Assembly (NCBI GenBank): GCA_001821395.1
Contig: MHLM01000004.1
Coordinates: forward strand, 32,001 to 96,000
Source of the DNA: Candidatus Lloydbacteria bacterium RIFCSPHIGHO2_02_FULL_50_18
GTDB lineage: Bacteria > Patescibacteriota > Minisyncoccia > Phycocordibacterales > UBA6899
Length of the DNA stretch: 64,000 bases
Reading direction: 5' to 3'
Part shown: piece by piece, positions 1-64,000 of the stretch
Layout: every line of letters begins with the position of its first letter
Position numbering within the stretch: the stretch's first letter is position 1
Notes under the pieces: model-generated
What the model was told of the DNA's origin: nothing
Database searches by the model: none
The model's input: the letters and a program-made list of their open reading frames with translations, nothing else
Translations under genes and position numbers: made by a program

Positions 1-1
1 C

Positions 2-1480
2 AATCTCGACAAAGGGAATTCCGCATTCAATTTTTGGCTTCAGGGTCCTGAATACGCCAACGAAACCGGACGAGTGACATTCATTGGAGGAAGCCAGAAC
101 AGTATCTCAGGGAAAGCTCTTCCCGTGCTCCGGATCACTTTCAAGGTGAAAGGGGCTGGACCGATCGCGATCATCTTTTCTGACGGTGCGGTTACCGCGA
201 GCGACGGAAGCGGTACGAACGTCCTTTCCGCGATGAACGGCCTGCATCTAACAAGCATCACGAAGCAGGATGCAACGTTCATTAAACCTCCCCAGATCGA
301 ACGCCCGGCAACGCCGTCGGTCGTGCTACCCGTGAAGCCGGTGATCACCGTCCCCCTCTACCCGGAACAGGAAAAATGGAGCAATGTATCCGCACGATTC
401 TTTGTAAGTTGGAAATTGCCGTCCGATGTCACCGCGGTTGCAGTGGCGCTCAATAAGACCCCTCTTTCATCACCAGCGGTGTCGGAAGGACTTTTCGAAC
501 TCAAAGAGTTCGCTCCGCTTCAGGATGGGGTCTATTATCTTCATGCGCGCTTTATGAACGACGAAGGATGGGGGAAGGCCCTCCATTATCGTATCGCTGT
601 CGACACACTGCCCCCACCGCTTTTTAAGATCGACATTGCCGCACTGAGCGATAATCCTACTCCAACAGTGGTCACAAACGTGGAGGATGCGCTTTCGGGT
701 ATCTCTAGCGTAGTATTTCTTGTTGATGACAAGGAAGTACTTCAAACTGCAAGTACGTCAGCAAAACTGCCCCCCGTAGGTCCAGGATCGCACGTATTGC
801 GGGTGAAAGTCATTGACCGTGCGGGGAATAGCTCCGAGGAGAGCACCTCATTTGAGATCACACCGCTTCCGACGCCGATCATAGAATTTCTTTCCGTTTC
901 TGCTACCCTCGAAGAACCCGTTATTGCACTTGGAAAATCCATTCCAAATGCATTCATTGATGTCAGCGTATTGAACGCTCTGCAACAGGAGATATTGAAG
1001 GATACCGTTGAAAGTGACACTTCAGGAGTCTGGAGAGTGAACCTAGGGCAATCGCTCCATTCTGGGAAATACACGCTTGCGGTAACCGCTCGGGACGTGC
1101 GTGGGGCATTAAGCTATCCCACCAAAGACGGAGCATTCAGGGTGCGACCGCAAGTGGTGCTGTCGTTCGGAGGGCTTATCGATCTTAGTTGGTTGGAGAT
1201 ATTTCTTATCACATTAGTCTTCATTATCGTTGGAGGAGGTCTTGCCGCATGGCGCTATGTTTCGGAGAAGCGGGTTCGAGAAGCGTACAAGATCGTCGTG
1301 AGCCAGGATGTTGAAAAGTTTGGCTCCATGCTCTCGTCTTCTCTGAAAGAACTTGGGGCCATACAAAGAGTTCCCGAGCCGGGTCGGTCAGCAAAGGTAG
1401 CGTCACTCGTTGCATCGATGAAAGATCGGGTCGCAAAATTGAAAAAGTATATCGGTACGGAGGTGAGTAAAATGAAGTAA
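2..1480 (+). CDS. 5'-truncated surface protein with a C-terminal transmembrane anchor, probably built from Ig-like repeats
   Basis: The ORF is open to the window start, so the gene begins upstream. It is 468+ aa of repetitive beta-rich sequence, with a single hydrophobic helix near the C-terminus (LITLVFIIVGGGLAAW) and a charged tail. A hairpin + T-run terminator follows. Confidence 0.45.
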   Translation, partial: NLDKGNSAFNFWLQGPEYANETGRVTFIGGSQNSISGKALPVLRITFKVKGAGPIAIIFSDGAVTASDGSGTNVLSAMNGLHLTSITKQDATFIKPPQIERPATPSVVLPVKPVITVPLYPEQEKWSNVSARFFVSWKLPSDVTAVAVALNKTPLSSPAVSEGLFELKEFAPLQDGVYYLHARFMNDEGWGKALHYRIAVDTLPPPLFKIDIAALSDNPTPTVVTNVEDALSGISSVVFLVDDKEVLQTASTSAKLPPVGPGSHVLRVKVIDRAGNSSEESTSFEITPLPTPIIEFLSVSATLEEPVIALGKSIPNAFIDVSVLNALQQEILKDTVESDTSGVWRVNLGQSLHSGKYTLAVTARDVRGALSYPTKDGAFRVRPQVVLSFGGLIDLSWLEIFLITLVFIIVGGGLAAWRYVSEKRVREAYKIVVSQDVEKFGSMLSSSLKELGAIQRVPEPGRSAKVASLVASMKDRVAKLKKYIGTEVSKMK

Positions 1481-1502
1481 GAATTATTTCTTTGTTCAAC
1501 AA

Positions 1503-1531
1503 AAACCAGCATGACAGTGCTGGTTTTTTAT
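1503..1531. terminator. bidirectional rho-independent terminator
   Basis: Hairpin aaaaaCCAGCAtgacagTGCTGGtttttt with A-run and T-run flanks, so it reads as a terminator on both strands. Confidence 0.6.
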
Positions 1532-1533
1532 GT

Positions 1534-1671
1534 GCGGAGGGGGCGAGATGTTCGACGCCTACTGCGTCAGTACCCGTTTCCCATTTTCTCAACATAAGAA
1601 TGTCTCGAAAATAGGGGAGAACGGCTTCGAATCTCGCACGAAAGTCGAGCAGTCGACTTTCTCTCCTCCGC
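1534..1671 (-). repeat. tRNA-3'-end mimic mini-element, instance 1
   Basis: On the minus strand it reads: GCGGAGG acceptor-like stem; hairpin AAAGTCGA-CTGC-TCGACTTT; GCGAGATTCGAA; a 77-nt insert (module B, 1549-1625); then TCTCGCCCCCTCCGCA. That last part copies the T-stem/acceptor 3' strand of the tRNA at 1710-1796 immediately upstream. Module B is about 97% identical to 45097-45171. Confidence 0.5.
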
Positions 1672-1707
1672 ATAAAAAAATCACGCTCATGCGAGCGGAT
1701 TTTTAAA

Positions 1708-1796
1708 TGCGGAGGGGGCGAGATTCGAACTCGCGGACCGTTTAACGGGTCGACAGTTTAGTAAACTGTTGATTTAAACCACTCATCCACCCCTCC
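1708..1796 (-). tRNA. type II (long variable arm), Ser-like tRNA whose canonical fold gives anticodon ACU; possibly aberrant or a pseudogene
   Basis: Manual fold: acceptor GGAGGGG/CCCCTCC, discriminator G73, D-arm GAT-GAGTGGTTTAA-ATC, anticodon stem ACAGT/ACTGT with loop TTACTAA, 17-nt variable arm, T-arm GCGAG-TTCGAAT-CTCGC. The architecture parallels tRNA-Ser(GCT) at 2392-2481. Confidence 0.55.
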
Positions 1797-1836
1797 CTGA
1801 TTCCTGTACTGTAGCATAAAATGCAGCCATGAAAGA

Positions 1837-2216
1837 GAGAGGGCGGGAATTGGTCACAAGTCATACCATCTCCAGTTAACTCTTTCTGCTCACAGAAGTT
1901 TCAAAGGTCAGTCCTTGGCCCTGCCTGCGCAGGCAGGTTTGAAAGGTCTCTCCTTGGAAACTGATTCGGAAGACCTTAACGAGAGATGGTATCACTAAGC
2001 GTATGCGGAGCAAGGCTCCTTATCCGTTAAGTGCACCACGGAGAGGGCGGGAATTTCTCGGCTTACAGCCGCAATACACCTTTGCGATTTATTCAGCATA
2101 AGAATGCTTCACAAATATCACCACGAGGAGTACTTCATTTTTCTAAGACGGAGTACCGTTAAGAAAAATTGGTCGCGCAAAGCTTTTCGAATCTCTTTGC
2201 GAGAGGGCGGATGCGG
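1837..2216 (-). repeat. array of degenerate mini-elements downstream of tRNA-Ser, each ending in a partial copy of the tRNA-Ser 3' end
   Basis: GAGAGGGCGG(GAATT) occurs at 1837-1851, 2041-2056 and 2201-2216; it is the reverse complement of the tRNA-Ser acceptor 3' strand/T-stem. An inverted copy TTCGAATCCCGCCCTCTC lies at 2329-2346. The insert next to it starts AGACGGAGGCG, as does the insert at 45256. Confidence 0.45.
2125..2178 (-). repeat. conserved intergenic hairpin repeat (family M2), copy 1
   Basis: Reads (g)AGTACTTCCATTTTTCTAAG-stem-loop-CTTAGAAAAATTGGTCGC. Two related copies lie at 34395-34449 and 35550-35600. Confidence 0.6.
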
Positions 2217-2391
2217 TCACGAGTTACTAAGCTTTTTATTTCGCTTCGCTCATAAAAATCTAAGTACTCTCGACCCCGACTCGGCTACGACCTTCGACGA
2301 GCTCAGGTCGGCTTCGCGCCTCCGTCTTTCGAATCCCGCCCTCTCGCGCAATGGCATATTAAAAAAGACCTTTCGGTCATTTTTAAGCCAT

Positions 2392-2481
2392 TGGCGGAGA
2401 GGGCGGGATTCGAACCCGCGAGGGGTTTTATCCCCTGCCACGTTAGCAGTGTGGTGCCTTCAGCCGCTCGGCCACCTCTCC
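2392..2481 (-). tRNA. tRNA-Ser(GCU), type II, with encoded CCA
   Basis: Manual fold: acceptor GGAGAGG/CCTCTCC, anticodon loop CTGCTAA (GCT), long variable arm CAGGGGATAAAACCCCTCG, T-arm GCGGG-TTCGAAT-CCCGC, G73 then CCA. Confidence 0.85.
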
Positions 2482-2581
2482 AAAATATTATTGCTCATGT
2501 AACTTAGCATATTGAGCGCTACTTATCAAAGTACCCCAAGAGAAAGCAGCATTTGGGAAGTTCTGGCTATTTCCCGCGAAC

Positions 2582-3271
2582 ATGCTAATTTGTGTCGAGA
2601 ACTATTTATGGGGGTTTCACGTGGATCTTTGTCATCTCGCGGTAGAAAAAAACGTGCGGGCGTTCATGAATATTATTGTGGAGACTTGCCGCAGGCTTGA
2701 CGTCGAGGTACTCCTCTGCGAGGGTGATCGTGTTGAATATGGCGGTATTTACAGCAATGGATATTTTGGCAACATAAGCCCTCTCTCTGTGCGTTACGCA
2801 GTTGCCGTTGGAAAGCCGACGTCTCTGTGGCTTCCTGTTGCGCTGCATGAATTCTGTCACTTGGAACAATGGGCTGAGGGCGCTCCCGTTTGGATCGATC
2901 AGGAGTTTTCAAAGACAATGTGTGCCTTTGATCTGGTGATGGAATGGTGTGGGGGTAAGGACCTGTCAAAAGAAGAGGTAATCCGACTTGTTCGCCTTGC
3001 GCGCGAGTTGGAGCGGGATTGTGAAGAACGCGCACTCCGGAAGATCACGCAGTTTGAGCTTCCGCTCGATCCTCTCGAGTACACACAAAAGGCAAATAGC
3101 TATTTGTTCTTTTATACCGCCATGATTGAGACGAAACAATGGTACGTCCGTGCGCCGTATGAGGTTCCCGAAGTGTGGACGTTGATGCCCACCATACTTT
3201 TGCCGGCGGGCGATTACGATACGCTTCCTGGGGAATACCTCGAGGCATTCAAGAAGCATCTCTTTGCATAG
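2582..3271 (+). CDS. hypothetical protein with an HExxH motif; possible metal-dependent hydrolase
   Basis: 229-aa ORF. It contains LHEFCHLEQW, reminiscent of HELCHL in DUF45/M48-like hydrolases. No other recognisable domain. Confidence 0.4.
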   Translation: MLICVENYLWGFHVDLCHLAVEKNVRAFMNIIVETCRRLDVEVLLCEGDRVEYGGIYSNGYFGNISPLSVRYAVAVGKPTSLWLPVALHEFCHLEQWAEGAPVWIDQEFSKTMCAFDLVMEWCGGKDLSKEEVIRLVRLARELERDCEERALRKITQFELPLDPLEYTQKANSYLFFYTAMIETKQWYVRAPYEVPEVWTLMPTILLPAGDYDTLPGEYLEAFKKHLFA

Positions 3272-3292
3272 CCGCGATATATTCGCGGTTTT

Positions 3293-3961
3293 TTAATGCG
3301 CGACGGCAAGCGCAAGAATACGCTTCGGTTTCCAGACCCTTACGACCCGCCGCGCCTCACTCATCGTGGCGCCGGTGGTGATGACATCGTCGATAAGGAT
3401 GACCGTTTTTCCGAATAGTTTTTCGCCGTCGCGGATGTCGAATGCATTGGCGACATTTTGGGCGCGCTTTACTCTTCCTCTCGCTTTTACCTGCTGGAGG
3501 ACCTCTTTCTTCTTATAGAGCACGTTTCTTGGGGCGGAGATGCGCATCCCATCCGCCTTTCCGCATTTTACGATAGTTTCGGCGATGATCGCTGCATGGT
3601 TGTACCCGCGCGACGCAAGCGCTTTCTTATTCGCAGGAATAGGGAGCAGTATGATCTCTTCACCAAGATGTTTCCCCCCTTTTATGAGCTGCTTGAAGAA
3701 TTCACGATAGAGTGCCGTTCCGAAATATCGTCCAAGCGCACGCCTCCGGTGGTATTTGAGTGCCCAGATCGCTTTTTTGACAAGTGGTTGTTGATAGTCA
3801 AAGAGTATCGCCGTCGTCCCCGAAAGCGCCTTCGCTTTTGTGGTAATCGCGCGTTCGCAGATGGCGCAGAGAGCGCTTCCTTCCCGACCACAGCCGATAC
3901 ACCGTTCGGGGAAAATAAACGAAAGAATGTCTTCCCATATCATATTTACCACAGTGTACAT
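3293..3961 (-). CDS. comFC: ComF family protein (ComFC, phosphoribosyltransferase-like competence protein)
   Basis: N-terminal CxxC...CxxC zinc finger (CIGCGREGSALCAICER) and a C-terminal PRTase motif (VILIDDVITTGATM). It is divergent from pilM. Confidence 0.8.
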   Translation of the reverse strand: MYTVVNMIWEDILSFIFPERCIGCGREGSALCAICERAITTKAKALSGTTAILFDYQQPLVKKAIWALKYHRRRALGRYFGTALYREFFKQLIKGGKHLGEEIILLPIPANKKALASRGYNHAAIIAETIVKCGKADGMRISAPRNVLYKKKEVLQQVKARGRVKRAQNVANAFDIRDGEKLFGKTVILIDDVITTGATMSEARRVVRVWKPKRILALAVAH

Positions 3962-4059
3962 GCCTTTATCGTCCCCGCAAGGTGGTACGCTGGCGTTCTC
4001 GCTCTTGTAGTCCCCACCTCGACTTCACTATTGATTTTATGCCGTGGTATGATTGTGTC

Positions 4060-5175
4060 ATGCCGAATCCGTTTGAAAAATTACTTGCCTCGTTCGCACC
4101 AAAAAAAGGGGGGAATGGCGTCGTGGGGGTGGACATTGGAAGCGCATTCATTAAGGTCGTAGAGTTGCACAAAAAGAATGGTAAGGCGGTGCTCGATACC
4201 TACGGCGAGATCGCTCTTGGTCCGCTTGCATCCCTTGAGGTTGGACAGGCGACAAACCTCACGACGGACAAGCTCGTTGAAGCGACGAATGATCTCTTTC
4301 TTGAAGCCAACGTCAAAAGTCGAAATCTCGTTTTTTCCCTTCCGCTTACATCGACCTTGGTGACGGTCATTGAAATGCCCGATGTCGGAGAGGCTAAATT
4401 GAAAGACATGATCCCGATGGAGGCGCGAAAGTATATCCCAACGTCTGTATCTGAAGTATCACTTTCACATTGGGTTATACCGAAGATCTCGCGTACCTAT
4501 ATCGATCCTGATAAGGCTGATGCGGAAAAAGGGGCACCTGCGAAGGTGGATGTGCTCCTTGCCGCAGTGCACAATGATGTGTTGGCAAAATACACCGATA
4601 TCGCCAAAAAACTTGGTGCAACGGCAACCGCATTTGAGATCGAGATATTTTCTACTATCCGTTCAACGATGAGCCGTGATACTACGGCGACGATGGTCGT
4701 TGATATCGGGGCGGGAAATACAAAGATCGCGATCGTTGAAGAAGGCGTTTTGCGGAGTTCTCATCTTATTAACGTAGGGTCCCAAGACGCAACGCTTGCA
4801 CTTTCACGTGCAAAAAGCATCAGCCTCCTCAGGGCGGAGGAGATAAAGCGCGAGTTCGGACTCTTGGGTGATCCGTCGGATGCATCGATCGCGGAGATCA
4901 CACGACTAGCTGTGGAACGCATCTTTTCCGAAGCAAGCCGAATTATGATGAACTACCAGCATGAAAAGCGCGTCAGTATCAATCGTGTCGTGCTTTCCGG
5001 AGGAGGGGTACTCATGAAGGGTGTCATGGATCTTGCGCAAAAAAGTTTTGAGACGACGGTGGTTAATGGTGATCCGTTTGCAAAGGTTGAGTCGCCTGCC
5101 GCCATCACTCCGCTCCTCAAGGAGTCCGGACCTGAGTTTGCGGTCGCCATTGGACTTGCGCTTCGAAATCTGTAG
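4060..5175 (+). CDS. pilM: type IV pilus assembly protein PilM (actin-like ATPase fold)
   Basis: GVDIGSAFIKVVEL N-terminal motif and the overall PilM/FtsA-like pattern. The start was chosen at MPNPFEK; the ORF is open from 3982. Confidence 0.75.
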   Translation: MPNPFEKLLASFAPKKGGNGVVGVDIGSAFIKVVELHKKNGKAVLDTYGEIALGPLASLEVGQATNLTTDKLVEATNDLFLEANVKSRNLVFSLPLTSTLVTVIEMPDVGEAKLKDMIPMEARKYIPTSVSEVSLSHWVIPKISRTYIDPDKADAEKGAPAKVDVLLAAVHNDVLAKYTDIAKKLGATATAFEIEIFSTIRSTMSRDTTATMVVDIGAGNTKIAIVEEGVLRSSHLINVGSQDATLALSRAKSISLLRAEEIKREFGLLGDPSDASIAEITRLAVERIFSEASRIMMNYQHEKRVSINRVVLSGGGVLMKGVMDLAQKSFETTVVNGDPFAKVESPAAITPLLKESGPEFAVAIGLALRNL

Positions 5176-5265
5176 TCGAGATCAAAAACCCGCATCTCTT
5201 TTTACTCAACTGTAGACAACTTCCTCGCAAAGTTTCTCTATTTCTTGTAAAATAAGGGTCTAGGA

Positions 5266-5973
5266 ATGCAAAATTCATTCGATACATCATTTATTCCGCA
5301 ACAGCCACTGCTTAAGGTGGCGGGGTTTGACCGCCGTCGCGAGTCGCTGAATCTCGCAATAGTGCTTTCGCTTGGCGCGTTTTTTATCGTACTTTTTGTC
5401 GCGGTGGGCGTCTATTTCTTTCATCGGAAGGTAGTGGGAGAGGTGCTTGCGCTTGCCGTGGAACTAGAGGATAAAGAAAAATTGATCGACATCGACGAGA
5501 TCGATCGTCTTAAGAGCGTCGATCTTCGTATCGTGGCAGCAAAAAATCTACTTCAAGATCATACGGTATTTACGATCATTCTTAATTTTCTGGAGGCGGG
5601 AACACTGAAAAACATAGGAATAACATCACTTTCCTACGCAAATAGTCCAGGCGGTTCTATTGTAAGTCTCGTCGCAGAGGCGCCAACCTACGAAGCGGTT
5701 TATTCGCAGGGAGAAACGTGGAGGAGCATGAAACCATTGGTTGAGAAAGTCGATATCTCCTCGGTTGTTCTTGCGGAAGCAACCGGTGTTGTTACTTTTA
5801 TTACAAAGATCACGATCAATCATGGTTTGACGCGTTATGCTGAATTTTTGAAGTCGGAAAAGATGAGTAAAAATGAGGAAATTACCGAGCCGGGTATTAT
5901 TCCGGTAATGAATGACCAATTCGAATTAGACGGAACGACATCATCCATACCAGTTAGTCCAGCCGCGCTATGA
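5266..5973 (+). CDS. pilN: PilN-like bitopic membrane protein
   Basis: Single N-terminal TM helix (LNLAIVLSLGAFFIVLFVAVGVYFF). Its position directly after pilM fits pilN. Confidence 0.5.
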   Translation: MQNSFDTSFIPQQPLLKVAGFDRRRESLNLAIVLSLGAFFIVLFVAVGVYFFHRKVVGEVLALAVELEDKEKLIDIDEIDRLKSVDLRIVAAKNLLQDHTVFTIILNFLEAGTLKNIGITSLSYANSPGGSIVSLVAEAPTYEAVYSQGETWRSMKPLVEKVDISSVVLAEATGVVTFITKITINHGLTRYAEFLKSEKMSKNEEITEPGIIPVMNDQFELDGTTSSIPVSPAAL

Positions 5974-6533
5974 TCAATAGATATCTCACTCCCGTGTTTC
6001 TCATGATCCTTTCGGGGGCAGTATATGTCATCTGGGTTGATGCACCATACAAAGATATTGCAGCACAACAAGCAAAGGCGGAGGTGTTGCGAGGCTACAT
6101 CGCTGATGCCGATAATGCACAGGAAGAATTACAAAAGATTGCGGCGCAGTATGATGCATTCCCCCCAGATGGTGATCGTCGTCTTCAGGTATTACTCCCC
6201 AAGGAGATCGATACCGTCCGTCTCATCATCGATGTGAATGAGATCGCCGCGCGTCATGGCATGGGCGTTAATGATCCGATGGTCGGGAAAGCGGCGACCG
6301 ATGAGTCGCGACCGCAAGCATACGTTCCGTACTCATTGAGTTTCAAAACGACCGCTACCTACGATGTATTTCGCGATTTTCTTGCTGACCTCGAACGATC
6401 GCTCGCGTTGCGTGATATTGTAACGGTGGAATTCTCTTCAGTCGCTTCTATCGCGGCTAGTAGCGGGTCGCAGCCTCCTGATGTCGCTATATTTAATTTC
6501 AGCATACATATCGTCAGTTACGGACTTCACTAA
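5970..6533 (+). CDS. pilO: PilO-like bitopic membrane protein
   Basis: Start overlaps the pilN stop (ATGA). It has an N-terminal TM helix and sits in the expected pilO position. Confidence 0.45.
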   Translation: MINRYLTPVFLMILSGAVYVIWVDAPYKDIAAQQAKAEVLRGYIADADNAQEELQKIAAQYDAFPPDGDRRLQVLLPKEIDTVRLIIDVNEIAARHGMGVNDPMVGKAATDESRPQAYVPYSLSFKTTATYDVFRDFLADLERSLALRDIVTVEFSSVASIAASSGSQPPDVAIFNFSIHIVSYGLH

Positions 6534-6534
6534 C

Positions 6535-6972
6535 ATGCATATGACCAAACAAGTTTTACTCGATATCCTTATCGTTCTCGTAGCCCCGATCATCCTCGTG
6601 GTGGGTTATTTGTATGTTGGAGCAGATAAAATGTCTTCTCTCTTTCTTGTGGCGCCACTTGATGTTGCTGCACTCCCCGGCGGAAACGGTGAAGAGATGG
6701 GGGCGAAAAGTACGGCTGCATTGAACGAACTTAGGTCAATTCATTTTGATGAAGCTCTTTTTTCTGACCCTACCTTCCAGTCGCTTATCGATTTCACCGG
6801 GTCTATCAGTACGACTACTGCTGGACGTCGCTATCCATTCTCGACACCCGATGAAGTAAAAATACTCTTGAAAAGGTCAGTCCAATCGGAGCCTGCCTCA
6901 TCGCAGAAGAATGGTGGTGCGGTAGTAAGTTCTACCGTTAAGATCGATACGGTCAAAAAGATCGCAAATTAG
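6535..6972 (+). CDS. hypothetical membrane protein, possibly a PilP-like component
   Basis: N-terminal TM helix followed by a low-complexity periplasmic region; it is the fourth gene of the pilMNO operon. Confidence 0.35.
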   Translation: MHMTKQVLLDILIVLVAPIILVVGYLYVGADKMSSLFLVAPLDVAALPGGNGEEMGAKSTAALNELRSIHFDEALFSDPTFQSLIDFTGSISTTTAGRRYPFSTPDEVKILLKRSVQSEPASSQKNGGAVVSSTVKIDTVKKIAN

Positions 6973-7247
6973 ATCGCGTTCGTTAAGGATGATGTGCGAA
7001 AAGGATGTAGTGTACGGCCTCATACTTATTCAGAACAACTGACACCGCATAACCCTTGTTTCACTTGGGGTGTTTTTTTGTTATCATAAAGCTATAGAAG
7101 ATCCGAGGTCCTTGGGCGGAAATCGTATCAGCGTTCCACGTTATCACCCACTCATATGAAGTACATGGCGGTCAAAGTATATTTACATAATCATAAGAAT
7201 GACCTTGATCTCTTACCGGGAGATAGTCATTTTTTGCCAACAACAAG

Positions 7248-8993
7248 ATGAGCTTTCCTCTATTTTTGGCACAAAAAGGATTGTTCCGCGAAGATGATAT
7301 TCCTGAATTGACGAAGGAGGCTGAAAAAGCGCTCGGAGGCATCGACGAGGTGCTTTCTCGCGGTGGTATGAGCGGAGATGATATTCTTACGCTCAAAAGT
7401 GAGTATTATGGAATGCCCGCTCGAACACTTGATGGCACCAAGATTCCCGTTGATGTGCTGAAGTATATTCCTGAAGATTCCGCACGACATTATCAGGTCG
7501 CCCCACTTTCGGTGGAAAATCAGATCCTCGAGATAGGTATCGTCGACCCTGATATGACGCAGGCGCGTGATGCCGTGCAATTCATCGCTGCGAAGCTCGG
7601 AATGCCTTTTAAATTCTTCCTCATTACGCAGACCGACTTCAATCAGATCCTTGTACAGTATCAAAATCTTTCGGGTGAGGTGGGAAAAGCGCTTTCCGAG
7701 CTGGGCACCGGAGAACATAAGGAGCTTACCGAGGCCTCGGCACAGGGTGATGTTTCAACGATCGACGAACATGCACGCGTTGATGTAAAAGGGGAGGAAT
7801 CAAGGATCGTTGAAGATGCACCGGTCACCAAAATCGTTGCCGTGATATTGAAACACGCCGTTGAGGGTAATGCGTCAGATGTGCATATCGAACATACGGG
7901 GGAGAAGGTCCGTGTGCGTTTTCGTGTCGATGGCGTCATGTATACCTCGCTTATTTTGCCCGTGAATGTCCATAGTGCCGTCGTTGCGCGCATCAAAATA
8001 TTGGCCCAGCTGAAATTGGACGAAAAGCGAAAGCCTCAGGATGGGCGCTTCTCTGCGCGGATGGATGACAAGAAAGTTGATTTCCGTGTCTCTACATTCC
8101 CAGCGTATTATGGCGAAAAGGTCGTGATGCGTATTCTGGATACCGGAAAGGGTGTAAAATCGCTCGATCAGATGGGTCTTTCCGCGGAGCATTTAAAGCT
8201 CTTGCGCGATGCGATCAGTACCCCGTACGGTCTTATTTTGGTGACGGGTCCGACCGGATCGGGAAAATCAACAACGCTGTATTCCATGCTGAACGAGCTT
8301 GATCGCGAAAAACGCAATGTGATCAGTCTTGAGGATCCGGTCGAGTACAATATCCCCGGAGTGAGCCAGTCACAAGTACGTCCCGAGATAGGGTATACCT
8401 TTGCGAGCGGACTTCGCTCGATCCTTCGTCAGGACCCCGATATCATCATGGTGGGAGAGATCCGCGATAAAGAGACTGCTCAGCTTGCGATACAGGCGGC
8501 ACTCACCGGGCATCTTGTGTTTTCGACGCTACATACGAACAACGCGGCAGGCGTCATTCCTCGTCTTATCGACATGGAAGTCGACCCATACCTCATCGCA
8601 CCAACCCTCATCATGGCGCTAGGTCAGCGACTGTTGCGTACGATGTGTCCCGAGTCGAAAAGCCCCGTACCGCTGACCGAAAGCATGAGATTGATGATCG
8701 AGAAGCAGCTTTCCGATCTCCCGAAGGAAGCACGCGACCTCATTACAATACCGGATCATGTATATGAAGCCGTCCCGTCTCCCTCGTGTCCGTCAGGAAC
8801 AAAGGGGCGCACGGCCGTATTTGAATTTTTGAAAATGGATCGAGATCTTGAGCATATTGTACTCACAAATCCTGTTGAGCAGGCGGTATATGAGGCGGCG
8901 CGGGCCAAGGGAATGCTTACTATGAAGGATGATGCCATTAAGAAGGCTTTTGAGGGCATAATTCCGTTCGAAGAGATCAACAACATCGTCTGA
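7248..8993 (+). CDS. pilB: type IV pilus assembly ATPase PilB (GspE family)
   Basis: N-terminal GSPII_E-N domain, Walker A GPTGSGKSTT and the His box VFSTLHTNNAAG; 581 aa. Confidence 0.9.
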   Translation: MSFPLFLAQKGLFREDDIPELTKEAEKALGGIDEVLSRGGMSGDDILTLKSEYYGMPARTLDGTKIPVDVLKYIPEDSARHYQVAPLSVENQILEIGIVDPDMTQARDAVQFIAAKLGMPFKFFLITQTDFNQILVQYQNLSGEVGKALSELGTGEHKELTEASAQGDVSTIDEHARVDVKGEESRIVEDAPVTKIVAVILKHAVEGNASDVHIEHTGEKVRVRFRVDGVMYTSLILPVNVHSAVVARIKILAQLKLDEKRKPQDGRFSARMDDKKVDFRVSTFPAYYGEKVVMRILDTGKGVKSLDQMGLSAEHLKLLRDAISTPYGLILVTGPTGSGKSTTLYSMLNELDREKRNVISLEDPVEYNIPGVSQSQVRPEIGYTFASGLRSILRQDPDIIMVGEIRDKETAQLAIQAALTGHLVFSTLHTNNAAGVIPRLIDMEVDPYLIAPTLIMALGQRLLRTMCPESKSPVPLTESMRLMIEKQLSDLPKEARDLITIPDHVYEAVPSPSCPSGTKGRTAVFEFLKMDRDLEHIVLTNPVEQAVYEAARAKGMLTMKDDAIKKAFEGIIPFEEINNIV

Positions 8994-9116
8994 ACTTTGT
9001 TTTTGGCGCATTGCTCGGCCTTCCCTTGGCAGGATTGGAAGCAGTATAACCCATACAGCTTCTCAATCACTGCCGCAGTCCAGACCTTCGCACTGCATCC
9101 AAAAACAAAGTTCAGA
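8992..9116. repeat. 17-bp perfect inverted repeat enclosing a ~90-nt loop, immediately after the pilB stop
   Basis: CTGAACTTTGTTTTTGG at 8992-9008 is exactly complementary to CCAAAAACAAAGTTCAG at 9100-9116. Confidence 0.7.
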
Positions 9117-9271
9117 TATTGCTCGGATATGAGCTTTTCCCGCACCTTATGATGCACCCACTTGCAGAGACGGGTCGAAAATCGCGCTACGCGCGGTCTC
9201 AGGACGGGTTGATTATTCCCTATGGTTATGAGTTGTATGAAAAGAGAGAAGTCATGATATTATAAACGCAT

Positions 9272-9673
9272 ATGCCAAAAGAAAAAAAAGAACCCACGAT
9301 CCTTATTATCGACGATGATTCATTTCTTCTCGATATGTATGCCTTAAAGTTTTCCCAGAAGAATTTTCATGTGACGACGGCATCCGGTACGCTCGAAGCT
9401 CTTGAAAAACTGCGCGGCGGATTTGTTCCGGAGATCATGGTTGTCGATCTCGTAATGCCGGCAATGGACGGGTTTGAATTCCTCGAAGTCGTGCGGGGAG
9501 AAAAGCTCGTGAAGGACTCATTGGTGATCATCCTCTCCAATCTTGGCGAACAGGAGGATATCGACCGCGGACTCGGACTTGGTGCGGCCGGGTACATCAT
9601 AAAGGCATCCGCTACGCCATCTGAGGTGGTGGAAAAAGTATCGGAAGTGCTCGGAAAGAGAGATAAAAAATAA
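9272..9673 (+). CDS. single-domain response regulator (CheY/PilH-like receiver)
   Basis: ILIIDDDSFLLDMYALKF...MPAMDGFEFLEVV matches a REC domain with the phospho-acceptor Asp. It lies between pilB and pilT. Confidence 0.8.
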   Translation: MPKEKKEPTILIIDDDSFLLDMYALKFSQKNFHVTTASGTLEALEKLRGGFVPEIMVVDLVMPAMDGFEFLEVVRGEKLVKDSLVIILSNLGEQEDIDRGLGLGAAGYIIKASATPSEVVEKVSEVLGKRDKK

Positions 9674-9687
9674 GACAAACCTATCAT

Positions 9688-10758
9688 ATGACCCAAGCTG
9701 AGTATAAAAAAGAACTAGAGGATCTCGTGCTGACGGTTATCCATGAAGGCGCTTCCGACCTGCATCTCGTTGTGGGTCGCCACCCGACGATCCGTGTTTC
9801 CGGAGAATTGATCCCGCTGGTCAAAAAACCACTACTCACACCCGAAGTGACGGAGGGATTGATAAGGGAATTGCTTACCGAAGAGATCTTCGTCAAATTC
9901 AAGCAGGATAAGGAGGTAGACTTTTCATTCTCTTTCGGTAAGGAGGCGCGTTTCCGCGGAAACGGTTTTTTTCAAAAAGGTACGATCGCAGTGGCACTCC
10001 GTCTCATTCCGAAGAAGATCAAAACTCTTCAGGAGCTTGCTTTGCCTCCGGTCTTGGAAATGTTCACCAAGCGAAAGCAAGGATTCTTTTTGGTCGTCGG
10101 TCCGGTTGGGCAGGGAAAATCGACCACACTTGCCGCAATGATCGAAATGATCAATCGCGAGCGTGCAGAGAACATCATCACCATCGAGGATCCGATCGAG
10201 TACGTGTTCACACCTGATCGTTCGATCATCAGTCAGCGTGAAGTGCATTTTGACACGAAGGATTTTCAGATCGCGTTGCATGCATGTTTTCGAGAGGACA
10301 TCGACATCATCTTGATCGGTGAAATGCGAGGACTTGAAACGATCTCGACGGCAGTGACCGCTGCTGAGACGGGGCATATGGTATTTTCGACGCTCCATAC
10401 CAACAATGCGTCACAAACGATCGACCGCATTATCGACTCATTTCCTCCTGAGCAGCAAGACCAGATCCGTGTCCAGCTTGCTGGTTCGCTCGCGGGAATA
10501 TTCTCACAACGTCTCGTTCCACGCATCTCCGGCGGTCTCGTTCCGGCATATGAACTCTTGATCAACAACAATGCAGTGGCCAACTTGATCCGTGAGCGTC
10601 GTACGCACGAGATACCGATGGTCATCGAGACGGGAATGGAGCTCGGCATGATCGATATGAACCGATCACTCGCGGAGCTCGTACGCGCAGGGGAGATCAC
10701 GGCGGAGAATGCGTATTTGCACTCCTTCAATCCGCGGTCACTCGAGCGAATGATCTAA
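9688..10758 (+). CDS. pilT: twitching-motility ATPase PilT
   Basis: Walker A GPVGQGKSTT, MVFSTLHTNNA and the PilT C-terminal AIRNLIRE-like motif (VANLIRERRTHEI); 356 aa. Confidence 0.9.
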   Translation: MTQAEYKKELEDLVLTVIHEGASDLHLVVGRHPTIRVSGELIPLVKKPLLTPEVTEGLIRELLTEEIFVKFKQDKEVDFSFSFGKEARFRGNGFFQKGTIAVALRLIPKKIKTLQELALPPVLEMFTKRKQGFFLVVGPVGQGKSTTLAAMIEMINRERAENIITIEDPIEYVFTPDRSIISQREVHFDTKDFQIALHACFREDIDIILIGEMRGLETISTAVTAAETGHMVFSTLHTNNASQTIDRIIDSFPPEQQDQIRVQLAGSLAGIFSQRLVPRISGGLVPAYELLINNNAVANLIRERRTHEIPMVIETGMELGMIDMNRSLAELVRAGEITAENAYLHSFNPRSLERMI

Positions 10759-10771
10759 CCATGACTTTCAT

Positions 10772-10875
10772 TTTTCGCGCCTCACTTTGTTACGGGGCCC
10801 CAGCGACTCGGTCAACATATATGAATATGTCTTCCTTGTCGCTTTCCCCGCGCCTCGTGACGCATCGAAAAATGA
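10772..10875. repeat. intergenic repeat A, copy 1 (about 93% identical to 35327-35440)
   Basis: TTTTCGCGCCTCACTTTGTT...CCCCAGCGACTCGGTCAACATATATGAATATGTCTTCCTTGTCGCTTTCCCCGCGCCTCGTGA(C/T)GCATCGAAAA. Both copies start within 15 nt after an ATPase-gene stop codon (pilT here; ftsE for copy 2). Confidence 0.8.
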
Positions 10876-11276
10876 AAGTCATGAAGGGTGTCGTTGTTCG
10901 ACGCCTCGCCCTGTATCAAAAAATAGGCCTCAGGTCTTATGTCGTGGGTCCGACAAACGTACTTTGAGTACGTCTGCTCGGACACCACTTCCTTGACGCC
11001 TCGTATTGCATCAGAAACCACGTCGAATTTGCATCTAATGCTCAACGCCTCGTGACGTATCGAAAAATGGAAGTGCTCTTGTGGCGCCTTGAGTACTGAA
11101 TTTTAGCAGTACGCTTATGGTATATCAAAAAATATTACTTCATATCGTTGATTGCTCGAATGTACTCCGAATATGTCTATCGGATATCGCCGCGTAAGGA
11201 GCCACCCTTCTTTGGTGGTTCGTTTTTATAAAGATGCTGTATAATATACTGGTCAGCTAAGTGACATCAACCACAT

Positions 11277-12488
11277 ATGCTTTATCGTTACAAATCCATT
11301 GATCAGTTAAGTGGAGAGGAGAAGTCCGGCACCATCGATGCGGCCTCAGTGGATATCGCGATAGGCTCGCTTCAGCGTCGAAAGTTGATCATCGTCTCTA
11401 TCGTCCCCGCAGACAACGTTCCGTTTTATGAAAAGATGATGTCGATCGGGCAAAAGGTCGCATATCGCGATGTCGTTATTTTGTCGCGCCAGATAGCGAC
11501 ACTCTTCAATGCGCAGGTCTCTGCGCTCCGTGTTTTTCAGCTACTCTCCCTTGAGGCGGAAAATGATATTCTCAAAGTACGCCTGAATGAGGTGACCGAA
11601 GATATTCAGGGCGGAATGTCTCTTTCCGATGCGCTCCATCGACATTCCGATATTTTCTCTGATTTTTATGTAAACATGGTGCGTGCGGGTGAGGAGTCAG
11701 GTAATCTTTCCAATACATTCAACTACCTCGCCGATTATCTTGATCGTTCGTTTGAACTTGTGTCAAAAACAAAGAATGCCCTGATCTACCCCGCTTTTGT
11801 TGTGGTGGTATTCATTATCGTGATGATCTTGATGCTGGTGATCGTCATACCAAAACTGTCAGCGATCATTACGGAGACCGGTAAAGAGCTTCCTTTTTAT
11901 ACAAAGGTCACGATCGGCGCCTCGAACTTTCTTATCCACTATGGCTTGTTCCTGCTCGTTATCGTGGTTATCGGAGTCTTTGCGCTCCTTCGTTTTATGA
12001 GCACTGATAAGGGAAAGGAAGCACTTTCTCAATTTTCCCTTACTCTTCCCTATATTGGCGATTTATACAAGAAGCTCTATCTCGCGCGTATCGCCGACAA
12101 CTTGAACACGATGCTTACATCGGGTATCGCCGTGGTGCGCGCGGTCGAGATAGCGGCTTCTGTCGTGGGGAATAAGGTCTATGAATCCATCCTGCTCGAG
12201 GTCTCGTCCGATGTGCGAACAGGTGTGTCGCTGTCACAGGCGATGAGTAAGCACCCAAAGGAGATTCCGGGGATCATGGTGCAGATGATCAAGGTGGGTG
12301 AGGAAACGGGAGAGGTGGGAAATATTCTTGAAACACTTTCAAAATTCTATAAACGAGAGGTTGATAACGCGGTTGAAACACTGATATCACTCATCGAGCC
12401 TGCAATGATCATCATGCTTGGACTTGGTGTGGGAGGGCTTCTGGTTTCGGTGCTGATGCCTATTTACGACATCGCCGGCTCCTTCTAG
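11277..12488 (+). CDS. pilC: type IV pilus inner-membrane platform protein PilC (GspF family)
   Basis: Duplicated GspF-type domains with conserved TM segments; 403 aa. Confidence 0.85.
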   Translation: MLYRYKSIDQLSGEEKSGTIDAASVDIAIGSLQRRKLIIVSIVPADNVPFYEKMMSIGQKVAYRDVVILSRQIATLFNAQVSALRVFQLLSLEAENDILKVRLNEVTEDIQGGMSLSDALHRHSDIFSDFYVNMVRAGEESGNLSNTFNYLADYLDRSFELVSKTKNALIYPAFVVVVFIIVMILMLVIVIPKLSAIITETGKELPFYTKVTIGASNFLIHYGLFLLVIVVIGVFALLRFMSTDKGKEALSQFSLTLPYIGDLYKKLYLARIADNLNTMLTSGIAVVRAVEIAASVVGNKVYESILLEVSSDVRTGVSLSQAMSKHPKEIPGIMVQMIKVGEETGEVGNILETLSKFYKREVDNAVETLISLIEPAMIIMLGLGVGGLLVSVLMPIYDIAGSF

Positions 12489-12745
12489 TCAAGAGTTCGC
12501 TAAGGTCGCGTCTACGTCGTTATCTGCGGAACGAACCCCGCTCGTCGTACTCCGAGTACGCCTCGGGAGGTGTCGTTCCTTGATGCCTCGTATCCACGAT
12601 CTTATCGGACTTTTGGGTGCGGCCTGCTCGCGGACCCTGTCACTTGGTCAACATATTTGCGTCAGCATCTTCCTTTTTTCCATTTTGGAACGACTTCCGT
12701 TGTTCTTTTTCTTAGGTTTGGTTAAAAAGACTCATATCGCATATA

Positions 12746-12751
12746 ATACCT
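12746..12751 (+). promoter_or_regulatory. candidate -10 box TATAAT upstream of the ABC transporter operon
   Basis: TTGGTT (12716), an 18-nt spacer, then TATAAT (12746), 15 nt before the ATG at 12767. Confidence 0.35.
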
Positions 12752-12766
12752 TCATCTATAAAGCGT

Positions 12767-13630
12767 ATGAATGCTATTGAAATTAAAAAATTATCAAAAG
12801 AGTATTATACGGTGGTTGGCACCGTGGCTGCGGTGCATGAGCTTTCGCTTACCGTTCCGAGCGGAAGCGTCTTCGGATTTCTCGGTCCGAATGGGGCCGG
12901 TAAGACGACGGCGATGAAAATGTTCGTCGGACTCACGGAGCCATCGTCGGGAGAGATCACTATCGCCGGGGGAAGCCCGAAAGACATTCTTACGAGGAAG
13001 CGCATCGGTTTTATGCCGGAGTCGCCCTCATTCTACGCGTATCTTTCGGGAAGAGAGTTTCTCGAACTGGTCGCTGCGATCTTTGGAACGGCAAATGCGA
13101 CCTCGCGTATCAATGAAGTGCTGAAAGAGGTCGACTTGGTCGGGAGGGAAGGGCGACAGATCCGCACGTACTCAAAGGGGATGCTGCAGCGGCTGGGCCT
13201 TGCACAGGCCATCCTTAATGATCCGGATATTCTCTTCCTTGATGAACCGCTTGACGGACTTGATCCGCTGGGGCGCGCGGAGATCAAGCAGGTCATCATT
13301 GCGCTCAAGGAGCGAGGGAAGACCGTTTTTCTCAATTCACACATCCTCGCCGATGTCGCAGAGATCTGTGATCAGGTCGGGATCATCGACAAGGGGTGTC
13401 TCATCGCTTGTGAGAGTCCTGAGATACTGTCAAAGGGCTATCGTGATCTTGAGGATGCATTTGTGCATATTATAAAGAACAAACGAGATATTTCAGGTGT
13501 CGGACATAAGCAAATGCAAATGGATGAAATTCGAGACGTGGGGGATGAGACGAGGAAGACGTATTCTGATACGTTGACTGAGTCTCGGGGGCCCCACAAC
13601 GAAGAAGTTCGCCATTTACATAAGTCCTAA
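12767..13630 (+). CDS. ABC transporter ATP-binding protein
   Basis: Walker A GPNGAGKTT, a signature-like YSKGMLQRLGLAQA, and Walker B ILFLDEP. Confidence 0.8.
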   Translation: MNAIEIKKLSKEYYTVVGTVAAVHELSLTVPSGSVFGFLGPNGAGKTTAMKMFVGLTEPSSGEITIAGGSPKDILTRKRIGFMPESPSFYAYLSGREFLELVAAIFGTANATSRINEVLKEVDLVGREGRQIRTYSKGMLQRLGLAQAILNDPDILFLDEPLDGLDPLGRAEIKQVIIALKERGKTVFLNSHILADVAEICDQVGIIDKGCLIACESPEILSKGYRDLEDAFVHIIKNKRDISGVGHKQMQMDEIRDVGDETRKTYSDTLTESRGPHNEEVRHLHKS

Positions 13631-13635
13631 TTATT

Positions 13636-14406
13636 ATGATGAACAGGATCCTCGCCATTGCTCGTAATACCTTTCGCGAAACGCTGCGTGACCGCATCTT
13701 GTGGTCGGCGCTCGTCGTCATGCTCGCGCTCATCGCATTTTCGCTTTTTGTCGGTTCGGTTTCATTGGGACAAGACCAGCGCATGATCATTGATTTTGGC
13801 TTGACCGCGATCTATCTGCTGCAGATCTTCGTTGCTATCTTCATCGGCTCGATGCTCATGTACCGCGAGGTTGACCGTAAGACATTCTTTCTGATCATTC
13901 CGAAGCCGATCCATCGGGAAGAGATCATTCTGGGAAAATGCCTTGGTCTCACCGCTACCACTATCGCGGTAACGGCCCTTTCGACCCTCGCACTTTTTTG
14001 TATCCTGTTCATAAGGGGGATTCATGGCGCATACCTTGCGATCCTCCTCTCGGTCCTCCTCTCGGTGTTCGAATCGGTCATTCTGATACTTCTTTCGATC
14101 TTGCTGTCGGGGCTAACCTCCCCGATCCTTGCCGCCATCTATACTATTGCCTTCTTTTTGATCGGTCATTCAAGCGACATCCTACGGACACTGATCGCTG
14201 CGCAAGAGTCGGCGGTGTCAGGTTTTTTCTTGAGTACGGCGTATTACGTCATGCCGAATCTCGAGAAATTCAACATTCGTAATGAGGTGGTGTATGGCGT
14301 GCTTCCCGATACGCGCGGTATTGCCGTTTCGGTTCTCTATGCGTTTTGCTATTCCGTCTTTCTTTTCCTTCTTGCGCGTGCCATGTTTAATAAAAAAGAG
14401 TTTTAA
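13636..14406 (+). CDS. ABC-2 family transporter permease
   Basis: Six predicted TM segments; directly downstream of the ABC ATPase. Confidence 0.6.
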   Translation: MMNRILAIARNTFRETLRDRILWSALVVMLALIAFSLFVGSVSLGQDQRMIIDFGLTAIYLLQIFVAIFIGSMLMYREVDRKTFFLIIPKPIHREEIILGKCLGLTATTIAVTALSTLALFCILFIRGIHGAYLAILLSVLLSVFESVILILLSILLSGLTSPILAAIYTIAFFLIGHSSDILRTLIAAQESAVSGFFLSTAYYVMPNLEKFNIRNEVVYGVLPDTRGIAVSVLYAFCYSVFLFLLARAMFNKKEF

Positions 14407-14472
14407 TTTCTTGCGACAAAGAGGTGATCCCTTAGCTTTGGAAGGTGTCACCTCAGAAATACCACCACTCTA

Positions 14473-15309
14473 ATGATCTTACATCCCCGCACATTCAACA
14501 TCGTCATGGTACTCGCCCCCCTCTTGTTTCTAGGCGCGTCCATCGGGGCGCAGCTTCGGTATGACGCGGTGCTGATGGAGCATTTTAACCTCCGGGAGCC
14601 GATGCATCGTTTCATCATGCCCGCTCCGGTCGTTCGCTATTTTGCTTTTGGATTTGAGAATATCCTCGCCGATTATTATTGGGTTTCCGCCATTCAGGAT
14701 CTCAACAAATGGGATAGACGTGATACATATTATCCGGAATATTTTCGTATCATTGCGACGCTCGACCCAAAATTTGAATACCCGTATACTTTTGCCGCAT
14801 TGACCATTCCGTCAAAAAAAAATCCCGAGTCGCTTACTTGGCTTGCTGATATTAGTGAGCGGGGGATGGTGGCACTCCCGTCAAGTTGGCAGATACCGTT
14901 CTACACCGGCTTAGAGTTTCACACCGTCGGGAGATTATACGAGCGAGCTGCGTATTATCTTGGTATCGCTTCTGCTATAGAATCAAGTCCGGAAGCGGCA
15001 CGTACCGCATATGGACTTTTTCTGCTTCATTCATCGACTGACTACGAGCGGTCACGCGCACTGTTCACTGCGATCTATGAAACTACCGATAGTCAGGAGA
15101 CCAAAAAGATAGCGCAAGAACGTATCATATTGCTCGATTTTATCGAAGCTGTTGATAGGGCATCGGAACTATATAAAGATCGCCATTTGATATATCCCGA
15201 ATCCCTTGAAGTGCTGGCAAGCGATGGGTTGATCCAAGTCCCTCCTGACCTCATCAAGCGATTTCCCATTGAGATAGACCTTCAAACTGGAAAAGCCTCT
15301 TTGTTGTAG
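14473..15309 (+). CDS. hypothetical protein with an N-terminal signal/TM segment
   Basis: 278-aa ORF with an N-terminal hydrophobic helix and no recognisable motifs. Confidence 0.4.
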   Translation: MILHPRTFNIVMVLAPLLFLGASIGAQLRYDAVLMEHFNLREPMHRFIMPAPVVRYFAFGFENILADYYWVSAIQDLNKWDRRDTYYPEYFRIIATLDPKFEYPYTFAALTIPSKKNPESLTWLADISERGMVALPSSWQIPFYTGLEFHTVGRLYERAAYYLGIASAIESSPEAARTAYGLFLLHSSTDYERSRALFTAIYETTDSQETKKIAQERIILLDFIEAVDRASELYKDRHLIYPESLEVLASDGLIQVPPDLIKRFPIEIDLQTGKASLL

Positions 15310-15509
15310 CCATTTCTGTGAACGGAGCAGCCGTTGCGGCCTGAGTCCCCACCCTCCTCCCTCGTGTGCAAGTACGACATAAAATACTCATGGTTATCCA
15401 CACCTCTTACATGCGGGAAATGTCCCGCGTGGTACCATTAATACATTGCCTGCTTCGGCTAATGAGGCAGATATATCTTGGTAATTATTAATTATTATTT
15501 AAATTTTTT

Positions 15510-16049
15510 ATGATGTTTATTTCATTGAAAAATCGTACGAAGGGTTTCACCCTGATCGAGCTCCTCGTTGTGATCGCGATCATCGGTATTCTGTCGTCCG
15601 TCGTGCTTGCATCGCTCTCGACTGCGCGGGCAAAGTCACGTGACGCAAAGCGCATCTCGGACCTTGGTCAGGTACAGCTTGCACTCGAGCTTTACTTCGA
15701 TTCAGCTCAAAGTTATCCGATCAGTGCGGCGGCTGCTCCGTACGTGATTCCCGCAGCTCTTGCGCCAACGTATATTCCGCTAGTTCCCGTTACTCCTGGA
15801 GGCGCGACTGCATACCAGTACCTCGGATTAGGGACTCCCGCAGCGAACATATATCCTAATTGTACCGTTGTTACGTGCAATTCGTATGGACTTTTTGCCG
15901 AGCTTGAGCGCAACGATAATACCATCGTTACGACGGACACTGACACTATCACTTCCGGCGTTGTTATCAGAGGTGATTCAGTCGCCTGTTTGGTGGCTGC
16001 TGCAGCAGCCGGTGCGGGACTTGAGCGTTGTTACGATATTAGGCCGTAA
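15510..16049 (+). CDS. pilA: type IV pilin (class III signal peptide; major pilin candidate)
   Basis: Prepilin leader MMFISLKNRTKG|FTLIELLVVIAIIGIL with G-1 and E+5. Confidence 0.8.
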   Translation: MMFISLKNRTKGFTLIELLVVIAIIGILSSVVLASLSTARAKSRDAKRISDLGQVQLALELYFDSAQSYPISAAAAPYVIPAALAPTYIPLVPVTPGGATAYQYLGLGTPAANIYPNCTVVTCNSYGLFAELERNDNTIVTTDTDTITSGVVIRGDSVACLVAAAAAGAGLERCYDIRP

Positions 16050-16080
16050 TACGGTTTTCATGGATCTCATTCGCGATTCG

Positions 16081-16116
16081 AAAAACACCCCGAGCTCATG
16101 CTCGGGGTGTTTTTTG
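16081..16116 (+). terminator. rho-independent terminator after the pilin gene
   Basis: AAAAACACCCCGAGC-tcat-GCTCGGGGTGTTTTTT: a perfect 10-bp stem followed by a T-run. Confidence 0.8.
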
Positions 16117-16422
16117 TTTCCTTGAACCCCCCTCCAATGTCAAGGTTTAACCTTGACAAAAAATGATGAAAATATGGCTATAAATGGTAAATAAAAGCGT
16201 GTCAGTAGACTTTGCTTTCGTGTGCTTGCTTTGACTTCAGAGCTTTTGGGCCGACGTAGTATCTTACTGCCATTGTATTGAGGATAGCCTGCAAATATGA
16301 AGTTTTTTGGGGACATCACTGTTGAGCGCCGATGAACGAAATTTGAACAAGGGTGAGAGATCCATTAGCACTGCGCCGTTCGTGCCCTGCATAACTGTCG
16401 CAGTGATCTGCGGTACTCATGG

Positions 16423-16428
16423 TATAAT
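16423..16428 (+). promoter_or_regulatory. TATAAT -10 box 9 nt upstream of the pilD ATG (possible leaderless transcript)
   Basis: GGTATAATTGTTGCTATATG; the ATG is at 16438. Confidence 0.35.
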
Positions 16429-16437
16429 TGTTGCTAT

Positions 16438-17265
16438 ATGGATGGTTATCATTTGGTTCTTCTTGCATTGACATTCGTTCTTGGTGTCTCTATCGGGAGC
16501 TTCGTGAACGTACTTATTTTTCGCCTGCGCAGCGGTTCTCGGCTCACTGGACGCTCTAAGTGCATGTCCTGCGGGAGGACGCTCACTCCGTGGATGCTCA
16601 TTCCGCTTTTCTCGTTTTGTTATCAGCGCGGGAAATGTGCATACTGCGGAGCGCGTATCGCACTTCAGTATCCGCTCGTAGAGATCATCCTCGGAATGCT
16701 CTACGTCGTCATTGCGCTCGTTCACGGGTACGACCCTCTTCAGACCTCGGTCAGCCAGACTTTTTTTGTGCTTGGTGACATGGTCATTTGGACGACATTG
16801 CTCGCCGTTACCGTCTACGACCTCCGACACAAGATCATACCTGATAGCTTCTCCCTTTTCCTTGCCGCTACGGCAGGTATGTTGTTGCTCGTGAAGTGGA
16901 AGTTAGGAATACTCCCCACTGCCTATTTGCCATTTTGGGAAACGATGCCCTCATGGATAGACCTTCTTGCGGGACCACTAGTGGCGGCACCGTTCGCTCT
17001 GCTCTGGTTCTTTTCGGGTGGGCGCGCGATGGGGTTAGGTGACGCGAAGCTCGTCTGGGGGATTGCTTGGTTCTTGGGTTTTGCGGAGGGCATTTCTTCC
17101 GTCATTCTTGCGTTCTGGGTCGCGTTCTTCCCCAGCCTCATGCTGTTGTTACTTCGATCAAAGCATTTTACAATGAAAAGCGAGATACCCTTTGCACCCT
17201 TTCTTGTGGCTGGAGCGTTTCTCGCATATGTATTTCAGATCAATATCTTGAATTGGACATTTTAA
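16438..17265 (+). CDS. pilD: prepilin peptidase PilD (A24 family aspartic peptidase / N-methyltransferase)
   Basis: N-terminal tetra-Cys zinc motif CMSCGRTLTPW...CAYCGARI, a multi-TM body, and conserved acidic residues. Confidence 0.85.
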   Translation: MDGYHLVLLALTFVLGVSIGSFVNVLIFRLRSGSRLTGRSKCMSCGRTLTPWMLIPLFSFCYQRGKCAYCGARIALQYPLVEIILGMLYVVIALVHGYDPLQTSVSQTFFVLGDMVIWTTLLAVTVYDLRHKIIPDSFSLFLAATAGMLLLVKWKLGILPTAYLPFWETMPSWIDLLAGPLVAAPFALLWFFSGGRAMGLGDAKLVWGIAWFLGFAEGISSVILAFWVAFFPSLMLLLLRSKHFTMKSEIPFAPFLVAGAFLAYVFQINILNWTF

Positions 17266-17308
17266 TATGCGTACATTTTTACCGATACAAAAGTGCGAGA
17301 GAAGAACG

Positions 17309-17953
17309 ATGATTAACCTCGATACTCCTTGTGGGAGGGGCACACGATCCTACCCCGTCACCGCGGGATTCACCCTTCTGGAGATGCTTGTTACACTGTC
17401 TATCTTTGTGATAATCACTTCAACGCTGTTGATCAGTTATAGTGGCTTCAATAAGCATCTCAGTGTTGATACGCTTGCGCACGAGATCGGTCAATGGATC
17501 CGTGATGCTCAGGTTTCTGCGATGAGCGTGAAGAGTGCGAGGACGGTTGCGGGAATGTATCCGGGCTATGGGGTCCATTTCACACTCAGCGATCCAGGGA
17601 AATTCATTTTTTTTGCCGACTTGGACAGCGATGATCAATACGACCCCGGTGTTTGTGGTGCGGCAGGATCGGAGTGTGAACGAGAAATAGTGTTAACCCA
17701 AGGAAATAAGATCGATGCTCTTTGCGGGGTGACCACGGGTGGTATTTTCACTGCAAAATGTCTTTCGCCGAATGGCGCATCGAGCGTGTTCGATATCGTC
17801 TTTACGCGTCCTGATCCGGATGCTGTTATCAGTGGAGACCTGAACGGTGGGGCTTCGAGCGGATACAGTAGCGCACGCATCACGATCGTTTCGCTCCAGG
17901 GGTATCGTCGCACCGTCGAAGCATGGATCACGGGGCAGATATCTATTCAATGA
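17309..17953 (+). CDS. minor pilin / pseudopilin
   Basis: Prepilin motif G|FTLLEMLVTLSIFVII. The ORF is open from 17267; the ATG was chosen at 17309. Confidence 0.7.
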   Translation: MINLDTPCGRGTRSYPVTAGFTLLEMLVTLSIFVIITSTLLISYSGFNKHLSVDTLAHEIGQWIRDAQVSAMSVKSARTVAGMYPGYGVHFTLSDPGKFIFFADLDSDDQYDPGVCGAAGSECEREIVLTQGNKIDALCGVTTGGIFTAKCLSPNGASSVFDIVFTRPDPDAVISGDLNGGASSGYSSARITIVSLQGYRRTVEAWITGQISIQ

Positions 17954-18612
17954 TCAATTCCAACATGAAATTTTCACTTCGCAACGATAATCAAAAAAAG
18001 ATCAATGACACGGGTGGGTTCACCCTGCTCGAAATGCTCGTTTCGACCTCACTCTTCATCGTCGCCATGCTCGTTATCGTGAGCGCGCTTATCTCGCTCG
18101 AGACGGCAAGTAGAAAAGCGCGAACGATCCGTATTGCCGCAGATAATGTGAGCGCCGCTGTCAGTTCGATGTCGCGTGCAATTCGCATGGGTAGTTATAT
18201 TCATTGCGGGTGCACAGGAACGCACGCAGTGCTTGCTGCGCCGCAGGACTGTGAGATCAGCGGTGCAGGTACGGGAGAGCTCCCGGCTAGTGGTGGTACC
18301 TGTCTTGCATTCGAGGCTCAGAACGGAAATCCGCTGATAGACAGTGATCAGTACGTCTATCGGTTGTGGAACAACCGCATTCAGCGCTCAGTTAATAGTG
18401 GTGACGACTGGCTCGATATGACCGCGCCGGAGATCAGGATCGATGCTCTCGCCTTTTACGTTGGGGGGACGGAACTCAACGAGAACCAGCCGTATGTGAC
18501 CATGCTCGTCCGTGGAACAGCGACCTCTCCGATTGTAAAGATTAATACAACATTCGATATCGAGACCACCGTCGCCGTGCGCACCCCAAACCTTAATCTC
18601 TTCATTCCATGA
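17950..18612 (+). CDS. minor pilin / pseudopilin
   Basis: GG|FTLLEMLVSTSLFIVAML; ATGA overlap with the upstream gene. Confidence 0.7.
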   Translation: MINSNMKFSLRNDNQKKINDTGGFTLLEMLVSTSLFIVAMLVIVSALISLETASRKARTIRIAADNVSAAVSSMSRAIRMGSYIHCGCTGTHAVLAAPQDCEISGAGTGELPASGGTCLAFEAQNGNPLIDSDQYVYRLWNNRIQRSVNSGDDWLDMTAPEIRIDALAFYVGGTELNENQPYVTMLVRGTATSPIVKINTTFDIETTVAVRTPNLNLFIP

Positions 18613-19205
18613 CTTGCATAAAAACAACCAGACCAAGCACCGCTGGATTCACCTTGATCGAAGCACTCGCCTCGATCACGCTTTTGGTGATGGCGATATC
18701 GGGGCCTATGGTGCTTTCCGCACAGAGTCTTCGCGTTTCGCGCGAAGCTCGTCTTCAACTTGAGGCGACGCAGCTTGCGGAGGAAGGTATCGAGATCGTC
18801 CATTCTTTGCGCGACGACAATTCCGCCGATGGCACACCTTGGATGACTGACATTTTGAGTGAGTGTAGTAATCCTGCTCAGCCTTGCATTGCAGATATCA
18901 CTGAACATTCCGGACTGAGCAGTACGGCGTGGCATCATAATGCACTGAAGAGCTGTGCTTCCGCTTGTGCATCCTTGGCGTCGCTCTACAAACACAATGT
19001 AAGCGGAATATATCGGCAAAAGACGAGTGGCTTTGGAGCAGGTTGGACAAAAAGTGATTTCACTCGGCTCATCACGCTGACGGAAGTTGTCGCGGGGCGT
19101 GAAGTGAAGGTGACCTCGACGGTGACGTACAAAGGCTATTCCGGTCAGACACGGACGATCACGGTGACCGGGGATCTCTATAATTGGTTCCCAGACCTCC
19201 ACTAA
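18609..19205 (+). CDS. minor pilin / pseudopilin
   Basis: TAG|FTLIEALASITLLVMAI; start overlaps the upstream stop. Confidence 0.7.
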   Translation: MTCIKTTRPSTAGFTLIEALASITLLVMAISGPMVLSAQSLRVSREARLQLEATQLAEEGIEIVHSLRDDNSADGTPWMTDILSECSNPAQPCIADITEHSGLSSTAWHHNALKSCASACASLASLYKHNVSGIYRQKTSGFGAGWTKSDFTRLITLTEVVAGREVKVTSTVTYKGYSGQTRTITVTGDLYNWFPDLH

Positions 19206-19209
19206 ATGT

Positions 19210-19743
19210 ATGCAAACAATCCGACAAAAATCGTCATGCGAAAAAAAAGAGGGATTCATCCTGCTGCTCACTGTACTGGTCACGAGTGTGATCCTGGCCA
19301 TCAGTTTTAGTATTTTTAGCATCAGTTTGAAGGAGTTGATCATGGCGTCGTTTCTAAAAAATTCCGCACAGGCATTCGCTGCCGCCGATCGCGGGGTCGA
19401 GTGCGCGCTCTTTTGGGATAGAACTCCGACCCCGGTAAATCCGCAAAGCGGAATTACTTATACGATATTTGCCACGTCGAGCGCTTATCAGGCGCCGACA
19501 AATTTATCTAATGCGACCTGTGATGGGATTCAGCTCGATACCTCTGCTTGGTTGGTAAGCGGGCTGACTACGACACAGGGGAAGACCGTATTTCAGATCT
19601 CGTTCGCAGATTTGACCTGCGTAGAGGTATCGGTGCTTAAGGATAGCGGTGAAACAACGGTGACTGCGAACGGTTTCAATACTTGCAACGCATCGAGTGA
19701 GCGAAAAACACAGCGCACTATTCAAGTTCGTACGAATCTGTGA
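19210..19743 (+). CDS. PilX-like minor pilin
   Basis: N-terminal GFILLLTVLVTSVILAISFSIFS hydrophobic segment; last gene of the minor pilin operon. Confidence 0.55.
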   Translation: MQTIRQKSSCEKKEGFILLLTVLVTSVILAISFSIFSISLKELIMASFLKNSAQAFAAADRGVECALFWDRTPTPVNPQSGITYTIFATSSAYQAPTNLSNATCDGIQLDTSAWLVSGLTTTQGKTVFQISFADLTCVEVSVLKDSGETTVTANGFNTCNASSERKTQRTIQVRTNL

Positions 19744-19819
19744 TCGGCGTGCACCTTGAGCTCTGCCCCTCACTATTTTTTGAGGATGCATTTTTTCATT
19801 CTGTGCAGTATTGCGGTGA

Positions 19820-21865
<2,046 letters not shown>

Positions 21866-21914
21866 GGTCGTATAAAAAACAAGGAGCATAATGCTCCTCG
21901 TGGGTTTTTCTGTC

Positions 21915-22223
21915 TCAGCGGTATGAGTTCAGCATGGTCACAATCTGCGCCATGATGGCGTATTGTTGGCATTGTGGCACGACTATCCATTTGTTTGATC
22001 TAAAGTCAGTTGCGTTCATGATGATCTCACGAAAGTGTGGGACCTGACTTCGTGGGATAGTCAATGGCGGAAACCCTGCTTCTTGAGGAGAAACTAATTC
22101 CGCGATCAGCTCAATTGCCTGGGCCTGGTCGGACTTACTTGATCCGCAGTTTTGCAGTTGCTTCGCTTCGGCTTGAAGCCACTCTTTGATCCCCACAAAT
22201 TGTTCCGCTGGCATCGTATTCAC
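21915..22223 (-). CDS. hypothetical small protein
   Basis: 102-aa ORF between ligA and gatC, flanked by a hairpin terminator; no recognisable motifs. Confidence 0.3.
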   Translation of the reverse strand: MNTMPAEQFVGIKEWLQAEAKQLQNCGSSKSDQAQAIELIAELVSPQEAGFPPLTIPRSQVPHFREIIMNATDFRSNKWIVVPQCQQYAIMAQIVTMLNSYR

Positions 22224-22317
22224 TGTGTGCCCCCTTGTGTTCAGTTGATTCCTGAATCTATTTACCCCAATTATGCAAATCTGTCAATCGTACGCAGTGA
22301 GGGAGAAATAGTGTAAT

Positions 22318-22611
22318 ATGAAGACCATGCTCACGAAAGATGATATCAAACACCTCTCCACACTCGCGCGGATCGCGGTTTCGGAAGCAGAGGAGGAAAG
22401 TCTTGCAAAGGACCTTGATGCTGTCCTCGGCTACGTTTCTGAGGTTGCCGCGGTCGCGACCCAAAAAGATGCTATCCCCCCGGCGGGCGATCTGCGTAAT
22501 ATCATGCGTGATGATGACGATGTCCATCCCGGCGGCGAGTTTACCGATATGATCCTCAAGAACGCGCCCGACACTGAAGACGGTTATTTCAAGGTAAAGC
22601 AGATATTTTAA
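22318..22611 (+). CDS. gatC: aspartyl/glutamyl-tRNA amidotransferase subunit C
   Basis: 97 aa with MLTKDDIKHLSTLARIAVSEAEEESLAKDL, the GatC pattern; directly upstream of gatA. Confidence 0.8.
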   Translation: MKTMLTKDDIKHLSTLARIAVSEAEEESLAKDLDAVLGYVSEVAAVATQKDAIPPAGDLRNIMRDDDDVHPGGEFTDMILKNAPDTEDGYFKVKQIF

Positions 22612-22623
22612 TTCGCGCACCGT

Positions 22624-24060
22624 ATGTCTATCGATATTTCAAAACTGACCATCACGCTTGCTGCAAAAGCGCTTCGAGCAAAAGACTTCTCGTCAAAGGA
22701 GCTCACGGAGGCGGTGCTCACGGAGGCAAAAGCAAAGAACAAAGCTATCAACGCGTATGCGGAGATCTTTGATGATGCGATGGCGCTGGCGGCACATGCG
22801 GATGATATGCTCGCGAAGGGGGATGCCCCAATATTGGCGGGTATCCCGATCGCGATCAAAGATAATATGCTCTACAAGGGGCATGAGTCGACCTCCGGCT
22901 CAAAGATATTGCGCGGACATATCGCCGCCTACAGCGGAACGGCAGTGGAGAGATTGCTCTCGTGCAGAGCGGTCATCATCGGGCGTACGAACATGGACGA
23001 GTTTGCAATGGGGAGTTCAACAGAAACATGCTCATATGGACCGGTAAAAAATCCGATTGATACTACGCGCGTACCCGGCGGCTCGTCAGGCGGATCTGCG
23101 GCATCCGTGGTGATGGGTGGGGCGCTTGGTTCTTACGGCTCTGATACCGGTGGTTCTATTCGTCAGCCAGCCTCTTTGTGCGGTCTGGTGGGGCTGAAGC
23201 CCACTTACGGAGCAGTATCGCGCTCAGGGCTTATGTCGCTTGCGTCATCCTTTGACCAGATCGGACCGTTCGGAAAGACCGTGGCCGATGCACAGCTGCT
23301 CTTTGATGCAGTCCGCGGGCATGATCCGATGGATAGTACGACGGTCCCGGAAGGGCATAGTCTGCGAAAGGCGAAGCCGCTTGGTGAAAAATTAACCATC
23401 GGTGTGCCAGAATCACTGATCGCCACGGACGGAATCGATGAAGATGTTCGTGCGAACTTCCGTGCACAGATCGCCGCACTCCGTTCACAGGGGCACACAA
23501 TAAAAAATATTGATCTTCCGCTGATCGCTCGCTCGCTCGCTGTCTACTATATTATTATGCCTGCCGAGGCATCCGCGAACCTTGCACGTTTTGACGGTAT
23601 TCGCTACGGATTCTCTAAAGAGGCGGATAAGCTCATTGAGGTGTACATGAATTCGCGAGGGGAGGGATTTGGTAAAGAGACGCGCAGGAGAATACTGCTC
23701 GGGACATATGTGCTTTCGGCCGGATACTATGATGCATACTACAATAAGGCGGTCGCCGTGCGTCGTATGATTCGTGACGAATTGGATCGAGCGTTCGAGA
23801 GTGTCGACGTGATCGCAACCCCCACCTCACCGTCTCCCGCGTTCAAGATAGGAGAAAAGATCGCTAATCCGCTCAAAATGTACATTGAAGACATTTTTAC
23901 GGTATCGGCAAACATCGCGGGGGTACCGGGAATTTCCGTCCCCGGCGGTACGGTGATCCGTGATGGTGTCTCACTTCCTGTTGGTATCCAATTCATGGCC
24001 GCAGCGTTCCAAGAGGATGCCTTGTTCCGCATGGGAACCGCCATTGAACAAAGTATATGA
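22624..24060 (+). CDS. gatA: aspartyl/glutamyl-tRNA amidotransferase subunit A (amidase signature family)
   Basis: Amidase signature GGSSGGSAASV with catalytic Ser/Lys context; 478 aa. Confidence 0.9.
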   Translation: MSIDISKLTITLAAKALRAKDFSSKELTEAVLTEAKAKNKAINAYAEIFDDAMALAAHADDMLAKGDAPILAGIPIAIKDNMLYKGHESTSGSKILRGHIAAYSGTAVERLLSCRAVIIGRTNMDEFAMGSSTETCSYGPVKNPIDTTRVPGGSSGGSAASVVMGGALGSYGSDTGGSIRQPASLCGLVGLKPTYGAVSRSGLMSLASSFDQIGPFGKTVADAQLLFDAVRGHDPMDSTTVPEGHSLRKAKPLGEKLTIGVPESLIATDGIDEDVRANFRAQIAALRSQGHTIKNIDLPLIARSLAVYYIIMPAEASANLARFDGIRYGFSKEADKLIEVYMNSRGEGFGKETRRRILLGTYVLSAGYYDAYYNKAVAVRRMIRDELDRAFESVDVIATPTSPSPAFKIGEKIANPLKMYIEDIFTVSANIAGVPGISVPGGTVIRDGVSLPVGIQFMAAAFQEDALFRMGTAIEQSI

Positions 24061-24713
24061 GCGAGGAAAAAGGAAACGATAAAGCAAAAGCGAAGCCCCC
24101 CGTCATTATCTCGACCGGGTTGGGGCAACAGGTCGGAGAGATCGTCCTCATCGTATTATTCCTTTCTATTCTTTCCGGTGCGGTAAGTTTGCTGCTCGGT
24201 TTTTTTGGTGATGGCGACATCTACGGTCTTAGGGCTACGTTCGCACATCTTTATGCGGTCGCGAATATGGTAGCAACAGTCATTGCGATGGTCGCTATCG
24301 TCATTGCAATCTATTCCTTCATGCGTATCAGTGAGATCGCGGGGGAAGAGACCAAAAAACTCGGGCTCGCACTCAATTGGAATAGTGAACGGAAGCAAAA
24401 AAATGCGCGCTGGTCGCGCGTAGAAACTTATATGACATCACTGAATCCCTCCGATTGGAAGATCGCGATACTCGAAGCGGATAATATTCTCGACGAGGTG
24501 GTTGAGCGGATGGGTTATATCGGTGAAACACTGGGTGAGCGCATGAAAAAGATCGAGGCGAGTGATTTCCCGTATCTGGAGGATGCATGGACGGCACATA
24601 AGACGCGTAATTCGATCGCGCACAAAGGAACGGATTATGAGCTTAGTCGAAGTGAGGCGGAGCGCGTGATCAACATGTATCATCGCATATTTACGGAATT
24701 GGGTTATTTGTAG
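24057..24713 (+). CDS. membrane-anchored protein with a C-terminal HEPN-like (Rx4H, DUF4145-like) domain
   Basis: Start overlaps the gatA stop (ATGA). Two N-terminal TM helices and a soluble C-terminal domain containing TRNSIAH (Rx4-6H) in a helical context. Confidence 0.45.
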   Translation: MSEEKGNDKAKAKPPVIISTGLGQQVGEIVLIVLFLSILSGAVSLLLGFFGDGDIYGLRATFAHLYAVANMVATVIAMVAIVIAIYSFMRISEIAGEETKKLGLALNWNSERKQKNARWSRVETYMTSLNPSDWKIAILEADNILDEVVERMGYIGETLGERMKKIEASDFPYLEDAWTAHKTRNSIAHKGTDYELSRSEAERVINMYHRIFTELGYL

Positions 24714-24814
24714 GAGAGATTTGATTTTGAACTGAAATATGCTATAAATTGCATACCGTCGATGTATGCAGCATACCTCGACGGTACTCGGATGAATTGG
24801 CGCTTCGCTCATTT

Positions 24815-24867
24815 TCGTGATGATGTTCATAAAAGCAAGCACGCTTTCTTTTATGAACATCATCACG
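24815..24867. terminator. long perfect hairpin (20-bp stem), probable bidirectional terminator
   Basis: TCGTGATGATGTTCATAAAAG...CTTTTATGAACATCATCACGA. Confidence 0.55.
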
Positions 24868-24902
24868 AAAGATCTGCATATTGCGCCGACTCATCATCGT
24901 TT

Positions 24903-24979
24903 GTCGACGTAGCTCAGTTGGTTAGAGCGCGGGACTCATAAGCCCGAGGTCGGAGGATCGTTCCCTCCCGTCGACACCA
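24903..24979 (+). tRNA. tRNA-Met(CAU); the anticodon stem carries three consecutive G-C pairs, so it could be the initiator
   Basis: Acceptor GTCGACG/CGTCGAC, A73, CCA encoded, anticodon loop CTCATAA, anticodon stem CGGGA/GCCCG. Confidence 0.8.
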
Positions 24980-25111
24980 TCCAATAGGCATTATCGCGTT
25001 GGTAGTGGACTATCGGTGAATAATTTGCAGTGGTAAGAAGAAAATCCTTCTTTTCACCGCGGCATTCGCAAAAAATGATAATAGATGCTATTCTCATTTT
25101 GTCGCTTATTT

Positions 25112-25185
25112 GCGGTGGTAGCTCAATTGGTTAGAGCACCCGCCTGTCACGTGGGAGGTTGCGAGTTCGAGTCTCGTCCGCCGCG
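25112..25185 (+). tRNA. tRNA-Asp(GUC)
   Basis: Acceptor GCGGTGG/CCGCCGC, anticodon loop CTGTCAC, T-arm GCGAG-TTCGAGT-CTCGT, G73; CCA not encoded. Confidence 0.85.
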
Positions 25186-25193
25186 CAAATACA

Positions 25194-25219
25194 AAAAAAC
25201 TGCTTTTGCAGTTTTTTTG
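25194..25219 (+). terminator. rho-independent terminator after tRNA-Asp
   Basis: AAAAAAACTGC-tttt-GCAGTTTTTTT. Confidence 0.7.
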
Positions 25220-25234
25220 TGTTTGCACGGTGGA

Positions 25235-25392
25235 GGAAGCATCTGCATGCTTCCGACGAGACTCGAACTCGCCATCACCATGATGAGTACTTCCAATTTC
25301 ATACTCTCTGTAGTCGTTGAAATTTAGGTCGCTCCATAAAGCCTGCGATGACGATCTCGAATAAGCTTCGCTTCTCGTCCGTCCCGTAAATA
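25235..25392 (+). repeat. tRNA-3'-end mimic mini-element, instance 3 (downstream of tRNA-Asp)
   Basis: Hairpin GGAAGCAT-CTGC-ATGCTTCC; GACGAGACTCGAA, the inverted copy of the tRNA-Asp T-loop/T-stem; a ~105-nt insert ending ACGATCTCGAATA; then TCTCGTCCGTCCCGTAAATAC, an 85% copy of the last 21 nt of tRNA-Asp including the downstream AAATAC. Confidence 0.5.
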
Positions 25393-25415
25393 CAAAAAGT
25401 ACCTAAAGGTACTTT

Positions 25416-25484
25416 TTGTTCTTGTTGCGGGACCTGGAATCGAACCAGGGCCTTCAGGTTATGAGCCTGACGAGGTACCGCTCC
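25416..25484 (-). tRNA. tRNA-Met(CAU) elongator type, or tRNA-Ile2 if lysidinylated
   Basis: Acceptor GCGGGAT, anticodon stem TCAGG/CCTGA with loop CTCATAA, T-arm CCTGG-TTCGATT-CCAGG; 69 nt, followed by a hairpin/T-run terminator at 25390-25412. Confidence 0.75.
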
Positions 25485-25588
25485 TCTATCCCGCTATATT
25501 CACACCACGGTCAACTTTGTTTGATACGCGGATTGTAGCCAAAAAATCGATTTTTCGCAAGCGCGAATCTTTGGTATGCTATAGCAGT

Positions 25589-26209
25589 ATGAACGCGCTC
25601 GAAAAATTGATGCATTCTCGCCTAGCAAACATTTTACTCGGTACCTTCCTTTTTACTCTCTGGATGCTCTTCGTGTGGGTGCATATTCGTGCATTCATTG
25701 ATACGGACAAGTTCGCGTATCTGGTCTTTTGTGTTTCAGAGTCTTTACAGGCAATTCTTTTCCTTTTCCGCTCGATGCCAAAAGTGGTATCCATGGACCC
25801 CTTCGATTGGCTCGTTGCGGGAGGGGGGACACTCACTCCGCTTTTGTTGCGTCCGACGGACGTGCTTTTATGGGGGCACGGGGACATCATCGTTGTCGGC
25901 GCGGTGATCATCCAGATCATTGCATTGCTTTCGCTCAATAGGAGTTTTGCGCTCGTCGCTGCAAACAGATCGATCAAGACGCTTGGCGCGTATCGTATTG
26001 TGAGGCATCCAATGTACGCAAGCTACATTTTTCTTTTTTCAGGATATTTTTTGCTCAATGCGTCGATGATGAATGCGGGGCTGATCATCTTTGCTTGGGT
26101 ATTCATGGGCCTTCGACTTATAAGGGAAGAGAAGCTCTTGTCGGAAGACGTTGCATACCAGGAATACAAAAAACAGGTCAAATGGAGGCTGATTCCGTTT
26201 GTTTATTGA
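25589..26209 (+). CDS. isoprenylcysteine carboxyl methyltransferase (ICMT/PEMT) family membrane methyltransferase
   Basis: C-terminal signature RIVRHPMYASYIFLFSGYFLL...EEKLLSEDVAYQEYKKQVKWRLIPFVY with multiple TM helices. Confidence 0.7.
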   Translation: MNALEKLMHSRLANILLGTFLFTLWMLFVWVHIRAFIDTDKFAYLVFCVSESLQAILFLFRSMPKVVSMDPFDWLVAGGGTLTPLLLRPTDVLLWGHGDIIVVGAVIIQIIALLSLNRSFALVAANRSIKTLGAYRIVRHPMYASYIFLFSGYFLLNASMMNAGLIIFAWVFMGLRLIREEKLLSEDVAYQEYKKQVKWRLIPFVY

Positions 26210-26302
26210 AAAATTGAACATTTAGAAGAAATAGTGTACGATTTTGCTTGTTGTTCCATTTGCCTGCTTGATATTTACTGTTCAGCTGTTTGTTGCAGAG
26301 AA

Positions 26303-26337
26303 TATTTGAAGTGCCGTCGTAGCTGTTTTGGTAGATA
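26303..26337 (+). pseudogene. degenerate tandem copy of the 5' ~30 nt of tRNA-Thr(GGU), including 10 nt of its upstream flank
   Basis: ATTTGAAGTGCCGTCGTAGCT occurs at 26303 and again at 26339. The first copy continues GTTTTGGTAGATA against CAGCTGGTAGAGC in the real tRNA. Confidence 0.6.
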
Positions 26338-26348
26338 ACATTTGAAGT

Positions 26349-26424
26349 GCCGTCGTAGCTCAGCTGGTAGAGCATCTCCATGGTAAGGAGAAGGTCCCCG
26401 GTTCGATCCCGGGCGACGGCTCCA
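26349..26424 (+). tRNA. tRNA-Thr(GGU)
   Basis: Acceptor GCCGTCG/CGACGGC, anticodon stem TCTCC/GGAGA with loop ATGGTAA, T-arm CCCGG-TTCGATC-CCGGG, CCA encoded. Confidence 0.85.
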
Positions 26425-26432
26425 TGATCGGG

Positions 26433-26500
26433 ATAGTGTGCCGCCTTAGCTCAGTTGGCAAAAGAAAGTCAGACAGCTCACTCGTTACGAGTGTTGAGGA
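26433..26500 (+). pseudogene. pseudo-tRNA: 5' part plus anticodon-arm-like copy of tRNA-Thr(CGU), lacking a T-arm
   Basis: The 26-nt ATAGTGTGCCGCCTTAGCTCAGTTGG is identical to 26529-26554. CAGCTCACTCGTTACGAG matches the CATCTCACTCGTAACGAG anticodon arm of the real tRNA. No T-arm or acceptor 3' strand follows. Confidence 0.55.
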
Positions 26501-26534
26501 AGATGGTGTAAAATAGTGAACAATTGAATAGTGT

Positions 26535-26610
26535 GCCGCCTTAGCTCAGTTGGTAGAGCATCTCACTCGTAACGAGAAGGTCCGCAGTTCGATCCTGCGA
26601 GGCGGCTCCA
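26535..26610 (+). tRNA. tRNA-Thr(CGU)
   Basis: Acceptor GCCGCCT/AGGCGGC, anticodon loop CTCGTAA, T-arm CCGCA-GTTCGAT-CCTGCG, CCA encoded. Confidence 0.85.
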
Positions 26611-26746
26611 AGTAAATAGTTTCGCTCAGTTGGTAAGCCAAGTCCGCAAAGCCAGACACTGGGTTGGCTTTTTCGTAGCAGTGTCGCCCACCGGCGACGC
26701 ACCACACAACTCGTCTTCTCCGCTACGCTGCGAAAACGATCTCGAA

Positions 26747-26800
26747 TAGAGCATCTCACTCGTAACGAGAAGGTCCGCAGTTCGATCCTGCGAGGCGGCT
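26747..26800 (+). repeat. direct duplicate of the 3' 54 nt of tRNA-Thr(CGU), an attR-like scar
   Basis: AGAGCATCTCACTCGTAACGAGAAGGTCCGCAGTTCGATCCTGCGAGGCGGCTCT is identical to 26557-26609 except the terminal CT versus CCA. It is preceded by ACGATCTCGAAT, the same module end seen at 25356. Confidence 0.8.
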
Positions 26801-26923
26801 CTAGAAAAAGAACGTAGTATTTTTTTGTCCGCCTCAAGAAAATAACTGCTTGTTTTCTGGCAGGATCGAATAGCGAAGCTAAAAAGCCGCGCATATGCGC
26901 GGCTTTGTGTACTCACTCATTTC

Positions 26924-27403
26924 TCATGAAAGTTTTCCGGAGAAGAATAAGCGTCGAAGGATGCAGGGAATGAGGAGTATATTCCCCAGCAGAAAGAGTA
27001 GCGACCCCATCCATCGGCAAATGTCTCCGATGCTGACGAGATTGACTCCTCCCTCGAAAGGGTAGTCGAGCCATTTGCCCCACCACCTGATCGCGATACC
27101 TGGCGCGCCTTCCGGTATGTACTTCTCCCAATCGGGGAAATCGACCCGAATATGATCTGCGAGAAAGAGCAGCTTTCCGTCGGAAACGAATTTGCGCGGA
27201 GTCCCGTAGTTGGTCATGATAAATCCGGGTGTTTCAGAAATGACCGGCATAACTCCGTCGTTCACTTCGACCACAACTCCGTTCATGACGATCCCCCATG
27301 CATTCAATGCCAGGCCGGTCACAACAAGAAGGGCGAGCATGGTATCAACGAGACCCCACATCGTACGATCTCTCGTCAAAGAGAGTGTGTTTTTCAATCC
27401 CAC
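26924..27403 (-). CDS. hypothetical membrane protein
   Basis: 159-aa ORF with N- and C-terminal hydrophobic segments; no catalytic motifs recognised. Confidence 0.35.
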   Translation of the reverse strand: MGLKNTLSLTRDRTMWGLVDTMLALLVVTGLALNAWGIVMNGVVVEVNDGVMPVISETPGFIMTNYGTPRKFVSDGKLLFLADHIRVDFPDWEKYIPEGAPGIAIRWWGKWLDYPFEGGVNLVSIGDICRWMGSLLFLLGNILLIPCILRRLFFSGKLS

Positions 27404-27581
27404 TGAAGTCTCCTGTGTAATTTATCTAGTGTAATTATATCTCAATTTATTCAATTTGTCAATAATACCGTAATACTTCGTAAGACTCGTATGGTCTTTC
27501 GGACGTCGGAAAACGTTGGAGATGAGTCATGATGGGCTTGTTGTTCTTTACATTTTGTTTCTCACGTGTTACTCATAGTTT

Positions 27582-28274
27582 ATGTCGAAACACCAACAAT
27601 TCTGGGATAGAGAGTATAAGACATCTGAATACTTAATGCTTTCCGATGAACCGGCTGAAGATCTGGAGAAGTTTTGCCGTTTCCTTGAACGTAATCACGG
27701 GAAGAAATATTTGAACGTCACCACACGCGTGCTCGATCTCGGGTGCGGTAACGGCCGCAACCTCATTTATCTTGTGCAGAATTACGGAATGCGAGGAGTA
27801 GGGTACGACATTTCCGGCGAGGGGATCAAAATAGCGAAACGCGCGTCAGCGGAGCTTCCGATCGTTTATACTGCGCGGACGATCGAAGGAACGATTGATA
27901 TGCCCGATCATTCGGTGGATATCGTCCTCGATATGATGACTTCGCACTTCCTTCGGGAGAAGGAGCGTGAAGCATTGCGTAATGAGATACTGCGGGTGTT
28001 GAAACCCGGCGGATGGCTCTTTTTTAAATCTTTTCTTGCCGAAGAGGACATGCATGTGAAGCGTCTGCTGAAGGAAAATCCCGCTGATGAAAAAGACTCC
28101 TATATCCACCCGGAACTTGGTCTTTATGAACACGTGTGGACAGGAGAGTCGCTCCATGAGTTTTTTTCGGCTGATTTTATGATTGAGAAGATCGAACGTT
28201 CATTCAAGCATATTCGTGACGGGAAGCCATGGAAGAGACGTACAGTATCGGTATATCTACGAAAGCCATTTTAG
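27582..28274 (+). CDS. class I SAM-dependent methyltransferase
   Basis: Motif I VLDLGCGNGRN and post-I acidic residue; followed by a strong terminator at 28264-28295. Confidence 0.7.
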   Translation: MSKHQQFWDREYKTSEYLMLSDEPAEDLEKFCRFLERNHGKKYLNVTTRVLDLGCGNGRNLIYLVQNYGMRGVGYDISGEGIKIAKRASAELPIVYTARTIEGTIDMPDHSVDIVLDMMTSHFLREKEREALRNEILRVLKPGGWLFFKSFLAEEDMHVKRLLKENPADEKDSYIHPELGLYEHVWTGESLHEFFSADFMIEKIERSFKHIRDGKPWKRRTVSVYLRKPF

Positions 28275-28394
28275 AAAAAAGACCCCAAGCGGGTCTTTTT
28301 TGACACCAAAAAGATTCTCTTGCAAAACGGTGGCACTTCGTTAGGATGATGTCAGATTGTTGTTTTACAGATTCTTCATTATGGGAGGTATGAC

Positions 28395-31013
28395 ATGTGG
28401 CCATTTAAACCTCGTAAGGAAACGCCTGAGGAAAAAAAAGAGAGCGGAGACCGGCGCGAATCGGACTTGTTCAAACGGCTCTTTCTCGCGACGTGGAACT
28501 TCATCGTTGGTATCGTGTGTTTTTTCGGACGATTGGTGAGACGATTTCTCGTCACTGTTGGTGTTATGGTGCTCCTCATCGGAGGGTGCTACTTCTTTGC
28601 CGAAGACATCATTCGCGGAATAGACAATTGGAAACCGCAATTCTTCGATGCACACATCGGAAGTGATCGGGTAGCAGTCTCGCGATTGCATGACCCCGGA
28701 TACTTTGCCGAGCAAACGGACTTTGTGTCTGAGGACCAACGGTCGGTTGCGTGTATCTCATCGCCGGAGCGCCGCGTGCTCATCACTGATCCCGCTGCTA
28801 TCCCGCCGTTATTCAAAGATGCGATCATCGCATCCGAGGACAAACGTTTTTATGAACACGAAGGTGTTGATAAGGAGGGCGTGATACGAGCAACGATCAA
28901 GCGATATTTCTTGCACACGAGTTCATCGGGTGCGTCGACGCTGACTATGCAGATGGCCAAAGACCTTCGCCACGGTGCCGGTCGCGCGTCTACTCCAAAA
29001 GAGAAGGTGGGCGATATCATCATGGCGTTGCGCATCGAGCAAGAGTTTTCCAAAGGGCAGCTGCTCGAAAAATATACGAACACCCCATACTTGGGGCGCG
29101 GGGCGTACGGGATCGAGGCCGCAAGCCGTGTGTATTTCGGTAGACCGGCGAAAGACCTCAAGCTGCACCAGGTTGCGTTCATTGTCTCATTGATCAACAA
29201 GCCGGGACTTCCGGACCGTTCGTTCGCGAACGATCGTTCGGCGAAGACTCGTGAGCAGGTCCGTGCCGCGAATTGGCAAGAGGTGAAGCATGGAACGCGT
29301 CGTGTGCTTGAGCTTATGTCCGATGAAGAAAAGATCACTGCCGATGACTATACACGTGCGGCGGATGCTATCGACAATAGTTTACGCGCGGAAGTATTAC
29401 CGCGCGGAACGAACTGTGGTACGAATGGCTACTTTGCCGAATACGTGCGTCAAGACTTGATCAAGCGTGGTTTTCGCGTCGATAAGGGTGGCTTCACCGT
29501 GCCGATCACTCGTGATGACGGTATTCAGGATGCGCTTGAAAAAGCCGTGAACATGACGACGAACACGTATCTTGCCCGACATGTTGGCGATCCGGATAAC
29601 GGAGAGTTGCGTGCCGGTGCGGTGGCGATCGAGTTTACCGGGGACGTGCTTGGTGAGGTTGGGAATATCGACTTCAGAAAATTCAAGTATGACGTGATGG
29701 CGCAAGGTTTTCGTTCGCCCGGTTCGACATTCAAGCCGTTCGTATACGCTGGGCTGATCGAACGATTGGTGGAAGAAGCGCTTGCTGCAGATCATCCACC
29801 TGAAACACTTGATGACATCGTCGCGGAGGTGACAAGAAAATGTGTTGTGCTTGATGCCCCGATCGCTGTAGGGATGGGGCGTGGTCGTGCACCAAAATGG
29901 ATCCAAAATTTTCACTCGAACAGTGAACCTTTGTATCGAGGACAGATCTCTTGCTCCCTTGCGATTGCAGAATCGCGGAATGCCGCAGCAATGCGAGCCG
30001 GACAGCAGGCGGGCATAAAGAATGTACTGAGTCTCCTGTACGATCGTTTGGGGATGCCGAGAGATCCGAACCATGTGTGTCTTCCATACCCAACGACCGC
30101 AATCGGTGCTTGTGACATGAATCCGCTCAGAATGTCCGTTGCTGCCGCGCTTGCAAATGGCGGATTTAAAGTTACGCCGCGATTCATGAACGATGTTTGC
30201 AAGGGTGGAAAGTCGTTGCTCTATAAAGATGACAATGGCGGACAGCGGGATTGTGATACGAAAGGTGATCATCGTGAGCCCTTGGAGCGCGTTATTCATC
30301 CTGCGGTCGCAGCAACGACCATTGAGATGCTGAGAGGCCCTCTTGACCAGCCAACGGGCACTGTGCACAGCTTGCGTACCGGTATTATTCCGGGGCTTGA
30401 TCCGCTCAGTCCTGAGACATGGAAGATAAAGCCCGCCGACAAAAAGAAACGGCAACTCGTATTTTCCATTGAAGAAGCGGGAGAGATCGCCGGGAAGACT
30501 GGTACTGCGACGAATGCAGACGGACGCACCTCCGATGTATGGCTCCTCTTGTTCATTCCCGGTCCGACTGCACAGCCGGAAAAAGGGATCATGCTCATCT
30601 TCTGGATGGGCAAGGACTCGAAGGATCATCCGCTCGGTGAGCGCGGGTCTACCGGAGGCAAAGGGTTTGCCGAAACAGGTGGGCGCAATTGGACCCATTC
30701 AGCAGCAACAGTGCTCGCATTCCTGCAAAAAGAGCGCGGATACCTCCAGCCCGGATTCAAGTTCCAGCCCATGATGAAGGATGAAGTGCTCTTGGGTTTT
30801 GAAGCCAAGAGATACACTGAGCCACAGCAGGAGGTCTATCCAGAGCCCGATGGGACCCCCGTTGATGGTTCGGTGGTCATTGATCCATCGGATCCGGCAA
30901 CACCCCCGGAGCTTCTTAAGGAACTTCCGGAAGAAGAGCTATCGGAACTTCCCTCCTCTACGGCCTCTGCGCCGATAGATGGAGAGCAGCCACCGGCTAT
31001 GCTGAAGGATTGA
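28395..31013 (+). CDS. bifunctional class A penicillin-binding protein (PBP1A-type glycosyltransferase + transpeptidase)
   Basis: GT51 motifs EDKRFYEHEGVD and RYFGRPAKDL; transpeptidase STFKP and KTGT(A); N-terminal TM; Pro/Glu-rich C-terminal tail. Confidence 0.9.
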   Translation: MWPFKPRKETPEEKKESGDRRESDLFKRLFLATWNFIVGIVCFFGRLVRRFLVTVGVMVLLIGGCYFFAEDIIRGIDNWKPQFFDAHIGSDRVAVSRLHDPGYFAEQTDFVSEDQRSVACISSPERRVLITDPAAIPPLFKDAIIASEDKRFYEHEGVDKEGVIRATIKRYFLHTSSSGASTLTMQMAKDLRHGAGRASTPKEKVGDIIMALRIEQEFSKGQLLEKYTNTPYLGRGAYGIEAASRVYFGRPAKDLKLHQVAFIVSLINKPGLPDRSFANDRSAKTREQVRAANWQEVKHGTRRVLELMSDEEKITADDYTRAADAIDNSLRAEVLPRGTNCGTNGYFAEYVRQDLIKRGFRVDKGGFTVPITRDDGIQDALEKAVNMTTNTYLARHVGDPDNGELRAGAVAIEFTGDVLGEVGNIDFRKFKYDVMAQGFRSPGSTFKPFVYAGLIERLVEEALAADHPPETLDDIVAEVTRKCVVLDAPIAVGMGRGRAPKWIQNFHSNSEPLYRGQISCSLAIAESRNAAAMRAGQQAGIKNVLSLLYDRLGMPRDPNHVCLPYPTTAIGACDMNPLRMSVAAALANGGFKVTPRFMNDVCKGGKSLLYKDDNGGQRDCDTKGDHREPLERVIHPAVAATTIEMLRGPLDQPTGTVHSLRTGIIPGLDPLSPETWKIKPADKKKRQLVFSIEEAGEIAGKTGTATNADGRTSDVWLLLFIPGPTAQPEKGIMLIFWMGKDSKDHPLGERGSTGGKGFAETGGRNWTHSAATVLAFLQKERGYLQPGFKFQPMMKDEVLLGFEAKRYTEPQQEVYPEPDGTPVDGSVVIDPSDPATPPELLKELPEEELSELPSSTASAPIDGEQPPAMLKD

Positions 31014-31199
31014 GCAATAGCGTATCTTTGTTTGACCCACTCCGAGTATGAATATACTCGGAGTTTTTTTGTATTTACCATTATGAAAAGTATATCGGTC
31101 GATATATATTACATAATTGTTTTCATGGGTATGGGGCAGGTTGCTTTTTTGTGTATGAACGTTAGTGTGGAGAGAGAATCGTTTTTTGAAAAGGCATTC

Positions 31200-32582
31200 A
31201 TGCAAAAGATCATTTTACGGATCATTGCGGTACTGATGTGCAGTGCCCCGCTTCATGCACTCTGTGCGAATGAAGCTGTGGAGCCACTGTCTCGTGCCGA
31301 ATACATCCTCGCAAAGATCAAAGAAGGTGATGCAGTCTGTGCGAACGCCCCGCTTACTCCAGCGGTCGAAGTTGATGTCGAAAAGGGAGTTAAAAATAGT
31401 GCGCCTACGAGCCGCATTACTGAGCGCCCAGTCGTACTTTGTGCATATAGTGAGCAAATGAAGACTTGGCAGGTCATAGAATTGCGCATGCAATATCCTG
31501 TGCCGAAGGATTACGTTACGTGTGTGAAAAACGCACCGACCATCGATCTCCGCAAGGATTGCGTTTTGCCTTACCGGGTGGTGACTCCCGGCTACCGCGT
31601 CCTCCACCTTCGTGGGTATGGAATCACGCGGATGATTTTCGATGTGTATGCGGACAATGCGTCGAGTGAGAAACTCACCGTATATCGCACGCGGCACCTG
31701 TGGCTCGATGATGTTGCGCTTGCATCGGGTGATGTCGAGCGCATTATCGCCACGGCTGGTGCAAAAAATTACACGCCGTATCATCCTGATCTCGGCGATC
31801 CCGAATTGGTAGACATTGGTACGCAATTCTTGTATGAGACGATAGCGGCGGTGAGACAAGAGCTGGGTAGTGACGTGTCGGACCCACTAACGGTCCGCTC
31901 ACGGGCGTTCCCCGATCGTGCGCTTGCGGACGTCGTTCCTTGGGAGACACCCTTGGCGCTTGCGGTCATCGAGCAGATGGACGACAAAACATTTCTCGAA
32001 GACAAAAAGCTTGCGACGGAAGCAGTACTCATTGAGTACGCACTTAATCACGAAAGAGCTTTTCGCTACAGCCAGTCGGGAGCGAATGCTATTGGACCCC
32101 TGCAGTTCACGGACGGTGGCGGCAACGGAACTTATAGCGCGATGGTAAGGGGGTATCCCGGTGCGAATATTCACCCTCAATTTCAAGAGGGTGCACGTGA
32201 CCTGCATAATGTCCTGAAGGCAGCGATTGCCTTGATCGATCATGAGGTCATGCAATTTCCTCAAATTCAGGGATTGTTTCAGGAAAACCCAAGGCTCGGG
32301 GGAGCGTTTCCTGTCGCTGCATACAATGGTGGTCCCGCTTCAGCGAAGGCACTTTATGCATGGTTCAAGAGGCGCGGTATCAGCGTCCTTCATGAGGAGG
32401 TAGCACTTCCGTCGTCGCTTGCGATGAAGCGTACCCAAAAGTGCCCGTGCAAAAAAGTAATCGTAAAGGGAAAAAAGAAGCGCACCGTCGAGCATATCGT
32501 GGTCAACGTGCGAAACTCGGAGACACCGGGGTACGTGATGAAGTATTTTTATCTATTGAACTATCTCGCCGATAGGGAGTGA
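31200..32582 (+). CDS. hypothetical secreted protein
   Basis: Signal-peptide-like MQKIILRIIAVLMCSAPLHALCANEA. The ORF is open from 31032, which probably lies upstream of the true start. Followed by a terminator at 32590-32615. Confidence 0.45.
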   Translation: MQKIILRIIAVLMCSAPLHALCANEAVEPLSRAEYILAKIKEGDAVCANAPLTPAVEVDVEKGVKNSAPTSRITERPVVLCAYSEQMKTWQVIELRMQYPVPKDYVTCVKNAPTIDLRKDCVLPYRVVTPGYRVLHLRGYGITRMIFDVYADNASSEKLTVYRTRHLWLDDVALASGDVERIIATAGAKNYTPYHPDLGDPELVDIGTQFLYETIAAVRQELGSDVSDPLTVRSRAFPDRALADVVPWETPLALAVIEQMDDKTFLEDKKLATEAVLIEYALNHERAFRYSQSGANAIGPLQFTDGGGNGTYSAMVRGYPGANIHPQFQEGARDLHNVLKAAIALIDHEVMQFPQIQGLFQENPRLGGAFPVAAYNGGPASAKALYAWFKRRGISVLHEEVALPSSLAMKRTQKCPCKKVIVKGKKKRTVEHIVVNVRNSETPGYVMKYFYLLNYLADRE

Positions 32583-32619
32583 GCATAACAAAACCCGCAA
32601 GGAAACTTGCGGGTTATTT

Positions 32620-33297
32620 TCATATAGGAAACAGCTCGGGTCTGTCGGTGAAGATGCGTTCCGCTCCCCAATCGTGAACGCGTCGCGCGACGGAAAGGTC
32701 ATTCACGGTAAAGACAAAGACGTGCAGACCGAGTTTCCGGGCTTGCTTCATGAAGAGGGAGCCGTACTGCATATCCATGTCGGCATTCATCCATTCAACG
32801 TGGAGATTGTCGATCCCATTCCGGGCGAGCATCGTGATATATCGCGGAAGCGGGATAGCATCCATGATCGCCGCGACGCATATCTCCGGAAAATGTTTTT
32901 TGATAAGGACTGCAGTCGGATGGTGAAATGTCGAGAGCATGAACTGTTCCGGCCTCCATCCGTCGTATTCAATGTACCAGCGTACTAGCTCAAGCACTTG
33001 TTTCCAGATGATCGGATCCTTTATCTCGATATTCACGTCGCATCGTGCGTTCACGGCATCGAGCACGTCAACGATCGTTGGAGTCTCCCCGCAAGAGGCG
33101 GCATCATGAGCGATGATGGGGAAATGCGCTTTTCCGAGGGGGTTCCGTCGCGCATCGAACTCGACCATGGTCGCCTTCTCGTCGATCGCACTGCGAAATG
33201 CTTGGAGCGAATTTTCAGAAACAATGACGGAATTGTCATCCCGTGTGACGTTTCCATGACGCCCACGATGATAGATCAGGTTGTCGTGCAGGAACAT
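32620..33297 (-). CDS. glycerophosphodiester phosphodiesterase family protein
   Basis: HRGRHG...ENSLQAF...VEFDARR, IIAHD, NIEIK, FTVND and GAERIFTD motifs of the GDPD family. Confidence 0.75.
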   Translation of the reverse strand: MFLHDNLIYHRGRHGNVTRDDNSVIVSENSLQAFRSAIDEKATMVEFDARRNPLGKAHFPIIAHDAASCGETPTIVDVLDAVNARCDVNIEIKDPIIWKQVLELVRWYIEYDGWRPEQFMLSTFHHPTAVLIKKHFPEICVAAIMDAIPLPRYITMLARNGIDNLHVEWMNADMDMQYGSLFMKQARKLGLHVFVFTVNDLSVARRVHDWGAERIFTDRPELFPI

Positions 33298-33353
33298 GCG
33301 TCGCTCCTTTTTCTTGTCTGTGCCTATTCAACCCGTGTTTGCGTATTGAGTCA

Positions 33354-34280
33354 ATGAGCGCGGAATTCCTCCGCTTTGCTATACTGTTTATTATGATCGA
33401 ACAAGAAGAACCGAATGCCAAGCGCATTAAAGAATTGGAGGACGCCATGCAAGCGGCTGATTTTTGGGTGAATAAAGAGAAGGCGCAGGCGGAGATCCGT
33501 GAGTTGCAGGAATTGAAGAATGTTGCCGAGGGAGGAGGAAGATATGACAAGGCCAATGCAATCATCACCATCTTCTCCGGTGCCGGAGGAGATGACTCTG
33601 AAGATTTCTCCGCTATGCTTGTGCGGATGTATTTCAAGTATTGTGAGCGGAGAGGGTGGGGCTATGAGGTCCTGCATGAGAACGAGAACGATCATGGCGG
33701 GTATCGCAATATCACCTTTGAGGTGAGGGGGAGCGCCTCATACGGAGAGCTGAAGAACGAGTCCGGCGTGCATCGTCTTGTGCGTATCTCACCGTTCAAC
33801 GCGAATGCGAAGCGTCACACGTCGTTCTCGATGGTTGAGGTGATCCCGAAATTCAAGAAAGGGGAGATCGAGGCACTTCCTGAGGGCGAAGTGCGTTTTG
33901 AATATTCGCGCTCGGGCGGTGCGGGTGGACAGAATGTGAACAAGCGCGAGACCGCGGTGCGCGCGATACATGAGCCGACGGGGCTTGCTGTGCACTGTTC
34001 GACGGGGCGTTCCCAGTTACATAATCGTGAAATGGCTCTTGAATTGCTGACGGCAAAAGTATTTCACTTACGTGAGTCACTCACCAATGCGGAAAAGGAG
34101 AAGATGTATGTCTCGAAAACGACAAAAGTCGAATGGGGAAATCAGATACGTTCGTACGTCCTCCATCCGTACAAAATGGTGAAGGATCATCGTACCGATG
34201 TGGAGACGTCAAAGGTCGACGCCGTCCTCGAAGACGGTGAGATCGACGAGTTCATCAAAGCAGAGAGGGATCTCAAGTAA
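33354..34280 (+). CDS. prfB: peptide chain release factor 2, in one continuous frame
   Basis: GGQ motif RSGGAGGQNVNK, SPF tripeptide (RISPFNANAK) and the RF2-type domain order. The ORF is open from 33339 (TTG); ATG candidates lie at 33354 and 33393. Domain 1 is about 50 aa shorter than in E. coli RF2. Confidence 0.85.
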   Translation: MSAEFLRFAILFIMIEQEEPNAKRIKELEDAMQAADFWVNKEKAQAEIRELQELKNVAEGGGRYDKANAIITIFSGAGGDDSEDFSAMLVRMYFKYCERRGWGYEVLHENENDHGGYRNITFEVRGSASYGELKNESGVHRLVRISPFNANAKRHTSFSMVEVIPKFKKGEIEALPEGEVRFEYSRSGGAGGQNVNKRETAVRAIHEPTGLAVHCSTGRSQLHNREMALELLTAKVFHLRESLTNAEKEKMYVSKTTKVEWGNQIRSYVLHPYKMVKDHRTDVETSKVDAVLEDGEIDEFIKAERDLK

Positions 34281-34282
34281 AA

Positions 34283-34375
34283 GGTGTTAAACCCCGGGGC
34301 AAGCCCTGGACTCGCAATCTGCTCGCAAAGCCTCGCGCGAGTCCGCGGCAGAGCCGCGGGGTATTAAACCTTTTT
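34283..34375 (+). other. highly structured ~95-nt element (nested stem-loops) immediately after the prfB stop
   Basis: Outer arms AAGGTGTTAAACCCCGGGG and CCGCGGGGTATTAAACCTT are near-complementary; inner arms GGACTCGC and GCGAGTCC. Confidence 0.4.
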
Positions 34376-34394
34376 AGCTCTCCTCGGCACCACG

Positions 34395-34449
34395 GAGAGT
34401 ACTTCCATTTTTCTAAGTGGATGACCACTAAGAAAAATTGGTCGCTCGG
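34395..34449 (-). repeat. hairpin repeat family M2, copy 2
   Basis: GAGAGTACTTCCATTTTTCTAAGTGG-atga-CCACTAAGAAAAATTGGTCGCTCGG. Confidence 0.6.
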
Positions 34450-34638
34450 AAATGAAAAAGAAGATTTTTTCATTTCGCTCGCTCTACGTCGGCAATAAAA
34501 AAGCGCTATCGTCTCTTCCGTTGTTTGAGTTATTTTGTCTACCTAGGAACTTTTTCGTGAGTGTTCTTCTTCGGCAAATTCATTTATCGGTGAAGCAGGA
34601 TCCGGGACTCCTAGAAACTCGAATGGCATTACTGTATA

Positions 34639-35325
34639 ATGTCGCTAATGATCTATTTCGATAATGTGACGAAACTATACTCTGACCACGCCGCGGTGTC
34701 GGACGTTACCTTTGGCATTGAGTCGGGGGAATTCCTCTCGATTGTAGGGCATTCGGGTGCCGGGAAAACGTCGCTGTTGCGCCTTCTTTTGGTAGAAGAT
34801 AGGCCGACGTCAGGTGCCGTTTTTTTTGAAAAAACCGATATCCATCGTATCAAGGCCGCTCATGTGCCGGAATATCGCAGACGCATCGGTACTGTTTTTC
34901 AGGATTTTCGGCTGTTTCCCAATAAGACTGCGTATGAGAATATTGCGTTCGCACTTGAGGCTGCCGGACGTACCGATGAGGAGATCCGCTCCGATGTTCC
35001 GCAGGTGCTCGAGCTTGTCGATCTTGCGTCAAAAGCGCTGCATTTTCCGCACGAGCTCTCCGGAGGGGAGAAGCAACGTGTCGCCATCGCGCGTGCTATC
35101 ATTTCGCAACCCGATGTACTGATCGCCGACGAGCCGACGGGAAATCTCGACCCGGTGAATACCTACGACATCATTCAGATATTGAAGAAGATCAATGACA
35201 TGGGAACAACGATCATTTTGACGACGCACAACAAGGGGATCATCGACGCGCTGAAGAAGCGGGTGGTGACGATGGAGAATGGGAAGGTTATACGTGACGA
35301 TGCTCACGGCAAATATATTCTCTAA
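34639..35325 (+). CDS. ftsE: cell division ATP-binding protein FtsE
   Basis: Walker A GHSGAGKTS, ABC signature LSGGEKQRVAIARA, Walker B VLIADEPTGNLD; 228 aa. Confidence 0.85.
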   Translation: MSLMIYFDNVTKLYSDHAAVSDVTFGIESGEFLSIVGHSGAGKTSLLRLLLVEDRPTSGAVFFEKTDIHRIKAAHVPEYRRRIGTVFQDFRLFPNKTAYENIAFALEAAGRTDEEIRSDVPQVLELVDLASKALHFPHELSGGEKQRVAIARAIISQPDVLIADEPTGNLDPVNTYDIIQILKKINDMGTTIILTTHNKGIIDALKKRVVTMENGKVIRDDAHGKYIL

Positions 35326-35326
35326 T

Positions 35327-35440
35327 ATTTTCGCGCCTCACTTTGTTGTAAGGCAGCGCACTTATGCCCCAGCGACTCGGTCAACATATATGAATATGTC
35401 TTCCTTGTCGCTTTCCCCGCGCCTCGTGATGCATCGAAAA
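35327..35440. repeat. intergenic repeat A, copy 2
   Basis: About 93% identical to 10772-10875; begins 2 nt after the ftsE stop. Confidence 0.8.
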
Positions 35441-35549
35441 TATTCGAGAATATTTCCTGCATGGCTTCGCTCTTTATCCAAAATCTTAAAGAATGATACA
35501 TAGAACTTCAACCAACACTGACACTAGAGGACGCGTTGCGCCTCGTGAT

Positions 35550-35600
35550 GTGACCAATTTTTCTCAGCGGTACTCCGCTTTAGAAAAATGAAATGCCCTC
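35550..35600 (+). repeat. hairpin repeat family M2, copy 3
   Basis: GTGACCAATTTTTCTCAGCGG-tact-CCGCTTTAGAAAAATGAAATGCC. It is directly preceded by GCGCCTCGTGATG, a member of the GCCTCGT motif family. Confidence 0.6.
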
Positions 35601-35694
35601 TGTGGTACATCAAAAATATTTCGGCCGGCATATTGACATAATCAGTTATTTTCATAGGATGAGTATTGGAAGAGTTTGAAAAGGAGAATTGACC

Positions 35695-35895
35695 ATGAAA
35701 CTGAAGCAGGGTTCGGTAAGGCGTGCATGCGCTCTTTTTGCGACTTTTTGTGCCGCAGTGGCAATGACCGGACTTATCATTTGGGGTTTAGACTTGCTGG
35801 TGGTGAAGGCCGTCGAGATCGCTCCGACATTCATTCCGGTCGAGCTCTATCCTCCGCATCATGCTTGTGTTGACATCATTCCTCTATGCCCTTAG
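35695..35895 (+). CDS. small predicted membrane/secreted protein (66 aa)
   Basis: Strong SD AAGGAG 8 nt upstream of the ATG; N-terminal basic residues then a hydrophobic stretch ALFATFCAAVAMTGLIIWGLDLLVV. Confidence 0.3.
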   Translation: MKLKQGSVRRACALFATFCAAVAMTGLIIWGLDLLVVKAVEIAPTFIPVELYPPHHACVDIIPLCP

Positions 35896-36178
35896 ACTCG
35901 TTAAAGGAACTGTTCTCGGACCGAACCAGAAGGGGAGGATAATCCTCGACAGGGTAAACCGACAGAGGGAAACGAAAAGATCTCAAGCGGCATGCTCGCG
36001 TGGATGCACGCGTAATGCCAAGGGCTTAGCCGTAACGGGGCGCGCCAGCACCTGACATCCCGTAGGGGACGAGGGTTTGAGAGATCAGCCATAAAACGGG
36101 TGCCTTATCATCCGTGGCAAATCGCCGGAGAATAGTTCTGCCATTTCAAACGTCGCATACTCGTGCGGCGTTTTTTCT
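35896..36178 (+). other. ~280-nt hairpin-rich non-coding stretch ending in a terminator-like hairpin; candidate structured RNA or long 3' UTR
   Basis: Multiple short GC hairpins (CGCGTG-gat-GCACGCG, CCG-taa-CGG, CCC-gta-GGG) and a terminal CGTCGCAtactcgTGCGGCG + T6 at about 36152-36178. Confidence 0.25.
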
Positions 36179-36253
36179 TTTCCGAGGACCACCCAAACAT
36201 GGTGAATTTCTTTATTTCGGGATTCTCGTGATTCGGTCGCCATGCATGAGTGA

Positions 36254-37240
36254 ATGGCCTCACCTGTCCACTTCGCTTTTCTGGTCAATTCATGCGAAAA
36301 TACCCTCATGGGAATGTTCACTAGTACGCGCCGCATCGTGAGAGCGGGATTCATTAATTTCTGGAGGAATGCTGTTGTCTCCTTATCGGCCATCTTTGTC
36401 ATGAGCATCGCGCTCTTTGTGGTTGGTTCCACGATCCTTTTTTCAAACTTTCTTGATTCAACCCTAGAGGAGATCAAGAACAAGGTTGATGTGAACGTAT
36501 ATTTTAATCCTGACGCGCAGGAATCCGATATCTTTTTGATGAAGCGCTCTCTCGAAGAGCTTCCGGAGGTCAAGTCGATAGAATATATTTCTCGCGATCA
36601 GGCAATCGCGAATTTCAAAGCACGTCACAGTAATGACTACCTTATGACTCAGGCACTCGATGAGCTGATCGATAATCCACTCGGGGCAATTTTGAACATC
36701 AAGGCGAAAGACACGTCTCAATATGAAGCGATCGCCAAGCGCATCAAGAGCGATCAGGAGACGGCCGGTCCCGGAGGGAATCTGATCTATAGTGTTAATT
36801 TCAGCAAGAACAAAGTGGTCATCGACAAATTGACCGATATCACGAATGGGGTTGAAAAAGTATCTTTTGCCATACTGCTCGTACTGATCGCAATCGCGAT
36901 CGTGATCACCTTCAATACAATCCGCTTGGCGATCTATGTTTCCCGCGAAGAGATCGCTATCATGCGTCTCGTCGGGGCCAATAATTCGTTCGTGCGAGGA
37001 CCGTTCATCGTCGAGGGCATCATGTACGGCATGGTTGCGGCGATCGTTGCGACCGCACTGCTTTATCCGGTGACACATTGGCTTCGTGATGCGACACAGA
37101 ATTTCTATGGCGGAGTCGACTTCTTCTTCTCCTATTACATCAATCATCTCAATCAGATCTTCGCCATTTTGCTGGTTGGCGGAGTGTTCCTAGGCGCAGT
37201 TTCATCGTTCCTTGCGGTGCGGAGATACTTAAAAGTTTAA
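36254..37240 (+). CDS. ftsX: cell division permease FtsX
   Basis: N-terminal cytoplasmic segment, TM1, large extracytoplasmic domain and three C-terminal TM helices. The true start is probably near 36308 (MGMFTSTRRIVRAG). Confidence 0.8.
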   Translation: MASPVHFAFLVNSCENTLMGMFTSTRRIVRAGFINFWRNAVVSLSAIFVMSIALFVVGSTILFSNFLDSTLEEIKNKVDVNVYFNPDAQESDIFLMKRSLEELPEVKSIEYISRDQAIANFKARHSNDYLMTQALDELIDNPLGAILNIKAKDTSQYEAIAKRIKSDQETAGPGGNLIYSVNFSKNKVVIDKLTDITNGVEKVSFAILLVLIAIAIVITFNTIRLAIYVSREEIAIMRLVGANNSFVRGPFIVEGIMYGMVAAIVATALLYPVTHWLRDATQNFYGGVDFFFSYYINHLNQIFAILLVGGVFLGAVSSFLAVRRYLKV

Positions 37241-37268
37241 TCAAAGCGGGACCTCCCGCTTTTTTAAT

Positions 37269-38933
37269 ATGGCAAAAGCGCACAAGTACATTTTCGTTGC
37301 AGGTGGGGTCATGAGCGGGGTGGGAAAGGGTGTCGCAACGTCTTCGATCGCACTTTTGCTTCAGGCGCGCGGGTTCAAGATCTCGCCCATAAAGATCGAT
37401 CCGTATCTGAACGTCGACGCGGGCACGATGAATCCCACTGAACACGGCGAAGTATTTGTCCTCAAGAGCGGACTCGAGACCGATCAAGACATGGGTTCCT
37501 ACGAACGTTTCTTGGGCAGAGACCTGAATACCGAGAACTATATGACGGGAGGACTCATTTACAAAACCGTTATCGACCGCGAGCGTGCACTCGGCTATGG
37601 AGGCCGCTGCGTTGAGCCGGTGCCGCACATCCCCGAAGAGGTGATCCGTCGTATTAAGGACGCAGGGGAGAAGGATAAGTCGGATATTACGATCGTTGAG
37701 ATCGGCGGCACGCTTGGAGAATATCAGAGCGTCATGTTCATCGAGGCGGCACGCACCTTGAAAATGGCGAATCCCGATGATGTGCTCTTTGTGCTTGTAA
37801 CCTATCTTCCTGTACCCGGCAAGCTGGGTGAAATGAAGACGAAGCCGACGCAGTATGCGGTACGCACAATGAATTCATACGGGGTGCAGCCGGATATCAT
37901 CATTGCCCGCGGTGAGGTGCCCGTTGATATGAAGCGTAAAGAGAAGATCGCGTCATCGTCGGGGATGCGCGTCGAGCAGGTCATTTCCGCGCCGGATGTC
38001 GATAGTGTGTATGATGTGCCGCTCAATTTTGAGGCGGATAATATCGCGACGATCGTCATGAAATTACTCAAGCTGAAGTCAAAGAAACCCGTCGATCTCG
38101 CTCCGTGGAAAGGCTTTGTGCGGAAGACAAAGAACACGAAGGGCGAAGTGCGTATCGGGATGGTGGGGAAATATTTTGCAACAGGCGATTTCGTTCTTGC
38201 CGACTCTTACCTCTCGGTCATTGAAGCGCTCAAGTATGCGGCATTTCATGCGGGAAAGAGGCCGGTCATCGACTGGATCGCTGCAACGGATTTTGAGGGA
38301 ACAAACGCGGCGAAGAATTGTGCAAAGCTTGCGCAGTATGACGGCATCGTTGTACCGGGAGGATTCGGCGCACGCGGTATTGAGGGTAAATTGAACGTCA
38401 TAAAATACGTGCGCACGCACAAGATCCCGTATTTCGGGCTTTGCTACGGTATGCAGCTTATGGTCGCAGAGTATGCGAGGAATGTCCTCGGACTGAAGGG
38501 GGCCATCACTACCGAGATCGATCCGAAGACGAAGTACCCCGTGGTCGCGGTCATGCCGGATCAGCAGGTGAAGCTCGATGCAGGTGACTATGGCGGCTCC
38601 ATGCGTCTCGGCTCGTACCCCGCTTATCTCAAGGAAGGAACCGTTGCACGCGGTGCATACAAAGCGGAGATGGTTCACGAGCGTCATCGTCATCGCTATG
38701 AAGTGAATCCGGAATACGTTGCTGCAATCGAAAAAGCAGGACTTGTTTTCTCGGGTATTTCGCCTGATGAAAAGTTGATGGAGATCGCCGAGCTTCCGAA
38801 GTTGAAGCATCCGTTCTTCCTTGGTACGCAATTCCACCCCGAGTTCACCGCACGACCGCTCACGTCACATCCGCTTTTTGATGCATTCATCAAGGCCTGC
38901 GTAAGCAGTCGGGCGACAAGCAAGAAGAAATAA
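37269..38933 (+). CDS. pyrG: CTP synthase
   Basis: N-terminal synthetase domain (KYIFVAGGVMSGVGKG) and a C-terminal class I glutamine amidotransferase domain with GLCYGMQ and the His/Glu dyad; 554 aa. Confidence 0.95.
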   Translation: MAKAHKYIFVAGGVMSGVGKGVATSSIALLLQARGFKISPIKIDPYLNVDAGTMNPTEHGEVFVLKSGLETDQDMGSYERFLGRDLNTENYMTGGLIYKTVIDRERALGYGGRCVEPVPHIPEEVIRRIKDAGEKDKSDITIVEIGGTLGEYQSVMFIEAARTLKMANPDDVLFVLVTYLPVPGKLGEMKTKPTQYAVRTMNSYGVQPDIIIARGEVPVDMKRKEKIASSSGMRVEQVISAPDVDSVYDVPLNFEADNIATIVMKLLKLKSKKPVDLAPWKGFVRKTKNTKGEVRIGMVGKYFATGDFVLADSYLSVIEALKYAAFHAGKRPVIDWIAATDFEGTNAAKNCAKLAQYDGIVVPGGFGARGIEGKLNVIKYVRTHKIPYFGLCYGMQLMVAEYARNVLGLKGAITTEIDPKTKYPVVAVMPDQQVKLDAGDYGGSMRLGSYPAYLKEGTVARGAYKAEMVHERHRHRYEVNPEYVAAIEKAGLVFSGISPDEKLMEIAELPKLKHPFFLGTQFHPEFTARPLTSHPLFDAFIKACVSSRATSKKK

Positions 38934-38934
38934 T

Positions 38935-39207
38935 ATGGCGCAAATAGTAAAAAAAATTCTCACTGAACATTTTGATCTCGTCGCAAATGGGAAGAAGAGA
39001 TACGAATTACGTTTGGGTGATTTTATCGCAAATGAAGGAGATGAATTGGTGCTGCAAGAATGGGATTCGAAGAGCGGGTCATATACGGGACGCGCAGTGA
39101 CGAAAAAAATAAATTTCGTTCGCAAGTTCTCACTTGAGGAGCTCTATCAGTTTTGGCCAAAAAAAGAGATCGAACAATACGGCATACAGATCCTTCAGCT
39201 TGATTGA
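38935..39207 (+). CDS. small ASCH/DUF3850-like (PUA-fold) protein
   Basis: 90 aa, ...FDLVANGKKRYELRLGDF...GDELVLQEW..., typical of DUF3850/ASCH mini-proteins. Its start is 2 nt after the pyrG stop and 28 nt before the Pif1 helicase. Confidence 0.45.
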   Translation: MAQIVKKILTEHFDLVANGKKRYELRLGDFIANEGDELVLQEWDSKSGSYTGRAVTKKINFVRKFSLEELYQFWPKKEIEQYGIQILQLD

Positions 39208-39234
39208 GTCCGCGAAAGCAGGTACGCTTGTGCA

Positions 39235-41130
39235 ATGATTCAAGAGACCGCTCTTACTATTATGAAAACGGGGGCGAATGTATTCCTCACGGGGGAGCCC
39301 GGGAGCGGTAAAACGCATACCGTAAACGCATATATCCGCTACCTCCGCGAGCACAACGTCAATCCTTCGATCACTGCTTCAACGGGTATCGCCGCGACGC
39401 ACGTCGGCGGGATGACCATTCATTCATGGAGCGGTATCGGCATCAAGCGTGCGCTCACCGAATATGACCTCGATGCGCTGTCCTCGAACGAAGGACTTGT
39501 GAAGCGTATCGCCAATGCAAAGGTGCTTATCATCGATGAGATATCGATGCTCGACGGCAACACGCTGGTCATGGTGGAGGCGGTCACGCGAACGCTTCGT
39601 CGCAAGCACGAGCCTTTCGGCGGACTGCAGATAATTTTCGTCGGCGATTTCTTTCAGCTGCCTCCCATCGCGGACCGGGCAAGCGGTGTTCGTGCGCAGT
39701 TTTGTTTCGAATCAACAGCATGGCGAGTGGCGAATCCCATAGTGTGCTATCTCTCCGAGCAGCACCGTCAGGAAGACACCGCGTTTCTCTCTACGCTTGG
39801 CGCCATTCGCCGCGGAGAGCTCGAGGATAGCGTCTTTGAATATATCGGCGAGAGGCACGTGCTCCCAGGTGAGCATCCACACGACATTCCGCAGCTCTAT
39901 ACGCACAACATTGATGTCGACAAAAAGAATACGGAAGAGCTCGCAAAACTTGAAACGGAAGAAAAGGTCTTTCTCATGAGCACGAAGGGGACGAGCAATC
40001 GCGTGGAGCAGCTGATCAAGGGCTGTCTTTCACCCGAGGAACTGGTGTTGAAAGAAGGCGCATCGGTGATGTTCACCAAAAATAATTTTGAAAACGGCTA
40101 TGTGAACGGCACATTGGGGACGGTGGTGGGATTCGACGAGGACAATGGTTTTCCAATTGTTGAAACATCGGGCGGAGAAAATATTACCGCGCTTCCTTCC
40201 GAATGGGCCGTTGATGATTCTGGGAAAGTGCTCGCCACCATCACTCAGGTACCGCTCCGACTCGCGTGGGCTATTACCGTGCACAAGAGCCAGGGGATGA
40301 GCCTTGATGCCGCGACGATGGATCTCTCGCGCGCATTTGAATACGGGCAAGGGTATGTGGCACTCTCTCGTGTACGCGCATTCTCGGGATTGCACATCCT
40401 CGGCATCAATCAGCGCGCATTCGAGGTGCACCCTCTTGTGCTTGAGCGCGACCTCGCGTTTCACGAGCGTTCGGATGAAGCGGAGGCGGGGTTTCTCGAC
40501 ATGTCGGACGCCGACCTCCGGAAGTTACACGAGAACTTTTTACTCGCCATTGGAGGGAATCTGGCGAAAAAAGAAATCATTGCCAAGGCATTCGGTGTTC
40601 CAAAACTGAGTACGTATGAAGAAACGCTCGCGCTCCTCAGCCCCGGGATGACGCTCGCCGCGATTGCCAAGCGTCGGGACGTGACCGAGGGGACGATCGT
40701 GGGCCATATCGAAGAACTCGCGCTACTCGGAAAGCTCCCGTCGATAGACATCGCCGCCTTTGCCGAGCTTCCTGCGTCGGTGGTGAAGGAGATAACGCAA
40801 ACGATCGAGACGATCGGAGGAGAATTTCTCAAGCCGCTCTACCTTGAATTGGATGAACGTTATTCTTATGAAACGATCCGTCTTGTTCGATTCGGAGCGG
40901 GCATTGCTCCGAAGCAAAAAGACGCCGTCGTTGCGAAAAAAGAAAAGGTAAAAAAGGTGTCACATGAAAAACCCGCAAAGCTCGGAGCGAAGTGGGGAAA
41001 GGAAGAGGAAGAACGACTCACAAAAATGTTCAAAGAGGGAAAGAAGACGAAGGACATCGCACAGACACTTGAACGGCAGTCGGGGGGTATCCGTGCTCGT
41101 TTGAAGAAGCTGGGGCTGATAAAAAAATAG
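39235..41130 (+). CDS. Pif1-family (RecD-like SF1B) ATP-dependent DNA helicase with a C-terminal HTH-like tail
   Basis: Walker A GEPGSGKTH, the Pif1 signature ITASTGIAATHVGGMTIHSWSGIG, Walker B LIIDEISM, FQLPPI and AITVHKSQGMSLD; the C-terminal region is basic with an HTH_40-like shape. Confidence 0.8.
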   Translation: MIQETALTIMKTGANVFLTGEPGSGKTHTVNAYIRYLREHNVNPSITASTGIAATHVGGMTIHSWSGIGIKRALTEYDLDALSSNEGLVKRIANAKVLIIDEISMLDGNTLVMVEAVTRTLRRKHEPFGGLQIIFVGDFFQLPPIADRASGVRAQFCFESTAWRVANPIVCYLSEQHRQEDTAFLSTLGAIRRGELEDSVFEYIGERHVLPGEHPHDIPQLYTHNIDVDKKNTEELAKLETEEKVFLMSTKGTSNRVEQLIKGCLSPEELVLKEGASVMFTKNNFENGYVNGTLGTVVGFDEDNGFPIVETSGGENITALPSEWAVDDSGKVLATITQVPLRLAWAITVHKSQGMSLDAATMDLSRAFEYGQGYVALSRVRAFSGLHILGINQRAFEVHPLVLERDLAFHERSDEAEAGFLDMSDADLRKLHENFLLAIGGNLAKKEIIAKAFGVPKLSTYEETLALLSPGMTLAAIAKRRDVTEGTIVGHIEELALLGKLPSIDIAAFAELPASVVKEITQTIETIGGEFLKPLYLELDERYSYETIRLVRFGAGIAPKQKDAVVAKKEKVKKVSHEKPAKLGAKWGKEEEERLTKMFKEGKKTKDIAQTLERQSGGIRARLKKLGLIKK

Positions 41131-41186
41131 ACAAAAATTTGAAAGCGAGAGGTATTTGACAAGTGCGATAAACTACTGCAGGATTG
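41073..41186 (+). repeat. direct repeat L (helicase 3' end plus a promoter-like 34-mer)
   Basis: About 90% identical to 42906-43018. The 34-nt core GGTATTTGACAAGTGCGATAAACTACTGCAGGAT is 100% identical in both copies and contains TTGACA. Confidence 0.8.
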
Positions 41187-41220
41187 ACGGTAGACATACA
41201 TTTCATTGAAAGAAAATATC

Positions 41221-42831
41221 ATGAGAACAATCGGTTTTCTCAGAGCTTTCTTCTCCATCTTCAAGGAGATGCGCACCTCGTATCTCCCTCCGCTCATGGT
41301 ATACATGGCTGCGGGTGTTTCCGGGATTACTGCCATCGTTGGCACGTTCTACGTGAAGGAGCGACTCGGGCTTTCTGCGGAATTTCTGAGTGCGCTCGGT
41401 TTTTGGATTGGTTTGCCGTGGGTACTCAAGATGCCTATTGGTCACCTTGTCGATCTTCTGTGGCGGTGGAAAAGCGCATTCGTAATTCTCGGAGCAGGAT
41501 TGATTGCGTCGAGCCTCGGCATTATGGTCGGACTTCTTGGTTATACCGATGCGATGCGCGAAGTTGCCAGAGTGGAAGCGTGGTATGTCATCGCGGTTCT
41601 GCTTGCGCCGATCGGGTATGTGCTCCAAGATATCGTTGCGGATGCGATGACGGTCGAAGCAGTTCCGCGCATGAATCTTGACGGCACCGCGGTGAGCGAC
41701 GCCGATCTCAAGCTGATGCACACGACCATGCAGACACTTGGTCGCATTGCGATCATCGGCGGTGGTATCCTGGTATCTCTCGTAAATATCTTTCTGCTCA
41801 CTGGTGTTGGAGATCTTCCGCCGGCGGAAAAAGCGGCTACGTATCTTTTTGTATACCAGCTTGCCCTCGCCATCCCGATGATCTCAGTGCTCGGTGTCTT
41901 GCTTGCATCGGTGTTTCGTTGGAGTGACGTACGGACGCTCGTTGCGCAAGGAAAAACGAAAGCTGAGGCCCGGGCATTTCTCGATCGAGCATGTAAGGCT
42001 CCCGCGATAAACTGGGTGTTACTTGGTGGCGGGCTTGCGTTCGCAATTGCTGCCATTACGATCGGATTGAGCAAGATCGATGGAGGCCAGGAGATTGTTT
42101 TTGGTATCTCACTTCTTATCATTCTCTTCCTCATGAATCAACTCATGAAGGAGATCAGCAAGGAGGGTCGCAGGACGCTCATTGTCACGGCGCTCCTCAT
42201 TTTCGTCTATCGCGCGATGCCGGGAGTTGGACCGGGGATAGAGTGGTGGCAGATTGATGAATTGCACTTCGATCAGGAATTCTTTGCGAAGCTGTCATTC
42301 ATCGGCAGCACGCTCGTCCTCCTCGGGATGCTCGGTTTTCGTCGTTTTATTGCTGAGCGGTCTATGGCATATGTGCTCGGATTCCTGACGGTTGCGGGAA
42401 CGTTGCTGTCGCTTCCGACAATTGGCATGTATTACGGATTGCATGAGTGGACGGCCGCTATGACCGGAGGAGTCGTCGACGCACGCTTTATTGCGATCGT
42501 CGATACGGCAATTTCATCTCCTCTAGGGCAGGTCGCAATGATTCCCATGCTTGCGTGGATCGCAAACTCGGCACCGGAGCAGCTCAAGGCGACATTCTTT
42601 GCGGTCATGGCATCGTTTACGAACCTTGCACTCTCCGCGTCCAGCCTCGGAACGAAGTATTTGAATCAGGTCTTCGTGGTGACTCGTGAAGTGAGAGACG
42701 AAGCGACGAATGCCATCATTACACAGGCGAACTACGCTGAATTGGGAACCTTGCTCATCGTGGCAACCGCACTCGGATTCGTTGTGCCAATGCTTGCCGT
42801 TTGGCTTTTGCGAAAAAAGACCAGTTACTAA
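41221..42831 (+). CDS. multi-pass membrane transporter (MFS-like, about 12 TM; family uncertain)
   Basis: About 536 aa, highly hydrophobic with 11-12 predicted TM helices. Bracketed by direct repeats L and R and followed by a terminator at 42841-42867. Confidence 0.45.
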   Translation: MRTIGFLRAFFSIFKEMRTSYLPPLMVYMAAGVSGITAIVGTFYVKERLGLSAEFLSALGFWIGLPWVLKMPIGHLVDLLWRWKSAFVILGAGLIASSLGIMVGLLGYTDAMREVARVEAWYVIAVLLAPIGYVLQDIVADAMTVEAVPRMNLDGTAVSDADLKLMHTTMQTLGRIAIIGGGILVSLVNIFLLTGVGDLPPAEKAATYLFVYQLALAIPMISVLGVLLASVFRWSDVRTLVAQGKTKAEARAFLDRACKAPAINWVLLGGGLAFAIAAITIGLSKIDGGQEIVFGISLLIILFLMNQLMKEISKEGRRTLIVTALLIFVYRAMPGVGPGIEWWQIDELHFDQEFFAKLSFIGSTLVLLGMLGFRRFIAERSMAYVLGFLTVAGTLLSLPTIGMYYGLHEWTAAMTGGVVDARFIAIVDTAISSPLGQVAMIPMLAWIANSAPEQLKATFFAVMASFTNLALSASSLGTKYLNQVFVVTREVRDEATNAIITQANYAELGTLLIVATALGFVVPMLAVWLLRKKTSY

Positions 42832-42905
42832 GAAGTAACAAACCCGCGTTCGCGCGGGTTTTTTTGCGCTATTTTTCTCTTCCAATGGGTACCCTCGGAT
42901 TGCAA

Positions 42906-43018
42906 TGAACGCCAGTCGGGAGGTATTCGCTCTCGTTTGAAAAAGCTGGGGCTGATAAAAAAAAGACATACATTTGAAGGCAAGGAGGTATTTGACAAGT
43001 GCGATAAACTACTGCAGG
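42906..43018 (+). repeat. direct repeat R, including an in-frame pseudo-fragment of the helicase C-terminus
   Basis: Would encode NERQSGGIRSRLKKLGLIKK against LERQSGGIRARLKKLGLIKK in the helicase. Four of five nucleotide differences in that stretch are synonymous. The 34-nt promoter-like core is identical. Confidence 0.8.
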
Positions 43019-43063
43019 ATGAAACAAGATCGTTTTCTTTGACGAAACTCTAAGGAGTCTGTG

Positions 43064-44053
43064 ATGATCAAAGCATTTTTTGGAGACAAGAAGTGGTTCT
43101 GGTGGGCGTACGGCGGACTTGTGTTCTTGCTCTGTTCGCTCTATGCGCAGGTGCACATGACGGTGCTTTTGAATGACTGGTATGGACGCTTCTACGACAT
43201 GATGGGCGATGTGTCAGCGCACAATCTCGACCAATTCTGGAAAGAGTTGATGAATTTCTTTTACATTGCGATCCCATATTCAATCCTTGCCAGTATTACT
43301 GGGTATTTTACAAGGCACTATGGGTTTGCGTGGAGGGAGGCAATCACTATGAGCTACCTTCCTAAATGGCGGAATGTGAAAATTGAGATCGAGGGAGCAA
43401 GCCAGCGTATCCAAGAGGACGCATCGCGTTTTGCAAAGATCGTCGAGTCACTCGGACTTCAGGTTGCTCGTGCCGTCATGGTACTCATTGCATTCCTTCC
43501 TGTGCTTTGGACATTGAGTTCACATATTCCGCTTCCATATTTCGGGCCCGTAGCTGGTTCGCTGGTGTGGGTGGCGCTGTGCACAAGCTTGGGTGGCATG
43601 ACGATTTCTTGGTTCGTCGGATATTATCTTCCGAAGCTGCAGTATAACAATGACGTTGTCGAGGCGCGCTTTCGCAAGGAGCTCGTGTATGGCGAAGATG
43701 ATAAGCAAAATCACGCGTCGATTCCGACACTACTCGAGATGTTCACCAGCGTGCGACTCAACTATCGGCGACTGTTCCTGCATTACGGGTATTTTGATCT
43801 CTGGTCTAATTTGTACGGTCAGATTATGGTACTTGTGCCGTTCATGATCGCAGGGCCGAACCTCTTTCTCCCCGCAGGTACCACAGGATTGATCACACTT
43901 GGAGTGCTGATGAAGGTCAGTAATGCCTTTGATAAGGTGCATTCGAGCTTTTCGCTTTTCATCGACAATTGGACGACGGTGACGGAACTCAGGAGTATCT
44001 GGAGGCGCCTGCATGAGTTTGAGCGAAACATCGACAAGCATCAGATGACATAA
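43064..44053 (+). CDS. sbmA: SbmA/BacA family inner-membrane transporter (peptide/antibiotic uptake family)
   Basis: Matches SbmA at NDWYGRFYD (vs NAWYAPFYD), GASQRIQEDASRFA...LIAFLPVLWTLSSHI, RKELVYGEDD and NWTTVTELRSIWRRLHEFE. SD AAGGAG upstream. Confidence 0.85.
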   Translation: MIKAFFGDKKWFWWAYGGLVFLLCSLYAQVHMTVLLNDWYGRFYDMMGDVSAHNLDQFWKELMNFFYIAIPYSILASITGYFTRHYGFAWREAITMSYLPKWRNVKIEIEGASQRIQEDASRFAKIVESLGLQVARAVMVLIAFLPVLWTLSSHIPLPYFGPVAGSLVWVALCTSLGGMTISWFVGYYLPKLQYNNDVVEARFRKELVYGEDDKQNHASIPTLLEMFTSVRLNYRRLFLHYGYFDLWSNLYGQIMVLVPFMIAGPNLFLPAGTTGLITLGVLMKVSNAFDKVHSSFSLFIDNWTTVTELRSIWRRLHEFERNIDKHQMT

Positions 44054-44096
44054 GAAAAACACCGAAGACACAATTCCCGCTTCACGGCGGGGATTT

Positions 44097-44444
44097 TTAT
44101 TTGCACTTTGGTTTTTTGGCCAGCAGACTCGCGTCGACTGCGTCTTCAATCCAGATCGAAAGGAGGTCGGGGTTTTCCATAATTTCTTCAGGAAGCGTGA
44201 AATAGCTCAGCGTTACCTTTTTTCCTTTTGCTTTGTACACAAAAGGCGTGCTCCCATATTTTTCGTATTGCGATTGATTAACCCCATCAACTTTGAAATA
44301 GAGTACGCCATTTAGAACCAGCGCAAAGATGACCCCGTCTAAGTAAACACCATAGCCGCCAAACATGGCACACGAGGTAATGCCGGGAATATGACCCATC
44401 AGGTCATGCACGATAAAATCATGGAATTCACTATTGCGCTTCAT
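44097..44444 (-). CDS. TfoX/Sxy N-terminal domain protein (competence-associated)
   Basis: FGGYGVYLDGVIFALVLNGVLYFKVD matches the TfoX_N core; 115 aa. Confidence 0.6.
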   Translation of the reverse strand: MKRNSEFHDFIVHDLMGHIPGITSCAMFGGYGVYLDGVIFALVLNGVLYFKVDGVNQSQYEKYGSTPFVYKAKGKKVTLSYFTLPEEIMENPDLLSIWIEDAVDASLLAKKPKCK

Positions 44445-44445
44445 G

Positions 44446-44841
44446 TCACCGGTTCATCCACGTGATGGTGAGTTGAAGTATCGTTGCGAAGGAGACCCAG
44501 AGAAAATAGGGTATATTCACATACGCGACCCATCGTGCGATCGGGAATATCGCCCACATCGCCCATGCGAGGGTGATGAGCACGAGGATGATGTCGAGCG
44601 AAGCTAGGGGAAGGTTTTTGATCCCGAATTGGATCGGCGTGAAGGCGAGATTGAAGATGATGTTCAAAATAAACGGAAGCAGCACCGCAAAGGGGATGCG
44701 CTTTAAGTAAAAAAGATAGCCGACGTATCCGAATGAGCCGGCGATGATGAGGTAGAGCACACTCCACACGGGTCCGAATATCCAGGCGGGGGGCGCAAAG
44801 AAGGGCTTCACGAGGGCAGCATATGATTCGTATGTTTTCAT
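44446..44841 (-). CDS. tspO: TspO/MBR family tryptophan-rich sensory protein
   Basis: KPFFAPPAWIFGPVWSVLYLIIAGSFGY signature; five TM helices, Trp-rich. Confidence 0.75.
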   Translation of the reverse strand: MKTYESYAALVKPFFAPPAWIFGPVWSVLYLIIAGSFGYVGYLFYLKRIPFAVLLPFILNIIFNLAFTPIQFGIKNLPLASLDIILVLITLAWAMWAIFPIARWVAYVNIPYFLWVSFATILQLTITWMNR

Positions 44842-44941
44842 GATGATCTCATTATAATCCCATGATGACTTGAAAAATAGGGCGAATTGGCTATACTGAG
44901 CCGACTGTTCTAAGACGGTTTTGTTTTAGGCTTTATATCAT

Positions 44942-45014
44942 TGCGGGTTCGTCTAATGGTAGGACATCGCCCTCTGGAGGCGAGTATTGGGGTTCGAGTC
45001 CCTGACCCGCAGCA
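44942..45014 (+). tRNA. tRNA-Gln(CUG)
   Basis: U1-A72 acceptor (TGCGGGT/ACCCGCA), anticodon stem TCGCC/GGCGA with loop CTCTGGA, T-arm TGGGG-TTCGAGT-CCCTG, G73. Followed by hairpin GAAAACACCCC-ttttaat-GGGGGTGTTTTC. Confidence 0.85.
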
Positions 45015-45051
45015 AATGAAAACACCCCTTTTAATGGGGGTGTTTTCATTT

Positions 45052-45189
45052 GCGAGGAGAGGAAGCCATCTGCATGGCTTCCGGCAGGGACTCGAAGCCG
45101 TTCTCCCATATTTTCGAGACATTCTTATGTTGAGAAAATAGGAAACGGGTACTGACGCAGTAGGCGTCGAGATTCCCTGACCCGCAGCA
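45052..45189 (+). repeat. tRNA-3'-end mimic mini-element, instance 2 (downstream of tRNA-Gln), carrying module B
   Basis: Hairpin GGAAGCCAT-CTGC-ATGGCTTCC; CAGGGACTCGAA, the inverted copy of the tRNA-Gln T-loop/T-stem; module B at 45097-45171, about 97% identical to 1549-1625 in the opposite orientation; then ATTCCCTGACCCGCAGCA, the tRNA-Gln T-stem/acceptor 3' strand. Confidence 0.55.
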
Positions 45190-45234
45190 GCCGCACAAAA
45201 CCACTCTGTATGGAGTGGTTTTGTTTTGCGGTTG

Positions 45235-45442
45235 CTCGCGGGTCAGGGACTCGAAAGACGGAGGCGGTCTACGCCGCCACTTTCCTAAGTGCGGTGTCGC
45301 CGAGCGACATTGTTTTCTTATGAGTAAGCGAGTTAGAAAACAAGAAGTACTCTTGTGGTGCCGGGGTCGAGAGCACTTAGGCTTTTGGCTGCCTTGCGCC
45401 AAAATATTTAGTGACTCGTGATCAAGTTTGACCCGTAGACAT
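45235..45442 (+). repeat. second tRNA-Gln-derived mini-element with a different insert (module C)
   Basis: CTCGCGGGTCAGGGACTCGAA (inverted copy); an insert starting AGACGGAGGCG, as at 2217-2326 in reverse complement; a degenerate terminal copy TTTGACCCGTAGACA. Preceded by a long hairpin at 45175-45232 built from the tRNA-Gln 3' end and its complement. Confidence 0.4.
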
Positions 45443-45547
45443 GTCGTGCTCTTATGATGCGCGTTCTTTTTTAAAAAATATTTTGAGAACAAAAAGAAGC
45501 CTATTTTGTGGTTAAAAAAACCGCAAGCCTTTACTTGCGGTGATATT

Positions 45548-45826
45548 TCAGGGAACACTAATGGTATTGCGGCCGAATGGCCACGACGTGCAGACATAAA
45601 GGGTTATACTTTTTCCTTGCGGCGAAGTTGCCGAGACAGTTAGGCGCGCCGAGTCGCCTCGTACACAACCAGACATGATAAGTATTGATTTGTCGATGAC
45701 TTTTATGTTCGTATAGCCGAACGGCTCGAGTGTCTGGTTGGCGATGTCATCATTTACAAAATAGCCCCGGGTGCCAAGCGCAAGTATCATCAACAATGTG
45801 AATGCTACGCCGATTTTGTGTAACAT
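45548..45826 (-). CDS. small secreted hypothetical protein
   Basis: GGAGGG SD 8 nt upstream of the ATG; signal-peptide-like MLHKIGVAFTLLMILALGTRG; terminator at 45500-45540. Confidence 0.45.
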   Translation of the reverse strand: MLHKIGVAFTLLMILALGTRGYFVNDDIANQTLEPFGYTNIKVIDKSILIMSGCVRGDSARLTVSATSPQGKSITLYVCTSWPFGRNTISVP

Positions 45827-46040
45827 AGACAAAACCCTCCTCGTGAACAAACCGCCATAAATAGTACACCAGTAGCTTTGAGAGTCAAGAATGATCAGAA
45901 AATGTAGCAAGTGCACCTAGTGCTCTTCGTATCAGATATATCGACACCAAGTCATCCGACCAAGGTGGGCTTGACTGACCACGGTTTTATCTAGGGTCGG
46001 CCAGCTTTTAAAAACAGAAAAGCGGTATAATTCAGAGTAT

Positions 46041-46394
46041 ATGAATATTTCTAAGAAAAAATTTGTTGCCCTCTTCCTCATTTCTGCGTTTGCCTTTCAA
46101 TTCATCTCCAACTCACTTTTTGGGTCAGACGTTCGACTCTTTCCTCAGAAAGGGGAGTCTTTGTTGGGGACGGATCCACAAATAGGCTGGAAGAGTGCCG
46201 GATACAAAATTCAATTGCCTATCAAAATTGTTTTGATGGGACCCATGCTGCTTTCTACTGATTTTTTGCGAGATGATCCACCACCTCCATTTGTTGCCGC
46301 TGTATTTGCTCTCTACTGGTCGATCCTTGCCTTATTTATTTACTATCTTATCGGTATTATAAGTAGAAGACATCCTCTATGTGTTTCTGCTTGA
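46041..46394 (+). CDS. hypothetical membrane/secreted protein
   Basis: 117 aa with N- and C-terminal hydrophobic segments. Confidence 0.35.
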
Positions 46395-46548
46395 GTGCTT
46401 GGGTAATTTTGTGAGCAAGGAGGAGAGATGGGTTATATCTGTTTTGTTCAAGCGAAATAATTGTTTGTCTGGTTACTCCTGCAAGTTCAGCAAGTTTTTC
46501 TTGCGTAAGGTTTAATTTATTTCGATAAAGAGCAATGTTTGTTTCCAT
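46357..46548 (-). CDS. XRE-family HTH transcriptional regulator
   Basis: 63 aa, [35 protein letters not shown]: a classic Cro/C1-type HTH. Confidence 0.8.
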
Positions 46549-46550
46549 TT

Positions 46551-46979
46551 TTAATTTTTCTTATCTAAATAGAAATTTGAAGCGGCTTTAACGATAGTAC
46601 CAACGATGAGAGCTAATAAGATCACCGGATCAACTCTCGTGATCTCGTTTACAACAATGCCTGCGGCAATCTGATAACCGATGCCTGCGGTGAGCACTAC
46701 TAAGATAGCCCAAAGGGCATTTCGCTCAGAGATCGCTTCGTGTATTATATCCCGCTCGTCTTTCGGCACATGAACCATCATAGCTATGAAATCGATACCA
46801 AAAACGATCGCCCACAATGAGAGCAATACTACTTGCGTTGACCCAATGACATTCATTTCAGTTATGACAATTATCGGCAGTATCATAACGACAATATATG
46901 CCCAGCCTTGCCAAGTAGAAGGTGTCAGCCCCCAGCCCGTATACTTTCTTCTTTTGAACCACTCCGGTTTTGCGATCAT
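46551..46979 (-). CDS. DUF2975-like multi-TM membrane protein (usual partner of small XRE regulators)
   Basis: Four TM helices. Its start follows 3 nt after the XRE gene stop; the start was chosen at MIAKPEWF (the ORF is open to 47036). Confidence 0.45.
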
Positions 46980-47278
46980 ATAATTATGTTTATTACTAAT
47001 GTAATATATACTATACGTAAAATATATATTACACAAGCGCTATTGCGGATAACTTGCATTACGGGTAAAAGTTTCACTGCGGATATTGAATGCTAAGTCA
47101 GGAGATCGTTTTGGGCGGTCTTCCGGGGTGCCTCTTCGTGAGACCCTGAAAGGTAGTTTGTAGGGCAATGCGTCGTCTTCACTCCATCTTTTTCGCCTCT
47201 AATATTTATGCTTCTTCTAACTTAAATAGGTTCCAGTTTGTTCCTGACGCGCAGTATTTTTTTTGGTATGCTCATTTT

Positions 47279-47605
47279 ATGAAGATAGTAAATCCAAGAG
47301 TCGTCCCTGATGTAGCTCAAAAATATATCATCGCCAAGATTTTCAATAGCGATGAACTTCTGCTTTGGGGCGATCCAGAAATCGAATGGCATAAGGACAT
47401 TGCAGAAGAAATGGGTGACGCAGGCCTCGTTGTTGAATGGGTAAGGGGAGGAGGAAGATTGAAATTCGTGACTGATTCGAAAACTATTTATGTCTGGGGT
47501 AAAAGTAGTATGTATGGAGCCGCGTCATTTCGGGAAGCGAAGAACATTTTGAGGATCGCTTATTCTGACTATGACATTCTTAATGAGATCCCTCCAGAAG
47601 AATAG
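47279..47605 (+). CDS. hypothetical protein
   Basis: ORF open from 47168, with the start chosen at MKIVNPR; no known motifs. Confidence 0.35.
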   Translation: MKIVNPRVVPDVAQKYIIAKIFNSDELLLWGDPEIEWHKDIAEEMGDAGLVVEWVRGGGRLKFVTDSKTIYVWGKSSMYGAASFREAKNILRIAYSDYDILNEIPPEE

Positions 47606-47684
47606 TTCCAACGTCGTCCCCTGCATCTAATTTGATAAATGCGCTAATCTTGCTGATTGGCATTTTTTAAAGCCAATGTCTGTT

Positions 47685-47990
47685 TTATGAAAAATCTCGT
47701 TTCCCTTCCCAGGGGATACCCCCGTAGTCCAATAATAGTTCTTCACCAGATCGAATATCTCTTGAGGAGATAAAATAAAATTTATCTCCATTTTGTAACA
47801 GCCCTATGTTGGGATCTTGTGAATGATTTATTTTCTCTCCGAGGCTCGTTCTCGCATAATCCACATCAGGATTTCCCGTGGTGCTAATTCTTTTGAATCC
47901 TAACCCGATATTCTCACCGCAGACGATATTATCTCTAGTGAAAACTCCATGCCCCGCAATATTTGATCCCTTTATTTCGAGGTTGACCAT
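47685..47990 (-). CDS. minimal SET-domain protein (putative protein-lysine methyltransferase)
   Basis: 101 aa with NHSQDPN (SET NHSC(D/N)PN motif) and a C-terminal GEELLLDYG (SET ELxFDY motif). Confidence 0.6.
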   Translation of the reverse strand: MVNLEIKGSNIAGHGVFTRDNIVCGENIGLGFKRISTTGNPDVDYARTSLGEKINHSQDPNIGLLQNGDKFYFISSRDIRSGEELLLDYGGIPWEGKRDFS

Positions 47991-48020
47991 TGCTTTGATT
48001 ATAGCTTTTTGTTAATTTCC

Positions 48021-48506
48021 TCATCGTCTCCATCCCGCATCATCGAATCGTGCGCCATCTCCGTTGAGGTATTTTTGCATCATTTCCTTTGCTGGCCCTC
48101 GGCGCACCCATGCATCATTGACTCCCGTCATGTCGACAAGAATACCTGCAGTGATGATTGCAACAATGAATCCCGCGATGATGATCTTGAAATCTATCTT
48201 GTAGGAAAAATCATAGCGTCGGAGCAACCATATTCCGAGAACGAGTCCGAGTATCGCAAATACGGGCGCCCACCACGGGAAACTCGAAAGAAATTGCTCA
48301 AGGCGATATTCTCCCATTGGTCCGTGCGACCGAGAAAGAAAACGCAGTAATCCAAAAAGGAAAACTGAGACAACTATTGAAGAGACCAACCCCAAGAAGG
48401 TGAGTAGTGATCCGAGAATAAAGTATATCTTTGGGCGGGGTTTTATCTGCTCACCATGGATCTTTCCCATGATGGTGTCGGTGATGTTGTTTAATTCTTT
48501 TGACAT
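48021..48506 (-). CDS. membrane protein, putative anti-sigma factor
   Basis: Immediately downstream of, and overlapping, the ECF sigma gene; N-terminal cytoplasmic segment followed by four TM helices. Confidence 0.4.
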   Translation of the reverse strand: MSKELNNITDTIMGKIHGEQIKPRPKIYFILGSLLTFLGLVSSIVVSVFLFGLLRFLSRSHGPMGEYRLEQFLSSFPWWAPVFAILGLVLGIWLLRRYDFSYKIDFKIIIAGFIVAIITAGILVDMTGVNDAWVRRGPAKEMMQKYLNGDGARFDDAGWRR

Positions 48507-49033
48507 AAGTGTTTCATTAAGGCTTTTGCGCGACTTACGCGCGTCGCAACGGTACCCATTGGTATGCGCAGGATGTCGCTGATCTCTGCATACGACTTCT
48601 CTTCTATATAATACAACGTGAGCGGTTCAGCGTAGAGGAGGGGTATCTGTTCGAGGCACTTCGTCACCATCTCCACTGTTTCTTTTTGCTCGAATTCCTT
48701 TTCGATGTCTTCATCACTTACAAAATCCGCAGTATCCAAGAGAGGGACTTCACTCGGATATTTTTTGATGATGTTGAGTGCCACATTATGTGCAATACGA
48801 TATATCCAGCTCGAAAATTTCTTTTTTACGTCAAAACCGTTGAGATTGATGTACGCGTTAATGAAGGCTTCCTGGACGACGTCGGTCGCCATGTGTTCAT
48901 CCTTGATGAGGTGAGTGACGTAGCGGAGTAGTTTGTGTTGATATCGCTCAATGAGTATAGCGTAAAGATCCCGATCAGTTGATCGAACTTTTTCAACTAT
49001 TGCTTCATCTGAAAGTTTTTCGTTCTCGTCCAT
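48491..49033 (-). CDS. ECF-type RNA polymerase sigma-70 factor
   Basis: Region 2 (YRIAHNVALNIIKK) and region 4 HTH (YAEISDILRIPMGTVATRVSRAKALM); 180 aa. Confidence 0.8.
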   Translation of the reverse strand: MDENEKLSDEAIVEKVRSTDRDLYAILIERYQHKLLRYVTHLIKDEHMATDVVQEAFINAYINLNGFDVKKKFSSWIYRIAHNVALNIIKKYPSEVPLLDTADFVSDEDIEKEFEQKETVEMVTKCLEQIPLLYAEPLTLYYIEEKSYAEISDILRIPMGTVATRVSRAKALMKHLCQKN

Positions 49034-49120
49034 ATAAAAATTCTACTCAGTATTATTGATCATGTACACTAAATCCCCGATCGTGACTCGGGGTAGTGTG
49101 CTTGGGGGTTGTGCTTTTGC

Positions 49121-49492
49121 TTAACGATTCATGTGCCTGCCCATCCCTTTTCCTCGTCCTTCTCCACCTCCAACACCGAGGCCAAGTTCTTGGCGGATCT
49201 TTTGTGCTTCAGCGATCTTTCCTTGCTCTGCCAATTCATGAGCCTCAGCAAATTTTGCAAAGTTCCCCTGATTGATGACTTCCGTTGCTCGTCCTCGTCC
49301 TTGCATCAGCTCTTTCCATGCATTGTAATCCTTCTGCTCAAATACCTTCTCCATTGCCTCATGGCGCTCTGTGCTGTAGTTTGGACCTTTAACGCTAGGG
49401 TCTCCTCTATATGCAAGCGCAGCGCTCGCGGATACCCCGAGTCCTCCAAGGACAAGTGCTGCAACTCCTAAGCCGAATAGTTTTTTGTTCAT
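49121..49492 (-). CDS. small secreted Lys/Glu-rich protein
   Basis: Signal peptide MNKKLFGLGVAALVLGGLGVSASAALA followed by a helical charged region and a G-rich tail. Confidence 0.45.
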   Translation of the reverse strand: MNKKLFGLGVAALVLGGLGVSASAALAYRGDPSVKGPNYSTERHEAMEKVFEQKDYNAWKELMQGRGRATEVINQGNFAKFAEAHELAEQGKIAEAQKIRQELGLGVGGGEGRGKGMGRHMNR

Positions 49493-49741
49493 ATGTGTTT
49501 CTCTTTAGATCAATGATTAATTTCAACCCCCTCCACTATTAATACAAGCTCAGGGAGTATTTTCTTTCATCGGTGAAAATTGCCCGAATTTCAACGTTTA
49601 TTCTCGGTCTTTACGATGGTCTTTTCCGTTGCGAGGGAGGAATGACCCGTGTGAGCTACGATCAGCGGATCGAATGACGCCTGTTGACAGTCGTTGTCTT
49701 CTTTTGACACACTTACTGAGTGAGAAGCAGGTAAAGAAATC

Positions 49742-50815
49742 ATGCATAAAGGGTACAAGCCGATAAAATTCCCGGAAGATGAATCAATCCACGATTATAT
49801 CGTTGAGTGGTGGTATTTTAACGGCCACCTGAAAGATGCAGATGGCAATGAATATCCTTTTATGGACTGTCTGTTCAAGGTGGATATGAAGAAGGTGAAA
49901 AGACCTTTTTTGAGTCGGCTGCGGATCAAAACAGCCTACTTCTCTCATTTCTCTCTTTCGGACCTAACGAATAAAAGTTTTAATCAGCGGATAGCTCCTC
50001 TTTCGCTTGTTTCCGACGATAGCTTTTCTAAACCGCTCCTCTACATTAGTTATATCAATCCCACCGTCAAAAATAGTTACACGAACTGTGTCATTGAAAA
50101 AATAGGTGAGTCAGTTTATCATCTAAAAAATGAGGACATTGATCTCCAGTTAACGTCAGTGAAGGAGCCGCTGCTCGAAGGGGGAAACGGATTTCTCGAT
50201 TTCCATTCTCGGACAACCTATTATTACTCCTTAACGAATCTCAGAACGGTAGGAAAAATAAAGGTCAATGACAAATGGATAACTGTTACCGGCAAGTCCT
50301 GGATGGATCACCAATGGGCGGATGCGAGTTATTCCGTGAATAGGTGGGATTGGTTCTCGGTGCAATTCGATGATGATACGGAAATGGTCTGCTGTGTATA
50401 TGACGATGGCAAGGTCAAGACTTTTTTTGCCGACATTTCGTATCCGGATGGTACAGAGGGGCATTACACTGAGATCGAGATCATTCCTTTGGATAAGCAT
50501 TGGACAAGTCCAAAAAGCAAGGCGGTCTATCCAGTCTCATGGAGCATTACGATACCGGAAAAAAACATAGAGGTGAATCTGACTGCAGTGATCGAAGGTC
50601 AGGAAATGCTTTTTGGGTCAATTAATTATTGGGAGGGTCCGCTTAAGGTGGAGGGTTCATTCGGGGATAAGAGGGTAATCGGTGTCGGCTTCATGGAATT
50701 GGTCGGCTATCCATCAGAGTACAGTAATGTGAGATATCTCAAGGATGAGATCGGTAAGGTCGCAAGTTGGTTTATGTTAGCAATAAGGAAAAGGGCCCCC
50801 ACCCGTGGCTCGTAG
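49742..50815 (+). CDS. CrtC/AttH-like (hydroxyneurosporene synthase-like, lipocalin-fold) protein
   Basis: N-terminal FPEDESIHDYIVEWWYFNGHL matches the P..H...EWWY.TG.L signature of the CrtC/AttH family. Confidence 0.55.
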   Translation: MHKGYKPIKFPEDESIHDYIVEWWYFNGHLKDADGNEYPFMDCLFKVDMKKVKRPFLSRLRIKTAYFSHFSLSDLTNKSFNQRIAPLSLVSDDSFSKPLLYISYINPTVKNSYTNCVIEKIGESVYHLKNEDIDLQLTSVKEPLLEGGNGFLDFHSRTTYYYSLTNLRTVGKIKVNDKWITVTGKSWMDHQWADASYSVNRWDWFSVQFDDDTEMVCCVYDDGKVKTFFADISYPDGTEGHYTEIEIIPLDKHWTSPKSKAVYPVSWSITIPEKNIEVNLTAVIEGQEMLFGSINYWEGPLKVEGSFGDKRVIGVGFMELVGYPSEYSNVRYLKDEIGKVASWFMLAIRKRAPTRGS

Positions 50816-50821
50816 TATAAT
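50816..50821 (+). promoter_or_regulatory. TATAAT -10 box 8 nt upstream of the MFS ATG
   Basis: TAG TATAAT GGTAGGTA ATG. Confidence 0.3.
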
Positions 50822-50829
50822 GGTAGGTA

Positions 50830-52032
50830 ATGAAAAAAGGACCGTTGAATGTTCATCCTGACGTCATAAAATTGGGTATCGTCAGCTTTTTGACCGACCT
50901 CAGTTCCGAGGCGATCTTTTCGGTCTTCTCCCTATTTTTTACCGTCGTGGCGGGTGCTTCAACCTCTCTCCTCGGTTTGATCGAGGGTCTTGCTGACCTG
51001 TCTGCATCTTCGCTCAACTATTTTTCCGGTTGGTTGTCAGATCGCTACGGGAAGAGAAAGCCCCTTGCCGTAGCGGGGTATGGGTTTTCAACGGTGGCAA
51101 AGACGATACTTCTTTTTGGCACATCCGTCCTCGCTCTCGGTTCTTTCAGGGTAATTGAACGTTTGGGAAAAAGCTTTCGAGGTCCGCCCAAAGATGCATG
51201 GCTCGCAGAAATGACGGATGAGTCAACGAAAGGGTATGTTTTTGGTCTGCACAAGGCGATGGACAAAGCGGGCGCCGTGCTCGGTCCGCTTGTCGCATAT
51301 TTTTTACTTCGCGTGCTCGGAGAGAGCACGGGTACGTTCCATGTGATCTTTTTTTTGGCCGTGATAACGGCTGCACTATCGGTCGTTGTGCTTTTGTTCA
51401 TAAAAGATCGTCCGGGTATTTCTCATGAACGCGAAAATATGTTTAAGGCGTGGGGAACATTAAGTCCGCAATTTCGATCGTATCTTATTCCTGCGGGAAT
51501 TTTTTCTTTAGCATATTTCAGTTTCGGGTTTCTTCTGTTGCGGGCTTATTCCATAGGTTTTTCAATGGGTGACGTGGTACTGCTTTACGCACTTTTCAAC
51601 GTTTCGTTCGTCATAATTTCCATCCCGATAGGAAAACTCGGTGACATATTCGGGCGAAAGTACATTGTTGCTTTAGGATATGTTACATATATCATCATGT
51701 CTTTAGGCTTTGTCTTTGCCACTGAAAAATGGGAGGTGGTCATCTTGTTCCTGTTGTTTGGTATTTTTTACAGTATTGATGACGCCCAAAGCAAGGCATT
51801 TATTATGGATATAGAAAAAGACAGACGGGCCACTGCCATCGGCGTGTATAACTTCGTCACCGGCTTGATCTATCTTCCCGCTTCTGTTATTGCAGGCGTT
51901 CTTTGGGTCATGAATCCCGCATATGCATTCATTTTTGCAGCTATCGTCACGAGTATCGCCATGGGCGTTTTTATCGTGTTGCGTCCCTGGAATCAAAATT
52001 TATCACAACAAGATATCACCGAGAACTACTGA
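50830..52032 (+). CDS. MFS transporter
   Basis: 12 TM helices, with the GxLaDrxGrkxxl-like loop LSDRYGKRKPL between TM2 and TM3. Confidence 0.7.
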   Translation: MKKGPLNVHPDVIKLGIVSFLTDLSSEAIFSVFSLFFTVVAGASTSLLGLIEGLADLSASSLNYFSGWLSDRYGKRKPLAVAGYGFSTVAKTILLFGTSVLALGSFRVIERLGKSFRGPPKDAWLAEMTDESTKGYVFGLHKAMDKAGAVLGPLVAYFLLRVLGESTGTFHVIFFLAVITAALSVVVLLFIKDRPGISHERENMFKAWGTLSPQFRSYLIPAGIFSLAYFSFGFLLLRAYSIGFSMGDVVLLYALFNVSFVIISIPIGKLGDIFGRKYIVALGYVTYIIMSLGFVFATEKWEVVILFLLFGIFYSIDDAQSKAFIMDIEKDRRATAIGVYNFVTGLIYLPASVIAGVLWVMNPAYAFIFAAIVTSIAMGVFIVLRPWNQNLSQQDITENY

Positions 52033-52041
52033 CGTCGCAGG

Positions 52042-52932
52042 TCACTGTTCCGCCCGCCCCATTTTGTCCAGTGTCTTTTTGAAACCCTCAATGCGACCCA
52101 TCAGCACCATGTGGAGTAGCTCTACGGGGTCAAGGTCGGCATGTTTTTCAAAAGCATCATGTGACGTGAAAACCTCCGTCGCGGGAGCGGCGCTTGCGGC
52201 AATGATCGAGCGAAAAAATTCTTTCCCCTCCTCACCTGCAAATCGCTCATGAAGTTCGGATAATTTTTCTTTCAGATGCGCGATCGTTTCAGGACTCATG
52301 AACTGCAATCGTGCGATGAGCGAATCACGATTCGTGGGAGCTCGAAGAAAATTATCCGCATCCTCGCCAAAGTCAAAGTGGACCATTTTTCCATCTTTAT
52401 ATGTGGCATTGTTCGCCCAATTACTCTGCGGATTGAAAAGGTGATCCTTGCTGTTGAAGAGATACTCGAGGAGTAATTGCTCAGACGCGAGCTCTTCTTT
52501 TGAAGTGTCGTTCTCGATCTTTTGGAGCGGCATTTTTCGTGAATAGTATCGTTCTTTTCCTTCTTCATCCGGAACGGTCACGACGTCGGCTACGTTAAGT
52601 ACGCCTTTCAGCATACGTGCGACCACCTGCTGCCCTCGTGGGTCATTTTTATTCGAAAGTTCATAATATGTTTCCCCATCGGCTGTTCGGACGGGAAGGC
52701 TGTATTCATTGAGCGGACGAATGAGTTTGACGCGCATCTCATCGGGGGGGAGCATGGAATATGTCGTTGGGTCGGCCTCGTTGGTGGCTTCATTCACCCC
52801 CGTTTTCACCTCGTCGTCTTGTGCATTGAATGATTCATTTCTCATTGCTTCAGCGTACGAGAGAAAAGAGAAATACTCAAGCGCAAAAGCAGTTCCGGGG
52901 TCGCCGAAGGCACTCGCAAAACTCTTTCCCAC
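52042..52932 (-). CDS. hypothetical protein
   Basis: 296-aa soluble acidic protein; no recognised domain. Confidence 0.35.
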   Translation of the reverse strand: MGKSFASAFGDPGTAFALEYFSFLSYAEAMRNESFNAQDDEVKTGVNEATNEADPTTYSMLPPDEMRVKLIRPLNEYSLPVRTADGETYYELSNKNDPRGQQVVARMLKGVLNVADVVTVPDEEGKERYYSRKMPLQKIENDTSKEELASEQLLLEYLFNSKDHLFNPQSNWANNATYKDGKMVHFDFGEDADNFLRAPTNRDSLIARLQFMSPETIAHLKEKLSELHERFAGEEGKEFFRSIIAASAAPATEVFTSHDAFEKHADLDPVELLHMVLMGRIEGFKKTLDKMGRAEQ

Positions 52933-52994
52933 GTATCGACACCTATGTCGCGATTATGTAGTATGACCGACGGATTCATTCAAGGGGGATACTC

Positions 52995-53672
52995 ATGATC
53001 TTTCCAACACTGAAGGGGCAAATGCCCGGTTACGTCGATCTCGATGAGTACGCGCGCGGATGGTTGTTGCGGAATGGCTATTGTCGCATCCGCTCAGGGG
53101 CGGTCGGGTACCCGAAGATCAGCCCGCTGCTTGATCCCACCATCTGTCAATTCATGGTCCTCGAGTGTCATGCGAAACTCGGCCTCGACTTTTCCTACGG
53201 CGGATGGCTCGAAGATCGTTCCGTTCTGTGGAGCGGCAGTTATCTTGATCTGGGCAGCAAGTACATTCACTTGGGACTCGACATCAATACGAAAGCCGGC
53301 ACGCCGATCGCGCTCGATATGCCGGGCGAGATCGTGCTCGTCGACAATGACCATCCGCTTGTCGGAGGCTGGGGGACCCGGGTCATGGTCAAGCTCGATG
53401 ATGCGCCGATCGTGCTTATCTACGGTCACTTGGCTCATGTGAGGCATGTGGTGGGTGCGACACTCAAGCGCGGTGATATCTTTGCCGCGGTCGGTCCTTC
53501 TTCTTCGAATGGTGCTTGGTACACGCACGCACACGTGCAGGCAATGACCTTGCAAGCGTATGAATGTTTCCTCGATAAGTCGCTCGAGCTCGACGGGTAC
53601 GGAAGGCATGATGACATTTCGCGGCTAGCGAGGTTGTTTCCCGATCCTATGCAATTCATCGAGCTAGGGTAG
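52995..53672 (+). CDS. M23 family (LytM-like) metallopeptidase
   Basis: HLGLD (HxxxD), IYGHL and HAH (HxH) motifs in the usual order. Confidence 0.7.
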   Translation: MIFPTLKGQMPGYVDLDEYARGWLLRNGYCRIRSGAVGYPKISPLLDPTICQFMVLECHAKLGLDFSYGGWLEDRSVLWSGSYLDLGSKYIHLGLDINTKAGTPIALDMPGEIVLVDNDHPLVGGWGTRVMVKLDDAPIVLIYGHLAHVRHVVGATLKRGDIFAAVGPSSSNGAWYTHAHVQAMTLQAYECFLDKSLELDGYGRHDDISRLARLFPDPMQFIELG

Positions 53673-53776
53673 TGATGGCGGCGGACACAATGGTGTCCGC
53701 TTTTTCATGTCGACATCAAAAAAACCGCCTCATTTCCTGAGGCGGTTTATTATATTTCCGAGCGTCTCGGACAAAC

Positions 53777-54121
53777 TCACGTGACGATGGTAGCCGATGC
53801 GAGCATTTGCATGGCGATATGTTTCGTCTGCGGATCGAGAAAATCCAAAGAGAATTCGCCATTTTGCGCGGTCTTCCAAACGAAGTCGGTGCCGTACTCG
53901 AGGCCGAATTTTCCGAGGACGTTTGCGGCGCGCGCAACTGCCTCAACAGTCCGATAGTTCGCATTCAGTCCGCCGCCCCCGCCGAACGATTGGTTGATCT
54001 CACGTGAGAATTCTTCGCGTCGGGAGAAGTTACCGGTCTTAAGCGTCGCGGAGCAACCAGGCTGTTTCCAGTTTTTCAGTTCAAATGCCATGTGGCCTCC
54101 ATGTGCTGTTGTTTCCTTCAT
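53777..54121 (-). CDS. hypothetical protein
   Basis: 114-aa ORF, no motifs. Confidence 0.25.
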   Translation of the reverse strand: MKETTAHGGHMAFELKNWKQPGCSATLKTGNFSRREEFSREINQSFGGGGGLNANYRTVEAVARAANVLGKFGLEYGTDFVWKTAQNGEFSLDFLDPQTKHIAMQMLASATIVT

Positions 54122-54286
54122 TAGAATACTGGCGCGCGTTGCTTTGTCAAACGGGCCAAGTGTAAAGCGGCATGAGAGGGAAACATGAGCTACTGCAGTT
54201 CGGGATCGAACCTCTCCGGAACGCGGAGTAAAATGAGTTGACGCTGGTGATCTATTCGTGATTTACGGTATAATCACTATACATTT

Positions 54287-55264
54287 ATGAACAACACATT
54301 GAAGATCGGCGGGTTAACGTTATTACTCATTCTCATAAGCGTGCTTTCATACGCGTTCTTTTCGCAACCCGAAACAATTACCCTTGCTCGGGAGGAAGCG
54401 ATAGATACGATCATCGGTGCGTATCCTGAATTAGCCGCGTACAAAGTAGTTTCGCTTCCACCAAGTTTCATAGAAGCAAAAAGGGCAGATGCGGGATGGG
54501 ATGTGGGATTTATTGAACTAGGAAGCGGAGTCCCCGGGGTACTGAGTGCAACGTGTTATCATGTTACAGACGCAAAAGCTGTTGTCTTGATCGGTGTATA
54601 TGCACAATTGAACGATAAGACTGCGGAGCGTATCGAGCTCACGACGTGCGAGCCGGTGTTCGCGGAGCAGACAGCCCCGGCGGCACCTATCACAGCCCCC
54701 GTGATTCCGCCAGTAACGCAAGATACTGTTTTGCCTTATGGCGATGTAACGCTTCGTCTGGGTCAGATCGCGACATTTAAGGATCTCTCCATGCGCCCGA
54801 TTGCTATCGAGGAAGATAGCCGTTGTCCCAATGATGTGCAGTGTATCCAGGCGGGGACGGTGCGCGTGAAGGTATCCGTCACCACAGGGGGAAGATCACG
54901 AGTGAGTATTCTTAAGCTCGGTGAGATCGTTGCGGCAGACAACGAAACAATATTGCTTGCCCACGTCCTGCCCGAGCAGAATTCCAAGATCACGGAAACC
55001 GATGCAGATTATCAGCTTCAGTTCACCGTGTTGCCGCAAGAACCCAAAGTTACCCCCTCCGTATTGGGTAAATGCTTCATCGGTGGTTGTTCGGGGCAAC
55101 TATGTACCGAGAGACCCGATGCCATCTCAACGTGCGAATACAACGCCGCATATGCATGTTATCAATCCGGGGTCTGCGAGCGACAGCCAAGCGGCACCTG
55201 TGGCTGGACGGAGACTCCGGAACTTGCCGCCTGCCTTCTGAATTCAGCGTCGGCGACATTATAA
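54287..55264 (+). CDS. secreted Cys-rich hypothetical protein
   Basis: N-terminal TM/signal helix; about 10 Cys clustered in the C-terminal third. Confidence 0.4.
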   Translation: MNNTLKIGGLTLLLILISVLSYAFFSQPETITLAREEAIDTIIGAYPELAAYKVVSLPPSFIEAKRADAGWDVGFIELGSGVPGVLSATCYHVTDAKAVVLIGVYAQLNDKTAERIELTTCEPVFAEQTAPAAPITAPVIPPVTQDTVLPYGDVTLRLGQIATFKDLSMRPIAIEEDSRCPNDVQCIQAGTVRVKVSVTTGGRSRVSILKLGEIVAADNETILLAHVLPEQNSKITETDADYQLQFTVLPQEPKVTPSVLGKCFIGGCSGQLCTERPDAISTCEYNAAYACYQSGVCERQPSGTCGWTETPELAACLLNSASATL

Positions 55265-55379
55265 GTCAGCATGCGAGAGTTGGAGCGGGGTGCATGAGTG
55301 TTTCGTCGCTGCCCCGAGTTTCATGCGGCATTTCACTGTCATTTTTATTAATCTTACCCATAGACCTCAAATAACCTAC

Positions 55380-55859
55380 ATGAATACCACGGAAGAACAC
55401 ATGAATTTTATGCGCGTCGCAGTCGAGCATTCAAAAGCATCGGTCAGAACGGGTGGTGGTCCATTCGGCGCCGTCATCATGCAAAACGGCGTCATCGTGG
55501 GTGAGGGGAATAACATGGTTACGATAATGAATGACCCGACCGCACACGCTGAGGTTGTGGCGATCAGGAACGCCTGCGCGAAACTCAATACGTTTCAGCT
55601 GACGGACTGTACGCTCTACACGAGCTGCGAGCCCTGCCCGATGTGTCTCGGAGCTATCTACTGGGCTCGTCTCGGAAAAGTCTACTTCGGATGCGGAAGG
55701 ACCGATGCAGAGCAGATCGGGTTTGACGATGCGTTCATCTATACGGAGATAAATCGCGAACATGGCGAACGAGCAATAGCATTCGAGCAGTTGCTGCGCG
55801 ATGAAGCACTGGAGGCATTCGCGTTGTGGACCAAGAAGGAAGACAAGACGTCCTACTAA
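55380..55859 (+). CDS. CDA-fold deaminase, guanine deaminase (GuaD)-like
   Basis: GGPFGAVI...NDPTAHAEVVAIRNA...LYTSCEPCPMCLGAIYWAR: Zn-binding H(A)E and PC..C, and near colinear with B. subtilis GuaD from memory. Confidence 0.7.
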   Translation: MNTTEEHMNFMRVAVEHSKASVRTGGGPFGAVIMQNGVIVGEGNNMVTIMNDPTAHAEVVAIRNACAKLNTFQLTDCTLYTSCEPCPMCLGAIYWARLGKVYFGCGRTDAEQIGFDDAFIYTEINREHGERAIAFEQLLRDEALEAFALWTKKEDKTSY

Positions 55860-55899
55860 AGTGCAAAATAGATAAAGTCCGCCATGATCAAAGTTTGTT

Positions 55900-56856
55900 T
55901 TGATCGACCTATCGCGAAGGTGTCTCGTGTCTTCCGCTCAGGTAGTTTATACTTACTTCATGCCCGTGTCCGTTAAGCATCATTTGATCGTCGTCGGTAT
56001 TTTGATGACGGTGGTCATCGCACTTTTGGGCGTGCTTGTCGTACTCACCAAGCAGCTCGGCTTACTAGAAAAAGAACCGTTGTTTCCTGCCATGGAATAC
56101 ATCAACGAAGAAGAGATCGTTGTCATTTCGCCAAGTGACGGTCAAAAAGAAGAGGTCGTCCTCCCCGTATCAAAGGTACTTTTTGAATACATCGAAGTTA
56201 CCGACGGATGCGGGCCGCATTTCGCAGGAACGTGTTTGAACGTCCGCTCCGGACCCGGAGAGGATTATCCTGTGGTGACGCAGCTTCGGACCGGCGTCGT
56301 GCTAAAAGTTGGGGGGAAGGTGGAGCGTGACGGACGCGTGTGGTATAAGATCGCGTTCAATGAATGGATCCGCTACCCTCTGCGTGTGGTGGGGGATTGG
56401 TATGTCTCTGCTGATTACGTGAACGCGCTCATGAATGAGGGTGATCGTGACCATTCGGACGGGCAAAATGGAACAAGTACGAAGCGCATCATCGTAGAGC
56501 GTTGGACGCAAAAACTGTACGCATACGAGGGTGAGGAATTATTCATGGAAGCAAAGATCTCTACTGGCGTTGAGCTCACGCCCACACCGCGGGGAACATT
56601 CACTGTTTTCAAAAAAACACCGAGCCGCTACATGCAGGGTCCTATTCCCGGTATTGCGGAAGAATACTACGATCTTCCCGGAGTGCCATGGAATCTCTAT
56701 TTCACCCATGATGGCGCGGTCATCCATGGGGCGTACTGGCATGACAATTTTGGACGCAGGTCGTCGCATGGTTGTGTAAATCTGCCGCCCGATCTGGCAA
56801 AAAAACTTTATCTTTGGGCTGATGTGGGGATGCAGGTGATTGTCCGAGATAAATAA
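55900..56856 (+). CDS. L,D-transpeptidase (YkuD family)
   Basis: Catalytic HGAYWHDNFGRRSSHGCVNLPP, an N-terminal TM helix and a possible SH3b-like middle domain. Confidence 0.75.
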   Translation: MIDLSRRCLVSSAQVVYTYFMPVSVKHHLIVVGILMTVVIALLGVLVVLTKQLGLLEKEPLFPAMEYINEEEIVVISPSDGQKEEVVLPVSKVLFEYIEVTDGCGPHFAGTCLNVRSGPGEDYPVVTQLRTGVVLKVGGKVERDGRVWYKIAFNEWIRYPLRVVGDWYVSADYVNALMNEGDRDHSDGQNGTSTKRIIVERWTQKLYAYEGEELFMEAKISTGVELTPTPRGTFTVFKKTPSRYMQGPIPGIAEEYYDLPGVPWNLYFTHDGAVIHGAYWHDNFGRRSSHGCVNLPPDLAKKLYLWADVGMQVIVRDK

Positions 56857-56883
56857 CGTCGACACAGAAAAGGGTCGCTATTA

Positions 56884-57579
56884 TTGCGTTTGTGTGGTAG
56901 AACTCTCCGCATGATAATCAGTACCACCCTTTTCCTGAATTTTCTCATTGGCGCCTCCGTTTTGGCTTCCGGTGTTGAAGCAGAGCCATTTTTCGATATT
57001 TCTGGCCCGTCCTTCGTCGTTCCGACCGCGATGAGTTTCTCTGCTGTTCCTCTTGCTCCGCTTAATTTGAGCATTTCGGCGACGGTGCCGACCGTTCCAT
57101 TCTATTCCCAATTCGCGGACATTCATGAGGCGAAATGGCAGAAGGTTGGCTGCGGAGTGACTAGTCTTGCGATGATTATTGAATATTATCGCCCCGGGAC
57201 GGTCTCGGTGGATACATTGCTCCGAGAGGGTATCGCATCAGGTGCATATCTTTCGAATGCCGGATGGAAACATCGCGAGCTTGCCCTCTTAAGCGAGCGG
57301 TACGGTTTGGAAGGCAGGAGCTACGACTTTGCTCGTGAGACAAGAGTTGATGCATTTGCTCATCTTCAGGAATCATTGGACGTAGGCCCGGTCATTGCAT
57401 CGGTGCATTATAAGTTCGATCCGAAAAGCACGATCCCGCATCTCGTTGTCATCACAGGAATTGAGCGTGACCGCGTATACTACAATGATCCGGCCGGGCA
57501 CACTCCCGGTCAGTCGGTTGCTACCGATGATTTTCTTAAGAGTTGGAAAAAGAGATTTATTACCATACGGCCGGCATAA
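56884..57579 (+). CDS. secreted C39-like papain-fold cysteine peptidase domain protein
   Basis: Signal peptide; KVGCGVTSLAMIIEYY matches the C39_2 catalytic Cys context; His downstream (IPHLVVITG). Confidence 0.5.
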   Translation: MRLCGRTLRMIISTTLFLNFLIGASVLASGVEAEPFFDISGPSFVVPTAMSFSAVPLAPLNLSISATVPTVPFYSQFADIHEAKWQKVGCGVTSLAMIIEYYRPGTVSVDTLLREGIASGAYLSNAGWKHRELALLSERYGLEGRSYDFARETRVDAFAHLQESLDVGPVIASVHYKFDPKSTIPHLVVITGIERDRVYYNDPAGHTPGQSVATDDFLKSWKKRFITIRPA

Positions 57580-57605
57580 GAAACACGGTTTGTGTCTATC
57601 AACGA

Positions 57606-58496
57606 TCACCGCACGGCATCAGTGAATACGACCAACCTCTCTGAATAGCTTAATTGTCCCGGATTCCAGGTGCCTTCACAGGTAATGATATTTAGATGTG
57701 CACCGCCATCTGCCGATACAAAAACAGTAGTAGCATCGGAATTTGGATCATAGAGACGACTCTCACGAACTGCGTATGTGAACGACTCTCCTCTGTCGTT
57801 AGTCACCGATAATCTGTCTCCCGCACGCAGCTCCCTTAGGTTCATGAAGACGCCCGGCTTCGTCAGCACTCCTCCGCGTATCTGGGCAACATGACCGGTC
57901 ATGACGGCGGTACCTATTTCTCCCGGTTGCGCACTTCCGGTGAACCATCCCACGTCGACAATGTTGTTTGGTATTTCCATTGCCCCGGCTTGTGTGAGAC
58001 CGTTGTGTTGAACATTTGCATCGACATTGAGCTTGGGGATATTGAGACGAATCGGTAATCCGCTATTGGTGTCGACCATCGGGATGGTTGTCGTTCCTGC
58101 AGTCGGTGCTGTTGTCGTCCCGACGATGATGTCCGGTATACGAATCACACTGATCGGAACTGCAGTGGTAGTGATATATAATTTTGCTCTCGAAATTGGG
58201 CCAAAAAAACCGACTGAAGGAGCAATGTCCATTGACGCCTGCCATTTCCCGAGCGCGGTCCTTGTGAGTGCTCCAAAGTAGCCAGTTGGGGTAGCAATGT
58301 TGAGAAATCCACCCGCAATCAAAAATTGTTGCAGTGCTGACACGTCACTCCCTCGAGCTCCCACCGTAAGGTTGCGCGTGAAGGTAAGTTCAGCAGCTGA
58401 GAAGGCAGAAGGTGCACTTTCCGCACTTGCATTACTTCCCAGCATTGAAGCAGCAAGCAGTAACGCGATAAGGTGTATTTTAGTTGATTGTCTCAT
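57606..58496 (-). CDS. peptidoglycan-binding domain + sortase-fold transpeptidase-like protein
   Basis: Signal peptide, a PG_binding_1-like segment (LQQFLIAGGFLNIATPTGYFGALTRTAL), then VMTGH...LNIITCEG...ERLVVFTDAVR resembling the sortase His/TLxTC/Arg motifs. Confidence 0.55.
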   Translation of the reverse strand: MRQSTKIHLIALLLAASMLGSNASAESAPSAFSAAELTFTRNLTVGARGSDVSALQQFLIAGGFLNIATPTGYFGALTRTALGKWQASMDIAPSVGFFGPISRAKLYITTTAVPISVIRIPDIIVGTTTAPTAGTTTIPMVDTNSGLPIRLNIPKLNVDANVQHNGLTQAGAMEIPNNIVDVGWFTGSAQPGEIGTAVMTGHVAQIRGGVLTKPGVFMNLRELRAGDRLSVTNDRGESFTYAVRESRLYDPNSDATTVFVSADGGAHLNIITCEGTWNPGQLSYSERLVVFTDAVR

Positions 58497-58512
58497 TGGG
58501 GTAGTATGCCAT

Positions 58513-58881
58513 TTATTCGCATGGAGCGAAATTGCAATCTGGAGGCAGGCGCAATGAGAATGAGCCATCCGGGCAACTTCTCGCGTCTGCGGTACACGTG
58601 ACGACGAGTCCTTCCGCCGTCGATGCCTTGGGCACGTCGGACACTCCGTTTGTTATCGCAAACGTAATCTGCTCATTGGGGCATCGATCAAATGTACAAT
58701 CGGGACCGGTGCGACCCACCGCGGATCCGTCAGGGCATATCTTTGCTTCAGCAGTGCAGGAACCAGCAGTTACACCAGTGCTGGGATACCATGGTAGTAT
58801 GAACGCGAAGATGAGGATGATGAGCGATACAATGATACCGACCTTACCGAGCACGATGACCTTCTTTTTCTCTAACTTCAT
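58513..58881 (-). CDS. small secreted Cys-rich protein
   Basis: TM/signal helix then repeated CP(D)GS units (CTAEAKICPDGS, CTFDRCP, CTADARSCPDGS, CNFAPCE). Confidence 0.35.
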   Translation of the reverse strand: MKLEKKKVIVLGKVGIIVSLIILIFAFILPWYPSTGVTAGSCTAEAKICPDGSAVGRTGPDCTFDRCPNEQITFAITNGVSDVPKASTAEGLVVTCTADARSCPDGSFSLRLPPDCNFAPCE

Positions 58882-58951
58882 TAGTATAGTATATGCCTCA
58901 CAAGCGAAAAATGCATCTTGAGAAGGTGCACCGCTTGCTCCATGAGAACCC

Positions 58952-59455
58952 ATGCGAGATGATATTTATTCCGCGTTAATGATCCTGCGACCCATGATAA
59001 TAAAAGAAAAATGGCGAGAGCATCCTTTGTATAAGCAGGGGAAAATAGAATTAGTGCCGACCGATTGGGTCTGGCAATACTTCGGGCGCGACGTCTCACC
59101 GGAGGCGGATCTGATGGACGGTACGCTCGTCTCCATGGATACGCTATGGGAAAATATTTGCGAAGAGGGATTGTATGATCCGCTCATCATGCGCATCGGG
59201 CTAGGGAATAAGAAGTTTCGTCTCGAGTCCGGTAATCACCGCATCCAAGTCTTTCATGAGCACGGAGTAGCGATGGTGCCCCTCACGGTTGAAGTGAGAG
59301 AAGCGTGCGGACCGGAGCTCCCCGATGTGATGACTGACGCGACGCACAATTTTGATGCTCCGGACGGATTTCTTATTTCAGTGATCACGGATGCACACAT
59401 GAAGCCAAGTGAAGTTTTTCAAGATATTAAAGATATGCAGAACAATAACTCATGA
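58952..59455 (+). CDS. ParB/Srx-fold-like hypothetical protein
   Basis: DPLIMRIGLGNKKFRLESGNHRIQ resembles the ParB-nuclease P..V.....f.L.dG.HR core. Confidence 0.3.
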   Translation: MRDDIYSALMILRPMIIKEKWREHPLYKQGKIELVPTDWVWQYFGRDVSPEADLMDGTLVSMDTLWENICEEGLYDPLIMRIGLGNKKFRLESGNHRIQVFHEHGVAMVPLTVEVREACGPELPDVMTDATHNFDAPDGFLISVITDAHMKPSEVFQDIKDMQNNNS

Positions 59456-59856
59456 ATATCGTTGAACGAGTAAAAAAACTGGATCTTCCCGCGGGGGAAT
59501 ATGTCGTCGTTGGGAGTGGTATTCTTGATGCCCTTCACATACGAGAGGCACAAGATATTGATATTGCAGTAGTGCCGGCATTGCTGGCACGACTCCGTGC
59601 TAAAGGAGGATGGGAAGAGGAGGAGCGCTATGGAAAAGTATTTCTTAAAAAGGGTGATATTGAGATCATTCCTCAGCTTTCTTGGGAAGATTATCCTACA
59701 ACCACTGAAGAAGCTATTGATTCAGCAATGATCATTGAGGGAGTGCCGTTCATGAACTTAGCGGAGTTGTGCAAATTTAAAAAGGCCCTTGGGCGAGAAA
59801 AGGACCAAACGGATATTGCGTTGATCAATGCATATAAAGAAGCGCACGCTTTGTAG
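59452..59856 (+). CDS. nucleotidyltransferase-fold (MNT/pol-beta-like) protein
   Basis: Start overlaps the upstream stop (ATGA). GEYVVVGSGILDAL...DIDIAVV is a minimal NTase signature (GS...D.D). Confidence 0.5.
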   Translation: MNIVERVKKLDLPAGEYVVVGSGILDALHIREAQDIDIAVVPALLARLRAKGGWEEEERYGKVFLKKGDIEIIPQLSWEDYPTTTEEAIDSAMIIEGVPFMNLAELCKFKKALGREKDQTDIALINAYKEAHAL

Positions 59857-59912
59857 GATGGATAGATCCCGCGCGCCCATACAAAAAATTCGAAACTCGC
59901 TATACTGCATTC

Positions 59913-60518
59913 ATGGTGAATATTTTTATTGCGCGGCACGGGCAAGACGTCGACAATCGTAATGGTATCCTGAATGGTCATCGCGACCTGCCGCTCACTG
60001 AAAAGGGAATCGCAGAAGCGCACCAGGTTGCTGATCTCATCAGTGCGGCAAAGTTGCATTTTGATGCAGTCTACACCTCGCCGCTTTTGCGTGCGTCTGA
60101 AACGGCAGCGATCATCACAACGGTACAGGGAGGCCCAATGCCCATAAAAGAAGACCTGCTCATCGAGCGCGACTTTGGCATTATGACCGGGAAAAAGGTC
60201 GCCGATATCTCCATGCTCTGTGCATCGGACATACTCATCACGGATATGGCCACGTACTTTCTCGAGCCGTTCGGTGCGGAAACATTTCCCGATCTCTTAA
60301 AGCGATCACGGCTTCTGCTCGACAAGCTCGAAAAGCTTCATCCGTCCGGGAATATTCTCCTCGTTGCTCATGGTGATATTGGAAAGATGCTTTACGCGGA
60401 ATATTATCATTTGCATTGGGAAGAAGTGCTCATGCAGTTTCATTTCGGCAATTGCGATCTACTCCTTCTCTCCGCAGATTCGCCGGCGAGCGCATCTCAC
60501 GTTTTTCAGATCCGTTAA
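59913..60518 (+). CDS. histidine phosphatase family (phosphoglycerate-mutase-like) protein
   Basis: IARHGQDVDN...GHRDLPLTEKG (RHG motif) and TSPLLRASETA. Confidence 0.7.
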   Translation: MVNIFIARHGQDVDNRNGILNGHRDLPLTEKGIAEAHQVADLISAAKLHFDAVYTSPLLRASETAAIITTVQGGPMPIKEDLLIERDFGIMTGKKVADISMLCASDILITDMATYFLEPFGAETFPDLLKRSRLLLDKLEKLHPSGNILLVAHGDIGKMLYAEYYHLHWEEVLMQFHFGNCDLLLLSADSPASASHVFQIR

Positions 60519-60662
60519 CACGATCATTGATCTCATGCGTTATCTCACGTCCCCCAGTACCCTCGGGGTTCCCTGCGCGACAGAGGTTTTTGGAGTACAG
60601 TGAATTCAAAAAAGGTAATTAAAAACCCCGCAGAGAATGCGGGGTGAAATGAACGAGAACGA

Positions 60663-61181
60663 TCACTTGGGAACTACGGCGAAACGCACCTGCTCATGCC
60701 ATCCGAGTACTCCCGCTCCGATGGGGTAGATCATCCGAATGCTGGTCTCTGCTTTGGTTGCCGTGCGCATGAGGATGACCGCAATGTGTCCGTTCTTGTT
60801 AAGCCAAGGAGAGCCGAGTGCGATGATCGGAGGACCACTCTTATTAAGCAATGTCGGATCTGCCGCGATCATTGCAAGTGTCTCATGGAGTGTTGCCGGA
60901 CGGTAACCCATTAGTGCGATCTTCTTCAACGCTTCGTCACCGACCACGTACTGGTCAATCGAAATGAGTTCGACCGCAACCACGATCTTCCCTTTTTCCA
61001 TCCTCGGGAAGTTCTCTTCCTTGACGGCCGGTCCGACATCATCAAACCTTGCGTTCGTGATCATCTGTCGAAGTGACTGGCTGTAGTCAACAGTGACCGT
61101 GTATCTTTCTGCGAATGCCGGGGATATCGGCAAGAAGCAGAGCAAAGATACGAATACGCTGGCAAGCATACGCTGGAACAT
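60663..61181 (-). CDS. secreted hypothetical protein
   Basis: Signal peptide MFQRMLASVFVSLLCFLPISPAFA; 172 aa. Confidence 0.45.
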   Translation of the reverse strand: MFQRMLASVFVSLLCFLPISPAFAERYTVTVDYSQSLRQMITNARFDDVGPAVKEENFPRMEKGKIVVAVELISIDQYVVGDEALKKIALMGYRPATLHETLAMIAADPTLLNKSGPPIIALGSPWLNKNGHIAVILMRTATKAETSIRMIYPIGAGVLGWHEQVRFAVVPK

Positions 61182-61359
61182 AACAGATCTCCTTAATGGT
61201 GAACAACGTTGAACTCTGCCCCATTGTTTATCACCTCTCTATTCCCGTGTCAAACGTTATGGCAAAATAAGCCGTACGATGTCCGGATAAATGAATGACG
61301 CTTTACGAGTAAATTATTGGCGCGTACCATTGTCTCTATGTTATCATCATTTTTGTCGT

Positions 61360-61368
61360 GGGGGGGGG
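61360..61368. repeat. G9 homopolymeric tract in a 460-bp divergent intergenic region
   Basis: GTCGTGGGGGGGGGCTCG. Three overlapping short ORFs in different frames surround it. Confidence 0.6.
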
Positions 61369-61644
61369 CTCGATGGCGACGCAAAGATCGCTCAGTGGAA
61401 AAAACAGGTGGAAGGATTTATGCCTATCATTTCCGGCGCACGCATGGAAGAGGATTATCTCAATTTTGCTTTTCTGCAAAAAATCAGCACTCCCGCATCG
61501 GGAAAAGCATCTGCATAGCGGTTTCGGTCGGTATGTACTCGGTCATTTTAGTTGCATAATGAGTGCGCGCAAGTGCCTTCTTGCTTGGAATTGGCCGAAT
61601 GGGGTGGTACAGTTAACCCGTAGTTAATTACATAATAAAAAGAT

Positions 61645-61980
61645 ATGGCAGCAAAAAAAGTAGCAGCAAAAAAGGCAGTCGCTAAAAAAGCAGTAGCAAA
61701 AAAGGCGGTCGCAAAGAAACCTGCAGCAAAAAAGGTCAATTCCGCATTTATGAAACCAATGACGATCAGCGCCGAGCTTGCTCTTGTCGTCGGAAAAGGT
61801 CCGATGCCTCGTTCAGAGGTCGTGAAGAAGCTCTGGGTTTATATCAAGAAGCATGATCTTCAGGATGCAAAAAATAAGCGCAATATCAACGGCGATGCGG
61901 CATTGGTTGCGGTATTCGGCGGAAAGAAGACCGTCAACATGTTTGAAATGACGAAGCTTGTGTCGAAACATCTTTCATAA
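61645..61980 (+). CDS. SWIB/MDM2-domain protein with an N-terminal histone-H1-like KAAK repeat tail (putative nucleoid-associated protein)
   Basis: N-terminus is (A)KKAVAKK x5. The C-terminus TISAELALVVGKGPMPRSEVVKKLWVYIKKHDLQD...KRNINGDAAL..VFG...V.MFEM.KLVSKHL matches the SWIB fold consensus. CATAAT lies 8 nt upstream of the ATG. Confidence 0.7.
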   Translation: MAAKKVAAKKAVAKKAVAKKAVAKKPAAKKVNSAFMKPMTISAELALVVGKGPMPRSEVVKKLWVYIKKHDLQDAKNKRNINGDAALVAVFGGKKTVNMFEMTKLVSKHLS

Positions 61981-62080
61981 GACAAACTTAAGTATGAGCA
62001 AAAGCCCGCAATGTCTGCCTCTGCAGACAGGCGGGCTTTTGTGTTTCTTGTGCGCAGTTCTGTTATAATTTGCGCATTCT

Positions 62081-62398
62081 ATGACTATATTTACTGAGCG
62101 CGTGATAAGGGCGGCACTTTCGATACCGAGGGGGAGGGTGACCACGTATGGCCGTATTGCCCGTGCTGCGGGAGGTGGCGGCATGTCGGCGCGTAGTGTG
62201 ACGGGGATACTCGGAAAAGCCTATGATGCGGGTGAGACACGAATACCTTTCCACCGTATTATTTACGCCGACGGAAAGGTCTGGGTGGATGATGCGCATC
62301 GGGCAAAACGCATGAAACTTTATAAAGAGGAGGGGGTCATGCTCGACAAGGGTGACCGAGTGAAAAATTTCGCCGACATTGTCTTTGATTTTAAATAA
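62081..62398 (+). CDS. alkyltransferase-like (ATL) protein: MGMT DNA-binding domain with Phe in place of the acceptor Cys
   Basis: RGRVTTYGRIA...RIPFHRIIYADG: the PCHRV active-site motif is PFHRI here. Confidence 0.65.
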   Translation: MTIFTERVIRAALSIPRGRVTTYGRIARAAGGGGMSARSVTGILGKAYDAGETRIPFHRIIYADGKVWVDDAHRAKRMKLYKEEGVMLDKGDRVKNFADIVFDFK

Positions 62399-62407
62399 CA
62401 GAAGCAG

Positions 62408-63112
62408 ATGCAAACAGCGTTACATATTGAACGTGCATTGAAGAAGGTGGGCACCGCAAAGAGGGCCGCTTCTTCTGCGAGGTTTTTTAAAACAGGAAAA
62501 GGAGAGTATGGTCAGGGTGACATATTTGTCGGGGTCACCGTACCCGAACAGCGCAAGCTCGCGAAGGAGTACGCAACGCTTCCGCAGGGTGAGATCGCCA
62601 AACTCCTGAAGCGTCGCATCCATGAATGCCGATTGACCGCACTCATCTTATTGATCGGACAGTACAAGAGTGGGGATGAGGCTGCGCGCACGAAGATCGC
62701 GAGGTTTTATCTCGCCCGCACGAAGTACGTCAACAGCTGGGATCTGGTCGATGTATCTGCGGGTGCAATTCTTGGTACGCACTTACTCACGCGTGATCGC
62801 AGGATCCTTTATCGTCTTGCGCGTTCAAAGAACATCTGGGAACGTCGGATCGCCATCATCGCAACACTCGCGTTCATCAAAGCGGGTGACGTTCATGACA
62901 CACTCCTGCTTGCTGAACTCTTACTCGCGGATACGCACGACCTCATGCACAAGGCGGTCGGCTGGATGCTCCGTGAGGTGGGCAAGCAGGCTCGTCCCGC
63001 GTTGGTCTGTTTCTTGAAAATCAATGCGGCGCATATGCCTCGCACCGCTTTGCGCTACGCAATCGAGCATTTCGGTGAAGCGGAGCGTAAGAAATTTTTA
63101 CGTGCAACATAA
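62408..63112 (+). CDS. DNA alkylation repair enzyme (AlkD/AlkC-type HEAT-like repeat glycosylase family)
   Basis: RFFKTGKGEYGQGDIFVGVTVP...WDLVD...MHKAVGWMLRE pattern of PF08713; 234 aa. Confidence 0.65.
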   Translation: MQTALHIERALKKVGTAKRAASSARFFKTGKGEYGQGDIFVGVTVPEQRKLAKEYATLPQGEIAKLLKRRIHECRLTALILLIGQYKSGDEAARTKIARFYLARTKYVNSWDLVDVSAGAILGTHLLTRDRRILYRLARSKNIWERRIAIIATLAFIKAGDVHDTLLLAELLLADTHDLMHKAVGWMLREVGKQARPALVCFLKINAAHMPRTALRYAIEHFGEAERKKFLRAT

Positions 63113-63363
63113 AGCTTTGAAAGTGGTCGCTATCGTTGGGGTTTGCCTTTGTGGTGTGGGTTACGTTATTATGTGATGGCTCGGCTACGACGTAGCCTGA
63201 TCAAAGAGCTACGATAAGAGATTGTCTCTATTTAATAATTTCATTTGCATATATGGAGCAGCAGCACGAACACGAGGTTGAGGAGAGAATAGAAGCAGAG
63301 GTACCCGCATCTGTTTCGGACAATGAGCCGAAGGAGGCTGTATCGAAAGGAAAAGGAGAGTTT

Positions 63364-63942
63364 ATGATTAGCAAGAAGATGATTCTCATGGTTGCGGTCG
63401 TCGTCCTCATCGCGTTGGTTGCATATTACTATCGCGGAGTGTTCGTCGCGGCGACGGTGAATGGTAGTCCGATCAGTCGTCTCGAAGTCATCCGTGCGCT
63501 TGAAAAGGCTTCCGGAAAACAGGTGCTTGAATCGCTCATTGTTCAGAGGGTACTTGTTGCTGAGGCAAAGTCGCTTGGCGTCACGGTGACGAGTGATGAA
63601 ATACAGGCGGAAATTGCGCGGATCGAAAAACAGGTCGGCGCGCAAGGTGGAACACTTGAAGACGCGCTTGCCGCACAAGGGCTCTCGCTTGCTGATTTTA
63701 CCAAGCAGGTGGTCATGCAGATCCAGGTGGAAAAGATGCTCGGCGAGAAGGTTGCCGTCACCCCGGCTGAAGTTGATGCGTATATTGAGACAAGTAAACT
63801 GAAGATCCCCGAGGAGCAGATGGAGCTCGCACGAACATCCATTGCCGACCAGTTAAAGCGGGACAAGATGAACAAAGAAGGACAGGCATTTGTCGATTCA
63901 TTGCGCACAAAAGCGAAGGTTTCTCTATTTGTCCAGTACTAA
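63364..63942 (+). CDS. membrane-anchored SurA-N/PpiC-type chaperone-like protein
   Basis: N-terminal TM helix then ATVNGSPISRLEVIRALEK...QVLESLIVQRVLVAEAKSLGVTVTSDEIQAEI, resembling a SurA N-domain. An alternative start lies at 63253. Confidence 0.4.
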   Translation: MISKKMILMVAVVVLIALVAYYYRGVFVAATVNGSPISRLEVIRALEKASGKQVLESLIVQRVLVAEAKSLGVTVTSDEIQAEIARIEKQVGAQGGTLEDALAAQGLSLADFTKQVVMQIQVEKMLGEKVAVTPAEVDAYIETSKLKIPEEQMELARTSIADQLKRDKMNKEGQAFVDSLRTKAKVSLFVQY

Positions 63943-64000
63943 ACAGCTCGTGCCGCTTCTGTCGGCACAATGCAATGCAATATTCTGTCTATATCCTTCG

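What the first reader, a model, noticed from the sequence alone, without database searches (positions are those of the whole stretch)
24057..24713. Membrane-anchored HEPN-like (Rx4H) protein translationally coupled to gatC-gatA, where gatB would be expected
The ORF overlaps the gatA stop (ATGA) and ends before a 20-bp-stem terminator hairpin. It has two TM helices and a C-terminal helical domain with TRNSIAH. That is the Rx4-6H motif of HEPN RNases, and the DUF4145-like RNxxAH(K)G variant is found in abortive-infection and RM-linked proteins. HEPN domains are typically RNA-cleaving toxins or defence effectors. One fused to TM helices and co-transcribed with the tRNA-amidotransferase operon is unusual. 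It could be a tRNA/rRNA-targeting stress effector or an acquired toxin-like gene.
Basis: partly seen in the sequence, partly recalled or inferred. Interest (0 to 1): 0.55.

Follow-up and report, generated by a model that had tools for sequence, protein, structure and literature searches.

The report
Membrane-anchored HEPN protein fixed after gatCA
The gene after gatA encodes a membrane-anchored protein whose cytoplasmic end has the fold and invariant catalytic motif of HEPN RNA-cutting enzymes; it is not an acquired toxin but an unannotated gene found across a large group of ultra-small (CPR) bacteria, almost always directly behind gatC-gatA.

Summary
ORF 24057-24713 (218 aa) overlaps the gatA stop by ATGA. 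It has two hydrophobic helices and a C-terminal helical domain carrying T-R-N-S-I-A-H (R184...H189).

This does not look like an acquired toxin.
- The window is from Candidatus Lloydbacteria.
- The domain family has 2,743 clusters at 50% identity and no Pfam or NCBIfam name.
- In 79 of 80 species-representative genomes, all labelled as candidate-phyla-radiation (Patescibacteria) lineages, the gene sits directly after gatA, at a median spacing of 15 nt. The 80th has no upstream sequence.
- The domain is about as conserved as GatA and LigA.
- It has no antitoxin-like neighbour and no relatives on plasmids, phages or viral contigs.

Larger members insert bacterial SH3 domains between the two membrane helices.

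Best reading: a membrane-tethered, probably dimer-dependent HEPN endoribonuclease with a core cellular role, co-transcribed with gatCA. RNase activity, the substrate and any link to GatCAB are inferred. The location of gatB is unresolved.

The parts
19856..21865 (+). ligA (NAD-dependent DNA ligase), first gene of the conserved ligA-gatC-gatA-X block
   Evidence: ORF. The syntenic gene carries DNA-ligase Pfam domains in related contigs. A tblastn match is present upstream of gatC in most of the 80 loci.
22318..22611 (+). gatC
   Evidence: ORF. The syntenic gene carries PF02686 GatC in related contigs.
22624..24060 (+). gatA (amidase-family subunit of the tRNA-dependent amidotransferase); its stop overlaps the X start
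   Evidence: ORF. The syntenic gene carries PF01425 Amidase. It lies directly upstream of X in 79 of 80 loci.
24057..24713 (+). Gene X: 218-aa membrane-anchored HEPN protein (identical to OGZ06054.1 / UniRef100_A0A1G2CXH7, 'uncharacterized protein', Candidatus Lloydbacteria)
   Evidence: It is single-copy in the window, with GC 48.6% against 49.4% for the window.
24057..24137 (+). Residues 1-27: Lys-rich, disordered N-terminal tail, predicted cytoplasmic
   Evidence: pLDDT is below 50 for residues 1-21. K-rich N-termini are typical of the two-helix members.
24138..24206 (+). Residues ~28-50: transmembrane helix 1
   Evidence: Hydropathy peak; AlphaFold helix 22-50.
24207..24245 (+). Residues ~51-63: short acidic extracytoplasmic loop. 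This is the site where larger family members carry inserts of up to ~480 aa, with SH3_3 domains detected in four of ten scanned
   Evidence: Alignment; architectures; Pfam SH3_3 hits.
24246..24323 (+). Residues ~64-89: transmembrane helix 2, continuous with HEPN helix 1
   Evidence: Hydropathy peak; AlphaFold models a single helix 56-126.
24378..24710 (+). Residues 108-218: HEPN-fold domain. Helices 1 (to 126), 2 (131-151), an insert with a short helix 159-165, 3 (174-193) and 4 (198-215)
24474..24482 (+). E140-A141-D142 in helix 2: conserved acidic residues at the position where HEPN domains carry their second active-site element
   Evidence: E140 is conserved in 98% and D142 in 100% of 150 divergent sequences. 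The rule comes from PMC3710099. Spatial proximity to the motif was not measured.
24606..24623 (+). R184-N185-S186-I187-A188-H189: the Rx4H motif near the C-terminal end of helix 3
   Evidence: Read directly from the sequence. Invariant; present in 148 of 149 representatives.
24754..24786 (+). First downstream hairpin (16-nt arms, 94% complementary)
24813..24870 (+). Second downstream hairpin (28-nt arms, 96% complementary, no T-run), between X and tRNA-Met; its function as a terminator is unproven
   Evidence: not listed among terminator-like sites.
24903..24979 (+). tRNA-Met (CAT), first gene downstream
   Evidence: The same X / tRNA-Met / tRNA-Asp order is seen in L089 and in a published MAG table.

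Best explanation
Gene X encodes an integral membrane protein: N-terminus in the cytoplasm, two membrane helices, C-terminus in the cytoplasm. The second membrane helix continues directly into a cytoplasmic HEPN domain.

By analogy with characterised HEPN nucleases, it most likely works as a homodimer in which two R-x4-H motifs, helped by the helix-2 acidic residues E140/D142, form a metal-independent endoribonuclease site. That site would cut RNA at the inner face of the membrane.

It is not a mobile toxin. It is a vertically inherited gene found in at least several hundred species-representative genomes labelled as Patescibacteria/CPR lineages (named ones are Parcubacteria-group candidate phyla), transcribed as the last gene of a (ligA)-gatC-gatA-X block. 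I therefore expect a conserved cellular role, either RNA processing or turnover, or a regulated RNA-level response.

The segment between the two membrane helices is the variable part of the family. It ranges from near zero to ~480 aa, with bacterial SH3 domains in four of ten large members scanned. This suggests that in many lineages an extracytoplasmic cue controls the nuclease through the membrane helices, as in Ire1. The Lloydbacteria version in this window is the minimal form without a sensor domain.

**Shown:** the ORF, the overlap with gatA, the hydrophobic helices, the HEPN fold, motif invariance, family size, synteny, and absence from mobile-element collections.

**Inferred:** cytoplasmic orientation, dimerisation, RNase activity, substrate, regulation, and co-transcription.
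For: **Fold**
- The domain-only AlphaFold model has pLDDT 90.5 and pTM 0.82.
- Foldseek's best hits are also HEPN: 1wty, 1wol (probability 0.92), 1ufb, 1ylm.

**Anatomy matches the published HEPN definition (PMC3710099)**
- The motif sits near the end of helix 3.
- Conserved acidic residues sit in helix 2.
- There is an insert between helices 2 and 3.

**Sequence**
- RNxxxH is present in 148 of 149 divergent representatives. R184, N185 and H189 are 100% conserved.
- Weak hits go to many HEPN-clan Pfam models: Swt1-like in 20 of 32 members (best E 4e-5), RiboL-PSP in 10, DUF4145 in 6 (best 2.8e-5), plus pEK499_p136, Cthe2314, Apea and MAE_28990.

**Core-gene status**
- 2,743 clusters at 50% identity match the domain profile.
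- gatA is directly upstream in 79 of 80 loci, at a median spacing of 15 nt with 5 overlaps.
- The gene downstream of X is not conserved.
- Median identity to the window is 48% for X, 54% for GatA, 54% for LigA and 38% for GatC.

**Not mobile or defence-related:**

**Orientation**
- N-terminal tails are K-rich and the stretch after the last membrane helix is K/R-rich.
- SH3_3 domains, usually extracytoplasmic, lie between the two membrane helices in larger members.

**Precedent:** membrane-associated HEPN proteins were predicted to perform stimulus-dependent RNA degradation, by analogy with Ire1 (PMC3710099).
Against: - No biochemical evidence exists for any member.
- The window protein itself reaches no Pfam HEPN model's threshold; its best is HEPN_Apea at E 0.18 for the whole protein and 0.056 for the domain alone.
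- Foldseek E-values are not significant, at 0.29 or higher.
- Four-helix bundles attract many generic structural matches.
- The structure model was built from close homologues only. Residue proximity in the active site and the dimer could not be examined.
- Orientation rests on the positive-inside rule and on domain logic, not on a dedicated predictor.
- A housekeeping HEPN RNase in bacteria has little precedent, since most bacterial HEPN proteins are conflict-system effectors.
- The strict adjacency to gatA could reflect a specific GatCA-linked function rather than a general RNA role.
- The 80 loci examined are the most query-like of at least 581, so more distant members could have other contexts.
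Confidence: 0.55

Rival explanations
1. X is a dedicated partner of the tRNA-dependent amidotransferase. Its HEPN domain might bind or cut tRNA in connection with GatCA(B), for example by tethering the transamidation machinery to the membrane or by destroying mischarged Glu-tRNAGln / Asp-tRNAAsn. It occupies the operon slot that gatB holds in the canonical gatCAB operon.
For: - gatC-gatA-X adjacency holds in 79 of 80 species-level loci, with a median 15-nt spacer, and in 9 of the 10 contigs fetched individually, while the downstream gene varies.
- There is a 4-nt ATGA overlap in the window.
- No gatB is found in the window, in the 10 kb beyond one end of it, or in 90 related loci.
- Structural neighbours include the HEPN toxin of an MNT-HEPN pair (7ae2). 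That this toxin cleaves tRNA is my recollection of Songailiene et al. 2020, which I did not check here.
- A published Patescibacteria MAG table shows a partial gatA and the following 528-nt hypothetical gene both expressed in one of the two expression columns and both zero in the other.
Against: - One contig has ligA-X-tRNA-Met-tRNA-Asp with no gatC or gatA between them (L089). It is a frameshift-ridden assembly.
- ligA, which is functionally unrelated, is equally part of the block, so conserved order may only reflect an old housekeeping operon.
- The identities of X and GatA to the window proteins are uncorrelated across loci (r = -0.04).
- GatC is retained, which implies (my inference) that GatB still exists elsewhere in these genomes.
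Confidence: 0.15
2. X is a toxin or abortive-infection/defence effector: a HEPN RNase held in check until phage infection or stress, then killing or arresting the cell.
For: - Most bacterial HEPN proteins belong to toxin-antitoxin, Abi, CRISPR or restriction-linked systems (PMC3710099).
- The nearest structures include HEPN toxins, Csm6/Csx1, AbiA, LsoA and RnlA.
- Weak sequence affinity to DUF4145 and to Abi-related Swt1-like models.
Against: - The position is fixed and vertically inherited across the candidate-phyla-radiation genomes examined.
- Conservation is comparable to that of GatA and LigA.
- There is no MNT or other antitoxin-like neighbour, no PADLOC match, and no relatives in plasmids, phages or viral contigs.
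- Composition is native and the gene is single-copy in the window.
Confidence: 0.1
3. The HEPN domain is non-catalytic. It would be a nucleotide- or protein-binding module (as in kanamycin nucleotidyltransferase, GlnE or sacsin) on a membrane protein whose real role is structural or signalling.
For: - Conservation covers much more than the motif, including W119, D133-W134, Y154, G156, F171, W178 and H181. That would fit a conserved binding surface.
Against: Per PMC3710099, families such as KNTase and GlnD/GlnE lack the Rx4-6H motif. Here R, N and H are invariant, and the helix-2 acidic residues are conserved as well.
Confidence: 0.12

Closest known systems
HEPN superfamily (Pfam clan CL0291), especially the Swt1-like (PF18731) and DUF4145 (PF13643) branches
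   Same: - Four-helix up-and-down bundle with an insert between helices 2 and 3.
[quoted passage not shown]
- Relatives give weak hits to these models.
   Different: - No member tested reaches a curated Pfam threshold that I could verify. The window protein scores 13-14 bits against cut-offs of 24-27.
- The family has its own extended signature, S-x-N-P-S-D-W...E-A-D...G-Y-x-G...A-W-E-A-H-K-x-R-N-x-I-A-H-x-G.
- It is confined, as far as sampled, to genomes labelled as Patescibacteria/CPR lineages (named ones are Parcubacteria-group candidate phyla).
Bacterial membrane-associated HEPN proteins predicted by Anantharaman et al. 2013 (PMC3710099), including DUF4145-like proteins fused to 'TM and SH3' in Firmicutes
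   Same: - Membrane segments plus a cytoplasmic HEPN domain with an intact motif.
- SH3 domains in four of ten large members scanned.
- The proposed logic of stimulus-dependent RNA cleavage at the membrane.
   Different: - The three described groups have other architectures: a single helix with a WP signature; a helix preceded by an alpha-helical domain; or an N-terminal HEPN with a C-terminal zinc ribbon.
- None is described as a core gene or as linked to gatCA.
- Homology to the Firmicutes TM-SH3 proteins was not tested here.
Ire1 / RNase L (KEN-type HEPN nucleases)
   Same: Works alike in outline: a sensor domain on the far side of a membrane (Ire1), a membrane span, and a HEPN nuclease activated by dimerisation. 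Ribonuc_2-5A gave one weak hit among relatives.
   Different: There is no kinase domain and two membrane helices instead of one. The window's protein has essentially no sensor domain. This is an analogy only, not membership.
HepT toxins of HEPN-MNT toxin-antitoxin pairs (e.g. 5yep, 7ae2, 8xdj)
   Different: There is no adjacent MNT antitoxin gene in any context examined. X is membrane-anchored, syntenic and vertically inherited. Sequence identity in the structural alignments is 6%.
RNase Y (membrane-anchored endoribonuclease of Firmicutes)
   Same: A possible functional analogue: an N-terminal membrane anchor holding a cytoplasmic endoribonuclease with a housekeeping role. This comparison is from my own knowledge.
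   Different: The catalytic domain is unrelated (HD/KH, metal-dependent). Whether these genomes have or lack RNase Y or RNase E was not examined.
GatB (third subunit of GatCAB)
   Same: Only the operon position after gatA.
   Different: There are no GatB_N or GatB_Yqey domains and no similarity to a validated GatB probe. X is 218 aa against ~480 aa for GatB, and has a different fold.

Membership tests
HEPN superfamily | Four-helix up-and-down bundle, commonly with an insert between helices 2 and 3 | tested here: met
HEPN superfamily | Rx4-6H motif at the end of helix 3, conserved in the family | tested here: met
   R184-x4-H189 lies in helix 174-193. It is invariant and present in 148 of 149 representatives. 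The rule is from PMC3710099.
HEPN superfamily | Conserved acidic or polar residue in helix 2, close to the motif | tested here: inconclusive
   E140 (98%) and D142 (100%) are conserved in helix 131-151.
HEPN superfamily | Significant sequence match to a HEPN-clan profile | tested here: inconclusive
   The window protein gives only sub-threshold hits: HEPN_Apea 12.7-14.3 bits against a cut-off of 24.4, and Swt1 13.2 against 27.5. Among 32 diverse relatives, 20 hit Swt1-like (best E 4e-5) and 6 hit DUF4145 (best 2.8e-5). No profile-profile search against Pfam or PDB was available.
HEPN superfamily | Metal-independent endoribonuclease activity dependent on dimerisation | not testable with these tools
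   Needs biochemistry.
DUF4145 (PF13643) | Score above Pfam's gathering threshold | tested here: not met
   There is no DUF4145 hit for the window protein even at E <= 10. Only weak hits appear in 6 of 26 and 6 of 32 relatives.
HEPN-MNT (HepT/MntA) toxin-antitoxin | Adjacent minimal nucleotidyltransferase antitoxin gene | tested here: not met
   The upstream neighbour is gatA in 79 of 80 loci. Downstream genes are variable and none forms a recurrent partner.
Anti-phage defence / abortive-infection effector | Match to known defence-system models; patchy distribution; association with mobile elements or defence islands | tested here: not met
   PADLOC gives no hit. There are no relatives in plasmids, phages or viral contigs. 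The housekeeping context is fixed across the candidate-phyla-radiation genomes examined.
GatB | GatB_N catalytic and GatB_Yqey tail domains | tested here: not met
   No such Pfam hits. A GatB probe that matches 2df4_B at 1064 bits finds nothing in the window or the loci.
Ire1-like membrane sensor RNase | Sensor domain, single membrane span, kinase domain, KEN nuclease | tested here: not met
   There is no kinase domain, there are two membrane helices, and the loop in this protein is only 13 residues. The resemblance is functional only.

The most novel reading that the evidence does not exclude
The HEPN protein is a functional component of tRNA-dependent amidation in these bacteria. It would be a membrane-tethered tRNA-binding or tRNA-cleaving subunit that has taken over the gatB slot of the operon. 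For example, it could be a quality-control nuclease that removes mischarged Glu-tRNAGln / Asp-tRNAAsn. More radically, it could be part of a non-canonical amidotransferase in lineages where gatB proves to be absent.
Probability: 0.1. Interest if true: 0.85.

Novelty: new variant of a known kind. Interest (0 to 1): 0.6.

Why it matters
Bacterial HEPN domains are known almost entirely as weapons: toxins, Abi proteins and CRISPR ancillary nucleases. Here a HEPN protein with an intact catalytic motif behaves like a core gene.
- It occurs in at least several hundred species-representative genomes of candidate-phyla-radiation bacteria and is about as conserved as GatA and LigA.
- It is locked into an operon with translation and replication genes.
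- It is anchored in the membrane, with a sensor-like variable outer segment.

If it is an active RNase, it would be a candidate for a main membrane-bound RNA-processing or RNA-level signalling enzyme in bacteria with tiny genomes and largely unknown RNA metabolism. It would also be a bacterial counterpart of the Ire1 design.

The family is large (2,743 clusters at 50% identity), has no name in Pfam or NCBIfam, and did not turn up in the literature searched. Defining it would annotate thousands of 'hypothetical proteins'. The replacement of gatB by this gene in the gatCA operon also raises a concrete, checkable question about how these organisms organise tRNA amidation.

Tried and rejected
**Searches that gave nothing decisive**
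1. Direct Pfam, NCBIfam and PADLOC scans of the protein gave nothing above threshold.
2. A profile search of PDB sequences gave no HEPN hit; the two hits were noise.
3. Foldseek against PDB with the full-length model and with the domain model gave E-values of 0.29 or higher. Only the ranking of HEPN entries is informative.
4. The afdb50 fold library was unavailable.

**Locating gatB** (unresolved)
5. It is not in the window's large ORFs, not in the window or 87 loci by tblastn, not in three further loci, and not in the 10 kb beyond one window end. The look-up at the other end failed.
6. Supplementary gene tables of two Patescibacteria papers were truncated and inconclusive. One MAG table shows gatA but no gatB, glnS or asnS in the stored part.
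7. Literature searches for a membrane HEPN in Patescibacteria, or for gatB in CPR, found nothing relevant.

**Ideas rejected**
8. X is a divergent GatB or YqeY tail domain. The fold and all sequence tests disagree.
9. The motif is a chance occurrence in a helical protein. Its invariance across the family rules this out.
10. The gene was acquired horizontally. Composition, synteny and its absence from mobile-element collections argue against it.
11. The downstream hairpin is a repeated element. It is unique in the window, with no Rfam match above threshold.
Full report
**1. What is there**

The window carries, on the + strand, ligA (19856-21865), gatC (22318-22611), gatA (22624-24060) and an ORF of 218 codons (24057-24713). 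The ORF's ATG overlaps the gatA stop as ATGA. Downstream come two hairpins and then tRNA-Met and tRNA-Asp.

The protein is identical to a 'hypothetical protein' of Candidatus Lloydbacteria, OGZ06054.1 / UniRef100_A0A1G2CXH7. The window therefore comes from a member of the candidate phyla radiation (Patescibacteria, Parcubacteria group).

The protein has four parts:
- a Lys-rich disordered N-terminus;
- two hydrophobic helices, at about residues 28-49 and 66-89;
- a short acidic loop between them;
- a C-terminal helical domain containing T-R-N-S-I-A-H, with R184 to H189 encoded at 24606-24623.

The big hairpin (24813-24870, 28-nt arms) starts 100 nt after the stop codon and has no T-run, so calling it a terminator is unproven.

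**2. Is the C-terminal domain HEPN?**

Direct scans give only a weak HEPN_Apea hit at E 0.18, nothing useful in NCBIfam and nothing in PADLOC.

Structure is more informative. With an alignment of 30 homologues, AlphaFold models the whole protein at pLDDT 83. The second membrane helix runs without a break into the first helix of the domain, as a single helix 56-126. The domain alone (residues 95-218) is modelled at pLDDT 90.5 and pTM 0.82.

- the HEPN halves of kanamycin nucleotidyltransferase and GlnE;
- Roquin, Csm6, Csx1, sacsin, AbiA, LsoA, RnlA and Las1.

Foldseek ranks HEPN entries first too (1wty, 1wol, 1ufb, 1ylm), but with non-significant E-values.

The anatomy fits the published definition in PMC3710099. 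The Rx4-6H motif lies at the end of helix 3; here R184-H189 sits in helix 174-193. A conserved acidic residue lies in helix 2; here E140 and D142 sit in helix 131-151. There is an insert between helices 2 and 3; here residues 152-173.

When diverse family members are scanned one by one, weak hits pile up on HEPN-clan models:

| Pfam model | Members hit |
|---|---|
| Swt1-like | 20 of 32 |
| RiboL-PSP | 10 of 32 |
| DUF4145 | 6 of 32 |
| pEK499_p136 | 6 of 32 |
| Cthe2314, Apea, MAE_28990 | 1-3 each |

I conclude that the domain is a HEPN domain of a family not captured by current Pfam models, with its closest affinity to the Swt1-like and DUF4145-like branches.

**3. Is the motif conserved?**

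In 30 homologues, R184, N185, A188 and H189 are invariant.

A profile of the domain, searched against 1.84 billion cluster representatives, finds 2,743 clusters at E <= 1e-3 and 1,644 at E <= 1e-10. The domain is always at the C-terminus, in proteins of 128-696 aa. Of the 149 best representatives, each from a different 50%-identity cluster, 148 carry RNxxxH about 34 residues from the end.

The family signature extends well beyond the motif. W119, S128, D133-W134, E140-A141-D142, Y154, G156, G160, K164, F171 and A177-W178-x-A180-H181-K182-x-R184-N185-x-I187-A188-H189-x-G191 are each conserved in at least 90% of sequences.

**4. Architecture and orientation**

Almost every member has one or two hydrophobic segments before the domain.

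- In the two-helix type, to which this protein belongs, the N-terminus is Lys-rich and the loop between the helices is acidic.
- In the one-helix type, the N-terminal ~40 residues are acidic and carry a recurring LNLEYxF-like motif.
- In both types the stretch after the last helix is K/R-rich.

By the positive-inside rule the HEPN domain is cytoplasmic.

In larger members the loop between the helices grows to as much as ~480 aa. It contains bacterial SH3 (SH3_3) domains in four of the ten large members scanned. These are typically extracytoplasmic cell-wall-binding modules (my knowledge), which again places the HEPN domain inside.

The outer segment is thus the variable part and the inner nuclease domain the constant part. 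That is the pattern of a receptor-like protein. The window's protein, with a 13-residue loop, is the minimal form.

**5. Distribution and genomic context**

All 80 loci that were fetched and listed come from records labelled as Patescibacteria/CPR lineages or as unclassified bacteria: Nomura-, Vogel-, Zambryski-, Kaiser-, Campbell-, Taylor- and Lloydbacteria, 'Paceibacterota' and Minisyncoccia.

In the 80 best loci:
- gatA lies directly upstream in 79, and the 80th has no upstream DNA;
- the gatA-stop to X-start distance has a median of 15 nt, with five overlaps;
- gatC precedes gatA in most, and ligA precedes gatC in most;
- the gene downstream of X is not conserved.

The same order holds for the 696-aa SH3-bearing member (L010). 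Among the ten contigs fetched individually, nine show gatA directly upstream of X. In P0123 the block is preceded by a Trp-repressor-like gene instead of ligA.

The tenth contig, L089, is an exception. It is a frameshift-rich assembly that has ligA, a 107-aa ORF, X, tRNA-Met and tRNA-Asp, with no gatC or gatA.

Median identity of the loci's proteins to the window's proteins:

| Protein | Median identity |
|---|---|
| LigA | 54% |
| GatA | 54% |
| X (best-matching segment, mainly the HEPN domain) | 48% |
| GatC | 38% |

The gene has native GC content and is single-copy in the window. No relatives exist in 72,556 plasmids, 50,697 phage records or 2.9 million viral contigs. No antitoxin-like or nucleotidyltransferase neighbour recurs.

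This is the profile of a vertically inherited core gene, not of an acquired toxin or defence gene.

**6. gatB**

X is not GatB; it has no GatB domains. I wrote out the S. aureus GatB sequence from memory and confirmed that it matches PDB 2df4_B over its full length at 1064 bits. This probe finds no gatB in the window, in 90 related loci, or in the 10 kb beyond one end of the window.

Where gatB lies in these genomes could not be determined with the available caps. A published annotation table for a Patescibacteria MAG lists a partial gatA followed by a 528-nt hypothetical gene, tRNA-Met, tRNA-Met and tRNA-Asp. That is the same order as in this window, and both genes show expression in the first of the table's two expression columns and zero in the second. 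The stored table is truncated and contains no gatB, glnS or asnS entries (PMC10936435 supplement). I could not verify that this hypothetical gene is X, and the absence of gatB there is inconclusive.

Retention of GatC, which in known GatCAB structures bridges GatA and GatB (my knowledge), suggests that GatB exists elsewhere in these genomes.

**7. Most likely mechanism**

I favour a membrane-tethered HEPN endoribonuclease. The protein would insert with both ends in the cytoplasm. Its HEPN domain, rigidly connected to the second membrane helix, would pair with a second copy so that two R-x4-H motifs and the helix-2 acidic residues form a metal-independent RNA-cleaving site. This is the arrangement in characterised HEPN nucleases (established knowledge; not shown here).

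Its universal presence, conservation and operon context argue for a conserved cellular role. The variable outer segment argues that activity is controlled from outside in many lineages. This is the logic proposed for membrane-associated HEPN proteins by analogy with Ire1 (PMC3710099).

The substrate is unknown.

Rivals:
- a specific partner of the amidotransferase or of its tRNA substrates (supported by the strict adjacency, weakened by L089 and by ligA being equally syntenic);
- a toxin or defence effector (weakly supported, see section 5);
- a non-catalytic HEPN module (disfavoured by the invariant motif).

**8. Comparison with what is known, and novelty**

The kind is known: the HEPN superfamily, and predicted bacterial membrane-associated HEPN proteins, including 'TM and SH3' fusions of DUF4145-like domains in Firmicutes.

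The following appear to be undescribed:
- this particular family;
- its signature and its architecture of two membrane helices with a variable loop;
- its occurrence, as far as sampled, only in genomes labelled as Patescibacteria/CPR lineages;
- its fixation behind gatC-gatA.

There is no Pfam or NCBIfam model for it. Sources call the proteins hypothetical, and one JGI record mislabels a member as a mechanosensitive channel. Literature searches found nothing. I rate it a new variant of a known kind.

**9. Caveats**

- All functional statements are inferred.
- The structure is a prediction from closely related sequences.
- The 80 loci are the most query-like of at least 581.
- Some taxon labels are unverified.
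- Orientation rests on simple rules.
- The position of gatB is unresolved.

Noticed in passing
window 24754-24786 and 24813-24870: Two strong hairpins lie between the X stop codon and tRNA-Met, with 16-nt and 28-nt arms. The region's fold z-score is -8.5. Neither has a T-run, the longer one is unique in the window, and there is no Rfam family above threshold. They could be a processing site or a factor-dependent terminator between the mRNA and the tRNA cluster.
   Followed up: partly
window 25154-25178 / 25255-25279 and 25174-25237: The 3' half of tRNA-Asp (25112-25186) is 88% complementary to a 25-nt stretch 76 nt downstream, possibly a tRNA fragment on the other strand. A 30-nt-arm hairpin (87% complementary), with A-rich and T-rich tracts within its arms, overlaps the tRNA's 3' end and extends about 50 nt beyond it.
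   Followed up: no
L089 3117-8223 (ENA ERZ1286166 contig_5789): This is the one related contig where X follows ligA with no gatC or gatA between them. It still has tRNA-Met and tRNA-Asp downstream, as in the window. The assembly is full of frameshifts (ligA is split into five ORFs), so the exception needs checking.
   Followed up: partly
family members P0126, P0132, P0133, P0135, P0146, P0152, P0156 (N-termini): The one-helix subtype of the family carries a recurring acidic/hydrophobic N-terminal motif (FxPxxLNLEYxF-like) ahead of the membrane helix. It is predicted to face outward and its function is unknown.
   Followed up: no
family members P0255, P0187, P0211, P0259 (and L010 2234-4321, 696 aa): Large family members carry bacterial SH3 (SH3_3) domains and Tudor-like repeats between the two membrane helices (P0255, P0187, P0211, P0259). 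L010 itself has a ~480-aa insert between the helices but no Pfam domain was detected in it. This suggests a cell-wall or host-surface sensing ectodomain coupled to the HEPN domain.
   Followed up: partly
P0088: A JGI record annotates one family member as 'large-conductance mechanosensitive channel'. This is almost certainly a mis-annotation driven by the membrane helices.
   Followed up: no
PMC10936435 supplementary file 4, genes PMX_810_sub_00813-00818: A published Patescibacteria MAG shows a partial gatA, a 528-nt hypothetical gene, tRNA-Met, tRNA-Met and tRNA-Asp, with the first two genes expressed in the first of the two expression columns and zero in the second. The stored, truncated table has no gatB, glnS or asnS entries.
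   Followed up: partly
window 7248-8993 and 17267-19743: A type II/IV secretion ATPase (T2SSE plus MshEN domains) lies in the window. A run of small genes sits upstream of ligA; their counterparts in related contigs carry weak N_methyl (pseudopilin) signals. A type IV pilus cluster therefore sits next to the ligA-gatCA-X block.
   Followed up: no
window 26775-26910: A weak, sub-threshold Rfam match to Leu_leader (29 bits against a gathering score of 50, E 0.005) lies in a region next to the tRNA-Thr genes. It is probably chance.
   Followed up: no

Follow-up and report, generated by a model that had tools for sequence, protein, structure and literature searches.

The tRNA gene tyrT of Escherichia coli is followed by RtT repeats, reportedly a 178-bp unit repeated 3.14 times. 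The RtT units overlap a small ORF (tpr). To our knowledge, they have been an isolated, unexplained curiosity since the late 1970s, and we know of no reported E. coli counterpart of the upstream head units described below. Genomic islands and prophages integrated at tRNA genes by tyrosine integrases are said to carry a different kind of repeat, the att repeat. Partial tRNA copies beside tRNA genes are routinely taken as fossils of integration and are used for delimiting genomic islands.

Integrated elements or CRISPR activity have also been given as the source of strain-specific prokaryotic tRNA fragments that confuse annotation (van der Gulik et al. 2023, PMC9897764). Within the Patescibacteria, tRNA genes bear group I introns, with a "divergent group I" intron in tRNA-Thr(GGU), according to a passage of PMC13011429 that cites Castelle et al.

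In this study, we analyzed a 64,000-nt stretch (the window) of a Candidatus Lloydbacteria (Parcubacteria/CPR) genome, in which two tRNA-Thr genes are surrounded by partial tRNA copies. A sequence-only reading of the locus had taken these copies as the footprint of repeated integrase-mediated insertion and excision. We favor, with a probability of about 55%, an operon of two tRNA-Thr genes in which partial copies of its own tRNAs make up the leader, the spacer and the trailer; the copies would then be tRNA-derived operon modules, not integrase scars, and most of them conserved parts of the operon.

Results

The tRNA-Thr locus and its neighborhood

ARAGORN and the Rfam tRNA model identified two intact tRNA-Thr genes, which are 83% identical and lie 186 nt apart:

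26349-26424, plus strand: tRNA-Thr(GGU), intact (66.9 bits)
26535-26610, plus strand: tRNA-Thr(CGU), intact, CCA encoded (63.3 bits)

Neither program called any of the fragments as a tRNA. An assembly error is not the source of this arrangement. A JGI contig obtained independently (L001) is identical, and an ENA contig (L004) is identical to the window up to 26789, with only its last 30 nt differing, at the contig end. Contigs from the same population agree on the repeat arrangement, and the downstream DUF5317-like protein has the same gene neighborhood in 11/11 contigs encoding it.

The adjacency of the ICMT gene and the two tRNA-Thr genes is kept in L087, L090, L093 and L095, together with type-1 and type-2 units (described below). 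In the syntenic relatives with 5' pseudo-halves, the flanking ICMT protein is only 52-62% identical to that of the window. A GatA scan of the genome collection, in which the closest species representatives were just 53-57% identical, was informative solely on the conserved tRNA cluster.

A candidate promoter was recognized by reading the sequence behind the ICMT gene:

26214-26242, plus strand: putative operon promoter P1, beginning 5 nt past the ICMT stop codon

P1 consists of a -35 element TTGAAC (26214-26219), a 17-nt spacer and a -10 element TACGAT (26237-26242), and would act as a sigma-70-type promoter. The motif TTGAAA/TTGATA-N17-TACGAT also occurs immediately 3' of the ICMT stop codon in L087, L090, L101 and L102, and related -10 hexamers are present in L093 and L095. 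In L105, L113 and L145, where the upstream gene has no assignment, a P1-like arrangement precedes tRNA-Thr(GGU). A consensus promoter scan returned an alternative that overlaps P1, TTGAAA-18-AATAGT.

Upstream units carry the 5' end of the local tRNA

Two kinds of unit precede the tRNA genes, and a second candidate promoter was read from the sequence between the genes:

26277-26312, plus strand: type-1 leader unit 0, 36 nt, a degenerate version of unit 1 (repeat family D5)
26313-26348, plus strand: type-1 leader unit 1, 36 nt (repeat family D5, 36-nt period, 83%)
26433-26493, plus strand: type-2 pseudo-tRNA (repeat families D2 and I3)
26485-26514, plus strand: putative internal promoter P2 for tRNA-Thr(CGU)

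The copy of the tRNA-Thr(GGU) 5' part that had been noticed in tandem with the gene was confirmed as unit 1. Its first 12 nt (GCCGTCGTAGCT) are the 5' end of tRNA-Thr(GGU), its last 7 nt (ttgaagt) are the immediate 5' flank of that gene, and its middle is a conserved core, GTTTTGGTAGATAACAT. The type-1 core TTGGTARATAACAT was found once in the window and, in the 8 related loci that have it, solely upstream of tRNA-Thr genes; 13 units were aligned. Unit 0, which the sequence-only reading had not listed, is missing in L101, a relative with 89% ICMT identity, indicating that the copy number of leader units differs between close relatives. There is one type-1 unit in L101, two in the window and three in L095 and L111, and exact tandem pairs occur in L145 and L138. 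We also considered the type-1 core as a promoter and as a binding site. TTGGTA (-35) and TAACAT (-10) have no partner at proper spacing and the distance to the tRNA ranges from 8 to 55 nt, which contradicts a promoter; inspection by eye for a DnaA or IHF site gave only 7/9 DnaA-box matches.

The type-2 unit begins with an exact 26-nt repeat (26433-26458 = 26528-26553), which comprises 7 nt of flank and 19 nt of the tRNA-Thr(CGU) 5' end. The sequence-only reading of 26433-26500 had the length of the repeat and the missing T-arm right, but split the repeat into 8 and 18 nt. The repeat is followed by a conserved insert (GCAA..CAGACAG) and a perfect hairpin, CACTCG-TTA-CGAGTG (26479-26493). Positions 26481-26493 are a 13-nt perfect reverse complement of the genuine anticodon arm; the anticodon-arm-like piece reported earlier is thus present, but as an inverted and not a direct copy. 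Homologues of the type-2 unit were aligned from L090, L113, L126 and L145 (two copies in L145), so that it is kept in 5 lineages, and its 5' strand equals the local tRNA in 4 of the 5.

This match to the local gene extends to the upstream units as a whole. Their first 9-19 nt are almost always the local tRNA's own 5' end, and six different acceptor sequences are matched by local units (GCCGTCG, GCCGTTG, GCCGTTT, GCCAATG, GCCTGGT and GCCGCCT). The 5' pseudo-halves recur upstream of tRNA-Thr in relatives whose surrounding intergenic DNA is unalignable, and the cores specific to type-1 and type-2 units are conserved in lineages with 52-62% ICMT identity and further. Units analogous to the 5' copies also flank other tRNAs. 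These results do not support an integrase origin of the 5' copies. The comparison of syntenic loci that had been proposed as a check found both kinds of 5' unit again in relatives, an outcome that the sequence-only reading had itself named as speaking against it; at the 3' side, it found an "empty" arrangement in L087.

Since the units lie downstream of the conserved, putative sigma-70-type promoter, they would be placed in a transcribed leader or spacer. The type-2 unit probably provides the -35 element of the internal promoter: in P2, TTACGA is the loop side of the type-2 hairpin and is separated by an 18-nt spacer from the -10 element TAAAAT (26509-26514). The equivalent position holds TTGCGA-18-TAAGAT in L145 and TTGCGA-17-TATATT in L126, while L113 and L090 have different promoter-like pairs slightly downstream of it. 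The consensus scan missed P2 because TTACGA fits just 3/6 positions.

The fragments could instead be neutral junk, that is, decaying pseudogenes of tandem-duplicated similar tRNAs conserved through gene conversion only. Two such similar, closely spaced genes are a substrate for unequal exchange, the copy number fluctuates, exact tandem duplicates exist, and the leader and type-2 units form RNA folds whose stability does not exceed that of shuffles (z about 0). However, the conserved parts are those unlike tRNA, namely GTYTTGGTAGRTAACAT, GGCAA..CAGACAG and the perfected inverted anticodon hairpin. These cores are conserved where the neighboring intergenic DNA is unalignable, indicating that conversion from the tRNA cannot maintain them. 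Neutral decay also sits poorly with the strict polarity found over 163 tRNA contexts (below), and we regard it as quite unlikely.

A 55-nt tRNA copy follows a structured insert behind tRNA-Thr(CGU)

The region downstream of tRNA-Thr(CGU) is composed as follows:

26611-26635, plus strand: 12-nt spacer and 13-nt D-arm-like piece (26623-26635, CGCTCAGTTGGTA, family D3)
26636-26746, plus strand: insert core Y (class B trailer body), 111 nt, assigned by homology to the L126 insert
26747-26801, plus strand: 3' fragment, an exact 55-nt copy of tRNA-Thr(CGU) positions 20-74 (= 26554-26608)
26802-26880, plus strand: native tRNA trailer, followed by a class A trailer element truncated to its 5' part (alignment to L087, L142 and L146)
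26883-26906, strandless: perfect 12+12 palindrome AAAGCCGCGCAT/ATGCGCGGCTTT (inverted-repeat family I5)

The 3' fragment spans the 3' side of the D-arm, the anticodon arm, the T-arm and the acceptor 3' strand, without the final CA. It is an exact direct repeat, as had been read, although of 55 and not 54 nt; the sequence matched twice in the window against 0 expected (100 shuffles). With the exact 26-nt 5' repeat reaching to 26553 and the 55-nt repeat starting from 26554, the two abut inside the D-loop of tRNA-Thr(CGU). Between the two 55-nt copies lie 138 nt. Simple tandem duplication was rejected as the source of the repeat, as these 138 nt are not duplicated on either side.

The D-arm-like piece ends with TA, the same TA that starts the 3' fragment. 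Y holds two hairpins, the first terminator-like and with a U-run (26635-26673), the second stable (26681-26700), and its conserved tail ends in GCGAAAACGATCTCGAA. The second hairpin is significant (-14.6 kcal/mol, z -4.4) and the first alone is not (z -0.2). The 21-nt tail is 90% identical to an element behind tRNA-Asp in the window. BLAST of Y, X and flanks against 150 loci returned no Y homologue; the single homologue of Y and the 3' fragment among these loci, in L126, was spotted by eye. It belongs to another lineage, shows compensatory changes in both hairpins and occupies a different position of the tRNA sequence, and its counterpart of the D-arm-like piece derives from the anticodon arm (CATCTCACTCGTAA). 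The 138-nt insert is missing in other genera (L087, L090, L093 and L095); with the 3' fragment it makes up 193 nt, which the window lineage may have gained or the relatives may have lost.

Behind the 3' fragment, the sequence at 26802-26880 matches that immediately behind the tRNA in L087. An A/U hairpin comes first, followed by CCGCCTC (26829-26835), which is complementary to the acceptor 3' strand, then by a hairpin whose loop is AACUGCUU and by GCAGGATCGAA, which is complementary to the 3' half of the T-arm; the CAGGATCGAA motif of this stretch is common to class A elements. When the end of the 3' fragment is included, the stretch folds as a three-way junction (-32.4 kcal/mol, z -2.9). The palindrome that follows, to which L093 has a similar sequence, probably acts as a terminator in both directions, for the tRNA operon and for the convergent DUF5317-like gene.

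We then weighed whether the 55-nt repeat is a scar left by integrase or Campbell-type homologous insertion and unrelated to the 5' copies. In this account, a circular element carrying the 3' part of tRNA-Thr(CGU) recombined with the gene, and all but 138 nt were later deleted. The repeat has the formal signature of integration: it is an exact direct repeat of the 3' part that extends to the tRNA 3' end, and the alignment with L087, the corresponding empty site, places the original flank after the distal copy. The genes downstream of the tRNA also differ among relatives (DUF5317, NUDIX, a 211-aa gene or none), which makes the site a variable spot. The other expectations fail. No integrase was found from -14 to +7 kb of the locus, nor any recombinase in the Pfam list for 12624-34060 of the window, and no ORF of note lies between the repeats, the minus-strand mechanical ORFs in the 138 nt having no Pfam match. 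By exact matching in the collections searched, neither the 30-nt T-arm/acceptor piece of the repeat nor the core motif of class A was present in any viral contig (0 for each). Among about 50 tRNA-Thr(CGU) loci, there was no kb-scale att pair and no distant tail copy, and insert sizes are always small, which does not give the series expected from random decay. Moreover, Y is kept with compensatory changes in L126 at a different location within the tRNA, and the same layout with shared body classes occurs behind other tRNAs. The integrase reading of the locus is partly supported, and a scar is an unlikely explanation of the 3' repeat. Of the two outcomes suggested earlier, an element that was lost or one that is itself miniature, the miniature one is nearer the evidence.

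Other candidates were rejected. Class A or Y bodies as group I introns, with the left arm as internal guide, are too small (about 100 nt with two hairpins), and the upstream tRNA is already complete. A split or permuted tRNA formed from the outer 5' half and the outer 3' half is contradicted by the L126 3' fragment, which lacks the acceptor strand, and by type-2 units that occur without any 3' fragment. Self-cleaving ribozyme classes gave no Rfam match.

Similar modules occur at other tRNA genes

We performed a census of 163 Parcubacteria tRNA contexts in which exact copies of at least 12 nt were counted. Copies of the 5' head were found 22 times upstream and once downstream of the tRNA. Copies of the 3' tail showed the opposite polarity, with 22 direct and 14 inverted copies downstream vs 0 direct and 1 inverted upstream. 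The tail copies always lay within a few hundred nt of the tRNA end (positions 110-360). Many of them close structured trailer elements of about 150 nt that are supported by covariation. In the window, such tail-bearing elements are located behind tRNA-Ser(ACT), Ser(GCT), Asp and Gln, and small structured inserts equivalent to Y were found behind Ser, Gln, Asp and Met tRNAs. In the class A structure, 93.6% of cells are paired, and 22 pairs show double changes compared with 9.7 +/- 2.0 in shuffles. Modules of this kind thus surround many tRNA genes of these tiny groundwater bacteria.

Apart from tRNAs, Rfam searches of four stretches and seven relatives returned a single group I intron, at another place in L111, and spurious microRNA and leader matches that are due to the long inverted repeats. 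Our search of the literature on tRNA-flanking repeats in CPR bacteria and on RtT found nothing specific.

The trailer bodies themselves may travel. Under this explanation, Y as well as the bodies of classes A and D would be small mobile elements, non-autonomous and homing to tRNA genes, inserted at TA and/or the T-loop of a tRNA copy, with arms taken from the target and partial copies as by-products. A duplicated TA bounds Y both in the window (GGTA|Y|TAGAGC) and in L126 (CGTA|Y|TAACGAG), at differing tRNA positions, and a 13-14-nt left piece is present alike in both. Class D bodies behind tRNA-Gln and tRNA-Ser(ACT) in one genome are 87% identical, with arms that fit each local tRNA, and the same body classes recur behind different tRNAs in different genomes. 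However, none of the elements is bounded by terminal inverted repeats of its own, neither a transposase nor a reverse transcriptase was seen, every copy is next to a tRNA, and just two copies of Y are known. Mobility also leaves the upstream head units unexplained, and we know of no mechanism that produces inverted arms derived from the target. We consider this explanation improbable.

Discussion

The partial tRNA copies are conserved and polarized, with 5' heads upstream and direct and inverted 3' tails downstream, and are typical of Parcubacteria tRNA genes. They may have originated by local partial duplication, via slippage and unequal exchange between repeats, and by inversion of the anticodon and T arms on a hairpin template. 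Head and tail segments would stay identical to the functional gene through ongoing exchange with it, each module retaining a conserved core of its own. Because identity blocks of 12-19 nt are short for RecA-type conversion, the co-variation of the heads may instead stem from a distinct mechanism, selection on the heads to pair with the 3' strand of the acceptor. The co-variation of the copies with the live tRNA acceptor stem offers a natural experiment on gene conversion versus RNA-pairing selection.

At the 3' side, the 55-nt repeat and the 138-nt insert would form a trailer unit like the RtT repeats of E. coli tyrT, and by analogy with RtT such units could be released or stabilized by tRNA end-processing enzymes. 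The 55-nt fragment may itself be a non-functional relic, since Y lacks a closing left arm and the fragment lies behind a terminator-like hairpin.

A further, tentative possibility, which we rate well below even odds, is that Parcubacteria possess modular RtT-like RNAs and 5' pseudo-half leaders, with arms taken from the flanked tRNA gene (copies of that tRNA's 3' half in both sense and antisense) and bodies that move between loci. If true, this modular family would be either a new kind of mobile element templated by tRNAs or a dedicated device for processing tRNA precursors or controlling their quality, and would give a context for the unexplained RtT repeats of E. coli.

If most copies here are conserved parts of tRNA operons, the rule of thumb for delimiting islands would fail for a large bacterial radiation. 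That CPR genomes, streamlined to about 1 Mb, have the RtT architecture at many tRNAs suggests that this architecture is under selection, and many independent CPR examples are available for working out its role.

Compared with known systems, the copies resemble the fragments of PMC9897764 in being partial, non-canonical tRNA sequences that adjoin canonical genes, but they are conserved across genera, polarized and not called as tRNAs. The Patescibacteria group I introns share the host group and the tRNA with this locus. In contrast to them, both window tRNAs are uninterrupted and the fragments lie outside the genes; the Rfam Intron_gpI model had no match in 24500-27500. A roughly 215-nt insertion immediately 3' of the GGU anticodon was observed in L094. 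With the att repeats of tRNA islands, the locus shares a direct repeat of the tRNA 3' part around inserted DNA and the original flank after the distal copy. It differs in lacking an integrase and in the insert, which is 138 nt, conserved, structured and without a match in the viral scans. Integration would not predict inverted tail copies or upstream 5' copies.

The RtT repeats (E. coli tyrT-tyrV, RttR, RF00391) belong to a host of a different phylum and have no sequence similarity to the units described here. The RF00391 model, which scores 133-138 bits on E. coli, had no match at E <=1 in 24500-27500 or at E <=5 in 1300-2600 and 44900-45600, so the link is architectural only. There are also several body classes here, serving Thr, Ser, Gln, Asp and Met tRNAs, and the Y unit differs from RtT in having a terminator-like hairpin and no complementary left arm. 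The architecture is nevertheless alike. In both systems, units on the same strand stand behind tRNAs with a period of about 150-190 nt and terminate in an exact repeat of the tRNA 3' end, which is 19 nt long in E. coli and 55 nt long in the Y unit. The tail copy pairs with an upstream sequence (GGGGAAGGAT) complementary to the T-stem 3' strand and the start of the acceptor, and this pairing closes a small multi-hairpin RNA in which the acceptor 3' strand stays single-stranded. A closing helix was found in classes A and D and between the tail copy at this locus and the CCGCCUC/GCAGGA that follows it, and was not found inside Y itself. The class A and D elements of the window and its relatives thus show exactly the RtT layout together with its closing helix.

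Organization of the tRNA-Thr locus

We found two intact tRNA-Thr genes with both ARAGORN and the Rfam tRNA model, neither of which called any partial tRNA-Thr copy at the locus as a tRNA.

Genes and partial copies at the tRNA-Thr locus
26277-26312: degenerate second type-1 unit
26313-26348: type-1 unit of 36 nt, repeating the 12-nt start of tRNA-Thr(GGU) and the 7 nt ahead of it
26349-26424 (+): intact tRNA-Thr(GGU)
26433-26458: 5' direct repeat, exact over 26 nt with 26528-26553 (7-nt flank plus 19 nt of tRNA-Thr(CGU))
26479-26493: hairpin after the 26-nt copy, including a 13-nt perfect reverse complement of the real anticodon arm
26535-26610 (+): intact tRNA-Thr(CGU)
26747-26801: 3' direct repeat, exact over 55 nt with 26554-26608

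The sequence-only reading had described a partial copy ahead of each gene and one downstream. The copy ahead of tRNA-Thr(GGU) is present, with 12 nt of the gene and a 7-nt flank repeated, and the second type-1 unit had been missed. The 26-nt repeat ahead of tRNA-Thr(CGU) is exact, but it divides as 7 + 19 rather than 8 + 18, and its anticodon-arm copy is inverted. The downstream copy was borne out, at 55 nt; it matches twice in the window, where shuffles give an expected 0. With the 5' repeat ending at 26553 and its 3' counterpart starting at 26554, the live tRNA-Thr(CGU) gene is the exact junction of both repeated pieces.

The best explanation, which we hold at a probability of about 0.55, is that the locus is a tRNA operon built with tRNA-derived modules. 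Pseudo-halves bearing a head (a copy of the tRNA 5' end) would lie upstream, in leader and spacer, and an RtT-like trailer unit bearing a tail (a copy of the 3' end) would lie downstream; the modules would arise, and stay in register, through local duplication combined with exchange with the live genes.

Genomic context and synteny

The arrangement recurs in independent assemblies of the same population (L-numbers denote contigs or loci of this population or of relatives). The JGI contig L001 is identical, and the ENA contig L004 is identical up to 26789. At L004 4733-4772 (window 26790-26826), nine differences fall in the contig's final 30 nt, partly inside the 3' fragment and partly past it, and may reflect either strain variation in the fragment or an assembly tip.

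The locus context is ordinary chromosomal. The gene order is ligA, gatC, gatA, a tRNA Met/Asp/Met cluster, ICMT, two tRNA-Thr, a DUF5317-like gene, a methyltransferase and a class A PBP, and the same neighbourhood was found in 11 of 11 contigs with a neighbouring DUF5317-like protein. The nearest species representatives of GatA are Parcubacteria (53-57% identity), and a public source lists the flanking ICMT-family protein as hypothetical, from a Rifle-aquifer MAG of Candidatus Lloydbacteria. In the homologue match list, the nearest ICMT-family homologues below ~50% identity come from Pseudomonas, Methylobacter and Nitrosomonas, so this Parcubacteria clade may have gained the ICMT gene adjoining the tRNA-Thr operon by horizontal transfer.

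Relatives were found via ICMT homologues (L087, L090, L093 and L095/96 at 52-62% identity; L101 and L102 at 69-89%). They keep the order of ICMT then two tRNA-Thr genes, with surrounding tRNA blocks inverted or duplicated in some. Relative to the window, the tRNA Met/Asp block (24903-25495) is inverted in L090 and L093 and the entire ICMT-Thr-Thr block in L087, and L096 has an additional inverted copy of Thr, Thr, Met, indicating that the tRNA cluster is a rearrangement hotspot.

Upstream units carry heads that follow the local tRNA

A putative sigma-70-type promoter, TTGAAA/TTGAAC-N17-TACGAT (window 26214-26242), is conserved immediately past the ICMT stop, and the leader units, lying downstream of it, are presumably transcribed. 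Type-1 units consist of the local tRNA head plus GCTGTYTTGGTAGRTAACAT. They precede tRNA-Thr in L101 (1 unit), L090, L087 (2), L095 (3), L094, L128, L145 (2) and, in more divergent forms, in L111 (3), L142, L138 (2 exact), L108 and L122. The 14-nt type-1 core occurs once in the window and, among 100 loci, is confined to tRNA-Thr loci. Type-2 units comprise the head, TAGCTCAGTTGGCAA, a purine-rich stretch, CAGACAG and the perfect hairpin CACTCG-TTR-CGAGTG, and lie ahead of tRNA-Thr(CGU) in L090, L113, L126 and L145 (two exact 96-nt copies). Initiator tRNA-Met has type-2-like head units in five lineages, with the anticodon arm inverted or perfected into a palindrome.

The first 9-19 nt of the units nearly always equal the local tRNA 5' end, despite lineage differences in that sequence; six acceptor variants are matched by local unit heads, with the L090 type-2 unit as sole exception. 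Conservation between lineages resides in the unit parts unlike the tRNA, and the window already differs in copy number from its 89% relative. This pattern fits tandem units with continuing exchange with the gene. The 5' copies had been attributed to integration, but heads that track the local tRNA and a non-tRNA part conserved across lineages do not suit decaying integration scars, and comparison of syntenic loci showed that the 5' copies recur in relatives at 52-62% ICMT identity.

The inverted anticodon loop of type-2 units is TTACGA or TTGCGA, and a good -10 hexamer lies 17-18 nt past it in the window (TAAAAT, 26509-26514), L145 and L126. These elements suggest a putative internal promoter, which the consensus promoter scanner did not call, and type-2 units might thereby supply a promoter.

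The 55-nt repeat and its insert

Past the distal copy, 26802-26835 aligns with the sequence directly 3' of the tRNA in L087, and the complement of the acceptor 3' strand co-varies (CCGCCTC in the window, GAGCCGTCTC in L087). Compared with L087, the window therefore has 193 extra nt, namely the 55-nt repeat and a 138-nt insert, which may have been either gained or lost through exchange between the repeats.

Parts of the 138-nt insert
Part 1: 12-nt spacer
Part 2: 13-nt D-arm-like piece, with TA at its end
Part 3: 111-nt core Y, with a terminator-like hairpin and U-run, a stable second hairpin and a conserved tail

The second hairpin of Y has a predicted energy of -14.6 kcal/mol (z -4.4). Y has one homologue, in L126, whose two hairpins both show compensatory changes; on either side of this homologue stand an anticodon-arm tRNA piece that differs from the window's and a 30-nt fragment starting in the anticodon loop. 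TA is shared at both Y junctions, in L126 as in the window. These TA junctions, together with the modular trailer bodies, suggest a small tRNA-homing mobile element, an origin that we nevertheless consider unlikely.

An insertion by recombination, through an integrase or through homologous exchange with a small circle, is similarly improbable. The 3' repeat had been read as an integrase footprint, and the direct repeat and displaced native flank do agree with integration scars; among the features that gave a clear result these are the only ones in common. No recombinase gene was found from ~14 kb upstream to 7 kb downstream, and exact-match scans of viral contigs gave 0 matches to a 30-nt piece of the repeat and 0 to the class A core motif. 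A second copy of the 30-nt tRNA core was found in 0 of 45 loci returned by a metagenome scan, and no locus examined had a distant tail copy; existing tail copies stay close to the tRNA end, a few hundred nt away at most (positions 110-360). The 55-nt fragment, sited behind a terminator-like hairpin, may be a relic.

A third insert of ~100 nt (tgagacgcg..ctcctgtaagg) was observed in L099/L100 (1313-1420) and in L126 downstream of the 3' fragment. In these two unrelated loci it splits the tRNA 3' fragment exactly at the T-stem 3'/acceptor 3' strand boundary, which suggests insertions nested within tail copies.

Trailer elements behind other tRNAs

We compared every tRNA of the window with the window by BLAST and found copies like those of Thr behind four other tRNAs.

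Trailer elements in the window
1534-1671 (-): behind tRNA-Ser(ACT)
1838-2345 (-): three successive elements behind tRNA-Ser(GCT)
25224-25380 (+): behind tRNA-Asp
45053-45190 and 45229-45440 (+): two successive elements behind tRNA-Gln

These elements are structured, ~140-210 nt long and without a match to any Rfam family. Each contains a perfect inverted copy (up to 18 nt) of the adjacent tRNA 3' half, and usually a direct copy too.

Trailer layout, in order
1: terminator hairpin, sometimes
2: stretch that can pair with the acceptor 3' strand
3: hairpin with an A(U/A)CUGC(A/U)U loop
4: perfect reverse complement of T-loop and T-stem 3' strand, up to 18 nt
5: two-hairpin body, ~100 nt
6: direct copy of the tRNA T-stem 3' and acceptor 3' strands

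Body classes recur behind different tRNAs in different genomes, with A and D common to several loci. Class D bodies behind Gln and Ser(ACT) are 87% identical in the window, and the class also lies behind Asp in L094 and L095. Class A occurs behind Ser(GCT) and Gln in the window, Asp in L124, Met and Thr in L142, and Thr in L099, L111, L123, L146 and L110. The class A consensus fold, built from six sequences behind tRNA-Thr (L111, L123, L142, L146, L110 and L099; e.g. L111 1400-1629, minus strand), has 41 pairs with 93.6% of cells paired, and its closing helix uses the tail copy of the tRNA 3' end. Double-sided changes affect 22 of the 41 pairs, where shuffles gave 9.7 +/- 2.0 and slid controls 2-7, which is strong support from covariation. 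The class A trailer is a candidate new structured RNA family in Parcubacteria. The 5' part of a class A element lies at window 26827-26880, cut short ahead of the DUF5317-like gene, and is predicted to form a three-way junction together with the end of the 55-nt fragment (-32.4 kcal/mol, z -2.9).

A hairpin module of ~55-65 nt (..AUUUUUCU-loop-AGAAAAAU..GUACUC..GUGGUG) was seen in at least four places (34382-34449, 35552-35606, inside 2040-2199 on the minus strand, and 45300-45366), two of them away from tRNA genes, and it occurs in L139 too. ARAGORN assigned the anticodon ACT (ACU) to the tRNA-Ser at 1709-1796 (-), and a normal tRNA-Ser(GCT) lies 600 nt away. Except in tRNA-Arg(ACG), bacterial tRNAs seldom have A at position 34.

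Census of head and tail copies

After masking neighbouring tRNAs, we counted exact copies of at least 12 nt across 163 distinct Parcubacteria tRNA contexts.

Copies on the expected and control sides
3' tail, direct: 22 downstream (expected), 0 upstream (control)
3' tail, inverted: 14 downstream (expected), 1 upstream (control)
5' head, direct: 22 upstream (expected), 1 downstream (control)
5' head, inverted: 0 upstream (expected), 0 downstream (control)

That the partial copies are neutral junk seems to us a poor prospect. If the locus is an operon built with tRNA-derived modules, tRNA-like 3' ends could recruit tRNA end-processing enzymes, and the modules might offer alternative pairing with the acceptor 3' strand.

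Comparison with known systems

In the literature we found no description of such tRNA-flanking modules in CPR bacteria. The group I introns in Patescibacteria tRNAs (PMC13011429) are something distinct from these modules. In L094 (3396-3687), tRNA-Thr(GGU) is interrupted right after the GGU anticodon by an insertion of ~215 nt, undetected by the Rfam group I model and by ARAGORN; its position matches that of the 'divergent group I' introns of CPR tRNA-Thr(GGU) that PMC13011429 reports with reference to Castelle et al. On visual inspection, an ORF upstream (2765-3352) contains a LAGLIDADG-like motif.

The E. coli tyrT-tyrV operon has the same layout as the trailers. RF00391, the Rfam family of its RtT repeats, matched no element in the stretches searched, indicating a shared architecture and not family membership. 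The RtT unit contains GGGGAAGGAT, complementary to the T-stem 3' strand and the start of the acceptor, followed by a body and by the 19-nt tRNA-Tyr 3' end; unlike RtT units, the Y unit has no left arm. The closing helix of RF00391 pairs exactly those two pieces, GGGGAAGGAT and the 19-nt tRNA-Tyr 3' end.

Follow-up and report, generated by a model that had tools for sequence, protein, structure and literature searches.

Studies have shown that modules of rhs, CDI and T6SS effector loci can be displaced, leaving orphaned 3' gene ends, and this has been attributed to homology-facilitated illegitimate recombination (PMC5361080). The locus described here resembles C-terminal displacement at those loci: a conserved upstream gene appears to serve as the homology anchor, downstream modules appear to be exchanged between strains, and a new module would push the older one downstream with a 3' remnant of the upstream gene, no recombinase being involved. 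The rhs work cited in that paper is reportedly that of Jackson et al. 2009. Three marks of a displacement scar were found here, namely an orphan 3' fragment lying between two modules, modules that are alternatives in relatives, and divergence of the fragment (19 codons) under purifying selection. Unlike in the rhs, CDI and T6SS cases, the anchor is a housekeeping-type helicase, the modules are single importer genes in place of toxin-immunity pairs, and the displaced module, its promoter being complete, is probably still expressed; the host, moreover, is a CPR bacterium with a small genome.

Homology-facilitated illegitimate recombination itself has been described in naturally transformable bacteria (PMC5361080; PMC3240628). 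It combines one homologous crossover with one homology-free join and may duplicate recipient sequence beside the insert, as would be the case here; unlike in the studied examples, the mechanism is here read from the scar alone. De Vries and Wackernagel 2002, Prudhomme et al. 2002 and Meier and Wackernagel 2003 are said to have examined this process, as cited in PMC5361080.

The locus is also like tRNA-adjacent replacement islands, with variable genes between conserved flanks (the helicase and tRNA-Gln), contents that differ among relatives, and signs of inter-species transfer (96% nucleotide identity in the BT1 gene against 75% in the flanks). It differs from such islands in its very small size (0 to 4 genes), in lacking an integrase, and in that a conserved resident promoter always serves its first gene. 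This last property recalls the integron platform (Pc plus cassettes), in which exchangeable genes stand where a fixed promoter can express them; unlike an integron, the locus has no integrase, attI or attC, its cassettes carry their own leader and terminator, and stacking duplicated the promoter.

Two importer genes behind two direct repeats

The features of the locus, which lies in the stretch of 64 kb that was analysed (the window), are as follows.

39235..41130, + strand: Pif1-like SF1B helicase with C-terminal HTH_40 (Pfam PIF1, 2.7e-32; HTH_40, 2.3e-21); conserved left flank of the island
41070..41184, + strand: direct repeat DR-L, with the live last 20 helicase codons, the stop codon (41128-41130), an 18-nt post-stop stretch and the 36-nt core
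41149..41184, + strand: left core, predicted BT1 promoter (-35 TTGACA, 41156-41161; 17-nt spacer, 41162-41178; -10 CAGGAT, 41179-41184)
41185..41220, + strand: 5' leader of BT1, specific to the BT1 module, orthologous to the leader in L090; contains AGACATACATTT
41221..42831, + strand: BT1-family (MFS) transporter, 536 aa (Pfam BT1, 3.2e-16)
42840..42868, + strand: intrinsic terminator of BT1, stem AAACCCGCG/CGCGGGTTT, loop TTCG, then a T-run (hairpin 42840-42861)
42869..42905, + strand: post-terminator tail of 37 nt, part of the BT1 module; 65/65 bases between the BT1 stop and 42893 are identical in L180
42906..43020, + strand: direct repeat DR-R, with the orphaned helicase end, the post-stop stretch and the 36-nt core
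42985..43020, + strand: right core, predicted promoter of the SbmA-like gene (-35, 42992-42997; -10, 43015-43020)
43064..44053, + strand: SbmA/BacA-like transporter, 329 aa, membrane domain only (Pfam SbmA_BacA, 2.5e-111)
44097..44444, - strand: TfoX_N-domain protein (Pfam, 1.3e-27), directly downstream of TspO
44446..44841, - strand: TspO/MBR family protein (Pfam, 6.5e-25), in most island states
44942..45013, + strand: tRNA-Gln(CTG) (ARAGORN); conserved right flank of the island

DR-L and DR-R lie 1836 nt apart from start to start. The BT1-family gene stands between them, the SbmA/BacA-like gene follows DR-R, and the terminator hairpin separates BT1 from DR-R. In the blastn alignment of 116 columns, there were 10 mismatches and two one-base gaps (89.7% identity), which confirmed the sequence-only reading of repeats about 90% identical around a transporter gene, with coordinates that needed shifting by a few bases. 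Its perfect core of 34 bp is indeed identical in both repeats, and the true length is 36 nt (GAGGTATTTGACAAGTGCGATAAACTACTGCAGGAT, at 41149-41184 and 42985-43020). The copies had been placed 35-45 nt upstream of two different transporters; from the core end it is 36 nt to the ATG of BT1 (41221) and 43 nt to that of the SbmA-like gene (43064). DR-R keeps the last 19-20 helicase codons in frame at 42907-42963, the stop codon being lost by a 1-nt deletion. The two helicase ends differ by 6 substitutions, of which 5 are synonymous (pS 0.337, pN 0.024), in agreement with the earlier description of an in-frame copy with mostly synonymous differences. A 12-mer, AGACATACATTT, is common to the BT1 leader and DR-R, a match reached by 3 of 5000 shuffles.

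The first transporter passes Pfam BT1 (59.5 against a cut-off of 22). The name folate-biopterin transporter (TIGR00788, fbt) was rejected for it at 50 bits against a cut-off of 216. The second gene had been called sbmA; its product is SbmA/BacA-like and exceeds the cut-off of NCBIfam NF009036 'putative transporter' (460 against 385), and it falls below that of SbmA proper, the peptide-antibiotic transporter equivalog NF008306 (292.8 bits against 492).

The same sequence, including the 42905/42906 junction, was found in contigs L001-L008, from at least 6 samples and three assemblers; therefore, the arrangement is not an assembly artefact. A single gene flanked by direct repeats could also bring to mind the insertion of a mobile element. 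Pfam showed no transposase or integrase in the neighbourhood, terminal inverted repeats were not found, the viral collection held no match to the 34-mer, and a target-site duplication would not be an imperfect repeat of 115 nt that carries a gene end. We regard a mobile element or an artefact as the source of the structure as extremely improbable.

The island in related genomes

Orthologues of the helicase (75-90% amino acid identity) stand before variable cassettes in L089, L090, L091, L175, L176 and L178. The BT1-only states are helicase-BT1-TspO (L090) and helicase-BT1 (L089/L180). SbmA-like-only states include helicase-SbmA-like-TspO-tRNA-Gln (L091), a helicase gene end followed by SbmA-like and TspO (L092, consistent with the L091 state), a helicase gene end followed by SbmA-like (L093/L094), and helicase, an SbmA-like gene 55% identical to ours, TfoX and TspO (L176/L177). 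In L178 the helicase is followed by a BT1-like gene and an inverted SbmA-like gene of 38% identity, and in L095-L097 by unrelated genes or directly by tRNA-Gln. In the window genome the two modules stand together, one behind the other in tandem. TspO orthologues are present in L090, L091, L092 and L176, and the TfoX_N gene is also in L176/L177 and absent from L090, L091 and L092. The tRNA-Gln gene follows the island in L091, lies directly past the helicase in L097 and 1.1 kb past it in L096, and its first bases form the end of L090. The helicase and tRNA-Gln bound a variable island, which is probably a gene-exchange hot spot in this Lloydbacteria clade.

From about 41265 to at least 42893, the BT1 gene is 96.3% identical at the nucleotide level (pS 0.11) to that of the GW2011_GWA2_47_7 lineage (L089/L180), against 74-76% (pS ~0.78) in the flanks. 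Because of this difference, the BT1 gene is considered laterally mobile, as judged by sequence comparison.

Origin of the tandem

We think it probable that the tandem importers are an ordinary recombination scar at a gene-swapping hot spot rather than a dedicated control element. The locus would have existed in two allelic versions, helicase-promoter-BT1-terminator and helicase-promoter-SbmA-like, in genomes that had already diverged (synonymous ~0.34), and these versions would have been joined recently. In either version the importer behind the helicase promoter, BT1-like or SbmA/BacA-like, is placed for predicted transcription from that promoter. It would have taken a single homologous crossover together with an illegitimate join at 42905/42906; Campbell-type integration of a circularised fragment is an equivalent description of such homology-facilitated illegitimate recombination. 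Besides its own promoter, the downstream module would have kept, as the orphan fragment, the final 20 codons of the helicase that once preceded it. Since BT1 ends in a terminator, the second promoter so retained would be what keeps the SbmA-like gene expressed. The junction has no flanking homology, nothing upstream of 42906 is helicase-like, and the tail at 42869-42905 resembles neither the sequence preceding DR-L nor any other locus. The join is reconstructed, not observed, as the comparison turned up no parental genome at 90-99% identity. The insertion or replacement event that the earlier reading proposed is borne out in general form.

The differences between the repeat copies are almost only synonymous, which argues that they diverged as working genes in two genomes. 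If the orphan copy had decayed neutrally in place over half of pS, about 7 non-synonymous changes would be expected over 42 non-synonymous sites, and at most one was seen; neutral decay was rejected with a Poisson P of ~0.007, calculated on 19 codons only. This result bears on a duplication within a single genome, in which either a copy of the 115-nt helicase end and promoter came to lie ahead of an SbmA-like gene without a promoter, or a gene was replaced after a tandem duplication; the copied helicase end would since have decayed. Such an event does not require a second genome, and the closest relatives of DR-L and DR-R are each other (90%, while identity to other lineages reaches 84% at most). 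However, the changes are too few for neutral decay, the core ought to have decayed too, and helicase-promoter-SbmA-like exists as a stand-alone allele in relatives. We consider a duplication of this kind unlikely.

The tandem might also be ancestral, with helicase-P-BT1-P-SbmA-like present in the clade ancestor and one gene lost by the relatives, for example by direct-repeat recombination. A crossover between DR-L and DR-R yields exactly the helicase-P-SbmA-like state of L091-L094, and BT1 and SbmA-like are each ~77% identical to the genes of relatives whose helicase is ~78% identical. Nevertheless, the pS of the repeats (0.34) is far below that of orthologous sequence between lineages, which is saturated (~0.77). 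The BT1-only state of L090 requires a second, different deletion, and the SbmA-like genes of L176 and L178 show only the low identities given above, one of them being inverted. An ancestral tandem is therefore very unlikely in our opinion.

Returning to the joining of two diverged versions, either module could be the later arrival, since relatives show both BT1-only and SbmA-like-only states. GC3, outgroup polarisation of the six differences and triplet site patterns along the helicase favour neither order, and we lean only slightly towards BT1, together with DR-L, as the second arrival over the SbmA-like module. Read in this way, the locus would offer a base-pair view of how a very small genome, that of an uncultured groundwater CPR bacterium (Candidatus Lloydbacteria), came to have a further importer: promoter, gene and terminator would have been taken together, as one module, from a related genome into a recombination hot spot, each gene keeping a predicted promoter. 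None of these results overturns current understanding.

The promoter core and its identity in the two copies

In the window the 34-mer occurs exactly twice, up to 3 mismatches being allowed, and shuffles gave an expectation of 0. We believe that the 36-nt core is a sigma-70-type promoter, as predicted from its hexamers and their conservation. All nine related lineages found have the motif TTGACA-N16/17-CA[GA][GAT]AT at the same position past the helicase, and the -35 TTGACA is perfect in these nine and in both window copies. In the alignment of 10 copies from 9 lineages, TTTGACA and GCA..AT (with the G before the -10 and the spacing) are invariant and the spacers diverge; spacer length is 17 nt, and 16 in L178. 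Each related locus has one such motif, always after the helicase, and the other 155-odd loci gave 6 matches. The 64 kb of the window contain only five TTGACA-N16-18-nAnn[AT]T sites, with the promoter core among them. The -10 CAGGAT shares 3/6 positions with TATAAT, including A2 and T6, and a generic promoter scan (at least 9/12 matches and at least 4 per hexamer) did not call the core. With hexamers and spacing conserved at the orthologous site of nine other lineages, the part of the sequence-only reading that saw a functional promoter in the core is probably correct. TTGACA-N17-CAnnAT would be a rare comparatively supported promoter for this phylum.

The same reading had also taken the 34-mer to be constrained as a unit, and had named diverged 34-mers in relatives as its refutation. 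This claim falls: the relatives' 34-mers have diverged, and only TTGACA, the G before the -10 and CAnnAT are kept. Relatives share 1-13 of the 17 spacer positions with the window (13/17 in the nearest), and the nearest relative, L175, differs at 4/17 spacer positions and at 3/7 positions upstream of the -35. Since the spacer differs in every related lineage, the 34-mer is not a conserved operator.

That the two copies of the core match perfectly nevertheless exceeds neutral expectation. With 12 differences between the repeats, all 36 core columns would be spared with a probability of 0.009, or of 0.04 with 13 promoter-box positions constrained, and given the flank pS of 0.34, the expected chance that all 23 free core positions are identical is ~1e-4. 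The joining of two genomes alone leaves this identity unexplained, and an extra conversion step is needed. It is most likely that the core identity is a short gene-conversion patch made after the join, without base-by-base functional constraint.

A twin promoter/operator would explain the same figures if the whole 34-36-mer bound a lineage-specific regulator and its copies were held identical for co-regulation of the importers. Both cores lie at promoter distance from transporter genes, and BT1-like and SbmA-like genes recur jointly or alternately at the locus, which suggests related roles. On the other hand, every relative, L175 included, shows free variation in the spacer and in the 7 nt preceding the -35, no regulator gene is linked to the locus, and gene conversion accounts for the identity without any constraint. 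Dyad, inverted-repeat or direct-repeat symmetry was not found inside the core, its single strand folds at -2.1 kcal/mol (z 0.79), and an Rfam search with E up to 10 gave no credible match. We find such an operator doubtful. The leaders of the two genes folded no better than shuffles (z 0.10 and 1.97); a riboswitch or cis-regulatory RNA was rejected, no Rfam family and no stable leader structure having been found.

Co-regulation of both transporters is plausible with two identical promoters. We further propose, as a speculation of low probability, that the post-helicase promoter is a recombinase-free expression platform in Lloydbacteria, where interchangeable importers would be swapped or stacked through recombination for which the helicase end and the promoter provide the anchor, and where stacked promoter copies would be kept identical by concerted evolution or selection, both importers answering the same signal. 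If this were true, two unrelated transporter families would serve overlapping needs, such as cofactor scavenging, in host-dependent bacteria. The repeated alternation of BT1-like and SbmA-like genes at one site is a testable hint of related jobs.

Genes and direct repeats behind the helicase

The region carries the following features. The two direct repeats, DR-L with the live helicase end and DR-R with an orphan copy of it, were found by reading the sequence of 40500-43500 and by a repeat search.

39235-41130: Pif1-like helicase with an HTH_40 tail
41070-41184: left direct repeat, DR-L
41221-42831: BT1-family MFS transporter (BT1)
42840-42868: BT1 terminator, a strong hairpin with a T-run after it
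42906-43020: right direct repeat, DR-R
43064-44053: SbmA/BacA-like transporter (SbmA-like)
44097-44444, minus strand: TfoX_N
44446-44841, minus strand: TspO
44942-45013: tRNA-Gln(CTG)

The repeats are 1836 nt apart, and their blastn alignment of 116 columns contains 10 mismatches and two 1-nt gaps (89.7% identity), in agreement with the sequence-only reading, which had described direct repeats of about 90% identity around a transporter gene. That reading had also reported a 34-mer that is 100% identical in both copies. The identity was found again, and the perfect stretch is longer, covering the final 36 nt of both DR-L and DR-R (GAGGTATTTGACAAGTGCGATAAACTACTGCAGGAT, hereafter the core). With 3 mismatches tolerated, the 34-mer occurred in only 2 places in the 64-kb window, which is the scope of this search for further copies, and it had no match in the viral collection. 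As had been noticed, the final 19-20 codons of the helicase are retained in frame in DR-R; a 1-nt deletion has removed their stop codon. The same sequence, including the junctions, is present in contigs of at least six samples and three assemblers, so the repeat structure is real. A 12-mer, AGACATACATTT, is found both in the BT1 leader (41192-41203) and in DR-R directly after the orphan helicase end (42964-42975), its DR-L counterpart being AGACAAAAATTT (41129-41140), and such sharing was matched by just 3 of 5000 shuffles.

The promoter in the core

Rfam searches with gathering scores and with E up to 10 returned nothing for the leaders or the core, and folding of both leaders and of the core gave no structure beyond that of shuffles. 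These results indicate that the element works at the DNA level rather than as RNA, and a riboswitch or leader RNA was ruled out by them.

The region downstream of the helicase was compared in 9 other Lloydbacteria lineages, whose helicases have 75-90% aa identity. In all 9, the helicase stop is followed by TTGACA, a spacer of 17 nt (16 in one lineage) and CA[GA][GAT]AT, with an invariant G directly before the -10 hexamer, and this motif lies 30-90 nt ahead of the next gene start. It occurs once per related locus, always after the helicase, and only six matches were found in approximately 155 other loci. The window has five TTGACA-N16-18-nAnn[AT]T sites, the motif of the core among them, and four of the five lie between genes. 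The sequence between and around the hexamers varies among all lineages: the spacer positions matching the window are 13/17 in L175, 11/17 in L089, 8/17 in L178 and 1-5/17 in the rest. Judged by this comparative footprint, we believe that the core is a sigma-70-type promoter. The earlier description of the core as promoter-like was thus borne out, with hexamers and spacing kept at the orthologous site in 9 lineages. The proposal that the whole 34-mer is constrained as an operator has to be given up, because the spacers have diverged in the relatives, the very outcome that it had named against itself.

Two other intergenic TTGACA sites could serve as additional promoter examples for this genome, namely TTGACA-N16-TAGGAT at 35633-35660 (plus strand), approximately 35 nt 5' of a called 66-aa gene, and TTGACA-N17-TATAAT at 27434-27462 (minus strand).

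Alleles of the locus and the origin of the repeats

The stretch from the helicase to tRNA-Gln differs among related lineages, with tRNA-Gln(CTG) as the common right flank.

Gene content downstream of the helicase in contigs of related lineages (percentages after a gene or protein give its identity to that of the window)
L090: BT1 (77% aa), then TspO
L089/L180 (GW2011_GWA2_47_7 lineage): BT1 (97% aa)
L091: SbmA-like (77% aa), then TspO and tRNA-Gln
L092: SbmA-like (77% aa), TspO, then an unrelated ORF; no tRNA on the contig
L093/L094: SbmA-like (78-79% aa); short contigs
L176/L177: 441-aa SbmA-like protein (55%), 91-aa ORF, TfoX, TspO
L178: 572-aa BT1-like protein (55%), then an inverted 459-aa SbmA-like gene (38%)
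L095 (helicase 68%): small ORF, DinB-type polymerase, LexA-like gene
L096 (helicase 68%): other small genes
L097 (helicase 68%): tRNA-Gln directly after the helicase

Among the genomes found, only the window has BT1 and SbmA-like in tandem behind two promoter copies. A metagenome scan with the helicase returned mostly relatives of approximately 50% identity and three at 68%, with unrelated genes downstream, and the synteny of SbmA-like genes in 80 species genomes, among which the best match to the SbmA-like gene was at 74%, showed no conserved neighbourhood beyond the close clade. From these gene contents, the locus appears to be a small tRNA-adjacent exchange hot spot. An insertion or replacement event had been suggested from the sequence, with comparison of related genomes as a check, and the relatives do carry the alternative single-module alleles, BT1 only in L090 and SbmA-like only in L091; the suggestion holds in that a module was added at this locus.

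Further differences were seen around the island. The helicase match of L097 (3469-5013) is broken into residues 1-498 and then an overlapping 585-630, with tRNA-Gln within approximately 50 nt, and the C-terminal linker may have been deleted. The TfoX_N-only gene, which begins 1 nt past the TspO stop, was found only in the window and in L176/L177 (13781-14131 in L176) and is absent in L090, L091 and L092. The position just 5' of the helicase (38935-39207) is also variable: the window and L175 have DUF3850 there, L089, L091 and L178 encode a protein of approximately 300 aa, and L176 has two minus-strand ORFs.

The differences between the two helicase ends had been read as mostly synonymous; the 19 codons present in both differ by 6 substitutions, of which 5 are synonymous (pS 0.337, pN 0.024). 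For scale, pS is 0.53 between the window and L175 (Logan SRR22387763), the nearest lineage, with 90% aa identity in the helicase, and saturated at approximately 0.77 between the window and the 78% lineages. Neutral decay in place, at half of the pS between the two copies or approximately 0.17 per site on 42 non-synonymous sites, predicts approximately 7 changes, and at most 1 was observed (Poisson P approximately 0.007 by our own arithmetic, on 19 codons only). So few non-synonymous changes argue that both ends belonged to functional genes, in two genomes, while they diverged, and the orphan copy would be young. Upstream of 42906 there is no resemblance to the helicase; the 37 nt from the terminator to 42906 are part of the BT1 module, and in the stretch between the BT1 stop codon and 42893 the window and the GW2011_GWA2_47_7 lineage agree at 65 of 65 positions.

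In the simplest reconstruction, two alleles of the locus, helicase-promoter-BT1-terminator and helicase-promoter-SbmA-like, would have been brought together by one homologous exchange plus a single join without homology, at 42905/42906. Either homology-facilitated illegitimate recombination or one crossover that took in a circularised fragment could be the route. The same reasoning has been put forward for T6SS and rhs loci, where orphan modules are stacked with 3' remnants of the upstream gene (PMC5361080). We interpret the feature as the scar of a recombination event of a known kind in a new setting. An origin from a mobile element or phage was rejected on the lack of a viral-collection match, a recombinase and inverted repeats.

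From approximately 41265 to at least 42893, the window has 96.3% nt identity (pS 0.11) to the GW2011_GWA2_47_7 lineage, over a tract comprising the BT1 gene, the terminator and 25 nt past it (L089 6094-7694, L180 12029-13701), whereas the flanks of L089/L180 (helicase, CTP synthase) have only 74-76% nt identity and pS of approximately 0.78. On these identities we regard the BT1 tract as a recent inter-species transfer. This mobility, together with the SbmA-like-TfoX-TspO order without BT1 in L176/L177, the closest relative with context (helicase 85%), slightly favours BT1 with DR-L as the later arrival. Against this, or neutral to it, the left edge of the tract lies within BT1 codons 10-15, outside the helicase, and the SbmA-like and TfoX genes of L176 share only 55% identity with their counterparts in the window. 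GC3, outgroup polarisation of the six differences and helicase triplet site patterns gave no clear signal on the direction of the join.

The helicase itself looks mosaic against L175 and L176: site patterns are star-like in the first 1050 nt, group the window strongly with L175 at 40285-40885, and do so more weakly over the last 250 nt (maximum chi-square, 0/500 permutations). All contigs of the GW2011_GWA2_47_7 lineage (L089 at 7694, L180 at 13701, L181 and L182) end inside BT1 or at most 62 nt past its stop, and a repeat or variable region may follow BT1 in that lineage. The nearest BT1 homologues outside Lloydbacteria are in Nitrosomonadaceae and Burkholderiales (63-68% aa over full length), which suggests an old inter-phylum transfer.

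Expression of the transporters and identity of the two cores

Studies have shown that folate and pterin carriers belong to the BT1 family (PMC1971073), and that SbmA/BacA-type proteins import peptides and, in mycobacteria, also cobalamin (PMC8442886, PMC3603451, PMC10960864). In NCBIfam, the BT1 protein is far under the cut-off for the folate-biopterin subfamily, and the product first named SbmA matches NF009036 'putative transporter' and is under the cut-off for SbmA proper, so that neither transporter reaches the curated score for a characterised subfamily; the earlier name holds only as SbmA/BacA-like. In 11 other genomes, no riboswitch was found ahead of the SbmA-like genes, and the neighbourhood of the Nitrosomonas BT1 homologue gave no substrate clue. 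Since each importer has its own copy of one promoter sequence and the BT1 terminator between them would insulate the second gene, both probably show expression of similar strength under the same conditions.

The probability that none of the 12 differences falls within the 36 core columns is 0.009 if all columns are alike and 0.04 after 13 promoter-box positions are excluded. The flanks have diverged neutrally (pS 0.34; approximately 25% and two indels in the post-stop stretch). Measured against them, identity at approximately 23 unconstrained positions would be expected with a probability of approximately 1e-4 by our own arithmetic, and calibration on L175 (pS 0.53, with 7 of 24 free positions changed) gives approximately 0.01. 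Such low values mean that the identity needs a cause. Selection could keep the twin promoters identical and hence under shared regulation; because the spacer is free to vary in relatives, a short gene-conversion patch after the join is favoured instead. The patch would be limited by the indel-containing stretch on the left and by the end of homology on the right.

The L175 contig (end at 2307-2335) stops exactly with the final base of the -10 hexamer, the same point where the homology of DR-L and DR-R ends in the window. This may be due to a branch in the assembly graph, in which case the downstream gene would be polymorphic in the L175 population, or simply to chance.
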